Assembly (NCBI GenBank): GCA_010356995.1
Contig: ML996689.1
Location: 1,258,691-1,322,690 of the forward strand
From: Trichodelitschia bisporula
Lineage: Eukaryota
Length of the DNA stretch: 64,000 bases
Direction: 5' to 3'
Positions 1 through 64,000 of the stretch are shown in pieces. Under the pieces are notes generated by a model. It was not told the DNA's origin. It did not search any database and saw only the letters and a list, made by a program, of their open reading frames with translations. The position numbers and the translations under genes were made by a program. Positions within the stretch are counted from its first letter, which is position 1; each line of letters begins with the position of its first letter.

Positions 1-3000
1 CGGCGAAAGCGGCCACCGGACCGACACAATGGACTACGCCGAAGAACGATTTCCAGTTGGCACAGACGAGACTCGCCGTGGACGTCTATCATATCAACAT
101 CCGGACTGGAGACAGTGCAATTTACTACCTGGTGGAGTACCCAGATGAGGCTGTTTTTGCCAATTTTCCCAACGCTAAACCCTACATCCACCGAGCGGTA
201 CTGATCGATGGTGGCAAGGACACTGGGTCAAGCTACATCCGCACCTTTTTGTACAACCGAGTTCTTCGCATGTATGATTTCGATGACACGCACGGAGGAA
301 TCAGGACTAAGGCCGCCTTCCCTCCGTTCGATGCTATTCTCATCACGCATTGGGACTCTGATCACTATGCCGGAGTGCTGGCCCTTATTGTCGACGACTT
401 GATCCTCCGGAACCAAACAGGACTCGTTAACCTGAACACCTATCTTTCGCCGTACCTCAAGTACGCCCCAGCAACCTCATCCGCGAACCTGCGCGATGAA
501 CGCGCGCTGACGTACCTTTACGTGCCCTACTGGGCCAGGACTACGATGCTTGACTCCACAAACACTCCCCGGCAGCCGAAATTCCCTTGGACGCAGTGCA
601 AACCGAATGGCATGGTCTGGACCAACCCAGATAAGGTTCAGACCTTAGCCAACGGACAAGAGGCCTTTCTTGACTGGAACTCGCGCCTTGAGCCCCTGGG
701 CAATCCAAAAAATCCCGATGAGTGGGCCACGAAGCTGTGCCGAATGAGATCCGGGAATGGATTTCTTCTCGGCACAAACTTGTTCACCAACCACCCGATC
801 GGATATACGTCGGCCATGACCATGATGACGAACCCAGGATTGCTTGCACAGGCCCATCAGCTGTGGATGCTAAATAGCGCTTCCGCACCTCCCAAATTTG
901 AAATGCCGGTGCTCTGTATCGTTGCTGCCAATTTCGAATGCTGTGGTCAGGGCGCGAGCCTGAACCTCGAGGCTGCTAAGCTCGCTTTGCAGAACTTATA
1001 TGCCCCGGACTTCACCGGGAAGGTGCGGACGGTTGACGCCGCTTTCGACGTTGAGCAAAACCCGGAGAGGCTGAGTGAATGCGAGCCCGAGGTTCTAGAA
1101 TACATGCAAGCTGTACTCAAAGCGCGAGACGACGCCGCCAAAAAAAGAGTGGTTCCTCCCTTGCCGGATGACGGTTCCAACGGTGGCTCCAACGGTGGCT
1201 CCGACGATATGACGCTTGATGATGGGTCTGGAGACTCGGGAGGGACCAAACTCAAGGACTCGAAACAGTCTCTTGCGGCCCACTTGTCCGGTGGCAGCGC
1301 AGAACTCCAAAATCTGAAGGCCGTTGTCGCTGAATCTCCGTCGGGTTCGGGGGGGACTACCCCACAGAGCAGCACTAATCCTCGGAGCGGCACCATCTCC
1401 CTCAGTGACTCCAGTACAAGCCCGCCCCAGTTTAGTAAAAAATCTCTGAACCCCAGAAGTGTCAAAATCGTCGATATTGCGCCGTATCTTTCTGAGAAGT
1501 CGGAGCTTGCCAACGCGATCAGCGTCCAGTCTATGGTGATATGGACCGACGGACAAATCTCACAATATACGGCCGGGGATGCAGACTGGGATAGCGAGAT
1601 GAAGGTTGTTGCTTGGGTTTATGCCGGCAAGAATAAGTACCAAACAGCTCGTTCCATCAAACTTTCCCATCATGGTTCCCGAAGCTCAACTCCGGTGGAG
1701 ATGATCCGGCATTTTCGCCCGAGAAACATTGTCATTAGTTGTGCAACGACCCAATTTGGACATCCGAGTATGTGTTTCCTTTCTCCCGAACCTGAGTCTA
1801 ATCAGTTTCAGGACCTGAAGTTCTTCTTTGGCTTAACCTGTGGCATCAGACTACCAAGCTATATCGCTACGTGCCAGACAATGGGAACAGACGCAAAGAA
1901 ACAGGCATTCTGTCAACAACGGCCTATCCATACTACCTGGCCTACCAGAACGTCGGTGGTGTTAGTCCTTGGGCAGAAGTTGTGAGAGCCAGCGAAGGAT
2001 TAGCCAAAGTCGCAGCGGGTACCGGCCGTAGCGGGAACATGAAATTGGATGCATTGGTACTTGGTGGGGGAGAAAACGATGACCAAAAGAAGGCATTCGT
2101 GAAGTATCAGATGTCCATGCTTAGGATGATGATAGATCTCGGCGCCAAGTACAATTATCTGATGGGCTTCGCGGCCGCTGGCGATCCAAAGGGGCTCGAT
2201 GCTCTGACATACGTCCTGACCCAGGTTGCGGAGGCCTGGCCGAATATGTCTCAAGCTGTCTCGGCAACCAACCCGAACGGTAAGTGGACCCAACATATTA
2301 TGACTTAGCTCATGGCCATAGACGTCGCATTGGTGGCACAGAACGTTGGGTACTCGGCGGTCAGGTCTGATCAGAAGATCGAGTTTGTCAAAGTGTTTTG
2401 CCGGCCGAGGGACCGTAACGGCTTCCCTCCTCGATTCGCCAACATCGATGGGTACTCTTTGGATGTATCCCGTACAATCACAACGGCCGCTATTGATACC
2501 AGCGGTAGCGCTGGAGGCCGATTCTATGAGCGATATATGGTACCAGGGCCGAAGAAGCAAAAGAAAACGAAGCTGAAAGGTGTGGCCTTAAATCCCCCTC
2601 CATCCGTAATTGGAGTCTCGAGCTCTCCCGCCAACTTGACGGGGCCTGGACCGCCTCTCAATGCCTCGTTTCATCCGTACCTTCGCCCTGCCAATGCGGC
2701 TCGAGCTCATATGCCTATTGGCATGCCCTATTCTCCGGCCCCTATGGCGGCCATCGTGCTTCGCGATACCTCTTCCTCCTCGTTCTCCGTTCCTTTTAGC
2801 GCGAGCCCCTTTCCATCTTCTGTGCAATCTTTGGGCTCATTTCCTTCATTCCCTTTCACCAATCCACCCGTCTTCAACTTTTCATCCACTAGCTTCAACC
2901 CAAGCAACACTGGAGGAGGTTTTCCGAATCTCAAGAGGACTGTACCAAGCGGAAATCTGGACCTCAAAGCGCTCGCCGCGAAGGCCGATATTTTAAGTGG

Positions 3001-6000
3001 TACAGATGGTGGCGCGGAGAAGGGACCGCCACCACCCGAAAAGGCCGATGCTGAACCGGTCAAGCTCACCGGTCCGATCGATCTCATCCCCGCATCCTTC
3101 GCAAAGGTTTGGGAAAAGTCCGGAAGGACGAACACGACACAACTGATTCCAGATAACGACTATGGCATGGTCATCAAGTGTTTTGAGGATCCGCTTTTCA
3201 CCATTGACAGCAGCGGCCTACTTGACGCCGATGATACCGTTGGCCTTTGGTTGTTACGGGCACTTGGCAGAAACGGCGACAAGGAGACGGCCACGATCAA
3301 TCTAAGTCTCTCGCCTCTGACTGGAACGACGAATACAAGCGTGATCACAGCAATCAAGATCACGCTGCCGTCTGCTGATACCTTTCCCCAGCTGGTATTC
3401 TCCACAGCTGAATCGAGCCTACGGGGCAACTTTTCTGGCCCCGACGACCCGGAAGTCCTTCCGGCGAATGGTATCTTTCCATTCCACCTCTTTGTCGGAT
3501 TCGGCCTTGATAAGGCCGCTTCAAGCTCTGATCAATGGACAATCGCCCAAATTCTTCAGTACAACAAATTGATTAGCGACTCGGCCGGGGCGGTGTTCCA
3601 GGCCCTGGCGGTCGAGTTTGGCGAGACAGGTGAATTCGATCTCAAAAAAGGTATGCTCTGGTATATTCCGCTCGAATCAAACCGCGTCGTTCAGCGCATG
3701 GAATGGCATTTGTCCGATGCTCTCCAAACCAAGGTCTCCGACTTTTTGAACAAATGGCTCGGAAAGACTTTGTCCCTATCCAACGTTAGTGTCGTCAGTC
3801 GAAAGTCTAGCCGGATGGTTCCTTCCGCTGAGGGCTACGACTTGAGCGGAGAAACTGAGCTGATTCTGTCCTTTGATCTCACCATCGGCCAAGTCAAGAA
3901 GATGGTGACAGTCGACTTGGATTTCAATCTGAAAACCGGCGGGAATACTATCACTTTGACCCTGAAGTTCGATTCAAAGGACGACTCCAAGGACGATACG
4001 AAAGAAAAGTCAAAGGACGGCGACTCCAAGGACGATGATTCAAAGGATGACGAATCGGGTTCGAGCGGCGCAACTCTCGGAGATGTCATCAAGTGGCTGG
4101 AGACTCTGCTTCAAGTTTCGCTCAGCGAGGTGACTGATCTGTTCCCAAAGATTGATGCAGCTGGAGTAAAGCGAGTTGAGCTACAGTGCAGCAAAGGGAG
4201 CATCGATCGCTTCTCCGTGGATCTGGAGGTTGTGCCTGGCTGGAAGGATCAGGCAGAAGGAGGAAAGGACATCATTTTCCTGGTACAATCTCTACCAGAG
4301 AAGGAGATCCATGCTAATTCCATAGTTCTCCTATTCCTGGACAAAAGATGTGCCTTACCCGCACAGCTTGCACGGTTCAGTTTGGTTTGATGTTCCGGAG
4401 CTGGCCTGGCTCGCGCCTCAGATCATGCCGGACTACGAAGAATCCCGCGTGATTCAGCCTTCCCATCCGGCTGTCAGCAAAATTAATCTTCAATCGATCA
4501 TGCCGAGCAAAGATTTCGTAAGCTCTTTTCCTTCCTCGTTTCTCAGACCTAATGAGATCAGGCTTTCCCGTCGGAGCTTGATTTGGCTATCTCGAATTTT
4601 GAGGTGGCCGTTGACGGCCCTACGGTTTCTCTGACGGGAACGTTAACCGCGAGTGCAAAACCAGGCAGTCATCTGGGCATCGAGCTTGTTGAGGTTACGC
4701 TCTCCGCGTCATACACGTGGAAGACGGCCTCCGCTGATGGAAAGAAGGAACCTGACCAGAGCAGCTACACGATTAAGCTCGAGACTGAAATCGATTTGGA
4801 CCCTGTACCCGGGGCGATCGTTGCTGGTGATCCGGAGCTTGACTCTGAGAATCTCGCTGTCATCAGAGCGAGTGTATCGCTGGTCTCAGTTGGAACGGAC
4901 AAATTTTTCAAGCTCTTCGGTTCTATCGATAACCTGCAAATGGCACAGCTTGGCCGTTTCTTCCCAGCGGACGACTTCCCGATTGTCAATGATATCCTTG
5001 GTCACCTGGCCATTCGCAACTTGGCCATCGAATATGACTACAGCTCCAAGGGCGGCACGGCAAATCAGTTCTACATCAACGCTGCCATCATAATCGATGT
5101 TCTGGAGCTCGATTTCACATTCTTCCGTAATACGGAGCACTGGGCCTTTCACGCTGAACTTACTGTCGCTGAAGGAGTGAAGGCTACCGTAGAGCGCATC
5201 TTGAAAGCCATGCTTGGCTCTGACGGAAGCAATATAGTCGACTCTATGCCCGCTTTTGTGACAGGGATTGACCTCAGCAAAGGAAAGGCCGGGATCAGGC
5301 TTACAATCGACTCGGTCAAGCCTTCAGAGCCAGCAAAGAAGGCAGCAGCTTCAGATGAAAAGAAAGGAAACAGCTCAATTGTCTTCGCCCTTACGCTCTA
5401 TCTTCCCGCTCCTGGAGGCACTCAGTTCGAAGTCACATTCGTCCAGATCATCGAAAAGGATCCCAATGCTGCCAAAGCCACCACTGACAAAGGTGCTAAT
5501 CGATCCCGAACGAAGAGAATAGTTAAGGTCACATTGAATGATCTTCCATGGGCTCTGGTTCCCCGTCCGCCAATTGTGGACCAGATGGTGCCTGCCTTTG
5601 ACCAACTTGGATTTTACTGGATCCAGGATCCGACCGGGAAGCCCGACGCTGCTGGGAGCACGGGAATCACACTCGAGGAGATCGGAAAAATCAATACCGC
5701 CATCCCCTTTCCCATCCAGTTCAAAGAATCTGCGGCTAACGCGGTTCCACAGACTGTGGTCTTGACAGCAGGATGGCATTTCATGGTCATGGATGGCGGC
5801 GGGCATGGCGAAGCCAAGGTCCTGCTTGACTATGCTCTCAACAAGCCCGGTACTGATCCCAATGATATCGTCGATGATTCCAAGGACTCCTCGGATACCA
5901 CAAAAACCCCAGACTCCGGAGTGCCGGCGAAAACGGAGGATGGACAGGGCACGTCTAAGGGCGCAGTTGAGAAAACAGTCGGTACATTCAAAATCTCCAA

Positions 6001-8539
6001 CGTTGGCATCCGATTCGAGAACGGGGAGTTGATCCTCTTCCTCGACGTTATCGCCCACCTTGGGCCGATAGAGTTCGCCCTCATTGGTCTGGGATTCGGG
6101 ATGAAGCTTAGCGAGCTGAAGCTCAATGAGATAGGGAAGCATGTGCCAAGTTTCCATCTCCAAGGCATGGCCATTGAGTTCAACCAGCCCCCGGTCGGGA
6201 TTGCGGGCATGTTTGTGGACAAGTCCAACGACGACATGAAGATGTACATTGGTGGCATCGCCTTGACGGTCCTGCCATACCAGTTCATGGCCATCGGCGC
6301 ATATGGAGAGGTCAAGAAGAACCTCAAGGACAAGGACTCGTTCGCAGAGGCCCTCAAAAAGGGCAACACCTTCAAGACTGTCTTCATATTTGCCAAACTG
6401 AATGGCCCGCTGATAGAGCTTGAGATTGCAACTCTCGGTGGTATCACCCTCGGCTTCGGCTACAACTCGACGGTTGTGCATCCTCGCATCGAGGACGTCA
6501 CTTCGTTCCCTTTCATCTCCAACTCATCGGATCTCTCTGGGAGTGGTGACCCTCTGGCTGTGATGATGAAGCTGGCCGACCCCGTCGGTGGGATCGTGCG
6601 TCCGCAAGAAAACTCCTACTGGCTGGCTGCTGGACTTGAAGGCAAAGCTCTCCAGATACTGGACATAAGTGCCGTGGTCATCATCGAATTCAATCCTTAT
6701 GTCAGCCTTGGGCTGTACGCCCGAGCGTCGGCATCCATGCCACCAGAAACGCCGCGCCAGGCCTGCTTTACGTATGTAGAGATGGGGATCATGGCGTACT
6801 GCGACTTCCACCAAGGCCAACTTCGCATCGAGGCGCAACTCAGTCCGAACTCGTTCTTGATGAGCCCTCTCTGTCACCTATCCGGGGGCTTTGCACTGTG
6901 CTACTGGTTCGGAAACTCGCCGTATGCCGGCGACTTCGTCTTCAGCATGGGTGGTTATCATCCCGCCTTCAAGCCCCCGACTCATTACCCTGTTCCGCCG
7001 CGATTGGCCATTACATGGCAGTTGAGCAAACTACTGAGCATCCGCGGCGAGGCATACTTCGCCATCACGACGAAGGTGTGCATGGGCGGCGGCATGCTGA
7101 ACGCCGTTTTCAACATGGGGCTTCTCCATGCATATCTGACCGCGCACGCGGACTTCCTGATGCAGTTCCACCCCTTCTTCTTCACAGCCGACATTGGCGT
7201 ACGAATCGGCGTCGAATTCGAGCTCGAGCTTCTCTTCATCACAATCCACATCAGTGTCCATCTCAGCGCAGAGCTACACCTCCAAGGGCCTCCCTTCGGC
7301 GGACAGGTTTACGTCGACTTCTACGTCTTCGGCTTCACCGTGCCCTTCGGGCATCAAGTCGGCGCACCACCGGCCAAGACCGTCGACGAGTTCTACACCC
7401 TGCTGACGAACATCCCGGACGCAGATTCGAGTGGAAGCAACGAGCCCAGCGCCGCTAACCCGAATATCGACAAGCTGCACGTGCTGTCCGTCGAGCAGGG
7501 CCGGTTTACTGAGAAGCAGAAGGATGCCGAGTCGGCGCACACGGCGATGTGGGAGGTCAAGCGCGGCGGCTTCGTGTTCCGCGTGCAGTCGCGCATTCCA
7601 CTGCAGAGCGTCCGCGAGCCCGCTTTCGCCACTGACCCGAGCGCGGAGGTCCTCGGCCCTGCGCCGTTTTTTGCGAAGCCGATGCAGTTGACGGAGCAGC
7701 TGATTTCGACGATGAAGGTGTATGTGCGGAAGGAAGTGGCGCCCTCGGTCCCAGCGACCGGGAACGTGGCGACTGAGGAAGTGGCGACCGGGGATGCGGC
7801 GACGGAAGGCAATCCCAACGAGGCAGCGACTGTCTTTGAGGACCTGGACTTCAGAATCTCAGCCAAGGTCCTCAAAGCCGTGCCATCTTCCCTCTGGGGT
7901 TTTTGTAAGTCTTCGCATGCTCATCACAGCCAATGACTAACCACCCTAGATGACCCCAACGAGTCCCCCGGCACGGGAAACAACAACATCACCTCCCTCC
8001 TCACCCCAGACGACAAAGGCACCATGACGCTCATGATGGGCGCATCGTTCACTGCTCCACCGCCATCTATATCCCCCGACCTCCTCCAGCCCTTCAACGC
8101 CCTCGACATGTCAGCCCTGGACGTCTTCGCGGATGATGAGGTCGAGCCATCGCTTCCGAGCAAAGTCACCCTCGCATCAACCTCGTTCGCCCCCGCCGAG
8201 CCCGCCGCTCTCACGCTCACTTCCCCGGCAAACATGCACTGGACCACAGCACTCGCAGCCTGGAAAGCCCCTACGCTAACCAGTGGTGATCGCCCGCCGA
8301 AGCCCCCGCCGGCACCGGGTACGGGGCCCACCCTCCCGGTCGTCGAGAAACAGATCGAGCAGCAGGTAGTGCGGGATGCGATTGAGACGTGGACTTGGGC
8401 GTTTGGGTGGGATAATGGCGGGGTGGATGGGACGGGGAACTTTTTGCGGAATGAAGTTACGAGTGAGGGTGGCGCGGAGCCGTTGGTTTGGGGCGGTTTT
8501 GAGAAATTGTATATGGCTGCGCCGATGGTTAGTGTGTGA
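1..8539 (+). CDS. Giant protein (>2,770 aa, N-terminus outside window): ComEC/Rec2-like metallo-beta-lactamase domain plus long beta-rich region ending in a DUF6603-like domain; 6 exons visible
   Basis: Frame is open from base 3. Five GT-AG introns (1768-1811, 2280-2321, 4283-4325, 4518-4561, 7905-7949; 42-45 nt, each with a branch-like site) join six ORF-track fragments in frame. MBL motifs: HINIRTGDSAI, VLIDGG, ITHWDSDHYAG, AGDA, KLSHHGS, and GHP|RPEVL across intron 1. The C-terminal part (FVFSMGGYHPAF, GEAYFAIT..CMGGG, ..LYMAAP) resembles DUF6603 proteins as I remember them. Confidence 0.85.
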
Positions 8540-8938
8540 GGGTACTACGGTACGTACGGTAGTAGGGATGTCGTGGGTTAGGGGTCGAATGGTGGCAAAA
8601 TTGTATAGGGCTGAGGCTGGGGTGGCGGAGGTCAGCTAGGGAGTGTGCGTCTTTGGGACTCTTACGACAAGCGAACCGCTGGACAACCATAGTCTTTATG
8701 AAAACCACGTAGTTTCTCGCTTGCCATAAAATGCCCACCTCCGATCCTCATCTCAAACCTGAACACCTATAACTCTTCTCAACTGCAGACCTCAAACCAT
8801 CAAAAAGACGTCATCACCACATAAAGTCCTCTAATTCACTCGACTTGACCCGACCTTAACCTTGAGCTCAGGGGACACTACGACGCCCCGCCCCCGACTA
8901 GTCCGGCCGTAGCCGGCCAGAAACTTGCCGCCTAGACG

Positions 8939-9450
8939 ATGAACGAGAGTGAACAAGCACCTCTCTTAGCAGGTATGTGAGGCCTACAATACACTTCAGA
9001 GCGCCTGGGCTAAACCCGCAGGGGCAAAAAATGCGCACCCAAACCTGAACGTCTCAACGGACACGTCCACCAGACACTTGTTAAATACCTTTTCGACGCC
9101 TCACGGAGGTGGCCCAGAGGCTGCCTTTCTGGATTTGGCGCAACTGTACAACAAACTCGCTGAGCTGGAATCCACTCTAGAGAAGCTACAAGCGCTTTAT
9201 ACTCGCCGGGACGATTCAGTCAAGAACGTCAGTTGCTCTTCGAGGGGATTTGCCGGTACCACTGGACGACGATCTCCTTGCCGAGCAAGCGTTGAGGGCA
9301 TCATCGGAGGCTATCCGCTGGGATATACATTTGTTGACTGAATCACTGGCCAGAAACCCCGATGCACCGGAAAGGTTTTCGGCACTGTCTAGTGCGCCCG
9401 TCGAGTGCGAGACAGAGCTGAAGAGGTACGCAGGATGGAAGACGGTCTAG
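8939..9450 (+). pseudogene. Small spliced hypothetical coiled-coil gene, possibly frameshifted
   Basis: ATG at 8939 and a canonical intron 8973-9021 (GTATGT..GCTAA..CAG) splice in frame to ORF 9078-9341 (LYNKLAELESTLEKLQAL). Protein-like sequence continues in another frame (9250-9450). Confidence 0.3.
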
Positions 9451-9903
9451 AGGAGAGAGGGGGCGAGGAGAGAGGGGAGAGCGAGAGGCCTGGCTATGTT
9501 AAAGCAGGGACACATCATATGGGGCATAGGCAAGCAGGAGCATATCACATGACCAGTGGAGGAGGGGACACTTTGTATTTACAGCAGAGCATACCTAGAC
9601 AACACCACAACACAACAATCTTAAGCATCACCCCTCATACCCACGTCTCAACAGGTTAAAGGGTCAGCTTGAACATGCGAGACTTGATACTGAGCTGGAT
9701 GTCCGACTAATGGCACCTGCTGCAATTAGATATCGCCGGCCAGTAAGTAGATTAGTCACGCACGTCAGTAATCCTCAAGACAAACACTTTTACCGTGCAA
9801 CGCTCGTAAATGCAAAAGCCCAAGAACTAAGCTAGCTGAACGCAGTATAATACAACAATGACCATGGACCTTCGTGCTCCTGTCAGCCTAGACCTCCCAC
9901 TAC

Positions 9904-12900
9904 TCACAAAACAATATACAGCTCATGCCGCTCCAACGCCTCCCCCTCCAGACTCGGATAATATGGAACCATAGAATCGGCGCTGTGTACATACGCATCG
10001 TTGTAGAGCCGCCAGTATGGCTGACGGACCTTACGTGCCGGGTGGAACAAGCCCGCCCACACATAGTTCATAACCACGCCCGTACCGACAGCCATACGGA
10101 TCGCCTCAATGGCCTCAACAATCCGCTCAATAACGTGCGGGCTCGTCTCGAACAGGTTCGGGTAGAGCAAGTTCAGAAGATGCACCATGGCATCCTCGCA
10201 GCCCAATCCAACAACGCCAAGAGCAATGTGCTTCACCACCGATGCCGCCGTCTGCCGATGCACTTGATCGCGATCAATGAGCGCATCCTCGAGTAGTGGT
10301 GTCACGGCGTAGACGTAGTCCTTGGCCATCTCGCCAATGTACTCGAAGAGGAAAGACAGCGACTTGAGCACACCGTTTTGGACATTGAGTTCGGGAACAC
10401 GGTACTCGTTCATCAGCGCGGGCAGCACCGTGAACGGTGCGCAAGTTTCGGCAACAATGCCGATGGCGACGGCCGTGCACACACGTGACTGACGTTCCTG
10501 CACGCGCAGGTTGTTCAGCAGCGTTGCCAGGACGTCCTGCGGGCCGATGGCTTTAGCGATGAAACCAAAGGTGTTGTTGGCTGCGCGTCGAATGCCCTTC
10601 TTGTGGGCCTTCAACATATCCAGCAACTCGAAGCAGATACGCATCCACTCGCGAGCGTTCACACTCTCGGGTCCACGATCGGCGATACGGCCGACGAGGT
10701 CAATTGTGTTCTCCTGCACTTTCTCGTGGCGATTGCGGAGGATGGGCGTCAGGCGCGGAAGCAAGTCTTTGATCGGAGGCTGCATCTGATTGATACCGAC
10801 GACGGTGACGATGGAGCGCAAGGCACCCAGAATCGAACCGAGCACTTCAGGATACTCCTCGCCGAGGTATTCGTAGAGGACTGTGCCGAGCTTGCCCATC
10901 AGCTGGTCCTCACCGCATTGCTTCATGACCAGGGCGATACGCGAGACCAAATCGGCGGCCTGCTGTCGCACTGTAGCGGACTTATTGTTCAAGCGCCACA
11001 GGATCGTGCTGACAATCTGGGGGAGATAGGGCTTGCAGCGCGTACCCATGGCGTTAACCACTGTGCCAAAGCCGTTAAGCATGATGATATCCTCGACGCT
11101 CTGTTCCTGGAAGGCGTGGAGGATGCCGTCGATGAGGCGCTCCTCGAGGCGCTCGTTGATGTCAGCAGCGCCCAGGCTTGCAACGATCTTCTCGATCGTC
11201 TCGACTGTCATCTTGCGGTAAGCCTCGCTCTCGTCCTTCAGGTTGTTGACGATCCGCTCGAGAATCTCGCCTGCGCCAACCTTCTGACCGATATCCACAG
11301 TGGTGTCGACGACCTGGCGGTAGTTGCGCTTGTCCAGAGCCATTCGCCGCACCCAGAAGCTCTTGAAGAATTCGGTGAGTACATTCTCCTTCAAGTACCC
11401 TGCCGTTACGCCATCGGTGCTCGCACACTGCGAGATGACCTTAAGCACAACCTTCTTCATCTCCTCATCCGGGGACTGGAACTCGCGGATGAGAATCTCC
11501 ATGATTTGGCTGGTGTAGTAGTTGGCATACTCCTCATCCATCAGAGGGATGATGTATCCGACGGCCTTGAGGAAACCGGCCAACCCCTTGCCACGCTGCT
11601 TGCGGGCACCCGTCCAGAGCGGATTGAGAATCTCATCAAAGCTTTCGATACCGTACGGGTTGGCAGCTTCGGCGAGCGCCGCGATCGCCAAACTGGTGAC
11701 AGTACGGACTTTAGCTTGTTCATCGTTTAGGTTCTCGCCAATGCACTCAACCAAGCCCTTCAGATGAGGCAGGATGGCGCAGCCCATCAGGATGGGAATC
11801 TGTTGCACAATCTTGACACCGGTGTGGCGGGCCTGCCAGGATTTCTTGCTTCGACAGACGGCGCGGAGGAAGGGCAGCAGAGCCGGAATGCCGAGGGCGG
11901 AGGCGACAACGGCGAAGGCGCGGGCCGTCGTGTTTCGCACGTACTCATCGACATGGTCAATGTCGGGCCGCATGGTACTGATCATGTGAGCGAGACCGGC
12001 TGCTTTGCTGAGATTGGAAATGATTTCTCGGCCTTCAACACGAGCATAGTAGTCTTGGTCGATGAGCAGAGGCTCGATGACTACAAGAATCTTGTGGACG
12101 TAAGGCCGAACGAGGTCATCCAGCTTGTAGAGGATGCGGTCAATGACCTTGACCAAAAGATGGCGCTCCTGATCCTCGAGCGTCTTTTCCATGAGCAGGG
12201 GCAAGATCTGGTCGAAGAGGGGACCAGCTCCGAATTGCCGGGCATTGTCAGTGAGCTGCCGAAGTGCAGTCTTACGCATCGGCGGAGTGCCGTTCTTCAC
12301 CTTGAGCAACAACCGTAGGATCTTGCGCTCCTTGAGTTCTTCGACGGTCATCTGGTTTTCATCAGCGCCATCGACGAGCTTTCCGAAGTACTGCATGTCC
12401 TCAGCCTTAAAGAACTGCAGATCGCCAACACCAGGAATCTCCGTGGGCAGCTGCTTGCCCATGATGTTAGGATTGACTGCTTCCTGTTGCATGAAGCCGC
12501 CGATGGCTGCAACCGGCGTAGCTGGTACGACCCGGCGTGCAGGCGCATTAAGAGGTTCGTAGCCAGCAGGGGGGACTAAGATCTTGTACCCCTCGGATGG
12601 AAGCATCTCGTCCAGCTCTTCGTCAGACAGAGGAGCATTGCGTGCAGAAATGTCGGTGCCAAAGGTGATGACCGGTGCCACGGGGGTGGCGCCTGGTGCA
12701 ATGGCAGGAGTCGCTGTCGAAAGTGCTGGTGCCTGGTCCCATCGCGAGCGGCGTTTGGGCGCGCCCTCAGCAGTCTCAGGCGCAGGCGTTGCGTCCCATC
12801 GCGAGCGCTTCGCTGCCGAATCCTCCGTTTTGGCTTCGGCAGCAGCCGGCTCCGTTGACACGTCCCAACGCTGCTTCCTCTTTCTGGTGGTGGTGGGTGC

Positions 12901-13585
12901 CGGTGCGGGTTCGGTTGTGCCGTTCTCCTTGATGTCAGCCTCGCCATTCTTAAGCGTCGGCTCATGTTCCATCACACCGTTTTCTTCCTCAGCCTCCTTG
13001 TCAGTGATGATCTTCTTGATGCGCTCCTCCTCCCTTTCGATCTCACGGAGCTTCATGACGTCGTTGTATGTCAGACCCTCTTGCTTGCCCTCGGCAAATG
13101 GGTCGGCGCGCGTCGGCGATAACTCGCGACGCTCGAACTTGCGCTTCTGATAGTCGGACTCGCGGGACGTGATCTGCGCCTGCTTCTCCCGACTCATTAG
13201 AATGTCGTCCTCTGCCGTCGCACCGTGAGCAAACTCATTCATCTGCTCCGTTGTGGCCGTGTACTGCCCCACCAGCCGCCGGCCCTCATCCGGGGCATCT
13301 TCCATATCCGCATCATCATCGTTTACGGCGATGGACGTGTTGTATCCGGCGAACTTGTCTACGGCGGTGCGGTCATACAGCTCGGTATCGAAGCTTTCCG
13401 TCAGGGACGCCTTGGTCGACGTGTCGGTCCTTTGGCTTGCGGGATCAAAAGTCTTCGAGCCTTTCTTCGCGGCGGCAGAAGCGTTGCGCTCCTGCTGGAG
13501 CCGCTTGATCGTGGCAAACTCGGCTGCAGAGAGGTCAGTAGGGCACCCTTATCTTCACTAGCTGGGCATACATACCGTCAGACAT
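9904..13585 (-). CDS. SF3B1: U2 snRNP splicing factor SF3B1 (Hsh155/Prp10)
   Basis: Start [17 protein letters not shown] with intron 13524-13575. ULM motifs RKQRWD and RSRWD; conserved HEAT region ([40 protein letters not shown]). Confidence 0.98.
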
Positions 13586-14003
13586 CTCGAGGGTATTGTT
13601 GGCTTCGAAGTTCGGGGTATGAAGACGCAGATTTATCCTGGCTTCATTTCAGTCGATGAAGCTGAATGCGCGGCGCTGTGAGGGGACGGCTGATGTCGTA
13701 ACTCTCGTCGATTCTTCGCGCGCGTGAGCCGGGCCCAAGTAAAGTGCCAAGACTGTTTGATGCTGAGGTCACATGCTGGCCCACCCGAAAAAGTTTGTCG
13801 CCACCCTGACTGGGCCTTTTTGCGGACGGGGCCGGCCATGACTTCTTCGGATGGTTACTGGTCCGCGCGGACTCAATACCAACGCAGCATCGGGAGCCTC
13901 ATCACAATCGCGACGCGTCCTTCTTCGGACCTTTCTTTCCCATCTTGAGTCTGTCCTTACCTATACAGTAAATTTCCTGACCGCAAGAACCCTTTCTACA
14001 GCT

Positions 14004-14542
14004 ATGGTGGACAACTCGAACCTAGTAAACGGTGTTGCTGTCGCCGAAACCATCCCAGTCTTCACACCTCCCCCCGTCAACGGCCTAAATGGAGCCACAG
14101 AGCAACCGGACGTCGAGATGAAGGAGGAGCCCGCTCCCGAGGTGAGCTTACGTGGTGACAGCTATTTTACATCTCTGTGCTAACACCATAATTGCAGGCC
14201 CCTATGCCCTCGCTACCACCGGCACCAACGATTGAAGTTCCTACGGAGCCGTCACCGCAACCGCAGCCGCAACCACAACAGCAATTGCAAGCGCAGCCGC
14301 AGCCGCAACCGTCAAGTCAGCCCCCAACTGCGCGAGGCTCGCCACATCCCTCTACGCCAGCACCTGCTCCGCCTCCACAGCCCAACCATTACGGCAGTCA
14401 GACGCGCGTGTACCTCAACCAGAAGGTTACGCCTCACCTGTTAGAGGGTATGAAGCACTTGGCAGTCTATGAGCCCGAGAAGCCGCTCCAATGGCTCAGC
14501 GAGTTCCTAGCACAAAGGAGTAGGGAGATGGAAGGTACATGA
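14004..14542 (+). CDS. SDC1: COMPASS subunit Sdc1/Dpy-30
   Basis: ATG 14004, intron 14142-14197. Pro/Gln-rich N-terminus, then Dpy-30 motif TRVYLNQKVTPHLLEGMKHLAVYEPEKPLQWLSEFL. Confidence 0.9.
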
Positions 14543-14846
14543 CTGGGGTAATAATGAATCAAATACGGACGGTCATGCGTTGCGAGTCCGGTCACGTCCC
14601 GCATGCATTGGTGGTTCGGGACTGAGCAATCGACTGCTGTTGCGGGATATCACAGAGCACGATAACGAAGCACAAAGCCGACCAGTGAATTGTCTTGTCA
14701 GAAGTCGGAATGATCCCTAGCTAGCAGAGCGCCGATACACCCATGCATCAACCATAATGCGAAGCATAACCCATTTTCCACGCACTACTCTCGTCCCCAG
14801 GGTATCCATTTCTGTCCATCACCAAGACAACACGATGGCGACCCGT

Positions 14847-15519
14847 TTAGGCGACCAAAGTGCTGGCCGTGGCGCTCTCGTAGCGCCAGGTGGGCGGCAG
14901 AGCACCGACGGTCTTGTAGTAGCGGGACAGACGGTGGATACGCGACTCGATGAGAATGAGGCGGAACTTGGAGTCCTTGTCCTTCCGGTTGCGCTCGAGA
15001 TGCTTGCGGACGGCAACAGCCTAGATAATTAGACATTATGTCATCAGACTATATAGCCATACATACCTTCTTAATGAGCATGTACAGGTCCTCGGGGATC
15101 TCGGGGGCGAGGCCTGATCATCACAACGTCAGTCATCTAGACCAAACGAAGGCATATGCGAGATGCGCAAGCGCATTGTAGGTATTTCGTGCGCCGGTGC
15201 GCAATCAAGGGTGTTCACTGGGGGTCTTGCATACCGTTGGACTTGAGGATACGGAGGATCTTGTTACCTGGATCAGAGTTAGCAATGAAATTGATCACTA
15301 TTCCATAGCGAACATACCGGTGACAACCTTCACCTGGGCAACGCCGTGAGAGTCGCGCAGGACAACACCGATCTGGGACGGCGTGGCACCCTTCTTCGCG
15401 AGCTTGCAGATTTGGTCGACAACCGTCTCCGGAGTCGTTTTCAACCACGCAGGAGGCGTGCGGCTGTAGGGGATGGCGGAGGACGAGATGCCCTTGCCGT
15501 TGCTGTGCATGCGACCCAT
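14847..15519 (-). CDS. RPS13: 40S ribosomal protein S13 (uS15), 3 introns
   Basis: [20 protein letters not shown]...[29 protein letters not shown]...[13 protein letters not shown]. Confidence 0.98.
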
Positions 15520-15929
15520 TTTGGCGAGTTGTGGATTGAGGAACGACCTGAGGTTAGTTATCGAACTCGGGGTTGGAGGATGGATGTTTTTGGTGCGAAG
15601 GGTTGTTGTAGGGATTTTGTCGATGGTTCGTGGTGGTCCGTGCACTTCTCGCTTGTGCGCGCGCCAAGCCGGCGGGCATCCTTAAAAGGACGAACCTCTT
15701 CTCCTCAAATTTTCATCACAAGCGCCTTCGCAGTACCTCACGTCTTCTGTTACTTGATTGAGCAGCAAACTGCTCCCATCCTGCTAGACGATGCTTTGCG
15801 CATTTGACGCAGTGTGAATGCAACTTTCGGAGCCGCATGCGCCGACGACTCGTTACTCTAACAGTTAACCATACCACCCATGGCAGAACCCCGTATTAGG
15901 TACGTTGCTGACTTCCATTCTGTCTTCCG

Positions 15930-16012
15930 CTTTTCATGATGAGTTATATCCACTGGCACCTCTTGTGTTTTACGGGCTCCGCTCGAATGATCGCACCGGA
16001 CCTCTGATTAGC
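15930..16012 (+). ncRNA. Candidate box C/D snoRNA inside an intron of a non-coding host transcript
   Basis: Box C ATGATGA at 15936-15942 and box D CTGA at 16004-16007, short GCT/AGC terminal complementarity. Enclosed by donor AG|GTACGT (15900), branch GCTAAC (16056) and AAG (16072). Confidence 0.55.
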
Positions 16013-17111
16013 ATCCTCGCCTTGTTTTTTTTCATGTGCATGTGAGAATGCGCTTGCTAACGAGTCAAAAAGTCCATATCCTCGGTTCGTCAATCGACGA
16101 TGTATCGGCTGGGTAGCACACTTGACGCCTGCGTAACGGATGCCTCGTACGATGGCTCCCTAGATACTGTGCGAAATGCAAATCCGCTCGCTTTGAGTAA
16201 ATTGACTGCTCAGTTCTCCTGTCTCACTTGATGCTTTGACCATGTCCACGATGAGAGCTGGAGTCCAGCGACAGGCTACACTTCGTTCCCTTCGGGCAGA
16301 ACAAGTTAACTTCGGCGCGCGCAAGGTTCCAGATGGGCTTCGAAGGGGTGTTCGATTCTTTGCTTCTAGAATCCGTACCCTTGCCCCATTCACGTGATAT
16401 CAATATACGCCAAACTGTCCTGTCAACCATCGCTCCACCAAAACCTCAGTTCCGTCAAGCCGGACAGGTAGCTCCCGTCTCAGATCGGATCGTGCCGCAA
16501 TCGCTCATTGGATCTGACACTACTCTCAAACAGACGCCTCCTGCGCAACTCCACACCATTCGGGCTCTACAGGTACCCGTAGGGACAGGGATTCGAAACG
16601 CCGTAGCCGACGTCACAGATCTGCGACCTTTCCAGACCTTCTTTGCAGCTACTCTCTCCATGCGAGCCAACCGCCACACCCGTCCTATCCTTGGACTCAC
16701 CAGAGCCCGTTTTGGAAGCCTTCCCGTCGCCTACTCCAACGTCCAAGCCAACGTCCAAGCTCGTTGCCACGTACTCGCACAGCGCAGGCTGCGCCATGCA
16801 TCAAGCGCACGTACGACTTGACCGCGCCCCAATAGCTCCTACACTCGTCCCAAGTGCTGGACAAGTGACCCCGCGTTTGACTGTCGCTGAACTACCGTCA
16901 CCATTGAGTGGTCACGATCCCACATGTTCGAGTTACTGCTTCGAGCACCCCTCTTTCCGCGGCTCTTGCGCGTTCTCGGGCGACGATGAAGACGCTTGGT
17001 CCTTGGTGCCCCTCGTGGCAGAGGACTTCGAGCATTGATAAACATGGCTGCCGCCAGAAATGAGGAATATCGTCTCAGTCCTCCACTCTCCCAACTTCCC
17101 TTCTGTTCATA

Positions 17112-19045
17112 ATGTTGTGTCTACTATTATTTTCTTATCTCGCTTCTTTGGTGTCCGCGGCCACTGTTGTGGTCAACTGGGACGTGACATGGGCCGTTGC
17201 TGCGCCAGATGGTAACCCGAGGCCTGTCATCGGCGTCAATGGCAAATGGCCTTGTCCGACACTGGAGATCAACAAGGGCGACCGGTTGCTTCTGACCTTG
17301 AACAATCAGCTCCGGAACGAGTCCACATCGATCCATTTTCATGGTCTCTTCCTCAATGGGAGCCAGTTTATGGATGGTGCATCCGTTGTCACTCAGTGCC
17401 CTATCCCGCCGGGCAGCTCATTCACCTATGACTTTACTGTAAGTGCTCTCTTCGTGTGTCAAGAACAAGCAGGTAACACGGTATAGGTGGACCAAGTTGG
17501 GACGTATTGGTGGCACAGCCACACCTTTGGCCAGTATCCTGATGGCTTCCGCGGACCGTTGATTGTTCGCGACCCCGCCCCACCATACGGCAAAGTGGAT
17601 GGCGAATTCACCCTCACTTTGAGCGATTGGTACGACCAGCAGATGCCGCCATTGATCCAGGCGTACCAGTCCCGAGCCAACGCCGAAGTTAACCAGGGAC
17701 ATGAGCCCATCCCAACCGGCGGCGGCCTCATCAACGACAAGAAGAACGCCAGCTTTGCAGTGGAGCCCAACAAGACGTACCTCTTCCGTCTCATCAATGT
17801 TGGAAACTTCCTCGCCCAGGGTCTTGACTTCGCTGGCCATGATCTTACCATGGTCGAGTTGGACGGCGTCTACACCCAGCCTACCCCACTTGCCGGCAAG
17901 AACGTCCGCCTCGCCACTGGCCAGAGAATTGGCTTGCTGCTGAAGACGAAGCCTAATGCGGCCAGCAACTTTGAGATCAAGGCGATGTTTGATACCACCA
18001 TGTTTCCGCCAACGCCGGGCATTCAGATGAATACTTCTGCCTACTTAGTCTATGACCAGTCTAAGCCGTTCCCGCCGCCTGGTACACTGTACAACATCAC
18101 GTATGTCGACGAAACAGCGCTACAGCCGCTGGATAATCAGCCCGCCTTGGAGCCGGTGGACAACCGCGTGGTCCTTGACACTACCTTTACAACCGTCGAC
18201 GGGATTCACAGGGCAACAGTTAACAACCTGACCTACCTTCCCGCAAAGGTACCAACTCTGTACACCGCCGTCCAAGCAGGTGGAGACTACTCCCTCAACC
18301 CCAACATCTACGGCCAAGTCAATCCCTTCGTCCTGCGCCCCAACGAAGTTGTCGAAGTCGTCATCAACAACATGCACCCAAGTCTACACCCCTGGCATCT
18401 CCACGGCCACGCCTTCCAGGTAATCGAGCGCGCCCCTCCCAACGCCGGCATCTTCACCGGCTTCCGCAACGCCTCCGCCATACCCATCAAGCGCGACACG
18501 CTCATGGTGCAACCGAACAGCTACGCAGTAGTCCGCTTCCGGGCCGATAACCCAGATAAGTTCCCTCAAATATCCGTTTCATGCTCGCAAGCTAAACCCA
18601 CCCACGCGTCTGGATCATGCATTGCCACATCGAATGGCACGTCGAATCCGGGCTCGTAGTCACCCTGATCGAAGCGCCGGAAAAGCTACAGGGCCTCCCT
18701 ATCCCCGCCAACCACATCGATAACTGCGTCCGCTATCCCATGCCCTGGCAGGGCAATGCGGCGGGGAATACAAGGAACTTGCTCGACCTCGCGGGTGTGG
18801 ATACGCGGGCGTCGGAGGACAAGCACAATGGGTGAGTTATCCGAGGTGGGCTTTTACAGTGAGATGGCTAACCGCTTAGCGCGCTCTACGACCCCGTCAC
18901 TGCGTACACCAATGGTCCCCTTACACCTACGCAGCAGTGCCCGCCCAGCTTCGCGGGCTGCATCGGACATACGTCGCTTATCGTGCAGTCGGTGCCGACG
19001 CACAAGCGGCGGTGGCTGGAAACGCTGAAGTGGCTTGTTCGTTAG
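17112..19045 (+). CDS. Secreted multicopper oxidase, Fet3/Abr1-like
   Basis: Signal peptide; copper motifs SIHFHG, YWWHSH, HPWHLHGH, WIMHCHIEWH. Introns 17439-17486 (GT-AG), 18556-18605 (AT-AC), 18832-18879 (GT-AG). Confidence 0.93.
18556..18605 (+). other. Non-canonical AT-AC intron
   Basis: G|ATAAGT...GCTAAACCCACCCAC|GC; removal restores ADNPGVWIMHCHIEWH. Confidence 0.85.
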
Positions 19046-20717
19046 GAAGAGCCGTATGTATAGGGAACGCGTCCCAGCCCCCCGCTGGATGGTGGGCCGG
19101 TGTTAATATATCGCCTCCGGTTAGGTGTGCTTTTGTGGTAGATATTAATTAGTTAGGATGGAACGCATGTGAATCTTGTTTATGCTGCGCTGATGAAGCT
19201 GCGCTGTGTGTCTCCCCACCCTTATTCCCGTCGAATCGGCGATGCGAGAAGGGGTGAAACGGTGAAATGTCGCATGTATGTCTGGCCTGGTCGCGATGGT
19301 GGGCCGTGCCCATCCCTGCCTTGGCCTCCAGCCTCGCACGTGAACACTAGATATCCTCTTGTTCACTAAGACTGCACACGGCGCTATGGTAGGCGTCAAA
19401 CCAATGCCTCGAAGAAGAGGGCTTTTGTACGTATTTCGTGTCACGATTTCTTAGAAAGCACTGTGGTCGAAAAAAAGACATGTGACAGGCAACGCCGCTC
19501 CTCCGGACAGCGACGTTGAGCCAGTTCGTTGGGCGTGGAGATTGATCTATATACATATACACTGCAACTCTTATGCCCGCAATCCAGCCTTGAAATGCAA
19601 AGCAGGTGTTCTGTTGATGGTTGTTCTTCTGCACGTACCCCGCGCCGCCCCCCACTCGCTGCTCAGCATCACGAAGTTTCGCGTTGGTACCGGCAGACGG
19701 GAATCGAAGTTCCGACGCCATCAGGCCCGATCATCTCCCACCTACAGAGCATGTGGCTTCAACAAGCTTGCGGCGTTGGAGGCAGTTGGCCGTAGGACCA
19801 AGTCATGCCATTGGGAAAAGTGAAGAGGAAGATGTCGATGGTGAGGGCAAAGATGTTCTCAAGTCGAAAGGCAGATATGGGAGATTTTGCTGCGTGTAAG
19901 CGTACTGGCCAGGAGCAGCTCCGCGGGAGCCAGGATGTGCAGGATAGTAGGGGTGCTGTTCCGCGGGACCATATGAAGTGACTAGGTCGCTGGTGCGGAC
20001 CCCAATAAATGGTACTAGAGAAGCGCAAACGCCCCCTAGGCGAGCCTTCTCACCCTGTGCATCCGAGATGACTTATTTCGGTTAGTTGACGTGCGCCGCA
20101 AAGCTCCCAGCTTCGTCGGTCGAAGACTCATCATACTGTTCCGGACAACGACTGGCACTGCTAGGGTAACGCCGGTGTTGCGTCGGGCCCGGATCAGGGA
20201 CGGAGCCCGGGTCGTTATATAAGAGGCTGCTTCCCCCGATTGCCGGGCGGGTCGGGGATGTATAGATGCTGGAGGGGGGGCGGAGGCGGAGAATTTGCGG
20301 TGGCAGGTAGCTGTGTATATACTGCTAAGGCTCGTAACGTCGAGGGACGGGGAGGCGTAGGATTGGAGCTCGTGGGGGAGCGCGAGGTGGAGAGTAGGGT
20401 GGTGTTGGTGGAGGTAGATTCCAGGGCGAGTTTATAGACCTATGGCGGTGAGTCATCCGCGGCTTCCGAATCCAGCATTTTACCTTCTCCGGCCGGTGAA
20501 TCGCGCGTATGGTCCTGGTGAGTCCCACTACTTATGCATCCACACACAGCCAGCAGGTAAAAGTCCGCACCCTGTCTCGCACGTAGGCATGTGACCTCGA
20601 AACAGCAACGGCTGCATATATTTCCAAAACTCGAACAGCAAAAAGTGGTATATCCCCCGCACACCTCGCCCCCGCCCTATCCCAAACCCATTAAACCCCC
20701 CCAAAGCACTAACACAC

Positions 20718-23389
20718 CTAATCCTCCTCCTTCAACTGCGGCGTCGACTCACCGGCCGCGCGCCTCGCCTCCGCATTCCTCACCGCACTCTGCAACGCCG
20801 CCGTAAGATCAACATGGAACAACGGGCGGTTGATGCCCTGGACAACAACACGCTTCGCCTGGCGGCGGACATGCACACCCGCGCCCTTCTCCGGACCCTC
20901 GCCACCGGCCGTAGACTCAAGATCGCCAGGCGGGATGATAGACCCATGACGGAGCTCATCGCGGTTAGCGTGCCACTCGGCGTCATTAGCAGCAGAGTCG
21001 AAGCCACCGATTTCGGCAACGGAGTAGATGGGCTTCCAGCGCTGGAAGTCGCCGACGGCGTGGCGGTGGGAAGGATACCCGAAGCCTGCGGAGGCGAGCG
21101 CGCGTTTGGTCCAGCGGTTGTTGAGCGAGGCGAAGTGCCACTCGACCTGGTCGGGGGAGGCGTAGCGGTCAAGTTGATTGCGGACGTCGATGAGTGTTTG
21201 CACTGACGTGATGTCGACGTTGTTGACTGAGCTGAAGTCCAGGATCACGGCTTTGAGTGTCGGCTTGTGCTCGTCAATCTTCGGGGCCTTGCCGCGGCGG
21301 GGACCAGGGTCATTCCATGGACGATCCTGGGGGACGATTAGTAAACAGCTAAAGAGATCGCAGGGGAAAAGGTTCAACTTACACCGAGGCGGCCATAAGT
21401 GGCGGGGTTCGTCCGTCGCGTGTTCGCGAAGATGTGCGAGACCAAGGCGTCGAGGTAATGGCTGGCGTTGGGATACACGAAGCCCTCGGAGAAGCGGTAG
21501 ATGAAGACACCAGGGTACGGCGTCTCGAGCTCGAGGGCCGGGTTGGACCCATCGTCGTGGTCAATGGGTAGGAAGGCGTTACGCACGGCCCGGTGGTCGT
21601 CGAGGATGTCGTGCGCGGGGCCGGTGCCGCTATCGCCACCGTTGCCGCCGCCATTGCCACCGCCATAACCACCGCTGCCGTGGAGCGAGCCGTAGTCGGC
21701 ACCCTTCAGGTCGTCGGCATCGCCGCGACCACCCGTCACGGAGTGGATCTTGACGCGGCCGAGGAAGCGGCCTTGCGCCTTGAAGAGACGGAAGATGAAG
21801 AGAGCGAAAGATGCGCAGATGGTGGTGTAGATGCCGTTCTCAATTGACGAGAAGACAGTCACGATTACGCCGGCGAAGAAAATCGGCACTTCCAGAGGCG
21901 AGATGCGCCAGAACTTGTAGACGACACTCGGTGGCGTGATCAGGTCGCCCACGGCGTGGATGATGACGGCTGCGAGACCCGCGTTCGGGATGTAGAAGAA
22001 CATGGCCGGAAGCGCATAGATGGCGAGCAGCACGACGACGGCGGTAATAACACCGGCAAAGGGCGTCCGCACACCGGCCTTGGACTTGATGGCCGTGCGC
22101 GAAAAGGAGCCAGTAGCCGGGTAGCCGCCCAGGAAGGGGCCGAGAAGGTTGGTGACGCCAATGGCAATAAGCTCCTGCGAAGGATTGATGGTATAGTTGT
22201 TAATGCGCCCAAAAGACTTGGAGATCGAGATGTGCTCAATGAGCAGCACGATCACGGACGCCGGAAGATCGGTAATGATAGCCTTGATGACCCTCGCGTT
22301 GACAAGCGGAGCGCCGGCGTGCTGAAAGCCCCGGGGCACCTTGCCAAGGATGCTGATGACCGGCTTCTTGCGGTGGTGGCGGTTCATCAAGTAGCTGATG
22401 AGGATGTACAGCAAAATGACAAAGGCAGTGCGCAGAGTTGAAAGGAAGAAGAACAGTTGCCTCTTGTTTGGGTACTTCTTCGCGCCGAAGCTGCAGAGGC
22501 TGCGGATGAGGTAGAGGAGAAACAAGGCCGTCAGGCCAATGGCTGCGTTCAAGTTGGTCCTGGGAAGTCCCTTGAGCGTGTTGATAATGACTTTATAAGT
22601 GGCGTCACGGGTGTTGAAGCCTGTGATGCCCATCATGGCCGGAACTTGACCCGCGGCGATGCTGATGGCCGAGCCGGTCATGAAAGCGGAGATAGCGGCG
22701 AGTGAGATGAACTCGACAATCCACCCCAAGCGAGCAAGCCCGAGGAAGGTGATGATACCGCCGCAGATGATGGCTAGCGCCGAGGCGACATGGTAGCCTT
22801 CGACATCAGGGATCGTTTTGTGCGCGTGGAGAACGACATTGCCGGTGATGGTGGACATGACAGCAACGGGCTGATGAATCAGCTGAATGTTCCCAAAAAG
22901 AAGCTACGAGACTTACACCAATGGTAATATCTTTGGAAGTCGCAAAGAACCAGTACACAAGCACGCCCATGAAGGACGAATAGAGACCGAATTCTGGGCT
23001 CAACTGAGCCAGCTTTGCGTAGGCCATGGATTGCGGCACTACGACAGCACCGACGGTGATACCTGAAAACAAATCAAAACTTGCGCATTTTTTGCCAGAG
23101 CTGGAAACTTACCGGCAACCAGATCGCCACGCAGCCATTGGAAGTTGTAGCGCGTGATCCAATGCAGGAATGGGAAGAGGCTCCAAATGTAGTTTTTGAT
23201 GTCCTTCGGCTTGGGAACTTGCTCCCAGAGCCACTCTCCCGTATGCGGCTCCTCCTCAACATAGGTGTCGGCGGTATTGACGGAGAAAACGGATTCACCG
23301 CGGGTGAGGGGATCGCCGGAGTACTCGTCGACCTTGATGCCAAGAGCTTTGGCAAGGCCGCGGCCGACCTTGTCTTTGGTGGTGGCCAT
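20718..23389 (-). CDS. SulP/SLC26 sulfate permease (sB/Cys-14/Sul1-like) with STAS domain
   Basis: GDLVAG|ITVGAVVVPQSMAYAKLA, GYPATGSFSRTAIKSKAGVRTP, STAS AVILDFSSVNNVD. Three introns near 23063-23112, 22872-22917 and 21328-21382. Confidence 0.95.
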
Positions 23390-24122
23390 TGCGGGGCGCG
23401 AAGTGGAGGGGTAGCTGCGACGCGCTTCTGGGAGGTTAGACAGCAAGCTTGTATGCTCACTCGGCTCCGTCCAAGTATTGCTGCTTCTGGCTCGTGTGGT
23501 TGGAGTAGAAGAGCTTCCGGTGCCTGACAGTGGAGGGGAGCGGTATATATGCGAGATGGTGGAGTGGCGGGAGCTAGAGCTGGGCCCGCTAGGGGCAGCG
23601 TTCGGTGTGGAGCGCGGCACCTTTGCTTTTGGAATTGTAAAATCGTGGGAAGGCGTAATGGAAAATTCCGCAGACGTGGCTAGCGGGGGTCTGATTGGAG
23701 TGGGCGCGTGTAATGGGTACTTGGACTCTTGGAGTCACTGAATTGGATTGGTACGTGGGGTTGGGGGGGGGAGGTAGAGGGGTCGTTGGAGGGGTTTAGC
23801 GACGGCTGAAGGGATGGGTCACTCTTGGGAGGATGGGGAAACAAAGCGGGCGATGAGGCACGACGCAGGCCAGTGGAAAAGCCACAACAGGACGTTGTAG
23901 CTTCTTGCAGCTGGTGGCGATGGGGGAGGGGGGGGATGGGTGATATTTCGAGTAGGTAATGAAATCAGTTAACTTGGCGAGGCGGAAGAGGCGCAAATTC
24001 AGATGGAACGGACAGACTTTGTGTGGACGTGCTTCAATGAAGTAGTTCTATAGCAAGCGCGAAATTGTGGCAGGTGGGGTGGATTGGAAGGGTAGAGCAG
24101 GAGGGGAGAGAGCTTTAGCTCG

Positions 24123-24132
24123 ATGGCATCAT
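24123..24132. promoter_or_regulatory. Putative CYS-3/MetR bZIP binding site ATGGCATCAT
   Basis: Exact match to the ATGRYRYCAT consensus, about 730 bp upstream of the sulfate permease ATG. Confidence 0.55.
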
Positions 24133-24491
24133 AGCTTGAGCGGGGCTCGAGAACCACCCTGCTTACCTATACCTATTCCGCAAGATCATGTATGATGCGT
24201 GAGACTTCATCCGCACTGTGGGGAAACTTCGTCATAGATGTTTGGACATTGGCTTTGGGAATGGTGGCAGGCGGACCCGGGTGACAATGTCGGCTACTGT
24301 GTGCATCCATGGTGTTTGCTTCTGTTTCCCGCTTCCTTTCGAGGGGGAGAACGACGACGGGTGGTACGGGAAGATCAGCAGCCGTTCGTCATTGGATAAC
24401 GTGAACCGGGTTTGACGGAACCGAAGCACAAACAGCAAAGAAGGCGTTCGAAGGCTGGTAGGATTTCTGGTCACTTGGTGCAAAGCTGAGT

Positions 24492-24589
24492 CGATGAGGT
24501 GCTCAGAGCGATGAGGTGCTCACAGCGATGAGGTGCTCACAGCGATGAGGTGCTCACAGCGATGAGGTGCTCACAGCGATGAGGTGCTC
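24492..24589. repeat. 17-bp minisatellite (CGATGAGGTGCTCACAG) x ~5.8
   Basis: Direct tandem copies with no spacers; one substitution in the first copy. Confidence 0.95.
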
Positions 24590-25120
24590 GTTGCTGATCA
24601 GGGGACCTCACAACCAACCGCGCTAACTTACTGTACTCCAATGTTCCAACTCCATACTGTATTACGCATTACGCCGGAGCTGACAGAAGGATTAGAGAGA
24701 GCTGACCCCAGGAAAAGGATGAGAAAGCGGGAGGATCGACGTGCAAATTGCAGCAATTATAGAGGGATGTCGTCTGTTGAAGCAGTGCAGTTGTCGTAAA
24801 GTTCTGCATCTTTCAAGTTTCCCGGGAGATCTGGCATACGCACCTACCCAGTGCTGCCCTGCGCTTTCCCGTCTCCGGTAAGGCTTCGGACCTTTGGACA
24901 CGATGTGGAGAAGCTTGGACGAATTAGAGGAGCCAGTGGCGCATTCGAAGAATTGCGTGCTTCTGCGCCAGAATTGTGTGCAACTGGGGTCTGCAGATGT
25001 GGCTTGAAGTGGCGCATATCTTTGAAGCCTTACCCAGAACTAGCGCTTTGAACAATGGACAAGCAACAAGAGAAAAGGAAAATCAATTGTTTTCTGTCGC
25101 GGTGTCGATGCTCGCGAAGA

Positions 25121-25130
25121 ATGGTGCCAT
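25121..25130. promoter_or_regulatory. Second putative CYS-3/MetR site ATGGTGCCAT
   Basis: Exact match to ATGRYRYCAT, about 1.7 kb upstream of the sulfate permease. Confidence 0.45.
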
Positions 25131-26627
25131 CGACTTCACTACGCTTCTGACTTCTCCCTCTGTCTAAGTGGGCGCGCTTCCACCATGCACGTCTGCACCT
25201 GCCTCATTCATCACCCAGCCCTTTCGTCTGCACGCTTTTGCTTCACCGTCGTCCAAGCGAAGACGCCATCGATCACTCTCTCCCAAAGCTCTCCCTAAGC
25301 TCCATCAGCCCCCAAAAGACTCCCAATTCAAGCATGCCTGTCATGACTAAGTCCATTCATGCAAGGCTTGAGATCTCCCCCTCATCCTCGCTGCTCACTC
25401 TCCCGCCAATGCGTGCTTCGTGACCCAGATCCCCGGTGCATTGCAGAGAAATGGCCGAAGCTCGTCCACATCCCACATTGACCGCATTCCATTAGCTCAT
25501 GCAACCCAGCTTCATACGCGGGGTGCGCAGTGCGGGGCGGAAAATTGTCCACGGGCCCGCTCGACCTGGCGACTGGGACGGCCCAGCTCGAGCACTCACT
25601 GCTATGCGATGCCATTGCGCGTGGGAAGCATGGGTCTGTCCTCTGCAAATCCCTCCAAGCACCCGTTCGTATCCAGATCCAGATCCTCCATCATCGCTTC
25701 AGCACCCCTTCAAGCATCTAGCCCTAATTTCCTGCCACGAACACTGGTCTCGTGCCCACGCCCTCAATACCATCAGCTCCCAAAGCGGCCGGCGTCCAGA
25801 TCTCTTGTGGACAATGCTTGTCCGCGAGGCCGCGCTCCACGCGAAAAGCCTTAACGTGCTTGTTTTGACAGTCCCTGCATCGAGTCCCCGCTCGTCATCC
25901 CATGCATCAAGTGCGTAGCCGAGCGTCCGGGCGCCGTCATTCGCTCGTCCTGTTCGTCTGACTCCAGACGAGGTGTTGGGCGGCGCTACGGCGCTACCTC
26001 CGTATCAACGGCGACCTATACCGAGGTCGGAGAAAAGTTTGAGGCCCGCGCTATTGGGTACGAGCTTGCGCGCGGGAGTTCGTCGGGCCTCCGAGGAGAT
26101 GAGCTTCCAGGCGCCTGGAGGGCGGGAGATGAGGTAATATCAAGCCCGTGACGGGTCCTAGCCCTCGACCAAAAGAGATGAAGCAGAGCAGTGGTGAATC
26201 CCGTCGCAACGAGGCTGCCTCCCGGCTCATCGTCACGATGACCCGAAGAGCACATGCCAACCTGCCATTCCCGTCCTCGACGGGACGCTCCGAACCCCAC
26301 CCACTCGCCTGACCGTATCCGTGCACACTTAGATCCCATGCGTGCCTTCTCGCGCCCAACATGGCTCGCGTTTAGCGCCCATTCAAAGAAGCATCGCGGA
26401 AAACGCAGCCCCAGATGTAGCGCGCCCCCGCTAGCGCGCACCAGCCCCGGCACCCGCGCCACAAAAACGGGCTAGCCCGCGCCAAGCACCCGCCCATCGC
26501 GAACCTCACGTCGCCCGGGCGAAACGCGTCGTCCTGCAAACAACCACTGTTTACGTACGGTGCGCCGCGGCCACCCATCTCACACCCCCTCTTCCATCCG
26601 CGAAAAAGGCTCTCTTCGCGTCGAGCC

Positions 26628-27776
26628 ATGGTCCACCCAACGCCCCCCCCGCCCCCGCAAGTCGAGCCCTTAGACACCATCCTGCGCCGCGGGCCGCCCG
26701 CCGGCGACGTGCCGGCCGGGCTCGCAGCGCTGCGGTACAAAGTGCTCGTTGACGGGATCCCGAGCAACAGCGATGGGATGGTGCGCTGCTCCCCCCTCCC
26801 CGAAAAAGTCCACTCATAAAGCCGAATCCTAACCCGATCTGTAGTCCGACCACCGCATCTACACCTGGCTCATCCTGCTCAACGCGCCCCCACTCCCCAC
26901 AGATACATACCTGGACCTCGTGCGGCAGGGCGCCAGCCCCGCACACGCCAAAATCCGCAATGACACGTTCCGCACCCTGGCTACGGACCCGCTGTTTCGC
27001 CGCAGAGTGACTGAGAACTCGCTTACCCGCGTGCTCAACGCTGCGAGCTGGAAGCTTCTGGACGCACATGAGGCGCGGGTGGGCGGGTGGATACGCAGTC
27101 CGGACGCGTCCTTCTCCGAGGAGGATGGGGGCCGGGGCACGCGATCGCAGCGCGCGAGTCTCGCCGGCAGCGCGGCGGGGAGCACGGCGGGTGAGGACAA
27201 ATCCGCATACGTGGGGTACGTACAGGGAATGAACGTGCTCGCGGCACCCTTCCTGTACACCGCGCGCAGCGAGGCGGAGGCCTTCGTCGCATTCGATGCG
27301 CTGCTTAGGCATGAGTTGCCCGGGTACATACGCGGGAGCATGGAGGGCGTGCATGCGGGGGTGCGGCTGGTGGATGAGGTGTTGGCCGTGTGTGATCCGA
27401 AGCTATATTCCCACTTGTTGAGTCGTGGGCTCAGGGCTGAGGTGTATGCTTTCCCGAGTGTGTTGACGCTGTGTGCGTGTACGCCGCCGTTGCCGGAGGT
27501 GTTGGCGCTGTGGGACTTTTTGCTGGCGTGTGGCGTGCATTTGAATGTTGTGGCGGTGGTGGCGCAGTTGGTGCTCATACGGGAGCAGGTGTTGGGTGCG
27601 GAGAGGTAGGCTCTTTTTTCCCTTTGCATCAGATTTAAGCTGACCATCATAGCCCGAACCAAATTTTGCGCTCGTTTCCCCCTCTACAGGCGGGTAAGAT
27701 CAAGGCGCTGACAATTAGCTTCGTGGCGCGCCTGCCGGACGAGTTGTACCGCCGGCTGATTGAGCATGTGCGGTAG
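26628..27776 (+). CDS. BUB2: Bub2/Cdc16 TBC-domain GAP (spindle checkpoint / septation initiation network)
   Basis: LRYKVLVDGIP, KIRNDTFRTLATDPLF, YVQGMNVLAAPFLY, YAFPSVLTLCACTPPLPEVL. Introns 26781-26844 and about 27606-27652. Confidence 0.95.
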
Positions 27777-29152
27777 GTGGTTTCGGGGTGGTATTGCATA
27801 ATCGGGCGCGAGCGACTTGCATCTGCATCTGCATTCCCAACCGGAGCTTCAAAATGGTGGAAAATCATGTTACGGTTTGAGCCGAGCATTTACGATCGAT
27901 TTTACGCGTTTGTTCTGCGGGCGTCGAGGTTGTTTTGCGCAAAATGATGATGGGTGGAGGTGGGATATATGACGCTACATTATGACGAGCAATGGTATCT
28001 GGCGCGCGGATTAGGGCGCTTGTGCCGTTTGTATCCCGTAAGCGCATCAGACGTACGGAAGTGTCTCCGCGTCCAAGCGCTTCCTACCCTCGACCCATGA
28101 CTCAATGGCTGCATCTGAGCCTTGAGGTAAAGGCACAGTTGGCAGTCTCAAGAATCGATGGCACCACCTCTCCGCCACCGCCATGCGGGGCAGATGTCGC
28201 CATCCAGAATGTCACTCGGCAAATGCGACAGGGTCGTTCGGGTAGGGCCGATCGCGCGGGGAGAGTTCGGAAAGCTCCTCCGGCTCTTAGGATGCTGGTT
28301 GTCCCCGGTTTCTACTCTGGCTTGATAGAACGCCGGTACTGTTAGGAGTATGGATGACTTCGCTCCTATGTGGCCAAACCTTTGGCAGCATAGCAATGTC
28401 GGCAAGGAATGACATGAGTTCTGGTTCCTCAACGATGCGTTGTCGGTATCCGCCTCAAGTCCCTGGAAATTTGAAAGGCACCGTTCTTGGTAGCCAAAGA
28501 GCAGTCTGTCCTCGGCCACATATCTCGAGACATAATGTACGAACTTCAAGCCATTGGGATGCTATCCACCTGCTCCCGCCGGTCCTGGTATTTACGTCCC
28601 TCGGGGATATCTGTTGTTGTCTACGGTCTCGTGAGTATGTAAATAGTAGGTAGAGTCGAAGGCGGGTCGTTTCATCTCCATCTTGGCGCACTTGGCAGCG
28701 GGTAGATCAGCCGCCTTACACAAAGTGACCAGTCACATTGGATGATAAGAATAGACCCAGGCCATCCACCAACCTCGAAGTGTGGGGTCAACGCCACTCG
28801 GCATGAACCTCACTCCTCCTCTCATTTGCAACAAACTCCGCGCGACGCCATCTCCGTCTCGGAGTAACCCAATATTGTCTCTGTAGCCGCAGAATGCCAC
28901 ACGGCGTACTTGTGCACTAAGCACTGCCACAGCAGTAGTGTTTCCATTGCCGATGATATGTATGGTCGACGGGAGTTCTCCAGTGCCATTGTACAGGCAC
29001 AGCCCTACACAAAATCTACGTTTAGAACGACCAGTTTGTCCCTGCATCATGCAGATCATTATACATTTGTATATATGCACACATCGTGGCTAACATGCTA
29101 ACTTTTGTCTCTTCCCCTCTTGATCGCGGTTTTCGATACAGACTCTGCCATC

Positions 29153-30960
29153 ATGAGTTCGCCTCCGTACACTCCCCTCGGAACGCAGTATGAACACCCT
29201 ATCCAAGGCCATGAGATGGGCGACTATTCTTCATCAACAGCGTCCGACAAGCGCGCCTTTGCGCAGGGGAACCTTATTCCAGCCCGCGGTCGGACGTCAT
29301 GGATTCTCGACGGGTGGATATGGGAGATCCTGGGTCTCATCCTCAGCATATGCTGCCTAGGCGCGCTGATCGGAATCCTCATTTGGGTGAACGGAAAACC
29401 ACTCAGCGACTGGGACGTGCCCATATCCCTTAACGCAACTGTCGCCGTCTTCTCCACCGTCATAAAATCCGTCCTGCTCATGGTAGTCGCCGAGTGCATC
29501 AGCCAGCTGAAATGGTTCCACTTCGGTCGCATGCACACTCTGTACGACATGGAACTCTTCGACCAGGCCAGCCGTGGCCCATACGGCTCCATGATACTAC
29601 TGCTCAAGGTCCGGAACGTACTCGCATGGTTGGGCGCTATCATCACCATCGTCGCACTGGCCATCGATCCCTTTTCACAGCAGATCCTCGCGTTTCCGCA
29701 GCGCGATGTCGTGCAGAACAATGCTTCGGTCGCGAAGTTTGGCTTCTCGCACTCGTTTTACTCGGGCGCCATTGCGTCCGGCCTCGGAGGCTTTGGGTAC
29801 TACGGACAGCGTACGTATATCCTGATCGCCTTTTCACTCCACCTAACATGTGTCTAGAATGGGCCCAGGACGTGCAAATGCGTGGCGCTATTGCGAGGGG
29901 TCTCTATGGCATTGACGTTTCCCCTCAATTCACCTGTGCCTCGTCCTGTACATGGCCCGGCCCGTACGTGACGCTCGGCTACACCAGCACCTGTCAAAAC
30001 GTCACGGAAGCGTCCCTCAAGACCATGAAGTGCGGCAGAGACAAGGGTGGCGGTGGTTCTGTATGCAATATGACCACGCCGCGGGGCATTGACCTGCAAG
30101 TGGTGTTTATCCCAACGGAGATCGCCACGGTGCTCTACGTCAATTCCACAGCCGAGATGATGCATTTTCGGTTTGATGCCAACCAGAATGTTCGGGCCAA
30201 TGCGTCGAATGAAGTCATCGCTTTTGCCGTGTATCAACGGAATGCAAAAGATGCAGAGAATCCCCCAACGAACGTGACAGCGGCGCAGGAGATTGTCGAG
30301 TGTCAGATCCGCCACGTCGCACACAAATACTCCAACCTCAGCACCAGCGGCCCAACCCTCAACATCGGAAAGACAGAAGTGATCGACTTGCCAGTGGGAA
30401 TCTACGAGGATCGCCCTGACCGGCCCATCTGGTTCAACCACACGGATCTCCCGGCTCTCAGCATCAACGCCGTCGACTGGCAATCGGTGCAGGACTATTT
30501 ACTGCGCGGCATTTTCAACGGCACCATCTTCGCCGGCGGCCAGCCGTCCCAAGAAGCCATCGTGCAAGCCGCCGGCTTTTTTGGCAAGAACGTGACCAGT
30601 ATCGTCGAGCGCATGACGGCCAGTATGACGGAGCGTCTGCGCACGGGGCCGCAGCAGCAGGCGGCTACTGGCATCACCATGGGCTCTCAGCCGTTTGTGC
30701 ATGTACGCTGGGTTTGGATGTCGCTGTCTATTATTACGGCAGTGCTGGTTGCGCTGCTGTTGCTTGCAACGGCGCTATATCGCGGCAATGGGAGGGAGAC
30801 GGCGCTGTGGAAGAGTTCGGCGGCGGCACTGCTGTTTTATCAGCTTGAGGGGTGGCAGTCGAATGCTGTTATTCCTACGAGGACGGTGTTGGAGGAGCAG
30901 ACGAAGGTGTTGCGGGCGAAGCTGGATAATAAGGGGACTATGAGCTTTACGGCTGGCTAG
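29153..30960 (+). CDS. DUF3176-like fungal membrane protein
   Basis: W.WEI..., SLNATVAVFST, ISQLKWFHF, FDQASRGPYGS, AIDPFSQQ, VHVRWVW, LWKSS. Intron 29811-29857. Confidence 0.85.
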
Positions 30961-31454
30961 ACTGGGAAGGGTCGCGGGAGATGACGAATGAGGTTTACGA
31001 ACTGGGCATCTGAAAAAGGACGCCCTGGGTGAGGATGAGTCGACCATACGTCTGCGTTTCGGTGAAAAGAACTGGATTCGTCAACGATTTTGGCGATGAG
31101 CACATCGACTCAAGACTGACCACACCCTTAAAAGGGAAAGGGCGTGATGATGGAAGCAGGCGTAGAAGAGGCCTGGATTATGAGTGCAAAGTTAGAGCCA
31201 CAAAGCAATAGGCAATCAAGCATAGACCAATATAGACTCCAATTCAACTCTACTCACTACCTTATCCGCTCCTCAAACCCCAGTATCAGATCTTCAACTC
31301 TGTACGGTATGACCTCACCCCGTCAGCATCTCACGCCAACACCCCTGCTCCGATCTCGCTCCACTTATATCTCCAACCCCATCCCCATCCATCAACATGT
31401 AAATTTATATCGATACATTCCACTCACGTTCCCACGCCGGAAACCTCATCCCAA

Positions 31455-32338
31455 ATGGCCGAACCCGACCCCTCCCCCCCCGGCACCGGCTTCTGGCTCT
31501 TCGGCTACGGGTCCCTCATCTGGAAACCCCCGCCCCACTACGACGCCCGCCTCCCCGGCTACATAGAAGGCTACGTGCGGCGCTTTTGGCAGGTACGGGC
31601 CCCCGCTCCTTCCTCACCAACAACACTCATCCGTTAGGCCAGGTACGTCCACCGTCCCTTCCCGAAGAGACATCCTATTCCACCCTTAATACTCACAATC
31701 CTCACCGCGTCCCTCTAACCTAACCCACACCGCGCAGCGAAGATCACCGCGGCACGCCCGCCGCCCCCGGCCGCGTGGTGACGCTGATCGACCGCGCACA
31801 CTACGCGGGCCTAGTCGATCCACACCCGGAGCCGGCTGATAGCCTCGTCTGGGGCGCGGCGTACCACATCCCCGCCGAGCACGATGCGTTCGTGCGGGAG
31901 TATCTCGACATCCGCGAAGTTAACGGGTACACGATCCAGTACACGGACTTCCACCCTTCGCCATCACCCACCCCCAACCCCGCCCCCATCCGGACCCTGG
32001 TGTATATTGGGTTGCCATCGAATCCGCAGTTCGTCGGGCCGCAGGAGCCGGATGCGCTGGCGAGGCATATACTGCGGAGCATGGGGCCGAGTGGCGAGAA
32101 TAGGGAGTATTTGTTTGAGTTGTATGCTGCGCTGGAGGGGTTGGGGCCGGAGAGTGGGGATGGGCATGTGAAGGATTTGGTGCGGCGAGCTGGGATGCTC
32201 GAGGGAAGGGGTTTTGGGGGGGAGGGGAAAGGGGCGGAGGGGATGGAGTGCGGGGTTGGGTTAGAGGAGGCGGGGACGGAGGAGGGGGAGAAGGGGATTG
32301 GGCTTGAGCAGGTACCGACGACAGAGGAGGAGAAGTGA
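31455..32338 (+). CDS. ChaC glutathione-specific gamma-glutamylcyclotransferase
   Basis: FWLFGYGSLIWKP, RRFWQ|AS|EDHRGTP, YLDIREVNGY, GPSGENREYL. Introns 31593-31637 and 31643-31737 flank a 5-nt microexon. Confidence 0.93.
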
Positions 32339-32568
32339 AGTGGTGATAGTGCTGAGGGGTCGCTTGCTTAGAGGGCGTGAAGAGGAGCAGGACTAGACGA
32401 ATAGACGTTCATTGACCGCGCCTCGGAGCTATGGTACACCACAATGAAAACAGGAAGGAAAATACACATCGCACATCACACCACTCCATTCGCATTTCGA
32501 TCAACGGCGGCCCATGAATACCACATAAAGACACATGTGACTCTTCCCCTTCCATTCCCTCTCCACCT

Positions 32569-34436
32569 CTACCACGCCCCGATATCAAAGTACTCCTCCC
32601 CGTAATACGAGACAACCACCGTACGATCCGCAAACTTCCGCCCGGCCAAGCCACGCATCGCCTTTTGCGCGCTCTCCGGCGCCGCAAACTTGACGTAGAT
32701 CTTACCGACGCCCGGGTTTGTGCGCGCGCCGCTGGGACGCGGGATCTTGACTTCGAGGACGGGGCCGAATTTTTCACACTCAGTTTTGACATCATCACAA
32801 ATCTCTGCGCGGGGGTTAGCATTCCGTACAAAGCGGTGATGAAAAAGGGGAAGCGCACCTTCATACTCGTCGTTGTCCATTAGCTCCTCAGCCGTAACCA
32901 TGTTCATCAGCTGGATCACGCGGCCCTGCTCGAGGTCGGTGGCCGTCGTGCCCGCGAGCATGGACATGGCGTTGACGCTCATTTCGAGACCGGCGGCTTG
33001 CTGTACGCCGATGCTGGCGCGCTTGACTTGCAGATGATCGTCGCCCAGCTCCATACCATTGAGGCCCTCGACGGCGATCTCAGTGACGGCGGGGTCGGCG
33101 TACTCGCAGAAGGCAATTCCCTGTTTAGTTAGCCTGGTTTGTACGAAACAGAGTTGGGGGGGAGCTTACCCGGGATTGCTCAGAGGATTGATCCTTGACG
33201 AGCACAAAGGCCTTGAGCTCGCCAAACGCGACCAGCAGCTCAGTGACTTGGTTGTCGGTGAGATAGAGGGGAATGTGAGAGACGCAGATCTTGTTGACGG
33301 AGTCCTTAACTTCGCTCGAGATACCACCCTCTGTAGACGGCTGCTCATCCTCCGCAGCAGCCGGCACGATGTAGTCCTTGGGACGACGAATGACAAGGCC
33401 TGACCGGTCGCCGTTCGCTGCGCCGTTGTGCGCCATCGCATCGGGATCCTCCATAGTTATCCCATCCAGGGCGAGCGCGACCGTCGCATCACTGGGTTGC
33501 TTGAACTCCAGCAGAGCGTAGGAACGGTCCGCCGAGATCTGAGCCAATGTGCAAGGATCCGGTGCGCTGATGACGTTCAGGCCGTTAAGTTGCAGGTTGA
33601 AGAACTCCAGGATGCTCTCGTTCGTGGCACTGGCCGGGAAATTGTTGATGAAGAGACGCTTCGACTGCCGCGCGTGCGTGGGCTTCAGCGACGCAGGAGC
33701 AGCGATACCGGAAGGAGCGTTGATAAAGGCCTGCAGACGACTCGGGTCCATCGGTTGCTGGCGCGGCTGCCCGGGAAGGGGAAACATGCCCGACAGCTTA
33801 GCCTGCTCAGCGGTGACATTCTCGTAACCGGGGGGCTTGAGATCCCACTGCGGCATGCGACGCGGCTTCGTCAGGACGGACACCACATCCGTCAAGTCTG
33901 GCGTGGGCTCCTTTTTCTTCGGCTGCTGCGGCGACAAGCTCCGCTTACGCTCCTGGCCACGGCCACCATCACGATCCCCCCGGCGGCCACCTCCGCGCCT
34001 ATCATCGAACAAATCACCCCGATCCCGCCGTCCGGCGCGGTCACCTTCCTCTTCACCACCGCGCCTGTCGCGCCGTGGTGCCCGGTCTCGATCCCAGCCA
34101 CGATCCTCGCGCCGCTCCCGGCCTGCGTACCTGTCCTCGCGCTCGCGGGCCCGGTAGTCCCGGCTCGAGGAGTACGTATCACCGTCGTAGTCGCGGCGGG
34201 CGGTGCGGTGGCCGCCTGGCGAGCGGGAACGGCGCCTGTCGCTGCGATCGCGGTCGCCGCGGCGGTCGTCTCTGTCGCCGCGGGAGGACTGGTGGGTTAG
34301 CAAGCTTGGCGGTGGCATCGCGAGGGGAGGGACGTACATGATAGTCTCTACCTGAGCCTTGGCGGCCTCCTGTACTGACGTTAGAATTGAACTGAGGTCG
34401 GATTGAATGCGACAAACCCCTAACAGCACCGTTCAT
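32569..34436 (-). CDS. U2AF2: U2AF large subunit (U2AF65/Prp2)
   Basis: RS-rich N-terminus, WDLKPPGYENVTAEQAKLSGMFPLPG, two RRMs, C-terminal UHM (GVGKIYVKF, LAGRKFADRTVV); four short introns. Confidence 0.95.
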
Positions 34437-34810
34437 TGCTGCGGATTGCCGTCGCCTCTATCGGTGATGATGCGAGTTTTGCTTGGTGTTGCAACTGCAA
34501 AAGGTGCGAATCCAAGTTTGATGACCGTGTCCACTTGAAAAATGATGCAAAGTGGTGGACTGGGTGTGTCGTGAAGTGGTGCTGCCCTTGAACTTGGGAC
34601 CGGCGGAGGCTCTTCACAGTTTCGCGCTTGGGAAGAACTGACACCCAATCACTCTCTAATGGCTCTGGTGGCTGGCTTCCGTCTAAGGGAGTTTCGCGTC
34701 CAAGCGTCGGGGGGCTTGGCATTGAGGTTCAACGCGTTTGCGCGTCGGCTCGCTGTGGCGGAGCACTGTGTGAATCGAACACTGCACATCATACTTGAGT
34801 CTAAAAAATC

Positions 34811-36084
34811 ATGGACAATTGGAAGAAGCTTCCTGTTAGCTTGACTGAGCTGTGTATTAATACTACGTTGCGCTGCGGTCAGTCGTTCAGGTGAGCGGCC
34901 CAAACTTTCCATGCTCGTCCCCATGCTGAACCCCTTCAAGATGGCGAAAGTCAGCAGACGATGAATGGTCTTGCGCTCTTCATGGACGCATAATCTCTCT
35001 GCGACAAGATCCCAAGCATCTCCACTACCGCGCCATATTCCCCTCCGCCTCAAGCAGTCTATCAACCCCACACGCACAAGATGATGATACCCTCGCCCTC
35101 CTCAGACACTACCTGAACCTCGAGCCTAACCTCAAAGAACTCTACGAGCGATGGGCTGCTGCAGACCCCAATTTCAAGAAGAAAGCTCCACAGTTCGCGG
35201 GTGTCCGAATACTCAAACAAGACGCATGGGAGGCACTCGTAGGCTTCATCTGCTCGAGTAACAACAACATTGTGCGGATATCACAGATGGTCAGCAAACT
35301 ATGCATGCACTACGGGCCGCTGATTGGCAAGATCGGTGCAGAAACCTACCATGACTTTCCCCAGCCGAAGGCGCTCGCTGGGCCGAAGGTCGAGCAGCAC
35401 TTGCGAGAGCTGGGATTCGGCTACCGGGCCAAGTACCTGCACAAGACGGCGGTCATGGTCGAAGAGAGGGGAATGGGATGGCTCGAAGGCTTGAGAAATC
35501 CTGAGAGCCCTATCCTTGGGCAGAAGCCATCTCCTGCAGGAGAACTCGTGGAAGGCGGACGAGAAGGATATCGGCGAGCTCATGAGGAGCTACTCCAGCT
35601 ACAAGGTGTAGGCCCCAAGGTGGCGGACTGCGTTTGCCTGATGGGCTTGGGCTGGGGCGAATCTGTCCCCATCGATACTCATGGTGAGCGCTTTGACACC
35701 CTTCCATGAGACCAACGTGCTGACCCGACAGTGTGGCAAATTGCTGTCCGCGACTACAAGTTCGGCAAGGGGAAGAACTCGAGCCTGACCAAGGCGACGT
35801 ACGACGCAGTTGCGAACCGCTTCCGTGCGCTGTGGGGAAAAGAGGCAGGGTGGGCACATTCGGTACTCTTTACGGCAGATCTCAAGGCCTTCTCAGAGCG
35901 CTTGACGACCAAGGTCGAAAAGGTCGAGGAAACGGTGAAGTTGGAGGATGATTCTACTGTCGTCGAATCCACCCTCAAGAAAGAAGTGAAAAAAACGAGC
36001 ATCAAGCGGGAGTTAGAAGAGGAGAAGCTCCTGGAGGTTGAAGAGACCACGGTTAGGCGATCTAAGCGGAGGAAGAAGGCTTGA
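34811..36084 (+). CDS. OGG1: 8-oxoguanine DNA glycosylase Ogg1
   Basis: MDNWKKLPVSLTELCINTTLRCGQSFR|W, FICSSNNNIVRI, HhH-GPD motif LQGVGPKVADCVCLM..VPIDTH; two introns. Confidence 0.96.
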
Positions 36085-36638
36085 GGCACTGATGTTCAGT
36101 TGCTTGATTTTCAAATGATACCCCCTTTGCGCTTAACACGAACCTGCAAGGAAGTTCAGTACGGCTCATCGTGAAGGCATTCATGCCACAGCAGTTGCCA
36201 TGCCATCCATGGGTAACAATCCATGCCCATGGGTGCCAAGAGCTTATGGGTGTGACTATGTGCAACGTCACTGCCTGATAACCCGGATGCGATGGTTACA
36301 AGAAGAAATCCGCCACGGCAACTGAGCTAGATCCATCAACGTGTACCACTGCTGATCTTATTGCTTTCAGCAGAACAATGTGTTTACAGCGTTCATCGAA
36401 GTATTCCCTTCTTCTCACATTCACAGCCTGACTGCAACCTGCCGCATTACGTCATCTGTCGCGACTACGCAATTCGTCAGTTGGGCATCAGCGATCGCTC
36501 ATCAAGCAACCACATCGAACCACAACTCACAAGCATTAAAGATCATCCAAGCCATTTACCAAACAAGCAGCCGGTTTGGCGCCAAAACTCTTCTCCTCTC
36601 TCCGCGGCGCACTCAACCGCCAGCCTCGCAGCACGAAA

Positions 36639-37781
36639 ATGGCTGCCCCGCAGTCGCAGTCTCAGTCGCACCCGCCGCGGTATTTTCGGAACCAGGAGGA
36701 GCTGAGAAGTAGGGATCCGCACAAGCAGCTCATCGCATCGCTTACGCGCCTTGTGACGGAACACCCGCCCGCCCAAGTTACGCCCGGTGGTGGGCTCTTC
36801 TACGGACCCGTCTCGGTGGCCTACCTCTTCTTCGTGCTCAGCCGCCTGTACCCTCAGCTGGAGATCGAGAAGGTCGCACTGGGAGAGTGGGCCGCACGCT
36901 ACCTGAAGCATGCGCAGGGCTTCATGAAGGATTACCCCGGTCCTGAGGCCAGCCGTTGCGGGGTCAATGACGATGTCATGGCTATGGTCGCCATTGACGC
37001 CGCCGGGACGCTGGATCCGGACCTCGTGAAGGAGCTCTGCAAGTTTGTAGACGTCACCGCTTACCCCGAGGCGAGCGACGAGTGGCTCTACGGAAGAGCG
37101 GGGTATCTGTATCTCTTACGGCTGGTCAAGGCGTGCTTCCTCAACGACACCCCGACTCTTGAGCTCATCGAAGACACGGCGGACGAGGTGATTGAAGCTA
37201 TCATGGAGTCGCCCCGCCCGTGGAAGTGGCACGGCAAGGCCTACGTCGGGGCTGTCCACGGCTCAATCGGCATCATCACGCAGGTTGTGCTTACCGACCC
37301 CTCGTGGGCGCCAAAGTTGGAAGCCGATTTGGGCGCGCTGCTCAGCTACCAGTACGACAGCGGGAACTGGCCGTCATCGATTCCGCCGAACAAGGACAAG
37401 CTGGTGCAAGTATGTCATGGCGCGCCGGGTGTCATTATCTCGCTTGAATCCATCAAGCAGCACTTCCCGAAGCTCAAGAAGGACATTGAGCGCGCGATCG
37501 AAAAGGGACGCGCGTGCATCTTGGAGCGGGGCTTGCTGACCAAAGAGCCATGCCTCTGCCATGGGATTTCGGGAAACGCACTCGCGCTGGAGCAGGATCA
37601 TTTCGAGCACTTCCTGTCGTACACTACGGGGGGTGAGATGAAGCTGCTGGAGCGCGATGGCATGATGGAGAAGTCAGACGACCCCTCTGGTCTTTGGACA
37701 GGCGAAGCAGGTCGTGCGTGGGCGTGGGCGGTTGCAGACAAGGGGCTGGAGAAGCGGCTGCTGGGATACAACGATATCTGA
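36639..37781 (+). CDS. LanC-like (LANCL) protein, intronless
   Basis: DEWLYGRAGYL, GAVHGSIGI, QVCHGAPG, CLCHGISGN (zinc-binding Cys/Cys-His motifs of the lanthionine synthetase C-like family). Confidence 0.9.
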   Translation: MAAPQSQSQSHPPRYFRNQEELRSRDPHKQLIASLTRLVTEHPPAQVTPGGGLFYGPVSVAYLFFVLSRLYPQLEIEKVALGEWAARYLKHAQGFMKDYPGPEASRCGVNDDVMAMVAIDAAGTLDPDLVKELCKFVDVTAYPEASDEWLYGRAGYLYLLRLVKACFLNDTPTLELIEDTADEVIEAIMESPRPWKWHGKAYVGAVHGSIGIITQVVLTDPSWAPKLEADLGALLSYQYDSGNWPSSIPPNKDKLVQVCHGAPGVIISLESIKQHFPKLKKDIERAIEKGRACILERGLLTKEPCLCHGISGNALALEQDHFEHFLSYTTGGEMKLLERDGMMEKSDDPSGLWTGEAGRAWAWAVADKGLEKRLLGYNDI

Positions 37782-39205
37782 TTCCGCAGCTTCCTTCTAT
37801 GTTCCTTTTATGTATCTCATGATTGTGTGCTTTTTCACTGTAGGGCTGGAGTTTCGTATGCTTGTGATGCGGATGTTCCGGCCGGGGCGGCTGGCTGGGT
37901 TTCATCCGGGGTCAGCCGTTTGTGGCTGTCAGGCTGCTTTGCGGGGCCGCTCAGCGCACTCCGTAAGTAGCTCAACTTTTCTGAGGGGCAACACGCGTGT
38001 GTGTGCATGGTGGGGAGATGGGCAAGCAAAGTGTGGCACATAATGATTTCGACGAGACCCAAACGTTTTGTGCGAGCATGAGACACATGTGTTCTGTGCT
38101 CACGAGGCCTTATAGAGAAATTAGGAAGCGTTGTAGTGGGCAATTGGCAAGCGCTGGCACAACACGGTGTTCGCGGTTCGCGTTGGAGGGGAAATGAAGC
38201 TCCCGTCTGTGTGGTCGGTCGTAGGCGGGATCACGGAAATTACTGCGCAGCACAGACCTGCAGAGGGGACGTGTTGCCCGGCGAGGCGCTGCAGTCTTGG
38301 CATGAGGCACGCGAGTTTGTGACGGCTAGTTGAAAGGTTATCGCCTAAATCTGCCCTAGAGCCTCTAACCCCCCCCATTCCACCAATCCCTCTTCAATAT
38401 CTTCGCCCAGCTTCTCTGGTAAAGTACCGTTAACAACGCCAGGACCATCAATACCAGCACTCTTCCGCTGCGCGTCTCTCTGCCCCACCCAGCTGGAGCT
38501 CTAGGGGCCTTCGCCCACTGGCCAGTTGGCTAGCAACGCTCTCTGGTGCCCCGGCCACGCCGGCTCACCTACCCACTAAACTCGGCCCAACACTCCCTAA
38601 AAGTCCACTGTATGTCCCTTACCCTCCAAATCCCTTTACGATCCTTTCCATACTACTACTCTCAAAACCCTTCGCCAATCCCTCCTTCCCCACAATCTCC
38701 TCATTCTCTCCTCTCCGACTGCGCACTCTTCTCTCTTTGTGTGCGCAGCGAGAAAACAACAACATCACGCCCGACATCGTCACTTCCCCCTTCGCCCTGT
38801 GGGTTGTTTGTTGTCACTTTCTTACCTCACTCTCACCCTAGTCTCTCTTTGAACCGTGTGTGCCTTACCTGCTTGTTCTGCTGCTGCGTCGGCTCCACTC
38901 GAGGCCCAGTACTTCCCGCCTGTTCTTCCCGCAGCGTTGCCCTTGGCCCTGCTGTCAATTCAACTGCGACTCGTCACGGATGCGGATCCCTGCAGGCGAA
39001 CACAGCATCCACGCCCTGATTATAGGTTGTCTGGCGCAGGTCTTCGTGGCCTTGAAACCCGCCTGCGCAATAACCTCCGTCTCGCCGATCTTTTGAACGA
39101 AACTCCGTCATTTTCCCCCACAAGCTGGAAACTCACAATTTACATAGCACATCCAGCTGCGGATCCCTCACCATCGTTTCGGCGCGCGCCGGCGGCTTTC
39201 TCGCG

Positions 39206-42200
39206 ATGCGCTCCAAACTCTCGTTACGCGCGAGCGTGTTCCTTGCCACAGCCGCTTGCGTCGTACCTGCGGCGCAAGCGCTGACGTTCAAGCCCGTCCC
39301 TGCAGCAAACCTCGACCTTTCGCAACTCGGTCGCATCGCTGTTGCTGGAGATTTCGACGCGATTTCGGTTTTCCAGTACTATGGACAGAATGAAAATGGA
39401 ACTACTTCTCAAGGCAGCCACTCGTTGCTGTCGCGCTACCCGTCGGGCGTGTTCGCCACCCTGCTCGCGTCGGATGCCTACATCAGCTCCATGTGCTCGA
39501 TCATGAAGGATGGGAAGGTGGAAGGAGTCGTAATAGGAGGAAACTTCACAAGCTTGGGAGAGATTGAGGCGTCGGGACTCGCGCTGTTCAATCCGACGAC
39601 GAATACCGTGCAGCCGATCTCCGGTCTCAAGGGCAAGGTGCAGGCCGTCTACTGCGATACTTCATCGAACAACGTCTACGTCGGTGGCTCCTTCTCGGCG
39701 GCGAACTCCACGAATGCGGTCGTCTACTCCACGACGCAAAACTTCACGAACCTTCCTTTCGGCGGATTCAACGGCGCAGTCAATTCGATCATTAAGGGGC
39801 CAAATGGAAACATCATCTTCGGCGGTTCTTTTGACGGTCTCGGGAATGCGACAACTCCGCAGATGCGTGACTCCCAAGTGGTCCCTCTGGGAACTGGCAC
39901 CATCACCGCAAGTACCACCAGCTCCCAGGCCGGATTTGATGATCCCAAGAACATAATCTGCAAGACTGGCGACAACGGCGCGGGCAGTACCTGGCTCCTG
40001 GCCGACAATGCCCCTGGTGCATGGACCGCGACCTTCCAGTTCGGCTTCAATCCTACCAAGCTCCGCCTCTACAATACCAACCAGGATGGCCGCGGCACCA
40101 AGACCTTTCGGTTTACAGCGATTCCCATAAATGGCATCATGAACCTGACCTACAGCGATCCGACCAGTGGTGAGACTCGCTACTGTGACGCCACCTGCCC
40201 ACTTCCTGAGGGTAATACGACGGCCCAGGACTTCCACTTTGTCAACAGCATTGGGATGAACGGGTTCCGGCTCGATATCTCGGACTGGTATGGCAGCGGT
40301 GCTGGCTTGAGCGGGATTGAGCTGTTCCAGGACGGTAAAGTAACCAGTGCTTCAATTATCTGCATTTCTAACATCGTCTTCAGATATCTATGTCTTTGCG
40401 GTCGACCGGTTCAACGAGCCCAAGTGCGACAGCGTCAGCAACGGTGCCAGGGCTACGGCCACAGGCCCCTGGAAGGAGTCTCAGTCGCTCGCGAGCACGT
40501 CGAACTACCTGTCTGCGCAGCTCAGCGGAGACATTGATTCGTCATCGGCGTCCGTTGTATTCCAGCCTGATATCAAGCAGTCCGGAAACTACTCTGTCAT
40601 GATTTACACTCCAGGCTGCCTGCAAGACAACACCTGCTCGAGCCGTGGTAAAGTGAACATCACCGGCGGGATGGCTTCCACTACCCGGACTTCGGCAGCA
40701 CCCGTCTCGACTGAGCTGTACCAGACGAACAACTTCGACAAGTACGACGAGATCTATCTTGGGTACGTCGAGGCATCAAGTAGCAACTTCCGGCCTAGCA
40801 TCACCATCGCTCCTTCGGCCGGCCAGAAAGGTCCTCTGACGTTCGTCGCTCAGCGGGTCCGTTTCTTCCTGCGCCAGTCGACAGGTGGCCTGAACGGCGT
40901 GTTCGAGTGGGACCCCAACTCGAAGACCGTCGATAAAGATTTTTCCAAGTCTGCGATTGACGCTGCGGCTATGAGCCTTAATGCCGGAGCTACGGTGAAT
41001 TCGATCGCCGTTCAGGGAAAGACGCTCTACGTCGCAGGCAACCTGTCGTCAACCGGCCTCAGCAACGTGTTCTCAATCACCGACGCCGCTAGGAGCCTTT
41101 CAGAGGGCGGCCTCAATGGCGAAGTTAAGGCTATGTTCCAAAACGGCTCTGCTCTGTTTATGGGTGGTAGCTTCACGGGTACACTCACTGGTAAGACATC
41201 AGGCCTCCAGGGCTTCGCCGCGTACGACACCGCCACAAACGGTTGGGTCCCTCTCGGCGCAGGTGTCAACGGCTCTGTGTCCTACCTCGTTCCGTTCAGC
41301 CTGAACCTGGGCGGAAAGAAGGCGGAGACGGCCATCGCGCTTACCGGCTGGTTCAACAAGGTCAACGGATTCGGCAAATTCCAGGAGCTCGATGTCCACA
41401 ATTTTGCTGTCTGGGTCCCCGGCCGTAACAACTGGCTCCAGAATCTGAACTTGCCGTCTATTTCGCTCCAGGGAATGCTCACGGTTGGCCTCGACGTGCC
41501 CGGAAATCCGCCGCTGTTTGGTGGCTCAGTCTCCTCCCAGGCACTCAATGCCAACGGAGCTGCGCAGCTCTCGAATTCTGGCAAGGATATCAACCTGCAG
41601 AGCTTCCCAGTGGCCGTGGCCCCGCAGGCTTCGTCTAGTCGTAAGCGTGCTATTTCTGCCGACAGCACGGGCGTTCTTACTGGCGAGTACTACAACAAGA
41701 ATAACTTCAATTTGACCATCCTTGGCGGTCAGTTCACCGCCAAAGCCTCGAACGGATCGACGGTGCAGAACCTCGCCATCCTCAACGGCTCGAACAAGGA
41801 TGAAGTTACGGGCTTTGTGTCAGGTATCAACAGTGGATCTACTGTTCGCGCTCTCGGCACCCAGGGGTCAATGCTGTTCGTGGGCGGCTCCGTCACTGGA
41901 ACTATCCAAGGCACGAAGGTCAGTGGTATGGTTGTGTACGATCTCAGCCGCATGGACTACGCCCAGACCCAGCCGCCAGCCTTCGGGGGCAGCAACGTGT
42001 CCGTCAACGCGATCGCTCCTCAGCCTACCGGCTCGAACGTATTCGTCGGCGGTAACTTTAAGTCAGCGAGCGAGCTCGACTGCCCAGCGCTTTGCGTTTA
42101 CGACACGGGCCGTTCGCAGTGGAACAGCCCCGGCAACGGATTGAAGGGTGAGGTAAAGAGCTTGAACTGGGTCGACAATACGCATCTGTTGCTCGCGGGC

Positions 42201-42953
42201 ACTCTGTCCGTTAACGGCAACGACTCGGCCACGGTGCTCTATGACTCGAAGGCGCAGAAGTTCACGGCTCTCGGTGGTCCAGCTGGCATCGCGGCGGCCA
42301 CACCGGGTACGTCGGATGGATCGCAGTTCTGGGTGTCGGGCAAGACGGCGGATGGCGGTGCTATGCTTGAAAAGTGGGATGGGACGCACTGGAAGCCGGC
42401 TGAACCGGCACTCGGTGCGGGATCGGAGATCAAGGGCTTGCAGATTTTCACGACGAACGACAAGCATGATTCCTCGCCGCTTGTGGACCGGAATAACGTA
42501 CTCTTGGTTCTTGGGCACATCTCTCTTCCCGCCTTTGGCAACTGCTCCGCTGCGCTGTTCAACGGCACCGCGTGGACGCCGTTCTTGTTGGCCACGAAAG
42601 GCAATGGCGCAGGTAGCCTGGCGTACGTGTTTGCGCAGAACTCCAACAACTTCTTCAAGCGCGGACGTAAGTTTCATCATTCCCCTCTCGCTACATAATG
42701 CTAATTCGATATAGATCACAAGCTCGCCTTGGGGCTGATCGTACTCATCGGGCTCGCTATCTCGCTCGCCCTTCTCGCGCTCATTATCACCGCCGCCGTT
42801 CTCGCAGAGCGCTACCAGCGCAAGCGCGACGGGTACCTCCCCGCTCCGACCATCATCCCAGCCGACAAAAACGCGAACATGACGCGCATACCCCCCGAGC
42901 ACTTGTTCGACAGCGTCGGTCCGAATCGACGGAGTATGGGCCCAGCCTTGTAG
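39206..42953 (+). CDS. RAX2: Rax2 cortical polarity marker (type I membrane protein)
   Basis: Signal peptide, DLSQLGRIAVAGDFDAIS, repeated VGGxF beta-propeller-like motifs, PTKLRLYNT, C-terminal TM helix. Introns near 40335-40383 and 42667-42714. Confidence 0.9.
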
Positions 42954-43970
42954 CGCATTCCGCTACCGCTGTGCATATTCCGCAACGGCAACTACTGAGT
43001 AAGCCGAATCATGACTGCAATTTTCGTATCAGAACCACTTGTCGATACCCGACGTTTCTCGTAATGATGGCACGTATGGATCCCGGATTTTTAGAGCGCA
43101 CGGCGTTGCGCGGGCTTCGAAGCATGGCGTCGGGGGCTGGGGGACGGTTTGAGGGCGTTTTTGGGTGTTATTCTTTTCGTTCTTATTACCTCTGCGCGCC
43201 AAGGCGTGTGGCTCGACGCCGATTTTTTCTACTTGTGTGGGCGAGCATTTTTTCCGCCATTCGTAGGCGTAGATGCGCCGGCGGGGCGCTGGTGCGCATT
43301 CTTACGTTCGATGGGAGATATCCTTCCGCGATGAAAGCGGCTAATGTGTAGTTCCAAAAGCAGATTTGCGATGAGGGCATTCATGGGCGGAGCTGTGGTC
43401 GGGACATGGGATTTGGGGGGTGGTGGTAGTACGTAGATAGAGGACGATGGACTGAATCCAATTGAGAGTCAATGATCTAAGATCTTTGCTGCTATGCATT
43501 GAGTTGCAATATGAGTGAAGTAGTCTGGAATGAAGCCGAGCGCGTGCAAAGTCTCCAGCCTTGTAGTCTTGGCATTCGGGGGCTAAATCTGTTGGTGCGG
43601 CGGAAGATCACAGGTGGCCGTTACGGAGACGAGACCCTGTCCGGAGCAACTTCGTGTCGGACCCTCACTCACCATCTCCACCACGTCTCTTCTTCTTCTT
43701 CGTTTACACAGCTCTTCCATCTCCCACGGTGCCGACTTCTCTTCAATCGGCCGTCTTGGCCCGTGTAGTTACTTATTCCATGTCTTCAATACCGCGCTCA
43801 TAGCCTCTCTCTCGTTTCCCCGCCGAGCTGTACGATCCGCTTCCGTTGATACAAGCCCGCCTTTGTTGGCACCACCACTGATCTCACCACAGCTCCGAAT
43901 CGCCTGACTCCGATTCCAGCGCTGCTTTCCTCTATCTCCACGTAGTTCTTCCCATCACCCCGCGGCCACA

Positions 43971-45401
43971 ATGTTCAAAACCCGCTTCACGCGCCTCGAC
44001 GCCTTCACCAAAACAGTCGAAGACGCGCGCGTGCGCACCACGTCCGGCGGCATCGTCACCCTCTCCTCCATCCTCATCATCCTCTGGCTCATCTGGGGCG
44101 AATGGGCCGACTACCGCCGCGTCATCGTCCGGCCCGAACTCATCGTCGACAAGGGTCGAGGCGAGAAAATGGAAATACACCTGAATATCACGTTTCCCCG
44201 CATGCCGTGCGAGTTGTTGACGTTGGATGTCATGGATGTGTCTGGCGAGGTGCAGACGGGGCTGGTGCATGGGGTGAATAAGGTGCGGTTGCAGCCGGAG
44301 GGGGAGGGTGGGGGGGTTATTGAGGTTAAGTCGTTGAATCTGTGGGTTGCTTCCCTCTGAGTTTGTTTTGGGTTGCGGGGGCTAATGGATGTATGCTAGG
44401 CACGAGGACACGGCGGCCCATCTCGACCCGAAATACTGCGGCGAGTGCTACGGCGCGCCCGCCCCCGAAACCGCCTCCAAGCCCGGGTGCTGCAACACCT
44501 GCGACGACGTGCGCGACGCCTACGCCGCGATAAGCTGGTCCTTCGGGCGCGGCGAAAACGTGGAGCAATGCACGCGGGAGCACTACGCCGAGAGACTGGA
44601 TCAACAACGGAAGGAAGGGTGCCGCGTCGAGGGGTCCATCCGCGTCAACAAAGTGGTTGGCAACTTCCATTTCGCGCCTGGGAAATCATTTTCCAATGGC
44701 AATATGCACGTGCACGATCTCGAGAACTATTTCCGGGATGAGGGGGGGCATAGCTTCACGCATTTGATTCATCAGTTGCGGTTTGGGCCGGCGCTGCCGG
44801 ATGAGAAGGTCAAGGAGTTGCAGGGTATGGCGGGCGGGTGGGCGAATCATCACGTTAACCCGCTTGACGGCACGGAGCAGCATACCGATGAGCGGGCGTA
44901 CAATTACATGTACTATGTCAAGGTGGTGAGTACGGCATATCTGCCGCTCGGGTGGGAGAAACATAAAGGGAACAGCGTGGATACGGGCGCGCATTCCTTG
45001 CCGCATGAGTGGGTGGGTCTCGGGGGGCTCGGGCATGGTGAGCTCGGAAGTATTGAGACGCATCAGTACAGTGTTACGAGTCATAAGCGGAATGTGCATG
45101 GGGGGAGTGATGCGGCGGAGGGGCATAAGGAGAGGGTGCATGCTAGGGGGGGGATTCCGGGGGTGTTTTTCAGCTACGTAAGTCGGGTGAAGCAGCGAGG
45201 TGGGGTATATTGGGGTGAGGCTAATCAGGACAGGATATCTCCCCGATGAAAGTGGTCAACCGCGAAGTGCGCTCGAAGACCTTTGCCGGCTTCCTGACGG
45301 GCGCGTGTGCGGTTATTGGCGGGACGTTGACGGTTGCTGCCGCGGTGGATCGGGCGTTGTATGAGGGGCAGAGGACGGTGAGGAAGTTGCATGAGGGGTG
45401 A
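43971..45401 (+). CDS. ERV46: ER-Golgi vesicle protein Erv46 (ERGIC3)
   Basis: RLDAFTKTVEDARVRTTSGG, YCGECYGA..CCNTCDDVR, EGCRVEG..VNKVVGNFHFAPGKS, PGVFFSY|DISPM. Confidence 0.96.
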
Positions 45402-45857
45402 GGAGAGAACGATGGAGGGGTGAGGAAAGAACGATGGGGGTGGATGAGACAAGGTCGGGCGTCGGGGCGTCTTTGATGATGGAATCGATGGGGTGTGTGT
45501 GTATGTATGGATAGGACGCGTGTGTATGTACTTTGCGAAGTAGATGGACCTGTGGTACAATCGGACGGCTGTGCGCTCTCATCATACGCAATGCTTGCAT
45601 GGGGTTCTGCAGGAACTGGGCTGCTCGATGATGCAGTCGGGCAAAATATAAGGCTAGGTAAATCGCCATAGTGGCGCGATATCTCCCAAGGACGACTATG
45701 CAATCATCATGTGAAGCACCCCTTCAATCAATCATATATCATTACCAACCATCCCAATCATCCACCAGCGGAGGCACCTCCGGCCCAGCCTACGCCATCC
45801 ATCTCGAACCCTAACCCACTACCCACATACCTTTCCCGACGCCATCTCCCTCACACG

Positions 45858-46953
45858 CTAAGCCTCCCCTAGCATAATCGCCCTAACCCTCGCCAGCGTC
45901 CCCTCATCCAAATCCGCAAACCGAATCTACGCTCCGATTAGCCTTCCCCTCCCCTCATCCCCAGGAAAAACTCACAATCTCGTCCCCCCCACCACCCCCA
46001 AACAACACCCCCTCACTCAAGCTCGCCTTCACGCCCCGCTTCACGCGCTCCTCCCACACACCCTCCCAATTCCACTCCCCAGGCCGGCGCACTGCGCGCG
46101 CCTCGCCGGACACCGACCTACCCGAACTTCCGCTCGCACTGCGCAGCCCTTCCCTTGGTCCACCGAGCTGCGAGGCGCGGTGCGTGCGCCAGGCGTGCCA
46201 GGCACCTGCGTCGGCGGCAGCGTGGAGGGGTATGGCGTCGAGGAGGTCTGCTGAGGAGAAGGAGGCGGAGATGTAGGATAGGAGTTCATAGATCGTTGGA
46301 GGAGCGGAGCCAGCCTGCTCGGTCCCCATAGACCCGCTGATACTACGCTCACCCGTGCTCGCCGCATTGACCCCCGCCCCCCTCGCGCGCGGTACAACGA
46401 GCACCTCGCCCGGCCGCGCCGGCCTGCTCGACGCGCGGCTCTGCACGCGGGACGCAGCGCCGGCGCTGGGTGTGAACCAGGCTGGAAAGCCGTGGCGCAG
46501 GCTGAAGCCGCCGGGGGGGAGCCGGGCGGGGATGTCGGCTGCGCTGCGGGGTTCGTCGGGGTCTGTGGCTGGGGAGGGGTTGCTTGGGTAGGAATGGGTT
46601 GTTAGTGGGGTGAGGAGGGGATGGAAGATGTCGCTCGTGAAGGTTAGGAGGGGGGGCGTGCGTGGGTAGGTGGGTGGGAAGGAGAGGTGAAAGCGGAGGA
46701 GGGCGGGGGAGTAAGGGCCTGTGCTGGGTGTTAGTTTGGTATGCCTAGAGGGAAGGGGGAGGAGGGAGGTGAGAAGGGAGCTTCGAGGAAAGATGGGGAG
46801 GTAGTTGGGGTGGTAGTTGGGGAGGAAGCTTGGGAGGTAGATGGGAGGAGAAGGGAGAGTGAAAGAGGGGGCAAGAGAGGGTGCTGCGGGAGATGCCGGT
46901 GCCGCCGCTCTACCGTCGCTAACACTGTAGCCGCCGGCCGCAAATGAAGCCAT
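45858..46953 (-). CDS. UBC/RWD-fold protein (AKTIP/UEV-like); 5' structure uncertain
   Basis: GPYSPALLRFHLSFPPTYPRTPPLLTFTSDIFHPL is an E2-fold signature with no catalytic Cys following. Last intron near 45928-45976. Start codon tentative. Confidence 0.65.
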
Positions 46954-49900
46954 GGGTAGGCGACAGGTCGGGGAGCAGCGGGAGCCCACTACGATGGACT
47001 TGCATGCTGCATCATGCCATGTCTGTCTCGCCGAGGGCGGGCAGCGGGACTCTAGGGCTGAGCAGCAGGAGGAGATCCAGACCAACCTTTTCGGACACAC
47101 ACAAATCCAGTCCATAGGGAAGGATCTCCTGGAGTGATGGTCACGTAGACGCCGTCTGGACATGCATGTTTCAAGCTGGCACTGGAGAGATTGGAGGTTC
47201 ATACGTCAGCTATATGCACTCGTTGGAGGTTTGAGAGAACAAGCGAGGAAGGATGGGAGTATGCGATAAGTCACATGGGACTATCAAAGCGACTTACAAC
47301 TCTAACAGCAGGTTTTGGCGCGAGAAGGAGCTGAGGGCTGATGTTGCCATGCCGGGCGGGATGGGGCTACATGCGAGATGCGAGATGCAGTGTAGTTGGT
47401 GCGAGATGCACTGGAAGACGCACTACGGGCAGGGAATTGAATCCTTCCAGAACGGGCATACAGGAAAAGCTGAAATCAAGGCGACTGCTCGTGCTTGTGC
47501 ATGAGATAGGTGTGAGAGAAGTGGTTATAGTTTCATTCATGGTGTTGACTTGAAGTTGGTTGCGGCTGCTCGGAAGGTGCCGCGGCCCGTCTCAACTTCA
47601 AGTCGCAACTGCCCAAACCCAACCACAAAATAGCACCTGCCGCTCGACGTCCGCAATGCCGATCCTCACCACATCGGCCATCCCGATCGGTCGTCGGCCA
47701 TCGCACCGCAGGCGCGCGGATGCCTCGCTTGACTCGCTCTGCACACAAAGCGCATCACTTATCAGCGGCGCATATGTCGCCGCTTACCCAATGGGGCCGG
47801 ACAAGCTACAAATCATAACCGGCAAGACCACTGAGAACGAGGCCGAAGAGGGTGGCATGCTCGAATCAGAGCCAAGCGAACTTTGACTCGGGCCATAAGA
47901 AATACGCGAGGCTGCCTTAAAAACTGTATCGCGCGTAACGCATCCAGTCCAACTAATTGGACATTATCGGGAGATATGCTATTGCAATTGGACAGTATGC
48001 AAAAATCCCCCCCTTCCACCGGCTGCAATCGGCATCTCGTGACCGTTATCCACATTACCGAATTCGATGGTTCGCATATGCCGACGGCTCATGATATGAG
48101 ACATGCTGCCATTGCTCGTTCTTCAACCTATGCTTTGTAGCTACAGCACCGAGTATTTGGCAAGCCACGTGGGTTGCTGGCATCAATTGGGTTCTCCCGC
48201 AGTCTTCGCTCCCAGTGTGGAGAAGGCCAGGACTGATAGGTCGGTCCTCTTGCAGCTAGCTCTCAAGAGGAAAGGCAACCGATGTACCGACCGGCCTCTC
48301 GAAAAGCAGTACGCAGCAGGCCTCTCGCATAAGCCGTATGATCGACGAGTCGGAGCAAAGTCAGCGCAACGCGCCCACCAACGAAATGGCCCTCCATTCG
48401 CAAAACTCAAATTATTCCGGACTAGACCACTTATTCTCACCACTGGTTACCAGCTACGATACCGTACTGGCAACGCGCAGTAAGCGGCTGGAAGACAGCA
48501 TGGAGATACCCACAAGTAGGACGCGTACCATTTGCCATACGAAATTACGAAGGCCCCTCTTAGGTCACTTCGGTGTGGAGGGATCACTTGGACAGCTCTT
48601 GCTGCATCCAGTAATCGCCCCAACTCCCTGCGTAAGCAACGGCCGGAAGCATGGGTGCAACATCCGCTGCGTAATACGTGGGGTCTGGAATGGCCGCTGA
48701 ATACCGGCAGGAAGTCCGCAATGCGCGCAGGGACTGGGCCGCGGGCGCACAACAGTATTCAGCAAGCAGTAGCCAATGCCCGCACCGCGCTCCGTCGGCG
48801 AGAGAGCCTAGAGACGTAACGCCGTAACCCACTACACAATGCTCGTCCTATCTCCCGTTTACACGGCCGTGACGGATTTCGAGATTCGGGAATTCCGGGA
48901 CGGTAAGCGTGGTCGCGTTCCATCGCTCAGCGTGCATCCGCTGCGGTGCTTTGGGCACTATTGCCTGGGCTCGATTCCAGGGTACTGAGGGCCGAAACGG
49001 GGGAGTCGGGGAAAGAAGACTGCAGCATCTGAATGTGCACCTTGTTGCGCGTTGCATATCGGCAGAACGCCTTGAGATTAGTATTCGGCCTGCAGAGGTG
49101 ATCAAGAAGAGCGGAGAAATCTCACCTGAGACTTCAGACTCGACGTCATCGGCATGTGTTCCATCTCCCCGCACCTTTCGCTTCTTTTTAGCCTCACGTG
49201 AAATATGTGACACGTAGTTAGTTATATGCTCGCCATCACAAGCAGAGTAAGCAGCCTCCCTAGCGAAGATACACGGCAGAAGGCTGGACCATGTCATGGG
49301 ATGCGCGTACAGACCTTGTGCACTGTGCTGTGCTGCGGTGCTGTGTGCTGCGGAAGCAGCTCTGAGTCTGAGGCTCTGATCTCATCGTTCACCCCTCGCT
49401 GGGCGGCAATCGAGATCAAGATGCAAAGCCAACTCATCAGCCCTGCGCCCACGTTGCACCGTTCGCGTCAAACGCCTGCACCGTTTGCATATCCGCCCAT
49501 CTCCAACCCCCGTCCGTCGGGCTCTTGCTGCCCGCATCACGAAGCGACAGGGTCCATCGCGCCCATCAGCAGCGGGAAACGCGCCATATTGCCGAAACGA
49601 CGGTCCACCGTGCCGAATAGCCAGCGCGCACGCAGTGTCCGTCCTTCTTCTTCCATGCCCGTCATCGCCATATCACATTGATCAGCAAGAAGAACGAGGG
49701 GACGGCATCGTAAACGACATCGTCAAAACTCTCGTGGCACCAATCCGTGCCTCGTCAGTGTCAGGACCTGGTCGGAGATGAGATACGTCCGTATGCGGGG
49801 TAAGCTGTGGGGAAAGAAGGATGCGGGGCGTCCGGGTCTAAACGGACTTTGTGCTCTGACTCGAAAGCCGAGCCAAAAACACGGACAAGTGGTTGTAGAC

Positions 49901-52900
49901 TCGTATCGCCATTCGCGTGGCATACAGGGGAGTGCCGAACCGAACTGGTTATCTCTCCAAAATGGTTTAGGAGAGGAATCATGTTCAGAGTGCGTAGCTG
50001 AAGAAGCGAAGGAAGCGTCATGGAATAAAAGAAAGCAAAAGAGCCGTTGGCAGTTCGCTGGCGATGCTGGCGGTCAACTAGCTGCTGATCACCTGATGTT
50101 CTACCCTGTGAAGACTTCATCACGGCCTGGGCAGTTGTACAAGATGAGGGCAGGCCGAGCGATGCCCAGACTGCTGAGCGGAAAGGAAGAACTATTGGGG
50201 AAGGATGAGATGAAAGGGCGTTGGCATGACGTTGGGATTGCCTTTGCACCGATCTGCGACAGGAGTGTGGGAGGCACCTCCACCATCTCATCTTCCCCCC
50301 CAAACCGCACAACCTCTACCAGATTCTCGGGTCAATTCGCCAGCCTCGTCTCAGCCAGGCTCCGCTTACCTAACCCTGTTGTGCATATCATAACGTCTGC
50401 CAAAAAGGGCCCCAAATCACTTGCCTCACCAAGGTAGCCTCTCTCAAACCTTCAACAGCAAGCCCAATGGTCACCTGCTCACTGCCCATCTGCGAATCAT
50501 TGGACCATGCATGAGCCCGTCGAAGCCTCGTCCTGCCAAGTCTGCTCTCCCTCTTATGGCGCACCCCATTTCCCCCACCATCTCCTCCTCGTCTCCCCCC
50601 CTTTGTTGCCATGCGCTTTGCTAGCCTCCCGGCTCTTTACGGGCCAATCTACCAAACCCGCTTCCCCTAAATTCGAAAATCTTCCTAGTGAGGTTGTGCC
50701 GCGCACAGGGACGCGCACTTGGATAAGCGGCTAGGAGGTCGCTCCCAATTTGCCAGGACACGCTTACCACTTAGCCCCCGTACCGTAAAGAGATCCTCAC
50801 CTCTACCCTTGCACTGCCCTGCGGTAAACGTGGGCCAAGTCTCCCACCCGGAGGCCCCGCCTGGGATAATCAAGGGGACCGAGAGACGGAGAGGCTCTGA
50901 TTTCTGAGGCTTTTCGCCCAATGTTGCAAGGGTCGTGGCTTATTTTTTGGCTTGTTGGCAAGGGTCCAGGACTCCAGGGCAGGTTGTGAGACTATCGTAC
51001 GGGTCGGGAGCATCCCGATTCGTCAGTTATGTCATTCCGGGGCGCTCGGCTGCGCGATGCCGCTTCGTCATCTGAACTGGCGGCGTAGTCGGTGACCGCC
51101 GAAGGGATGGCAATTTTGCGCTCCTCTTCCAGGAGCGGGCTAGGAAGCCGGTGACGACCCCAAGAGCATAAGGCGAAAAGGCGAAACGCGAAGGGCCAAA
51201 TAAAAATGGGACGCCGCATATCGAGCTGTCAGGTGAGGTGTTTGTGCATGCGGCGAGCCTCGTCCTAGGCGTCCCGGAGCAGGAAATACAACATCGATTG
51301 CCTGCTTCCTGCAAGCCATTGCGTCGTCGAACACGGCGCTGGAAACCCTTGGAAAGAAGGCTGAGAGCCTAAGACGCCCGATTAACGAGTCAGTATCTGG
51401 TAGATTGCAAGAAAGGCGAAGGTCGTGACGAATGAGTGCAGCCCCAGCAATCGACGTCGTTCAGGAAGGAGGTTGAGAAAGCATCACAAGCTGAAGAACG
51501 ATGTGATTCGTCAGTTGACGCCAGAGGCGGCGTGCCAGATGCAAATCACATTCACAGCACACAACTGGTTTTCGAATCACAAGACACAGCGCATTTCCAG
51601 CGCATGCAGCCCTTGTCACTAAGCGCTCACCCATCAAGCTAGCATCTGAGATCGGCATCTTTCGGCCGACGTAAGCCGTGACCGATAAGGTAGACCGGTA
51701 CTGTAATCCGTACACCGACTCGCAAACGAAGAAAATCCTCATGGCATGCGGTGCTGACAAGGCAAATATCGCCGAAAGGCGCAGCAGCAGTGACGCCCGG
51801 CAGGTGGAGTGAAGCGCAGTGTGCTACGTACCAGTAGTCCAGTATGCATTTGCGGCCTCTCAGTTGACTGCCGAGACGACAATGGAAGGCGAATGAGCGG
51901 CGCCTCGCGCTTGAATTCACTTCGGAACAGCCTGAATTAATTCCCACCAGGATGCCTTGTTGGGTTGAGAGTTGCCGCATCCGGAGTCGGAAGCTAGTGA
52001 GCAAACGAGCCGCAACTCGTCGGGCATCGGGAAGTGGGTGAGCGACGCAGGACGAGAAAGGGATCCTAGGTGCTGCTGATTGCAGGCGGTGATCCGTCGA
52101 CTTCACCAGCTTAAGAGGACTAGCGGGCTGGGGTCGCATGTCGCCGGAGTCTCTGGCTCTAATTGACAAACATCCAGCGACAATTTGAAGCCAGAAATTT
52201 AAAGGCAGCAACGACCTGACTCTTTGGTCACGTGATTGCGCGCCAAAAGCGCGAAGCCACCCTTCTAGAATTCTCCGACAGGATGCAAAGCTGTGGCTTC
52301 GCCCAGGCTTCCTAAAGAGTTACCGTATGCTGTGGTTACCGCGCGGGTGCTTCTCATGAAATGATGCAAGCGTATGTCTCAGAGCGGCGATTGGCCTGGG
52401 AGCCGTCTGGGCAATACTTCGAAGTCGTGGCGAGGCTCAGTCCACTATCCTATCACGTCCGGACCGTAATGCAAATTGAGAGGATCGTTCCATCGTAAAG
52501 TTGAGTAGCAGTGGCCTGCCCGCATGAAATGCAGAATATGAATGCAAACTGAGATGTGGAATGTGTCGCTGCTTTGCGCAGTCTTTCAGTAGATCGCCGA
52601 CACGGTGATCGAATCTAGACTATGGAACTCTGGCAGTTGCAATACTGGCGGTAAGGTCGTCGACTCGCATGACGTAACTCAGGAAATGCGGAGGTGTCCA
52701 ATGAGGGAACGAAGCGGTCAATATTTCTGTCTCGGACTCCAGCGAGAACTTTCATTCGCTGCAGCGGCAAGCAAATTGGAAAGATAGCCGCGCGAGGATG
52801 CAGAATCATAAACGCTGCGCTGGTCTCGCGAGCCGAGACCGCATTACACATGGTCACTGGAGGCGCTGTCAAGGATAATCGGAAGGCGGCTTCCATCACT

Positions 52901-55900
52901 CCATGGGACTCAATCTCCAGCTGTTGACATCCGTTGTCTCCGACATTTCGGTTGTTGGCGCCGGGAAGGAATCAGTCGTCCCATCTTCGCGGATGGTTGC
53001 ATAAAGCGGAATATGACATTCACCGCTTCTTTGCAGCGGGTATGCAACGGACGGTGCGTGTGGGACATCGCCCAGCAGGCAGCCGACACGTGCAGCAAGG
53101 CATCAGATGCCTCGAGACTTCAACTTCATCACCTCCGGCGTCGACGTCCACCGTTCCCGTTGAACGCGATACGGGTATGACAATTTGCCATATGGCTGGG
53201 CGATATCGGATGGCTTGGATTGTGGCCGGTACAGCTGTGATCGTCTGTCTCCACATTGCTTTTGCAAGTGAAGGTGAGCTGCGTCATAGATTGAAACGAT
53301 AAATTAGCCGTCAAGAGACACAAAAATCTCCCCTTTCAGAGCAGAATGGCGAAGCATAAGTTTGTTGAGCTGGCCGATGCTGATGGGGTCATGGCTTGCA
53401 CATCCATGCACGGCAGCAACTTCCATTGTCGTACCTGGTATCTGAGCTTGGGCCGCAGGAATGGTTTGCATGCCATTTCCGTGATTAATTTATTCTTTGC
53501 AATTGCGTGAGGCAGATCGAACAGCTTGCCGGCCACTACGTGCTCCGCGCATGCGCCGGAAGCCTTGACGAAGCGGCCTCCGGACGCGGTGTGAGCACAC
53601 AGACTTGACTTACACAACATACGGTATGTGTGGCAATTTTGGCCGGCAGGAAGGCCGGGGAGGCTTAAGCAGAATGTAAGTGGATAGCCTTGCATATGCT
53701 CGGAACCATGGGAGCCCAAACATGCAGGTGATGTTTGTGCAGCGAGAGACGTAGGCTCTGAGTAATTGTGGCTTTAACTCACTGGGTCGGAATGCCAATG
53801 CGAGATGGGATGGCCGTGCGCCACAACAGCTGAAAACCTGAGACGGCCAAGCTTCAAGAAGTTCGAAGAAGCAGTTGAAGGGGTTGGAACTTTCGACAGG
53901 TCGTTGCCGCTTTGTGACGCTGGAAAGCGAGCGAGAAGGGCGGGACATCATAGTGCCGAACCCGGGCTAGGATTCTCGCCACCAGGTCAGGAAACCAACC
54001 TCCAATCCCACATCAACACCAAGCGCCTGCTTACCTCCGTACAACATGCATCTCTCTTCTCACACATATTCCGACACAACACCCTCATGTACGCACATGC
54101 TCAACGCACAGCCTCCTCCAAGTTGCCGTGAAAAGCGTACAATCTTCGCCTTCGCGTGCAGCATATCGGTGGCTTTGTCGACCCGCCGTATTGCAGGTTG
54201 CGACGCGGGTCTCCGTCCGGTTTACGCAGACCTTCATCAGACGATCAACGAAACATCCCGCATCTGCCGCGCGAGGGGCACTAAAAGATCACAGTACGTT
54301 GCGTAAAGGCATACCCACAGGTAGAATGTCGGAGCCCCCATGGTCCGGGGTTGCACACAGGGAGGCGCATACCGAAGACGAGCACTCGGCGTGGTGGCGG
54401 CCATTTGGCGTGCCCGGAAACCCGGGTAACATGCGTTAGCCGGGGCTTATTGGCTTGGAAGTAAACGCTCCCCTGGGACCAAAGAGCAACTCTATTGTTT
54501 CCTAAACGCTTTGCCGTTTCGTTTCACCCGCTCTTTTGATCGTCTTTCTTTTGCCCTGAGGCTTTTTGCTTCTGCCATCCCATTTGATCTCGGCGTTTAG
54601 AGTGCAGAACACACGAGCATCAAACTGCAGAACACGACAGCGGATGGTTGAGGTGGATACTCCGCCTCTTTTCCGCTTGCCTTATAATCGCTCAATCGCC
54701 CCACGGTCGGGCCCTCGTTATTCCCACAGGGCTAATCCCGGCTCGCACATCAACGACGTCTGGTCTTTGAGAGAACATGCAGTCATTTCTATTCCCCCAC
54801 GACGTCAACACATACGTAGCATTTTCCGTACCACCACCGTAGACCGCCTGCGCACGCTTGCGCACGCGCTTGATCCTTCCAACGTCGCCTGGCTTGCTTC
54901 TAGCCTGCCATGGCCGCCTCCGCACTACCTTACGCCGCGCCAACCTTACGCCTTGAGAGATAGCAAAAGCCGAAGACGACACGATTCTAGCTTACCCCCT
55001 TACGCGAGGGAGCTCTTCGCGAGCTAAACTTCATCTTCGGGACAGGCACAAGCCGCACATGCGAGTTAGGTTCGCACTAAGTACATACCGTAACTTTGCG
55101 CCAGCCGGTGCGACGCCCAACAAACGTCCATCGAGCCAACCAAAAGCCACCGGCTCACTGCATCTGATCTGGCTGATGTTGATGATGCTGATGAGCCATG
55201 ACATGGTAGCTCTCCCTGTCCTCTCTTCTTCCCCTATCAGTACAGTACGACTCTCGTTCTCTCTCTCTATGACGCGTGTAACTTTGCAGTATCGGCTGGA
55301 GTTGTCGTCCCCTGCCTTCCCGTTGACTCTTCTTCTCCCTTCTCTGCCGTCTTCAGGGTCTTGGTCGTTTGCCCGGTTGGGGTTGGGGCAACAATGTTCC
55401 GTAGTTCCCCTATGCTTTGTTCTTGTGTTCTTTTTTACGGCGCAGCCTCTCCCGGCCCTCCGTACGAATAAAGGGTCCCATGGTATCGTGCCGGAACCTT
55501 TCAGGGGTACGGCCCTTTTGTGATGTGTCGTGCTCCAATCAAATGACCAATTGTGTCTCTCCCATCGCACTTCTCGAGAAGCGATCCAGCCTGATTTTCA
55601 GAACTACGTATCATACATGCCTCTTCCTCACGTCTCACCCCCCTAGTTCTGTCCTCCAATGTGCTGTAACTATCAAGGCCTTGCTGACGCCGTTTCGCTC
55701 ATGGCCAATTCGATGGACTTTGGGCGTCGTGCAATGACTACCTAATGCACCCGGCGGAGGGGGGGATATTTCACTGTTGTTAGACCGTTGCCTCATACTG
55801 TAGTACGTATTAAAGTCTCTGACGGAGTAGTAGCGCCCTGCCAACGCCCCACTGCCTCCACCTCCCCCCATCCCCACCCCCCAGGTTCGCCATTTTGAGG

Positions 55901-56703
55901 CTTGTCGGCCTCTTTTGTTCTACGCCTGGACCGCCGCCTCACCTCCCCACTCAAACCACGCGAATGGGAACAGAGGCGTCACAGTGCCGCGCACCGGACT
56001 GGAGTCCGTCACGCCTTGTCCCTCAGTTTGCATGCTATGCCCTTGTGAGTCTGACTGTTCCATGGCCAATCTTCCCCATAGCTAGTGTGGTAATGGCGTG
56101 TAAAAATAAGTTATTCTCGACGTTCTTCCGGCCCCCTCGGCTCCTAGGGCCACACGTCCGCCTGACGCCTCTCACCGTTATTCTGTCGAGGGCACTGGCT
56201 GGAATGAATGAATTGGTGTTGCACTTTGCACAGAGTTGCAAGTCTCTTAGGGTCTTGCCCACCTGCCTTGCCCAGCTGCTCCGAACAAAGTGAACCTGCC
56301 TAGTACTGTAAAAGAAGCAGTAACGACACATCCCGGTGATCTCTAACACCTAGGCAATCGGACCATCGTTCCGTCATGGTGTTTTCAATCTCAATTCCAA
56401 TGGCAACAAAAGTGCGAGCTTGAGCCCACCGCTCTTTCCCTCTTCTACTATTTTCCGATCTTCTTCCTCCTCACTTTTTGTTCGTTCCTCACTTCGTTCC
56501 GACTCTCCTTCCCTACCCCACTTTCCAATATCACACATCCTCACATCCTCCCATCCTCCACATATCCATCTCCCGATTAATTCCTCCGTCATTGTCATCT
56601 GCTACCTGATCAACTTCCCCCCTGCTCTACCAAAACACCTATCCCTCCCCCGCCTCTCTAACCGTGCGGACTACTGTTTGACCCATCCAATCCACTCTCC
56701 GTC

Positions 56704-56713
56704 NNNNNNNNNN
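56704..56713. other. Assembly gap (10 N)
   Basis: Run of N bases. Confidence 0.99.
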
Positions 56714-57209
56714 TTGGGTAGCTAGTTAGCCCTGCGACCTGCAGACACCGCACCGCCTTCCCGCTGCCAGCGCCCGAGATACTTCTTGTGCTACGCTTCC
56801 GTTAGCATCTCACTATTCTCACTATCCCTCGCTGCCCATCCCGGCGCCTTCCCGGCTCCCGCTCTTCCCCGCCAACCGCCATCCCGGACCTTTTTCTTCC
56901 TTGCTTTGCTGGCAGGTTGCCTCGCCTTTCGGCCAATTGCATTGTCACCTATTCTCTCTTCTTATGTGCCTATAAACCCCCCCACCACCGTCGGACTCCA
57001 ACACGCCCCTCACATACCTCAACCACTCTTCTCTCACCACCTCTCCCCGCCACATTATCGTCGACTGCAATCTTCGATTATTCATGACCGGCTCTTCGAC
57101 ACTTCGCTCATAACACTACGACGCTCTCGAGTTCTTGATAGGTACCACTGGGTACCCCTGAGCTCATACGCAGGAAATTTGTCCCGCAATCGTTAGAGCA
57201 GCAGTCAAA

Positions 57210-59234
57210 ATGATTTTCCGGAGGAACAGCATGTCGACCAAACAGTCGACGACACCGTTCCCGTGGCGCCAGCTGATCATCCTCTGTATGTGCCCCATTC
57301 CCTTTGTGTTGCGAATCGTCACGTTCTGTTGTTGCTAGAGAGACCCTTGCCAACCAATCGCAGCGCTGTGCCGGATATGTGAGCCAATCGCTTTCATGTC
57401 AATCTTTCCGTACAGTTACTTCATGCTCAAGTCTTTCAATGTCGATGAACGTTACCTCGGTTGGTACGTCGGGTTGGTCACGGCGGCTTTCGCCTTCGCC
57501 GAGTGTCTCGCTGGGCCCTTCTGGGGTCGGCTGAGCGACCGCATCGGACGCAAGCCTGTCTTGCTAACCGGTCTGCTTGGAACGGGCATCAGCATGCTGC
57601 TTTTCGGATTTGCAACGAACCTTTGGACGGCTTTGATCGCACGTGCCGTTGGTGGGCTGCTGAATGGGTAAGGCTTTCATTGTGCTGCTGTGAGAAATTT
57701 GCTGACCCCGGTTAGTAATATTGGTGTCTTAACCACCACTGTTGCGGAAGTCGTGACGGTTGAGGCTCATCAGCGTAAGTTTTCGGTTCAAGATCATGAG
57801 CGGCATCTAAATTTTGATAGCGCGGGCGTTTGCCATCATGCCTTTCGTTTGGTGCCTTGGGTAAGGCCTTCCCTTGATTGTACACCCACAATCTGACTGA
57901 CCTGCAGAACTATTGTTGCGGGTGTCCTCGGTGGCACGCTAGCTGAACCTGTCAAGAGCTATCCCGGCTATTTCAAGGCTGGAGGCTTATTCGACCGTTA
58001 TCCGTATCTGCTGCCAAACCTGGTGTGCACGGGAGTGGTGATCTTCAGCTTCAATGTTGGCCTCTTTTTCCTTGGCGAGACCCATGAAGACAAGCTCAAC
58101 CGCAAAGATGTTTGTCTCTCCGTTGGAAATCGGTTCCTCGCTCTATTTAGTGTGAATGTCAAGCTTCCATGTGAGGAGGAGCCGCAGGCCCTGGATGAGA
58201 AGGATGAGAAGGATGAGAGATGCATGGGATACTCCGCCAATTCCCGCTTCCTACCCAACATCTCAGCCCCCTGTTCGGCACAGAGTTCGGTCATCGGGAA
58301 CGGGTGCAAGGATATCAAGAATCCGTCGTGGCTCAAGGGTTTCACCAGACAGGTGTTGTACGTCGTTGTGAGCGTCGGTTTCTTGGCGTTGTGAGTTGCC
58401 ATTCCCAAGGGGATGAAGGAAGCTGCTAATGCATCTAGTCACACCATTACGTTTGAGCAACTGATGCCCGTACTTTTCAGCATGCCGGAGTCTACGACGA
58501 GGCCTGAACTTCCGTTCAAGTTCGTTGGTGGATTCGCACTATCCACAACAACGATCGGCATCATCCTGTCATGCCAGGGCGTTCTTCAGATGCTGGCGCA
58601 AATCTTCCTGTTCGAAGCCGTCAGTGCACGGCTCGGATCGCTGATGACCTTCCGGATCGTCGCCTTCGGCTACCCGCTGCTGTACTTTTGCGTTCCGTAC
58701 CTGGCCCTGCTGCCCACTACTCTCCGTGGTCTCGGGATTTTCCTGGTGCTCGTGTGCAAGGTTACCGGCCAGGCGCTTTCCTACCCCTCGCTTAACATCA
58801 TGCTGGCCAATGCTACCGACAAGCGGGTTCTTGGGACGGTTATGGGCGTATCCTCGTCGGCCGCGTCGCTAGCTCGCGCACTGGGTCCAATGCTGGCGGG
58901 TTTGATTCAAGCCGAGGGTCTGAAGATAGGGTACTCCGGTTTCTCTTGGTGGTGGTGCTCCATCGTCTCCGTCGTTGGCGTGGTGGTGAGCTTGAAGTTG
59001 GAAGATACTGGATCCCGCAACAAATCCCGCAACAAGTCTCGCTGGCAACGATCGGGTGACGGAAGCGACGAGGAAGAGGCCTTGCTTCCCGAGAACTACG
59101 AATATGGCTCACTGGCATCCCGTCTGGTACCGGATGCCGGAAGTACCATTGGCGATGATGCCGAGTCATGTGTTTCGACGCTCGTCGGTGATGAGGACAA
59201 CCACACGGCCACCGAGGCCGGGAGCAAGTGCTAA
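57210..59234 (+). CDS. Major facilitator superfamily transporter (ZIFL/YCR023C-like), multi-intron
   Basis: PFPWRQLIIL..CRICEPIAFMSIFPY, motif A WGRLSDRIGRKPVLL, GGLLNG|NIGV, YPYLLPNL, SLARALGP. Start at ATG 57210 or 57231. Confidence 0.92.
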
Positions 59235-60894
59235 CAGAGCCAACCTTGTGCCGCTTCAGTTCTTCCTTGACTTCTCCTTTGTCTGGTCTTAAAGCGCGTT
59301 ACGGCATTTAATAAGGTCTCTTTCTTCCTTCCCTTTCTGGTCATGCGTTTCGCGTGGGCGCTTCAAGAGCTGGGCCCGGGGCAAACCCGGGCAGGATTTT
59401 CCAACGTTTCATTGTTAACGCTTTTCGCATCAAATGGGCGCTGGGATTTGGACTTAGAGCTTGGGATGAAAAGACAGATTAGATCGGGAGGAACACAGTG
59501 AGTGGTATCGGAGCATACCCTCGAGGCATGGGACTGGGCTGGGGGGGGGGGGCATCATGGGCACATAACGGGAGGGCCGACTCAGCAAACGGCAGGTTAG
59601 GCATATGGAGGGTTTTCGGCGTTGGCTTTTGCTCGTCTTTTTTTCTTTTGCTCCGACTTCATTTCCTATGGCATGACGTATACCCCCCTTTTTTAAGTAG
59701 TACTTTTGCTTCCGGCGAACTTCGCAGTTGCTGAATGGATTTTAATCGCGGGCTCTTTAGAGCGGAGATTAGGCTGTTTGCAATGGTGATGGCGCGCATT
59801 TTTTTGACTGTGGAAGGTTCACGCGCCGTACCTGACGCTCCCATCGATCTGGTCTCGTGTGGGCTGTAGATCTGTGGCTACAAGACCCCTTTTCCACACA
59901 TATCGAGGCTCTTCATCGGAAAGTATCGTAAAGGCGGCGCCCTCCGCCTTGCCTTGCCACGCGGTTTGGGGAGGCCGAATTCTGAAACGCGGCATAGTGC
60001 CGACATGCGCGCGGATACCGATCATCTCTGCGGGAAAGGCGAGGCTGCCCGCGCCAAGCGTCTCGATGAGGAAGGGCTAGCCTGTTTTGAGGGCGAAGCA
60101 CGGGATGGGGAGCAAGAGATAAGGCGGGCGGAGTGGGTGATTGATTGGTTGGTGCGGGCGGGGGCGGGGGAGTTGGGCGATGGTGTTGCTAAGCTTGGGG
60201 AGGTGCTGATGGGATTGTGAGTGGAGAGGAGGGCGAGGATGAGGGAGATGGGAGGGCGAGGATCGAGATGGCCGAGTGGCGGGTAAAGGGAGGGGGATGT
60301 GGGGGGAGGAAGGTTATGCGGAGAGAGAAGGGTTTGCAGGTCGCGATGGGGTGGTGATGGCATCCGCTTTTGGTGGAGCTTCTTCGCTTCCTCTCTTCCA
60401 GAGCTGAGGGGTAGAGAATAATAATATCCAGTGGGAGAAGCTACTACAGTGTGCACTACTGCAGTATTCGAAGATAGTCTCCTTTCCCCTCTCCCAGCTA
60501 AACGCTTCCCCTCGGCTCTCTCCCATCAAACCATCCACCCGCCGTGCGGGAATTTCATCCAACCTTCAAAACCATCCCCCACCTCTCCCCTCCAAACGCG
60601 CCCAAGCTCCACCCGTGCCCAGGCCCGCCCTCTCCCCCCCCCCCCCCCCGCTCCCCATCAGCAACGACCTCCACTCCGCCGCGCCCACCGCCGGCGCAAA
60701 CCCAAACCACCTCAATCTCTCCCCGCGTCCATATTTTTTCGACGTCGAACCATCCGCCAACGTCATCTTCAATCCCATATCGACTACCGCATAGCTGAGC
60801 TTGCATCGGAGAGCTCCCGCGCCTCCCTTTGGTCGCCCGAACCCCCACTCCGCAACCAACAACGCAACCCGCACACCACACCCCCAATGCCCCC

Positions 60895-63800
60895 ATGAAC
60901 CCCCTCCCAGCTTCGCCGCCCTCGCGCGCGCCGGCCCTCGCTGGCACCAAGCGTGCACGCCGACCCTCGAACGGCAGCGGCGCCACGCAAGTAGGAATTA
61001 CAGGCGACGGGCCGGGCGGCGCATCGCCATCGGGAACAGGGTCCGCAACCGCTGCTGCAGACGCAGCGAGCGCATTCCGCAACGTCTCGGCCTGTAACCG
61101 GTGTCGACTACGCAAGAACCGTTGTGACCAGAAGCTGCCGGCCTGCTCGGCGTGTGAGAAGGCGAGGGTTAGGTGTGTGGGGTACGATCCTATTACGAAA
61201 CGGGAGATACCGAGGAGGTGAGTTGAGTTGATGATGGGGCCCCGGTGTGCGGGGAGCTGATGGGTGTAGTTATGTGTATTACCTCGAGGCACGTGTTGGA
61301 TACCTGGAGGGCTTGTTGACTGCGAACAATATCCACTACAACCCGCCGGAGGACTTCGTGCTCCTCCCTTCCGCCGCCGATGATGCGCGACCTACGGCCC
61401 CGCTCGCTGCGGCGCTCAAGCCTGCGCCTACACCCGTTGCTCCCTCCGGACCCCCCGCAGACCCTTCCGCCCAGGAACGCGAAAAGGTCAACACGATCCT
61501 CAGCTCCGCATCGCGAATTGCGGTTGAAGGCGCCTCCGATAGCCGCTTCCTGGGCTCCACGTCCGGCATCTCCTTCGCGCGCGTCGTCTTCGCCGCCGTC
61601 AAGAGCAGCGTCTCGGGCACGCCCTCCGAGCGGGCAGGCATGCGCCCCTCGAAACCGCTCCCGGGCGGTGCCGCCGGCGCCGCAGCCACAGCAGCCGGCG
61701 GGACGACATCCTCGATGCGCGACTCCTTCTTCGGCCTCCAAACCAAGCCGACTATCAAGCCCGCCCCGTTCCCGAGTAAAGAAACGGGGGCCAAGCTCGT
61801 GGAGCTCTATTTCGAGCATGCGAATCCGCAGATCCCGATACTGCATCGCCCGGAGTTCATGCGCATGTTTGAGCACGTGTATGCACAGCCGGAGGCCGAT
61901 CGTACGGCCCGCGAGCTGTATATGCTGAACATTGTCTTCGCGATCGGGGCTGGCATAATCGTAGGCACGAGTCCGGAGGCCGCGGCACGGGAACGCGGTG
62001 GGGGGCGCGACGAGCGTGCGCCCGTCCCTCGTGCCGTGGGCTCGCCGTCCGGCCACAAGAAGCGCAAGGTGCTCGTGACCGACGAGCAGTGCCAGCCGGA
62101 GGAATACCACGCCAGCGCCATCGTGCACCTGGAGGCCTTCCTCAACTCGGCCAACGCGGGCGATCGCGCCGACGGCATCGGCGCTTCGCTCGAGGAACTA
62201 CAGGCCGTGTTGCTGCTCGCTGGGTTCGCTCTGCTGCGCCCCGTAGCTCCGGGACTGTGGTATATCATCGGCGTGGCGGTGCGGTTGGCGGTTGATCTAG
62301 GGTTGCATTCGGAGGACGCGGTGGATGTGCACACGAAGACGTTTGGGGCGGAGGAGGCGAGGAATGGGGTCCCGGCGCCGACGAACGGGACGGCGAGGCT
62401 GCATCTTGTGCGGGTGAGGAGTTCGGGCCGGAGGCAGTATATTCTGGATTTTAGGAGGAGGCTTTGGTGGTGCGTTTATTCCTTCGACAGGCTGGTGAGC
62501 ACGTGCGTCGGCCGCCCGTTCAGCATTACGGACCAGGTCATCACGACTGAGTTCCCCTGCATGTGGGACGATGAATACATCACGCCCCACGGGATACAGC
62601 GGCCGGACGCCGGACGCGAGCGACCTAGCTACAAACTCGTTGCGCAGCACTATTTCCGCCTCCGGCTGTTGCAGAGCGAAATGCTGCAGGTGCTCCAACA
62701 TCGCCAGGCCAGCTTCGCGCGGGAGCGGGGCGTGAATGCAGACAACGGCTGGATGCACACGCGGCTCCCGTCGCCGTTTTTGAAGGATTTCGACGGAAGC
62801 TTCGCCGTCTGGCGCGCGGATATCGACCGTCGACTACGGGAGTGGATCGACCAGGCGCCCGGGCAAGCAGATGCAGGTGTCGGCTTCTCGCCCCTCTTTC
62901 TCGAGCTGAATTACTGGCAAGCAGTCATCATGCTGTACCGGCAGTCTCTCTCCGTACCCCCGGTGCTGGCGGACGAGTTGCGCGCCACGCCGGGGGATGT
63001 GGAGAGCCCGACCGTGGTGGGCGCGGAGCAGGAAGAAGATGAGGATTTGATATTCCTGCGCGTTGCGGAGGCGGGGCAGAAGGTGCTCAAGTTATATCGT
63101 CGCTTGCACCGGATTTACCTTGTGAACTACACATTCCTGGCTACGCACCATTTGTTCATGGCCGGTATTTCGTTTCTCTACGCCATATGGCACTCCCCCG
63201 TCGTGCGCTCCCAGCTCGTACGTCCCCCTCCCCCTCCCCCTCCCTTCCCAACCCACTAACCCCTGAACCTAGACCCTCGACGACGTCGACTTCACCGTCC
63301 TAGCCGCAACCTCCGTCCTCGACGACCTCATCGAAAAATGCCCACCGGCAGAAGCCTGCCGCGACGCCTTCGTACGCATGTCCAAAGCCACCATCAAAAT
63401 GTGCCTCAGCACCACGGGCTTCGGGTCCCCCTCCCATCCCTCCCGCGCCCCGCCCCTGCCCACGCACACCCAGCCTCTCGACCCCGTCCCCCAGCGCCCG
63501 ACCTTCGATTACGATCTCCGCGACCTGTTTTCCGCGGAAGAGAGCGCCCAACGCCCGTTTGCCCGCTTCGCGCAGCCGCAGTTCCAGGCCCCGCCGCCGG
63601 CGCAGATGCTGAATCCGAGGATTAAGCAGGAGCGTCAGACATTCCGGCCGAGTCCGAATTTCAGTCAGCCGCCGCCGCAGGGTAGTGTTCCTGGCCCGGC
63701 GACGACGGCGGCGGGACCGCAGAGCCCGAGTCCTGCGCCCACAGCTTTCCAATCATACGAGGGGTTCGATGTGTACCAGGGCGGGGGCCCGAGTCCCTTC

Positions 63801-64000
63801 TCGGATCTGGATTTCTTGGATCAGGTTTATGCGCCGTTGGATGGGAGGAGTGATGCGAGTGGGGGGTATGGGGAGGGGGTTGGGGGAGAGGAGGAGGGGA
63901 TGGGGATGGGGGGGATGGGGATGGGTTGGGATGGGAGTTTGGCGAGGTTTAGTGGGGGGGAGGGGGGGGTGGATTTGTTTGAGGGGTTCTTTTTCGGGGG
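60895..64000 (+). CDS. uaY: Zn(II)2Cys6 transcription factor, UaY-like regulator of purine utilisation; runs off the window
   Basis: FRNVSACNRCRLRKNRCDQKLPACSACEKARVRCVGYDPITKREIPR|SYVYYLEARV matches the UaY cluster as I remember it; fungal TF middle region RRRLWWCVYSFDR..GRP. Introns near 61218-61269 and 63218-63272. Confidence 0.88.

Follow-up and report, generated by a model that had tools for sequence, protein, structure and literature searches.

A probable U2-type AT-AC intron with old, apparently inherited ends in an Abr1-like multicopper oxidase gene of Trichodelitschia bisporula

In the window (the whole stretch of 64,000 nucleotides of Trichodelitschia bisporula DNA that was analysed), the reading frame of a multicopper oxidase gene is broken between ADNP and VWIMHCHIEWH. 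The locus raises the question of how this break is bridged, which spliceosome could do so, and whether the ends of the intron arose in this gene or were inherited. The original prediction held that no GT-AG intron repairs the frame and that removal of 50 nt, from ATAAGT to CAC, restores the copper motif, and both statements are borne out. Among all frame-keeping excisions of at least 20 nt within 18480-18640, none with GT..AG, GC..AG or GA..AG ends repaired the frame. Excision of coding intron 2 (Table 1), which starts with ATAAGT, ends with CCCAC and is flanked by CCAG on the 5' side and GCGTC on the 3' side, gives the sequence ...RFRADNP-G-VWIMHCHIEWH, and its retention leads to a stop after 499 aa, upstream of HCHIEWH.

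Table 1. Exons, introns and splice signals of the Abr1-like oxidase gene, in positions of the window
Feature	Position	Strand	Remark
Coding exon 1	17112..17438	+	Abr1-like multicopper oxidase; spliced contigs and public protein
Intron 1	17439..17486	+	GT-AG, 48 nt
Coding exon 2	17487..18555	+	copper motifs 2 and 3; ends with DNP and first base of Gly
5' splice site CAG/ATAAGT	18553..18561	+	major-spliceosome consensus save A at +1
AT-AC intron (coding intron 2)	18556..18605	+	50 nt, phase 1, inside Gly codon of DNP-G-VW
Putative branch site GCTAAAC	18591..18597	+	one letter off CTRAC
3' splice site CAC	18603..18605	+	joint in RNA-like contigs
Coding exon 3	18606..18831	+	HCHIEWH, the fourth copper motif
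Intron 3	18832..18879	+	GT-AG, 48 nt
Coding exon 4	18880..19045	+	to stop codon; protein 595 aa

The oxidase region was present in four public sequencing runs (X1-X4), one of which (X1) has no coverage of the intron site. In runs X3 and X4, the predicted junction CCAG/GCGTC was found in both (joint from 18555 to 18606), with AT..AC ends, 0 ambiguous letters, a shorter side of 225 letters and a depth of 111.5 (X3) and 7.2 (X4). The upstream CAC ending at 18601 was unused in the contigs. X3 and X4 are assembled contigs from one sample of one study, and their label as RNA is a guess, as none is recorded as RNA; they fit RNA because 11 of the 13 joints listed in them are GT..AG introns, the other two being a low-depth 47-nt variant of one of these and the AT-AC intron. 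Only the spliced joint was seen at intron 2, in contigs that give no measure of retention, and a paralogue piece at 18387-18421 confounds contig depth there with retained forms. That the AT-AC ends are an assembly error, a pseudogene feature or a reverse-transcription artefact appears practically negligible as an explanation. It could draw on the facts that DNA run X2 may be the assembly's own source and that the RNA-like runs come from a sample other than that of the DNA. On the other side, X2 gives a single contig across 15262-23500 with 0 differing letters and 0 gaps at a depth of about 200, no alternative letters are listed in the RNA-like runs, the same ends occur in unrelated genomes, and the 595-aa frame is intact. 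The junction also lacks a repeat, and template switching at 18555/18606 is unlikely because no letter fits both sides.

The spliced 595-aa model is letter for letter the NCBI protein 'conidial pigment biosynthesis oxidase Abr1/brown 1 [Trichodelitschia bisporula]' (P0001), from a fungus of the Dothideomycetes. It contains three Cu-oxidase (cupredoxin) domains with all four copper motifs and aligns with the yeast Fet3 structure 1zpu (E 2e-120). Abr1/BrnA belongs to the fungal ferroxidase family (PMC3200161), and the oxidase resembles Abr1/BrnA and Fet3 in the domains and motifs that it has after splicing. It clusters with Aspergillus Abr1, apart from Fet3, with a support of 1.0 in one tree and 99 in a tree of 61 rows, and the FET3 of T. 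bisporula is a separate gene. An intron at the homologous position was absent in all T. bisporula paralogues read, FET3 included. A role in pigment formation can only be presumed, because a scan of 13 neighbouring ORFs (of 125 listed) gave neither a pigment-cluster nor an iron-permease gene, in which respect the oxidase differs from Abr1/BrnA and Fet3. No long hydrophobic C-terminal anchor was found in the protein by eye. Elsewhere in the window, a spliced RNA with a 173-nt GT-AG intron (15900-16072) lies upstream of the oxidase at 15737-17111 (+); one X3 contig joins it to the oxidase, and in X4 its depth is 137 vs 6, so that it is possibly an independent small or non-coding gene instead of a 1.2-kb leader of the oxidase. 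The gene for SF3b1, a subunit of the U2 snRNP, lies 3.5 kb upstream of the oxidase (9904-13548, -), which we take as coincidence, and a run of 10 N occupies 56704-56713.

By its signals, intron 2 is best placed in the rare but known class of U2-type AT-AC introns, spliced by the major spliceosome. The donor was predicted to be GTAAGT with G1 changed to A and unlike the U12 consensus, which agrees with the sequence; it equals the U2 consensus save +1 and also the metazoan U2-type AT-AC consensus, in which ATAAGT is reported to be strong (PMC5029451). The branch had been described as of the ordinary CTAA type. The putative site GCTAAAC is indeed U2-like, but it departs by one letter from CTRAC; the branch A would lie at 18595, 10 nt before the intron end, and the other two coding introns of the gene have branch-like sites GGTAAC and GCTAAC. 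Pairing between the two terminal bases of an intron is established, as is the rescue of G1A by a change of the last G to C; yeast and human reporters splice this combination, though less efficiently (PMC1557818). Intron 2 would thus presumably be removed through the same pairing of its first and last bases.

It had been proposed that the gene is spliced in a U2-type manner in a lineage devoid of the minor spliceosome, and the snRNA search agrees with this. With the best 40-50 candidates scored for each snRNA, U11, U12 and U4atac gave 0 matches in the T. bisporula assembly (whose completeness is uncertain) and U6atac none over the cut-off, whereas the major snRNAs gave 15 (U1), 11 (U2, of which 10 over the cut-off) and 5 (U6) matches. 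In a survey, minor introns are given as absent from Dikarya (PMC10639083). It is very improbable that the intron is of the U12 type at present, whether through the donor ATAAGT or through an internal ATATCCGTTT at 18570. The latter (18570-18579) is one letter from a U12 donor, and excision of 18570-18601 would keep the frame. However, the junction used is 18555/18606, the internal motif recurs in 0 of 9 metagenome loci with A..C intron ends, and the minor snRNAs were not found; the intron has neither the ATATCCTT donor nor the CCTTAAC branch. The internal U12-like donor was rejected as neither used nor conserved. A dedicated U1 variant for A+1 was excluded as well, since 0 of the 15 U1 copies read had a U at position 8 to pair with this base. 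Altered 5' ends were seen in 6 of the 15 U1-like genes (C19:443066, C5:15963, C1:592483 and C7:940729-942285 among the sites), one of which would pair with G/GTTTGT donors and three of which stand in tandem on C7. One U2 copy lies directly downstream of FET3 on C21 (L005:103-299, -).

A genome-wide habit of AT-AC splicing was rejected. A strict AT-AC pattern gave 0 matches vs 1 in the control, and a looser AT..AC pattern was near background (23 vs 17 reversed) while GT..AG was far above it (191 vs 37). Among the 23 AT..AC matches, only three appeared real by frame and motif: the Abr1-like intron, one in ISU1 and one in a FAD-dependent monooxygenase-like gene. Another match (L072) is an ordinary GT-AG intron on reading of the matched sequence. 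The ISU1 candidate (G000:C4:1492160-1492218, +; L086:1446-1504) has 59 nt and splits YHEK-V-LDHYE; a TAG between its branch and CAC would need to be skipped. The monooxygenase candidate (G000:C2:871005-871052, -; L064) has 48 nt in phase 0 with the borders AAG/ATATGT...TAC/ATT, and its removal restores the frame; it is seen in DNA alone.

The ends were then compared in relatives, by means of a pattern blind to the intron ends, which gives 1 match in the window and 0 in 100 shuffles and reaches only introns of 40-70 nt with WH in the copper motif. All 22 metagenome loci matched by this pattern carry an intron at the homologous site, in phase 1 as in the window. The comparison of termini called for in the original prediction gave matched ends in every one of them: 6 AT-AC (3 distinct) and 3 near-identical AC-AC, together the 9 A-type loci, and 13 GT-AG (8 distinct), the G-type loci, with 0 mixed. 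As in the window, the exon ends with CAG and positions +3..+6 are AAGT in 9/9 A-type loci; AAGT thus stands in 10/10 A-type introns when the window is included, vs 0/13 of the G-type, and a GTAAGT donor occurs in 0/13 G-type loci. A putative branch CTGAC or CTAAC was present in 9/9 A-type loci. The AC-AC ends (ACAAGT...CAC) occur in L031, L037 and L041, in a Fet3-type gene grouping with Alectoria, and are known from DNA only; they are the A..C counterpart of a GC-AG intron.

Proteins read through the intron give a second view, as its first base is decoded with the preceding G: G/AT or G/AC yields Asp and G/GT yields Gly, so AT and AC donors are indistinguishable. Among the best 120 of 594 oxidase matches, 40 show NP/D, one shows NP/G into junk, 76 run on to HCH and 3 are without the motif; a second search added 147 rows (14 A-type, 23 G-type, 81 running on, 29 short of the site). 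The donor state over these 267 rows is A in 54 and G in 24, and where both ends can be read (30 rows) they are A..C in 17, G..G in 13 and mixed in 0. With the DNA copies, mixed intermediates number 0 in 53 cases (23 DNA copies, 30 protein-decoded). The codon at donor +3..+5 is K, M or E in 52/54 A rows vs 8/24 G rows, a contrast among related rows that may be inflated by about five G rows (such as P0181, P0220, P0256, P0265 and P0287) that are possibly not introns. Among 113 further Fet3-type matches, 9 were A-type (Lasallia, Hypocenomyce, Alectoria, Chaenotheca, Thelocarpon, two Vezdaea, Cirrosporium and Watsoniomyces), 9 G-type (Teloschistaceae, Alternaria and rows without an organism name), 89 ran on and 6 had no motif. 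The named A-type carriers belong to the Dothideomycetes, Lecanoromycetes, Coniocybomycetes, Leotiomycetes and Eurotiomycetes. Rows that run on to HCH may be spliced, annotated or intron-less, and the intron is lost in many Penicillium-like ORFs. In the Monascus and Aspergillus chevalieri clusters, ORFs on long contigs read NP/D.. to a stop and full-length ORFs on short contigs read NP/GIW..HCH; if the latter are transcripts, as seems likely, splicing would hold in other species.

It had also been expected that gene predictors would mis-model the intron. For T. bisporula itself this did not hold, and the public model can be called correct because it is identical to the spliced protein, but relatives are often affected: 18 of the 52 species-named models among the best 120 of 594 matches break at the junction (15 with NP/D, 3 by deletion of the junction). 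All five models named as Aspergillus fumigatus abr1 among the 15 listed cluster members (of 20) are without the HCH motif; one truncated A. fumigatus model sequence stands on 263 contigs, and curated entries are not among the listed models. Screens may consequently call such enzymes truncated or inactive.

The history of the ends was read from a rapidly built tree of 61 rows chosen by hand, of which 30 are A, 15 G and 16 stateless (L032 and L005 left out), and in which the state of the Exophiala row was taken from its cluster mates. The A rows fall into the Abr1 clade (99), the Fet3 clade and a third, near-basal group, and a single A clade is rejected (p-AU 1.7e-53). At least 5 A/G changes are needed on this tree. 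The ancestor of Abr1 is A at a cost of 1 step vs 3 for G; for the Abr1+Fet3 node, A costs 5 and G 6, a margin of one step, and at the Pezizomycotina Fet3 node the two states cost the same (4 vs 4). By reading of the tree, G groups lie inside A-type clades under either root (P0089, Alternaria, L030 and Teloschistaceae), and a G-type Fet3 subclade consists of 6 DNA loci and the Exophiala cluster. A switch from A..C to G..G at both ends has thus apparently taken place in at least four lineages, and most of the changes, as we infer them, run in this direction. Together with the tree, these G groups indicate that the A..C pair in the window is inherited and old and did not come from a recent local double change. 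A..C probably predates the split of Abr1 and Fet3; as the ancestral state of the whole Abr1+Fet3 family it is favoured by the one-step margin. The compensatory double change originally suggested for the T. bisporula gene is therefore not supported in that form, as A..C is inherited, is common to classes and paralogues, and changes mostly towards G..G.

We consider it highly probable that the ordinary spliceosome removes intron 2 as an AT-AC intron of the U2 type, and that its A..C pair is old and inherited and was switched to GT-AG at least four times. The first and last intron bases would pair in the second step, with A-C in place of G-G, and the ends would have to match because of this pairing; the U1 pair lost at +1 would be offset by the near-perfect donor CAG/AxAAGT. 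In this scheme, A..C would already have existed in the Abr1-clade ancestor and come down from there to the T. bisporula gene, while some lineages would have lost the intron whole and others, on at least four occasions, would have exchanged both ends for those of GT-AG; the donor would then have been free to decay.

Where the A..C pair itself came from can be explained in more than one way. The intron is possibly, though we think it somewhat doubtful, the relic of a U12 AT-AC intron of the ancestral ferroxidase gene that retained its ends but changed at +4..+6, and so passed to the major spliceosome, before the minor one disappeared from the Dikarya; such an origin is compatible with its present U2 splicing. 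The same path is proposed for the AT-AC U2 introns of sodium channels (PMC2831892), and it would suit the age of A..C and its presence in paralogues. Rows guessed to be yeast- or basidiomycete-like branch between Abr1 and Pezizomycotina Fet3, and the duplication may hence be very old; 7 of the 54 A rows read D-M (ATATG), which is nearer to ATATCC. A donor ATATCC or GTATCC together with the branch CCTTAAC, however, occurs in 0/22 loci. It is rather unlikely that GT-AG was ancestral and that A..C arose twice, on the Abr1 stem and on the Fet3-subclade stem, by compensatory double change with some later reversions, which would shift the originally predicted mechanism deep into the past. This would cost only one extra step (6 vs 5), with a tie at the Fet3 node and a Fet3 subclade that is G-type as a whole, and G1A with the last G changed to C can be spliced in the reporters, if less efficiently (PMC1557818). 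But a rare double change would be needed at least twice at one homologous position, in a family where A-type ends are also found in a third group of paralogues near the base, and AT..AC patterns are near background in the T. bisporula genome.

Unlikely, to our mind, is that the odd ends are selected as a regulatory throttle, in which slow splicing limits or times the oxidase output and the unspliced form encodes a dead 499-aa protein. A..C has persisted across several classes, retention removes HCHIEWH, and another metal-handling gene of T. bisporula, ISU1, has an AT-AC intron candidate. Nevertheless, the contigs show the spliced joint only, and the intron is absent in the T. bisporula paralogues read, lost in many Penicillium-like ORFs and converted at least four times. 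There is no conserved RNA fold (z-scores +0.9 to +1.9 in 5/5), and trapping, whereby two changes are needed to leave the state, explains persistence without any function (PMC2831892). As a tentative wider form of the U12 descent, the intron could be a minor-spliceosome fossil in Dikarya: the ancestral Fet3/Abr1 gene would have carried it as a U12 AT-AC intron, it would have passed to the major spliceosome with unchanged ends, and it would have lasted hundreds of millions of years as part of a small, hidden group that also includes ISU1 and others. If that were true, the four or more coupled switches and the AC-AC form would make a natural series of escape from the 'trapped' state, perhaps with a slow-splicing control on copper-oxidase output.

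The class of intron 2 is already known, and we regard the age, the coupled switches of the ends, the AC-AC form and the wide mis-annotation as of more interest than the local oddity. The known U2-type AT-AC introns number a few dozen. A published account of the AT-AC intron of this oxidase was not found in the open-access papers searched; the original abr1 paper lies outside that scope, and prior notice is possible. In fungi, AT-AC/AC-AC introns are hypothesised for xylanase genes (PMC1557818), two AT-AC and one AC-AC introns are given for Fusarium graminearum (PMC3577648) and 13 AT-AC introns for Ganoderma (PMC11590231), yeast RPL30 has a minor isoform with a non-canonical A..C intron (PMC5029451), and AT-AC/AC-AC introns make up 0.019% of the introns annotated in fungi (PMC7072748, Table 1). 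These introns likewise have A..C ends in Dikarya and are often missed by predictors; in the parts of these reports available to us, they are single-species lists devoid of orthologue comparison and none is named a multicopper oxidase, the three Fusarium genes being given by id only. U12-type AT-AC introns have the same terminal dinucleotides, but the intron described here has neither the ATATCC donor nor the CCTTAAC branch nor detected minor snRNAs. The closest known systems are the U2-type (type II) AT-AC introns of SCN4A, SCN5A and TAF2, of which class 15 are counted in human, 6 in mouse and 3 in fly (PMC1557818). They similarly combine AT..AC ends and an ATAAGT donor (PMC5029451) with a U2-type branch and long conservation in orthologues and paralogues, whereas the intron here is fungal, 50 nt long and in a lineage without the minor spliceosome. 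Because AT-AC, AC-AC, GT-AG and intron-less states occur across many species at a single fungal position, genomes that are already available would allow tests of how such introns arise, persist and escape. U2 AT-AC introns are proposed to descend from U12 introns and to have been trapped thereafter, as escape needs two simultaneous changes (PMC2831892); by contrast, at the fungal oxidase position, with its repeated GT-AG switches and its AC-AC form, this trap appears to have been escaped repeatedly.
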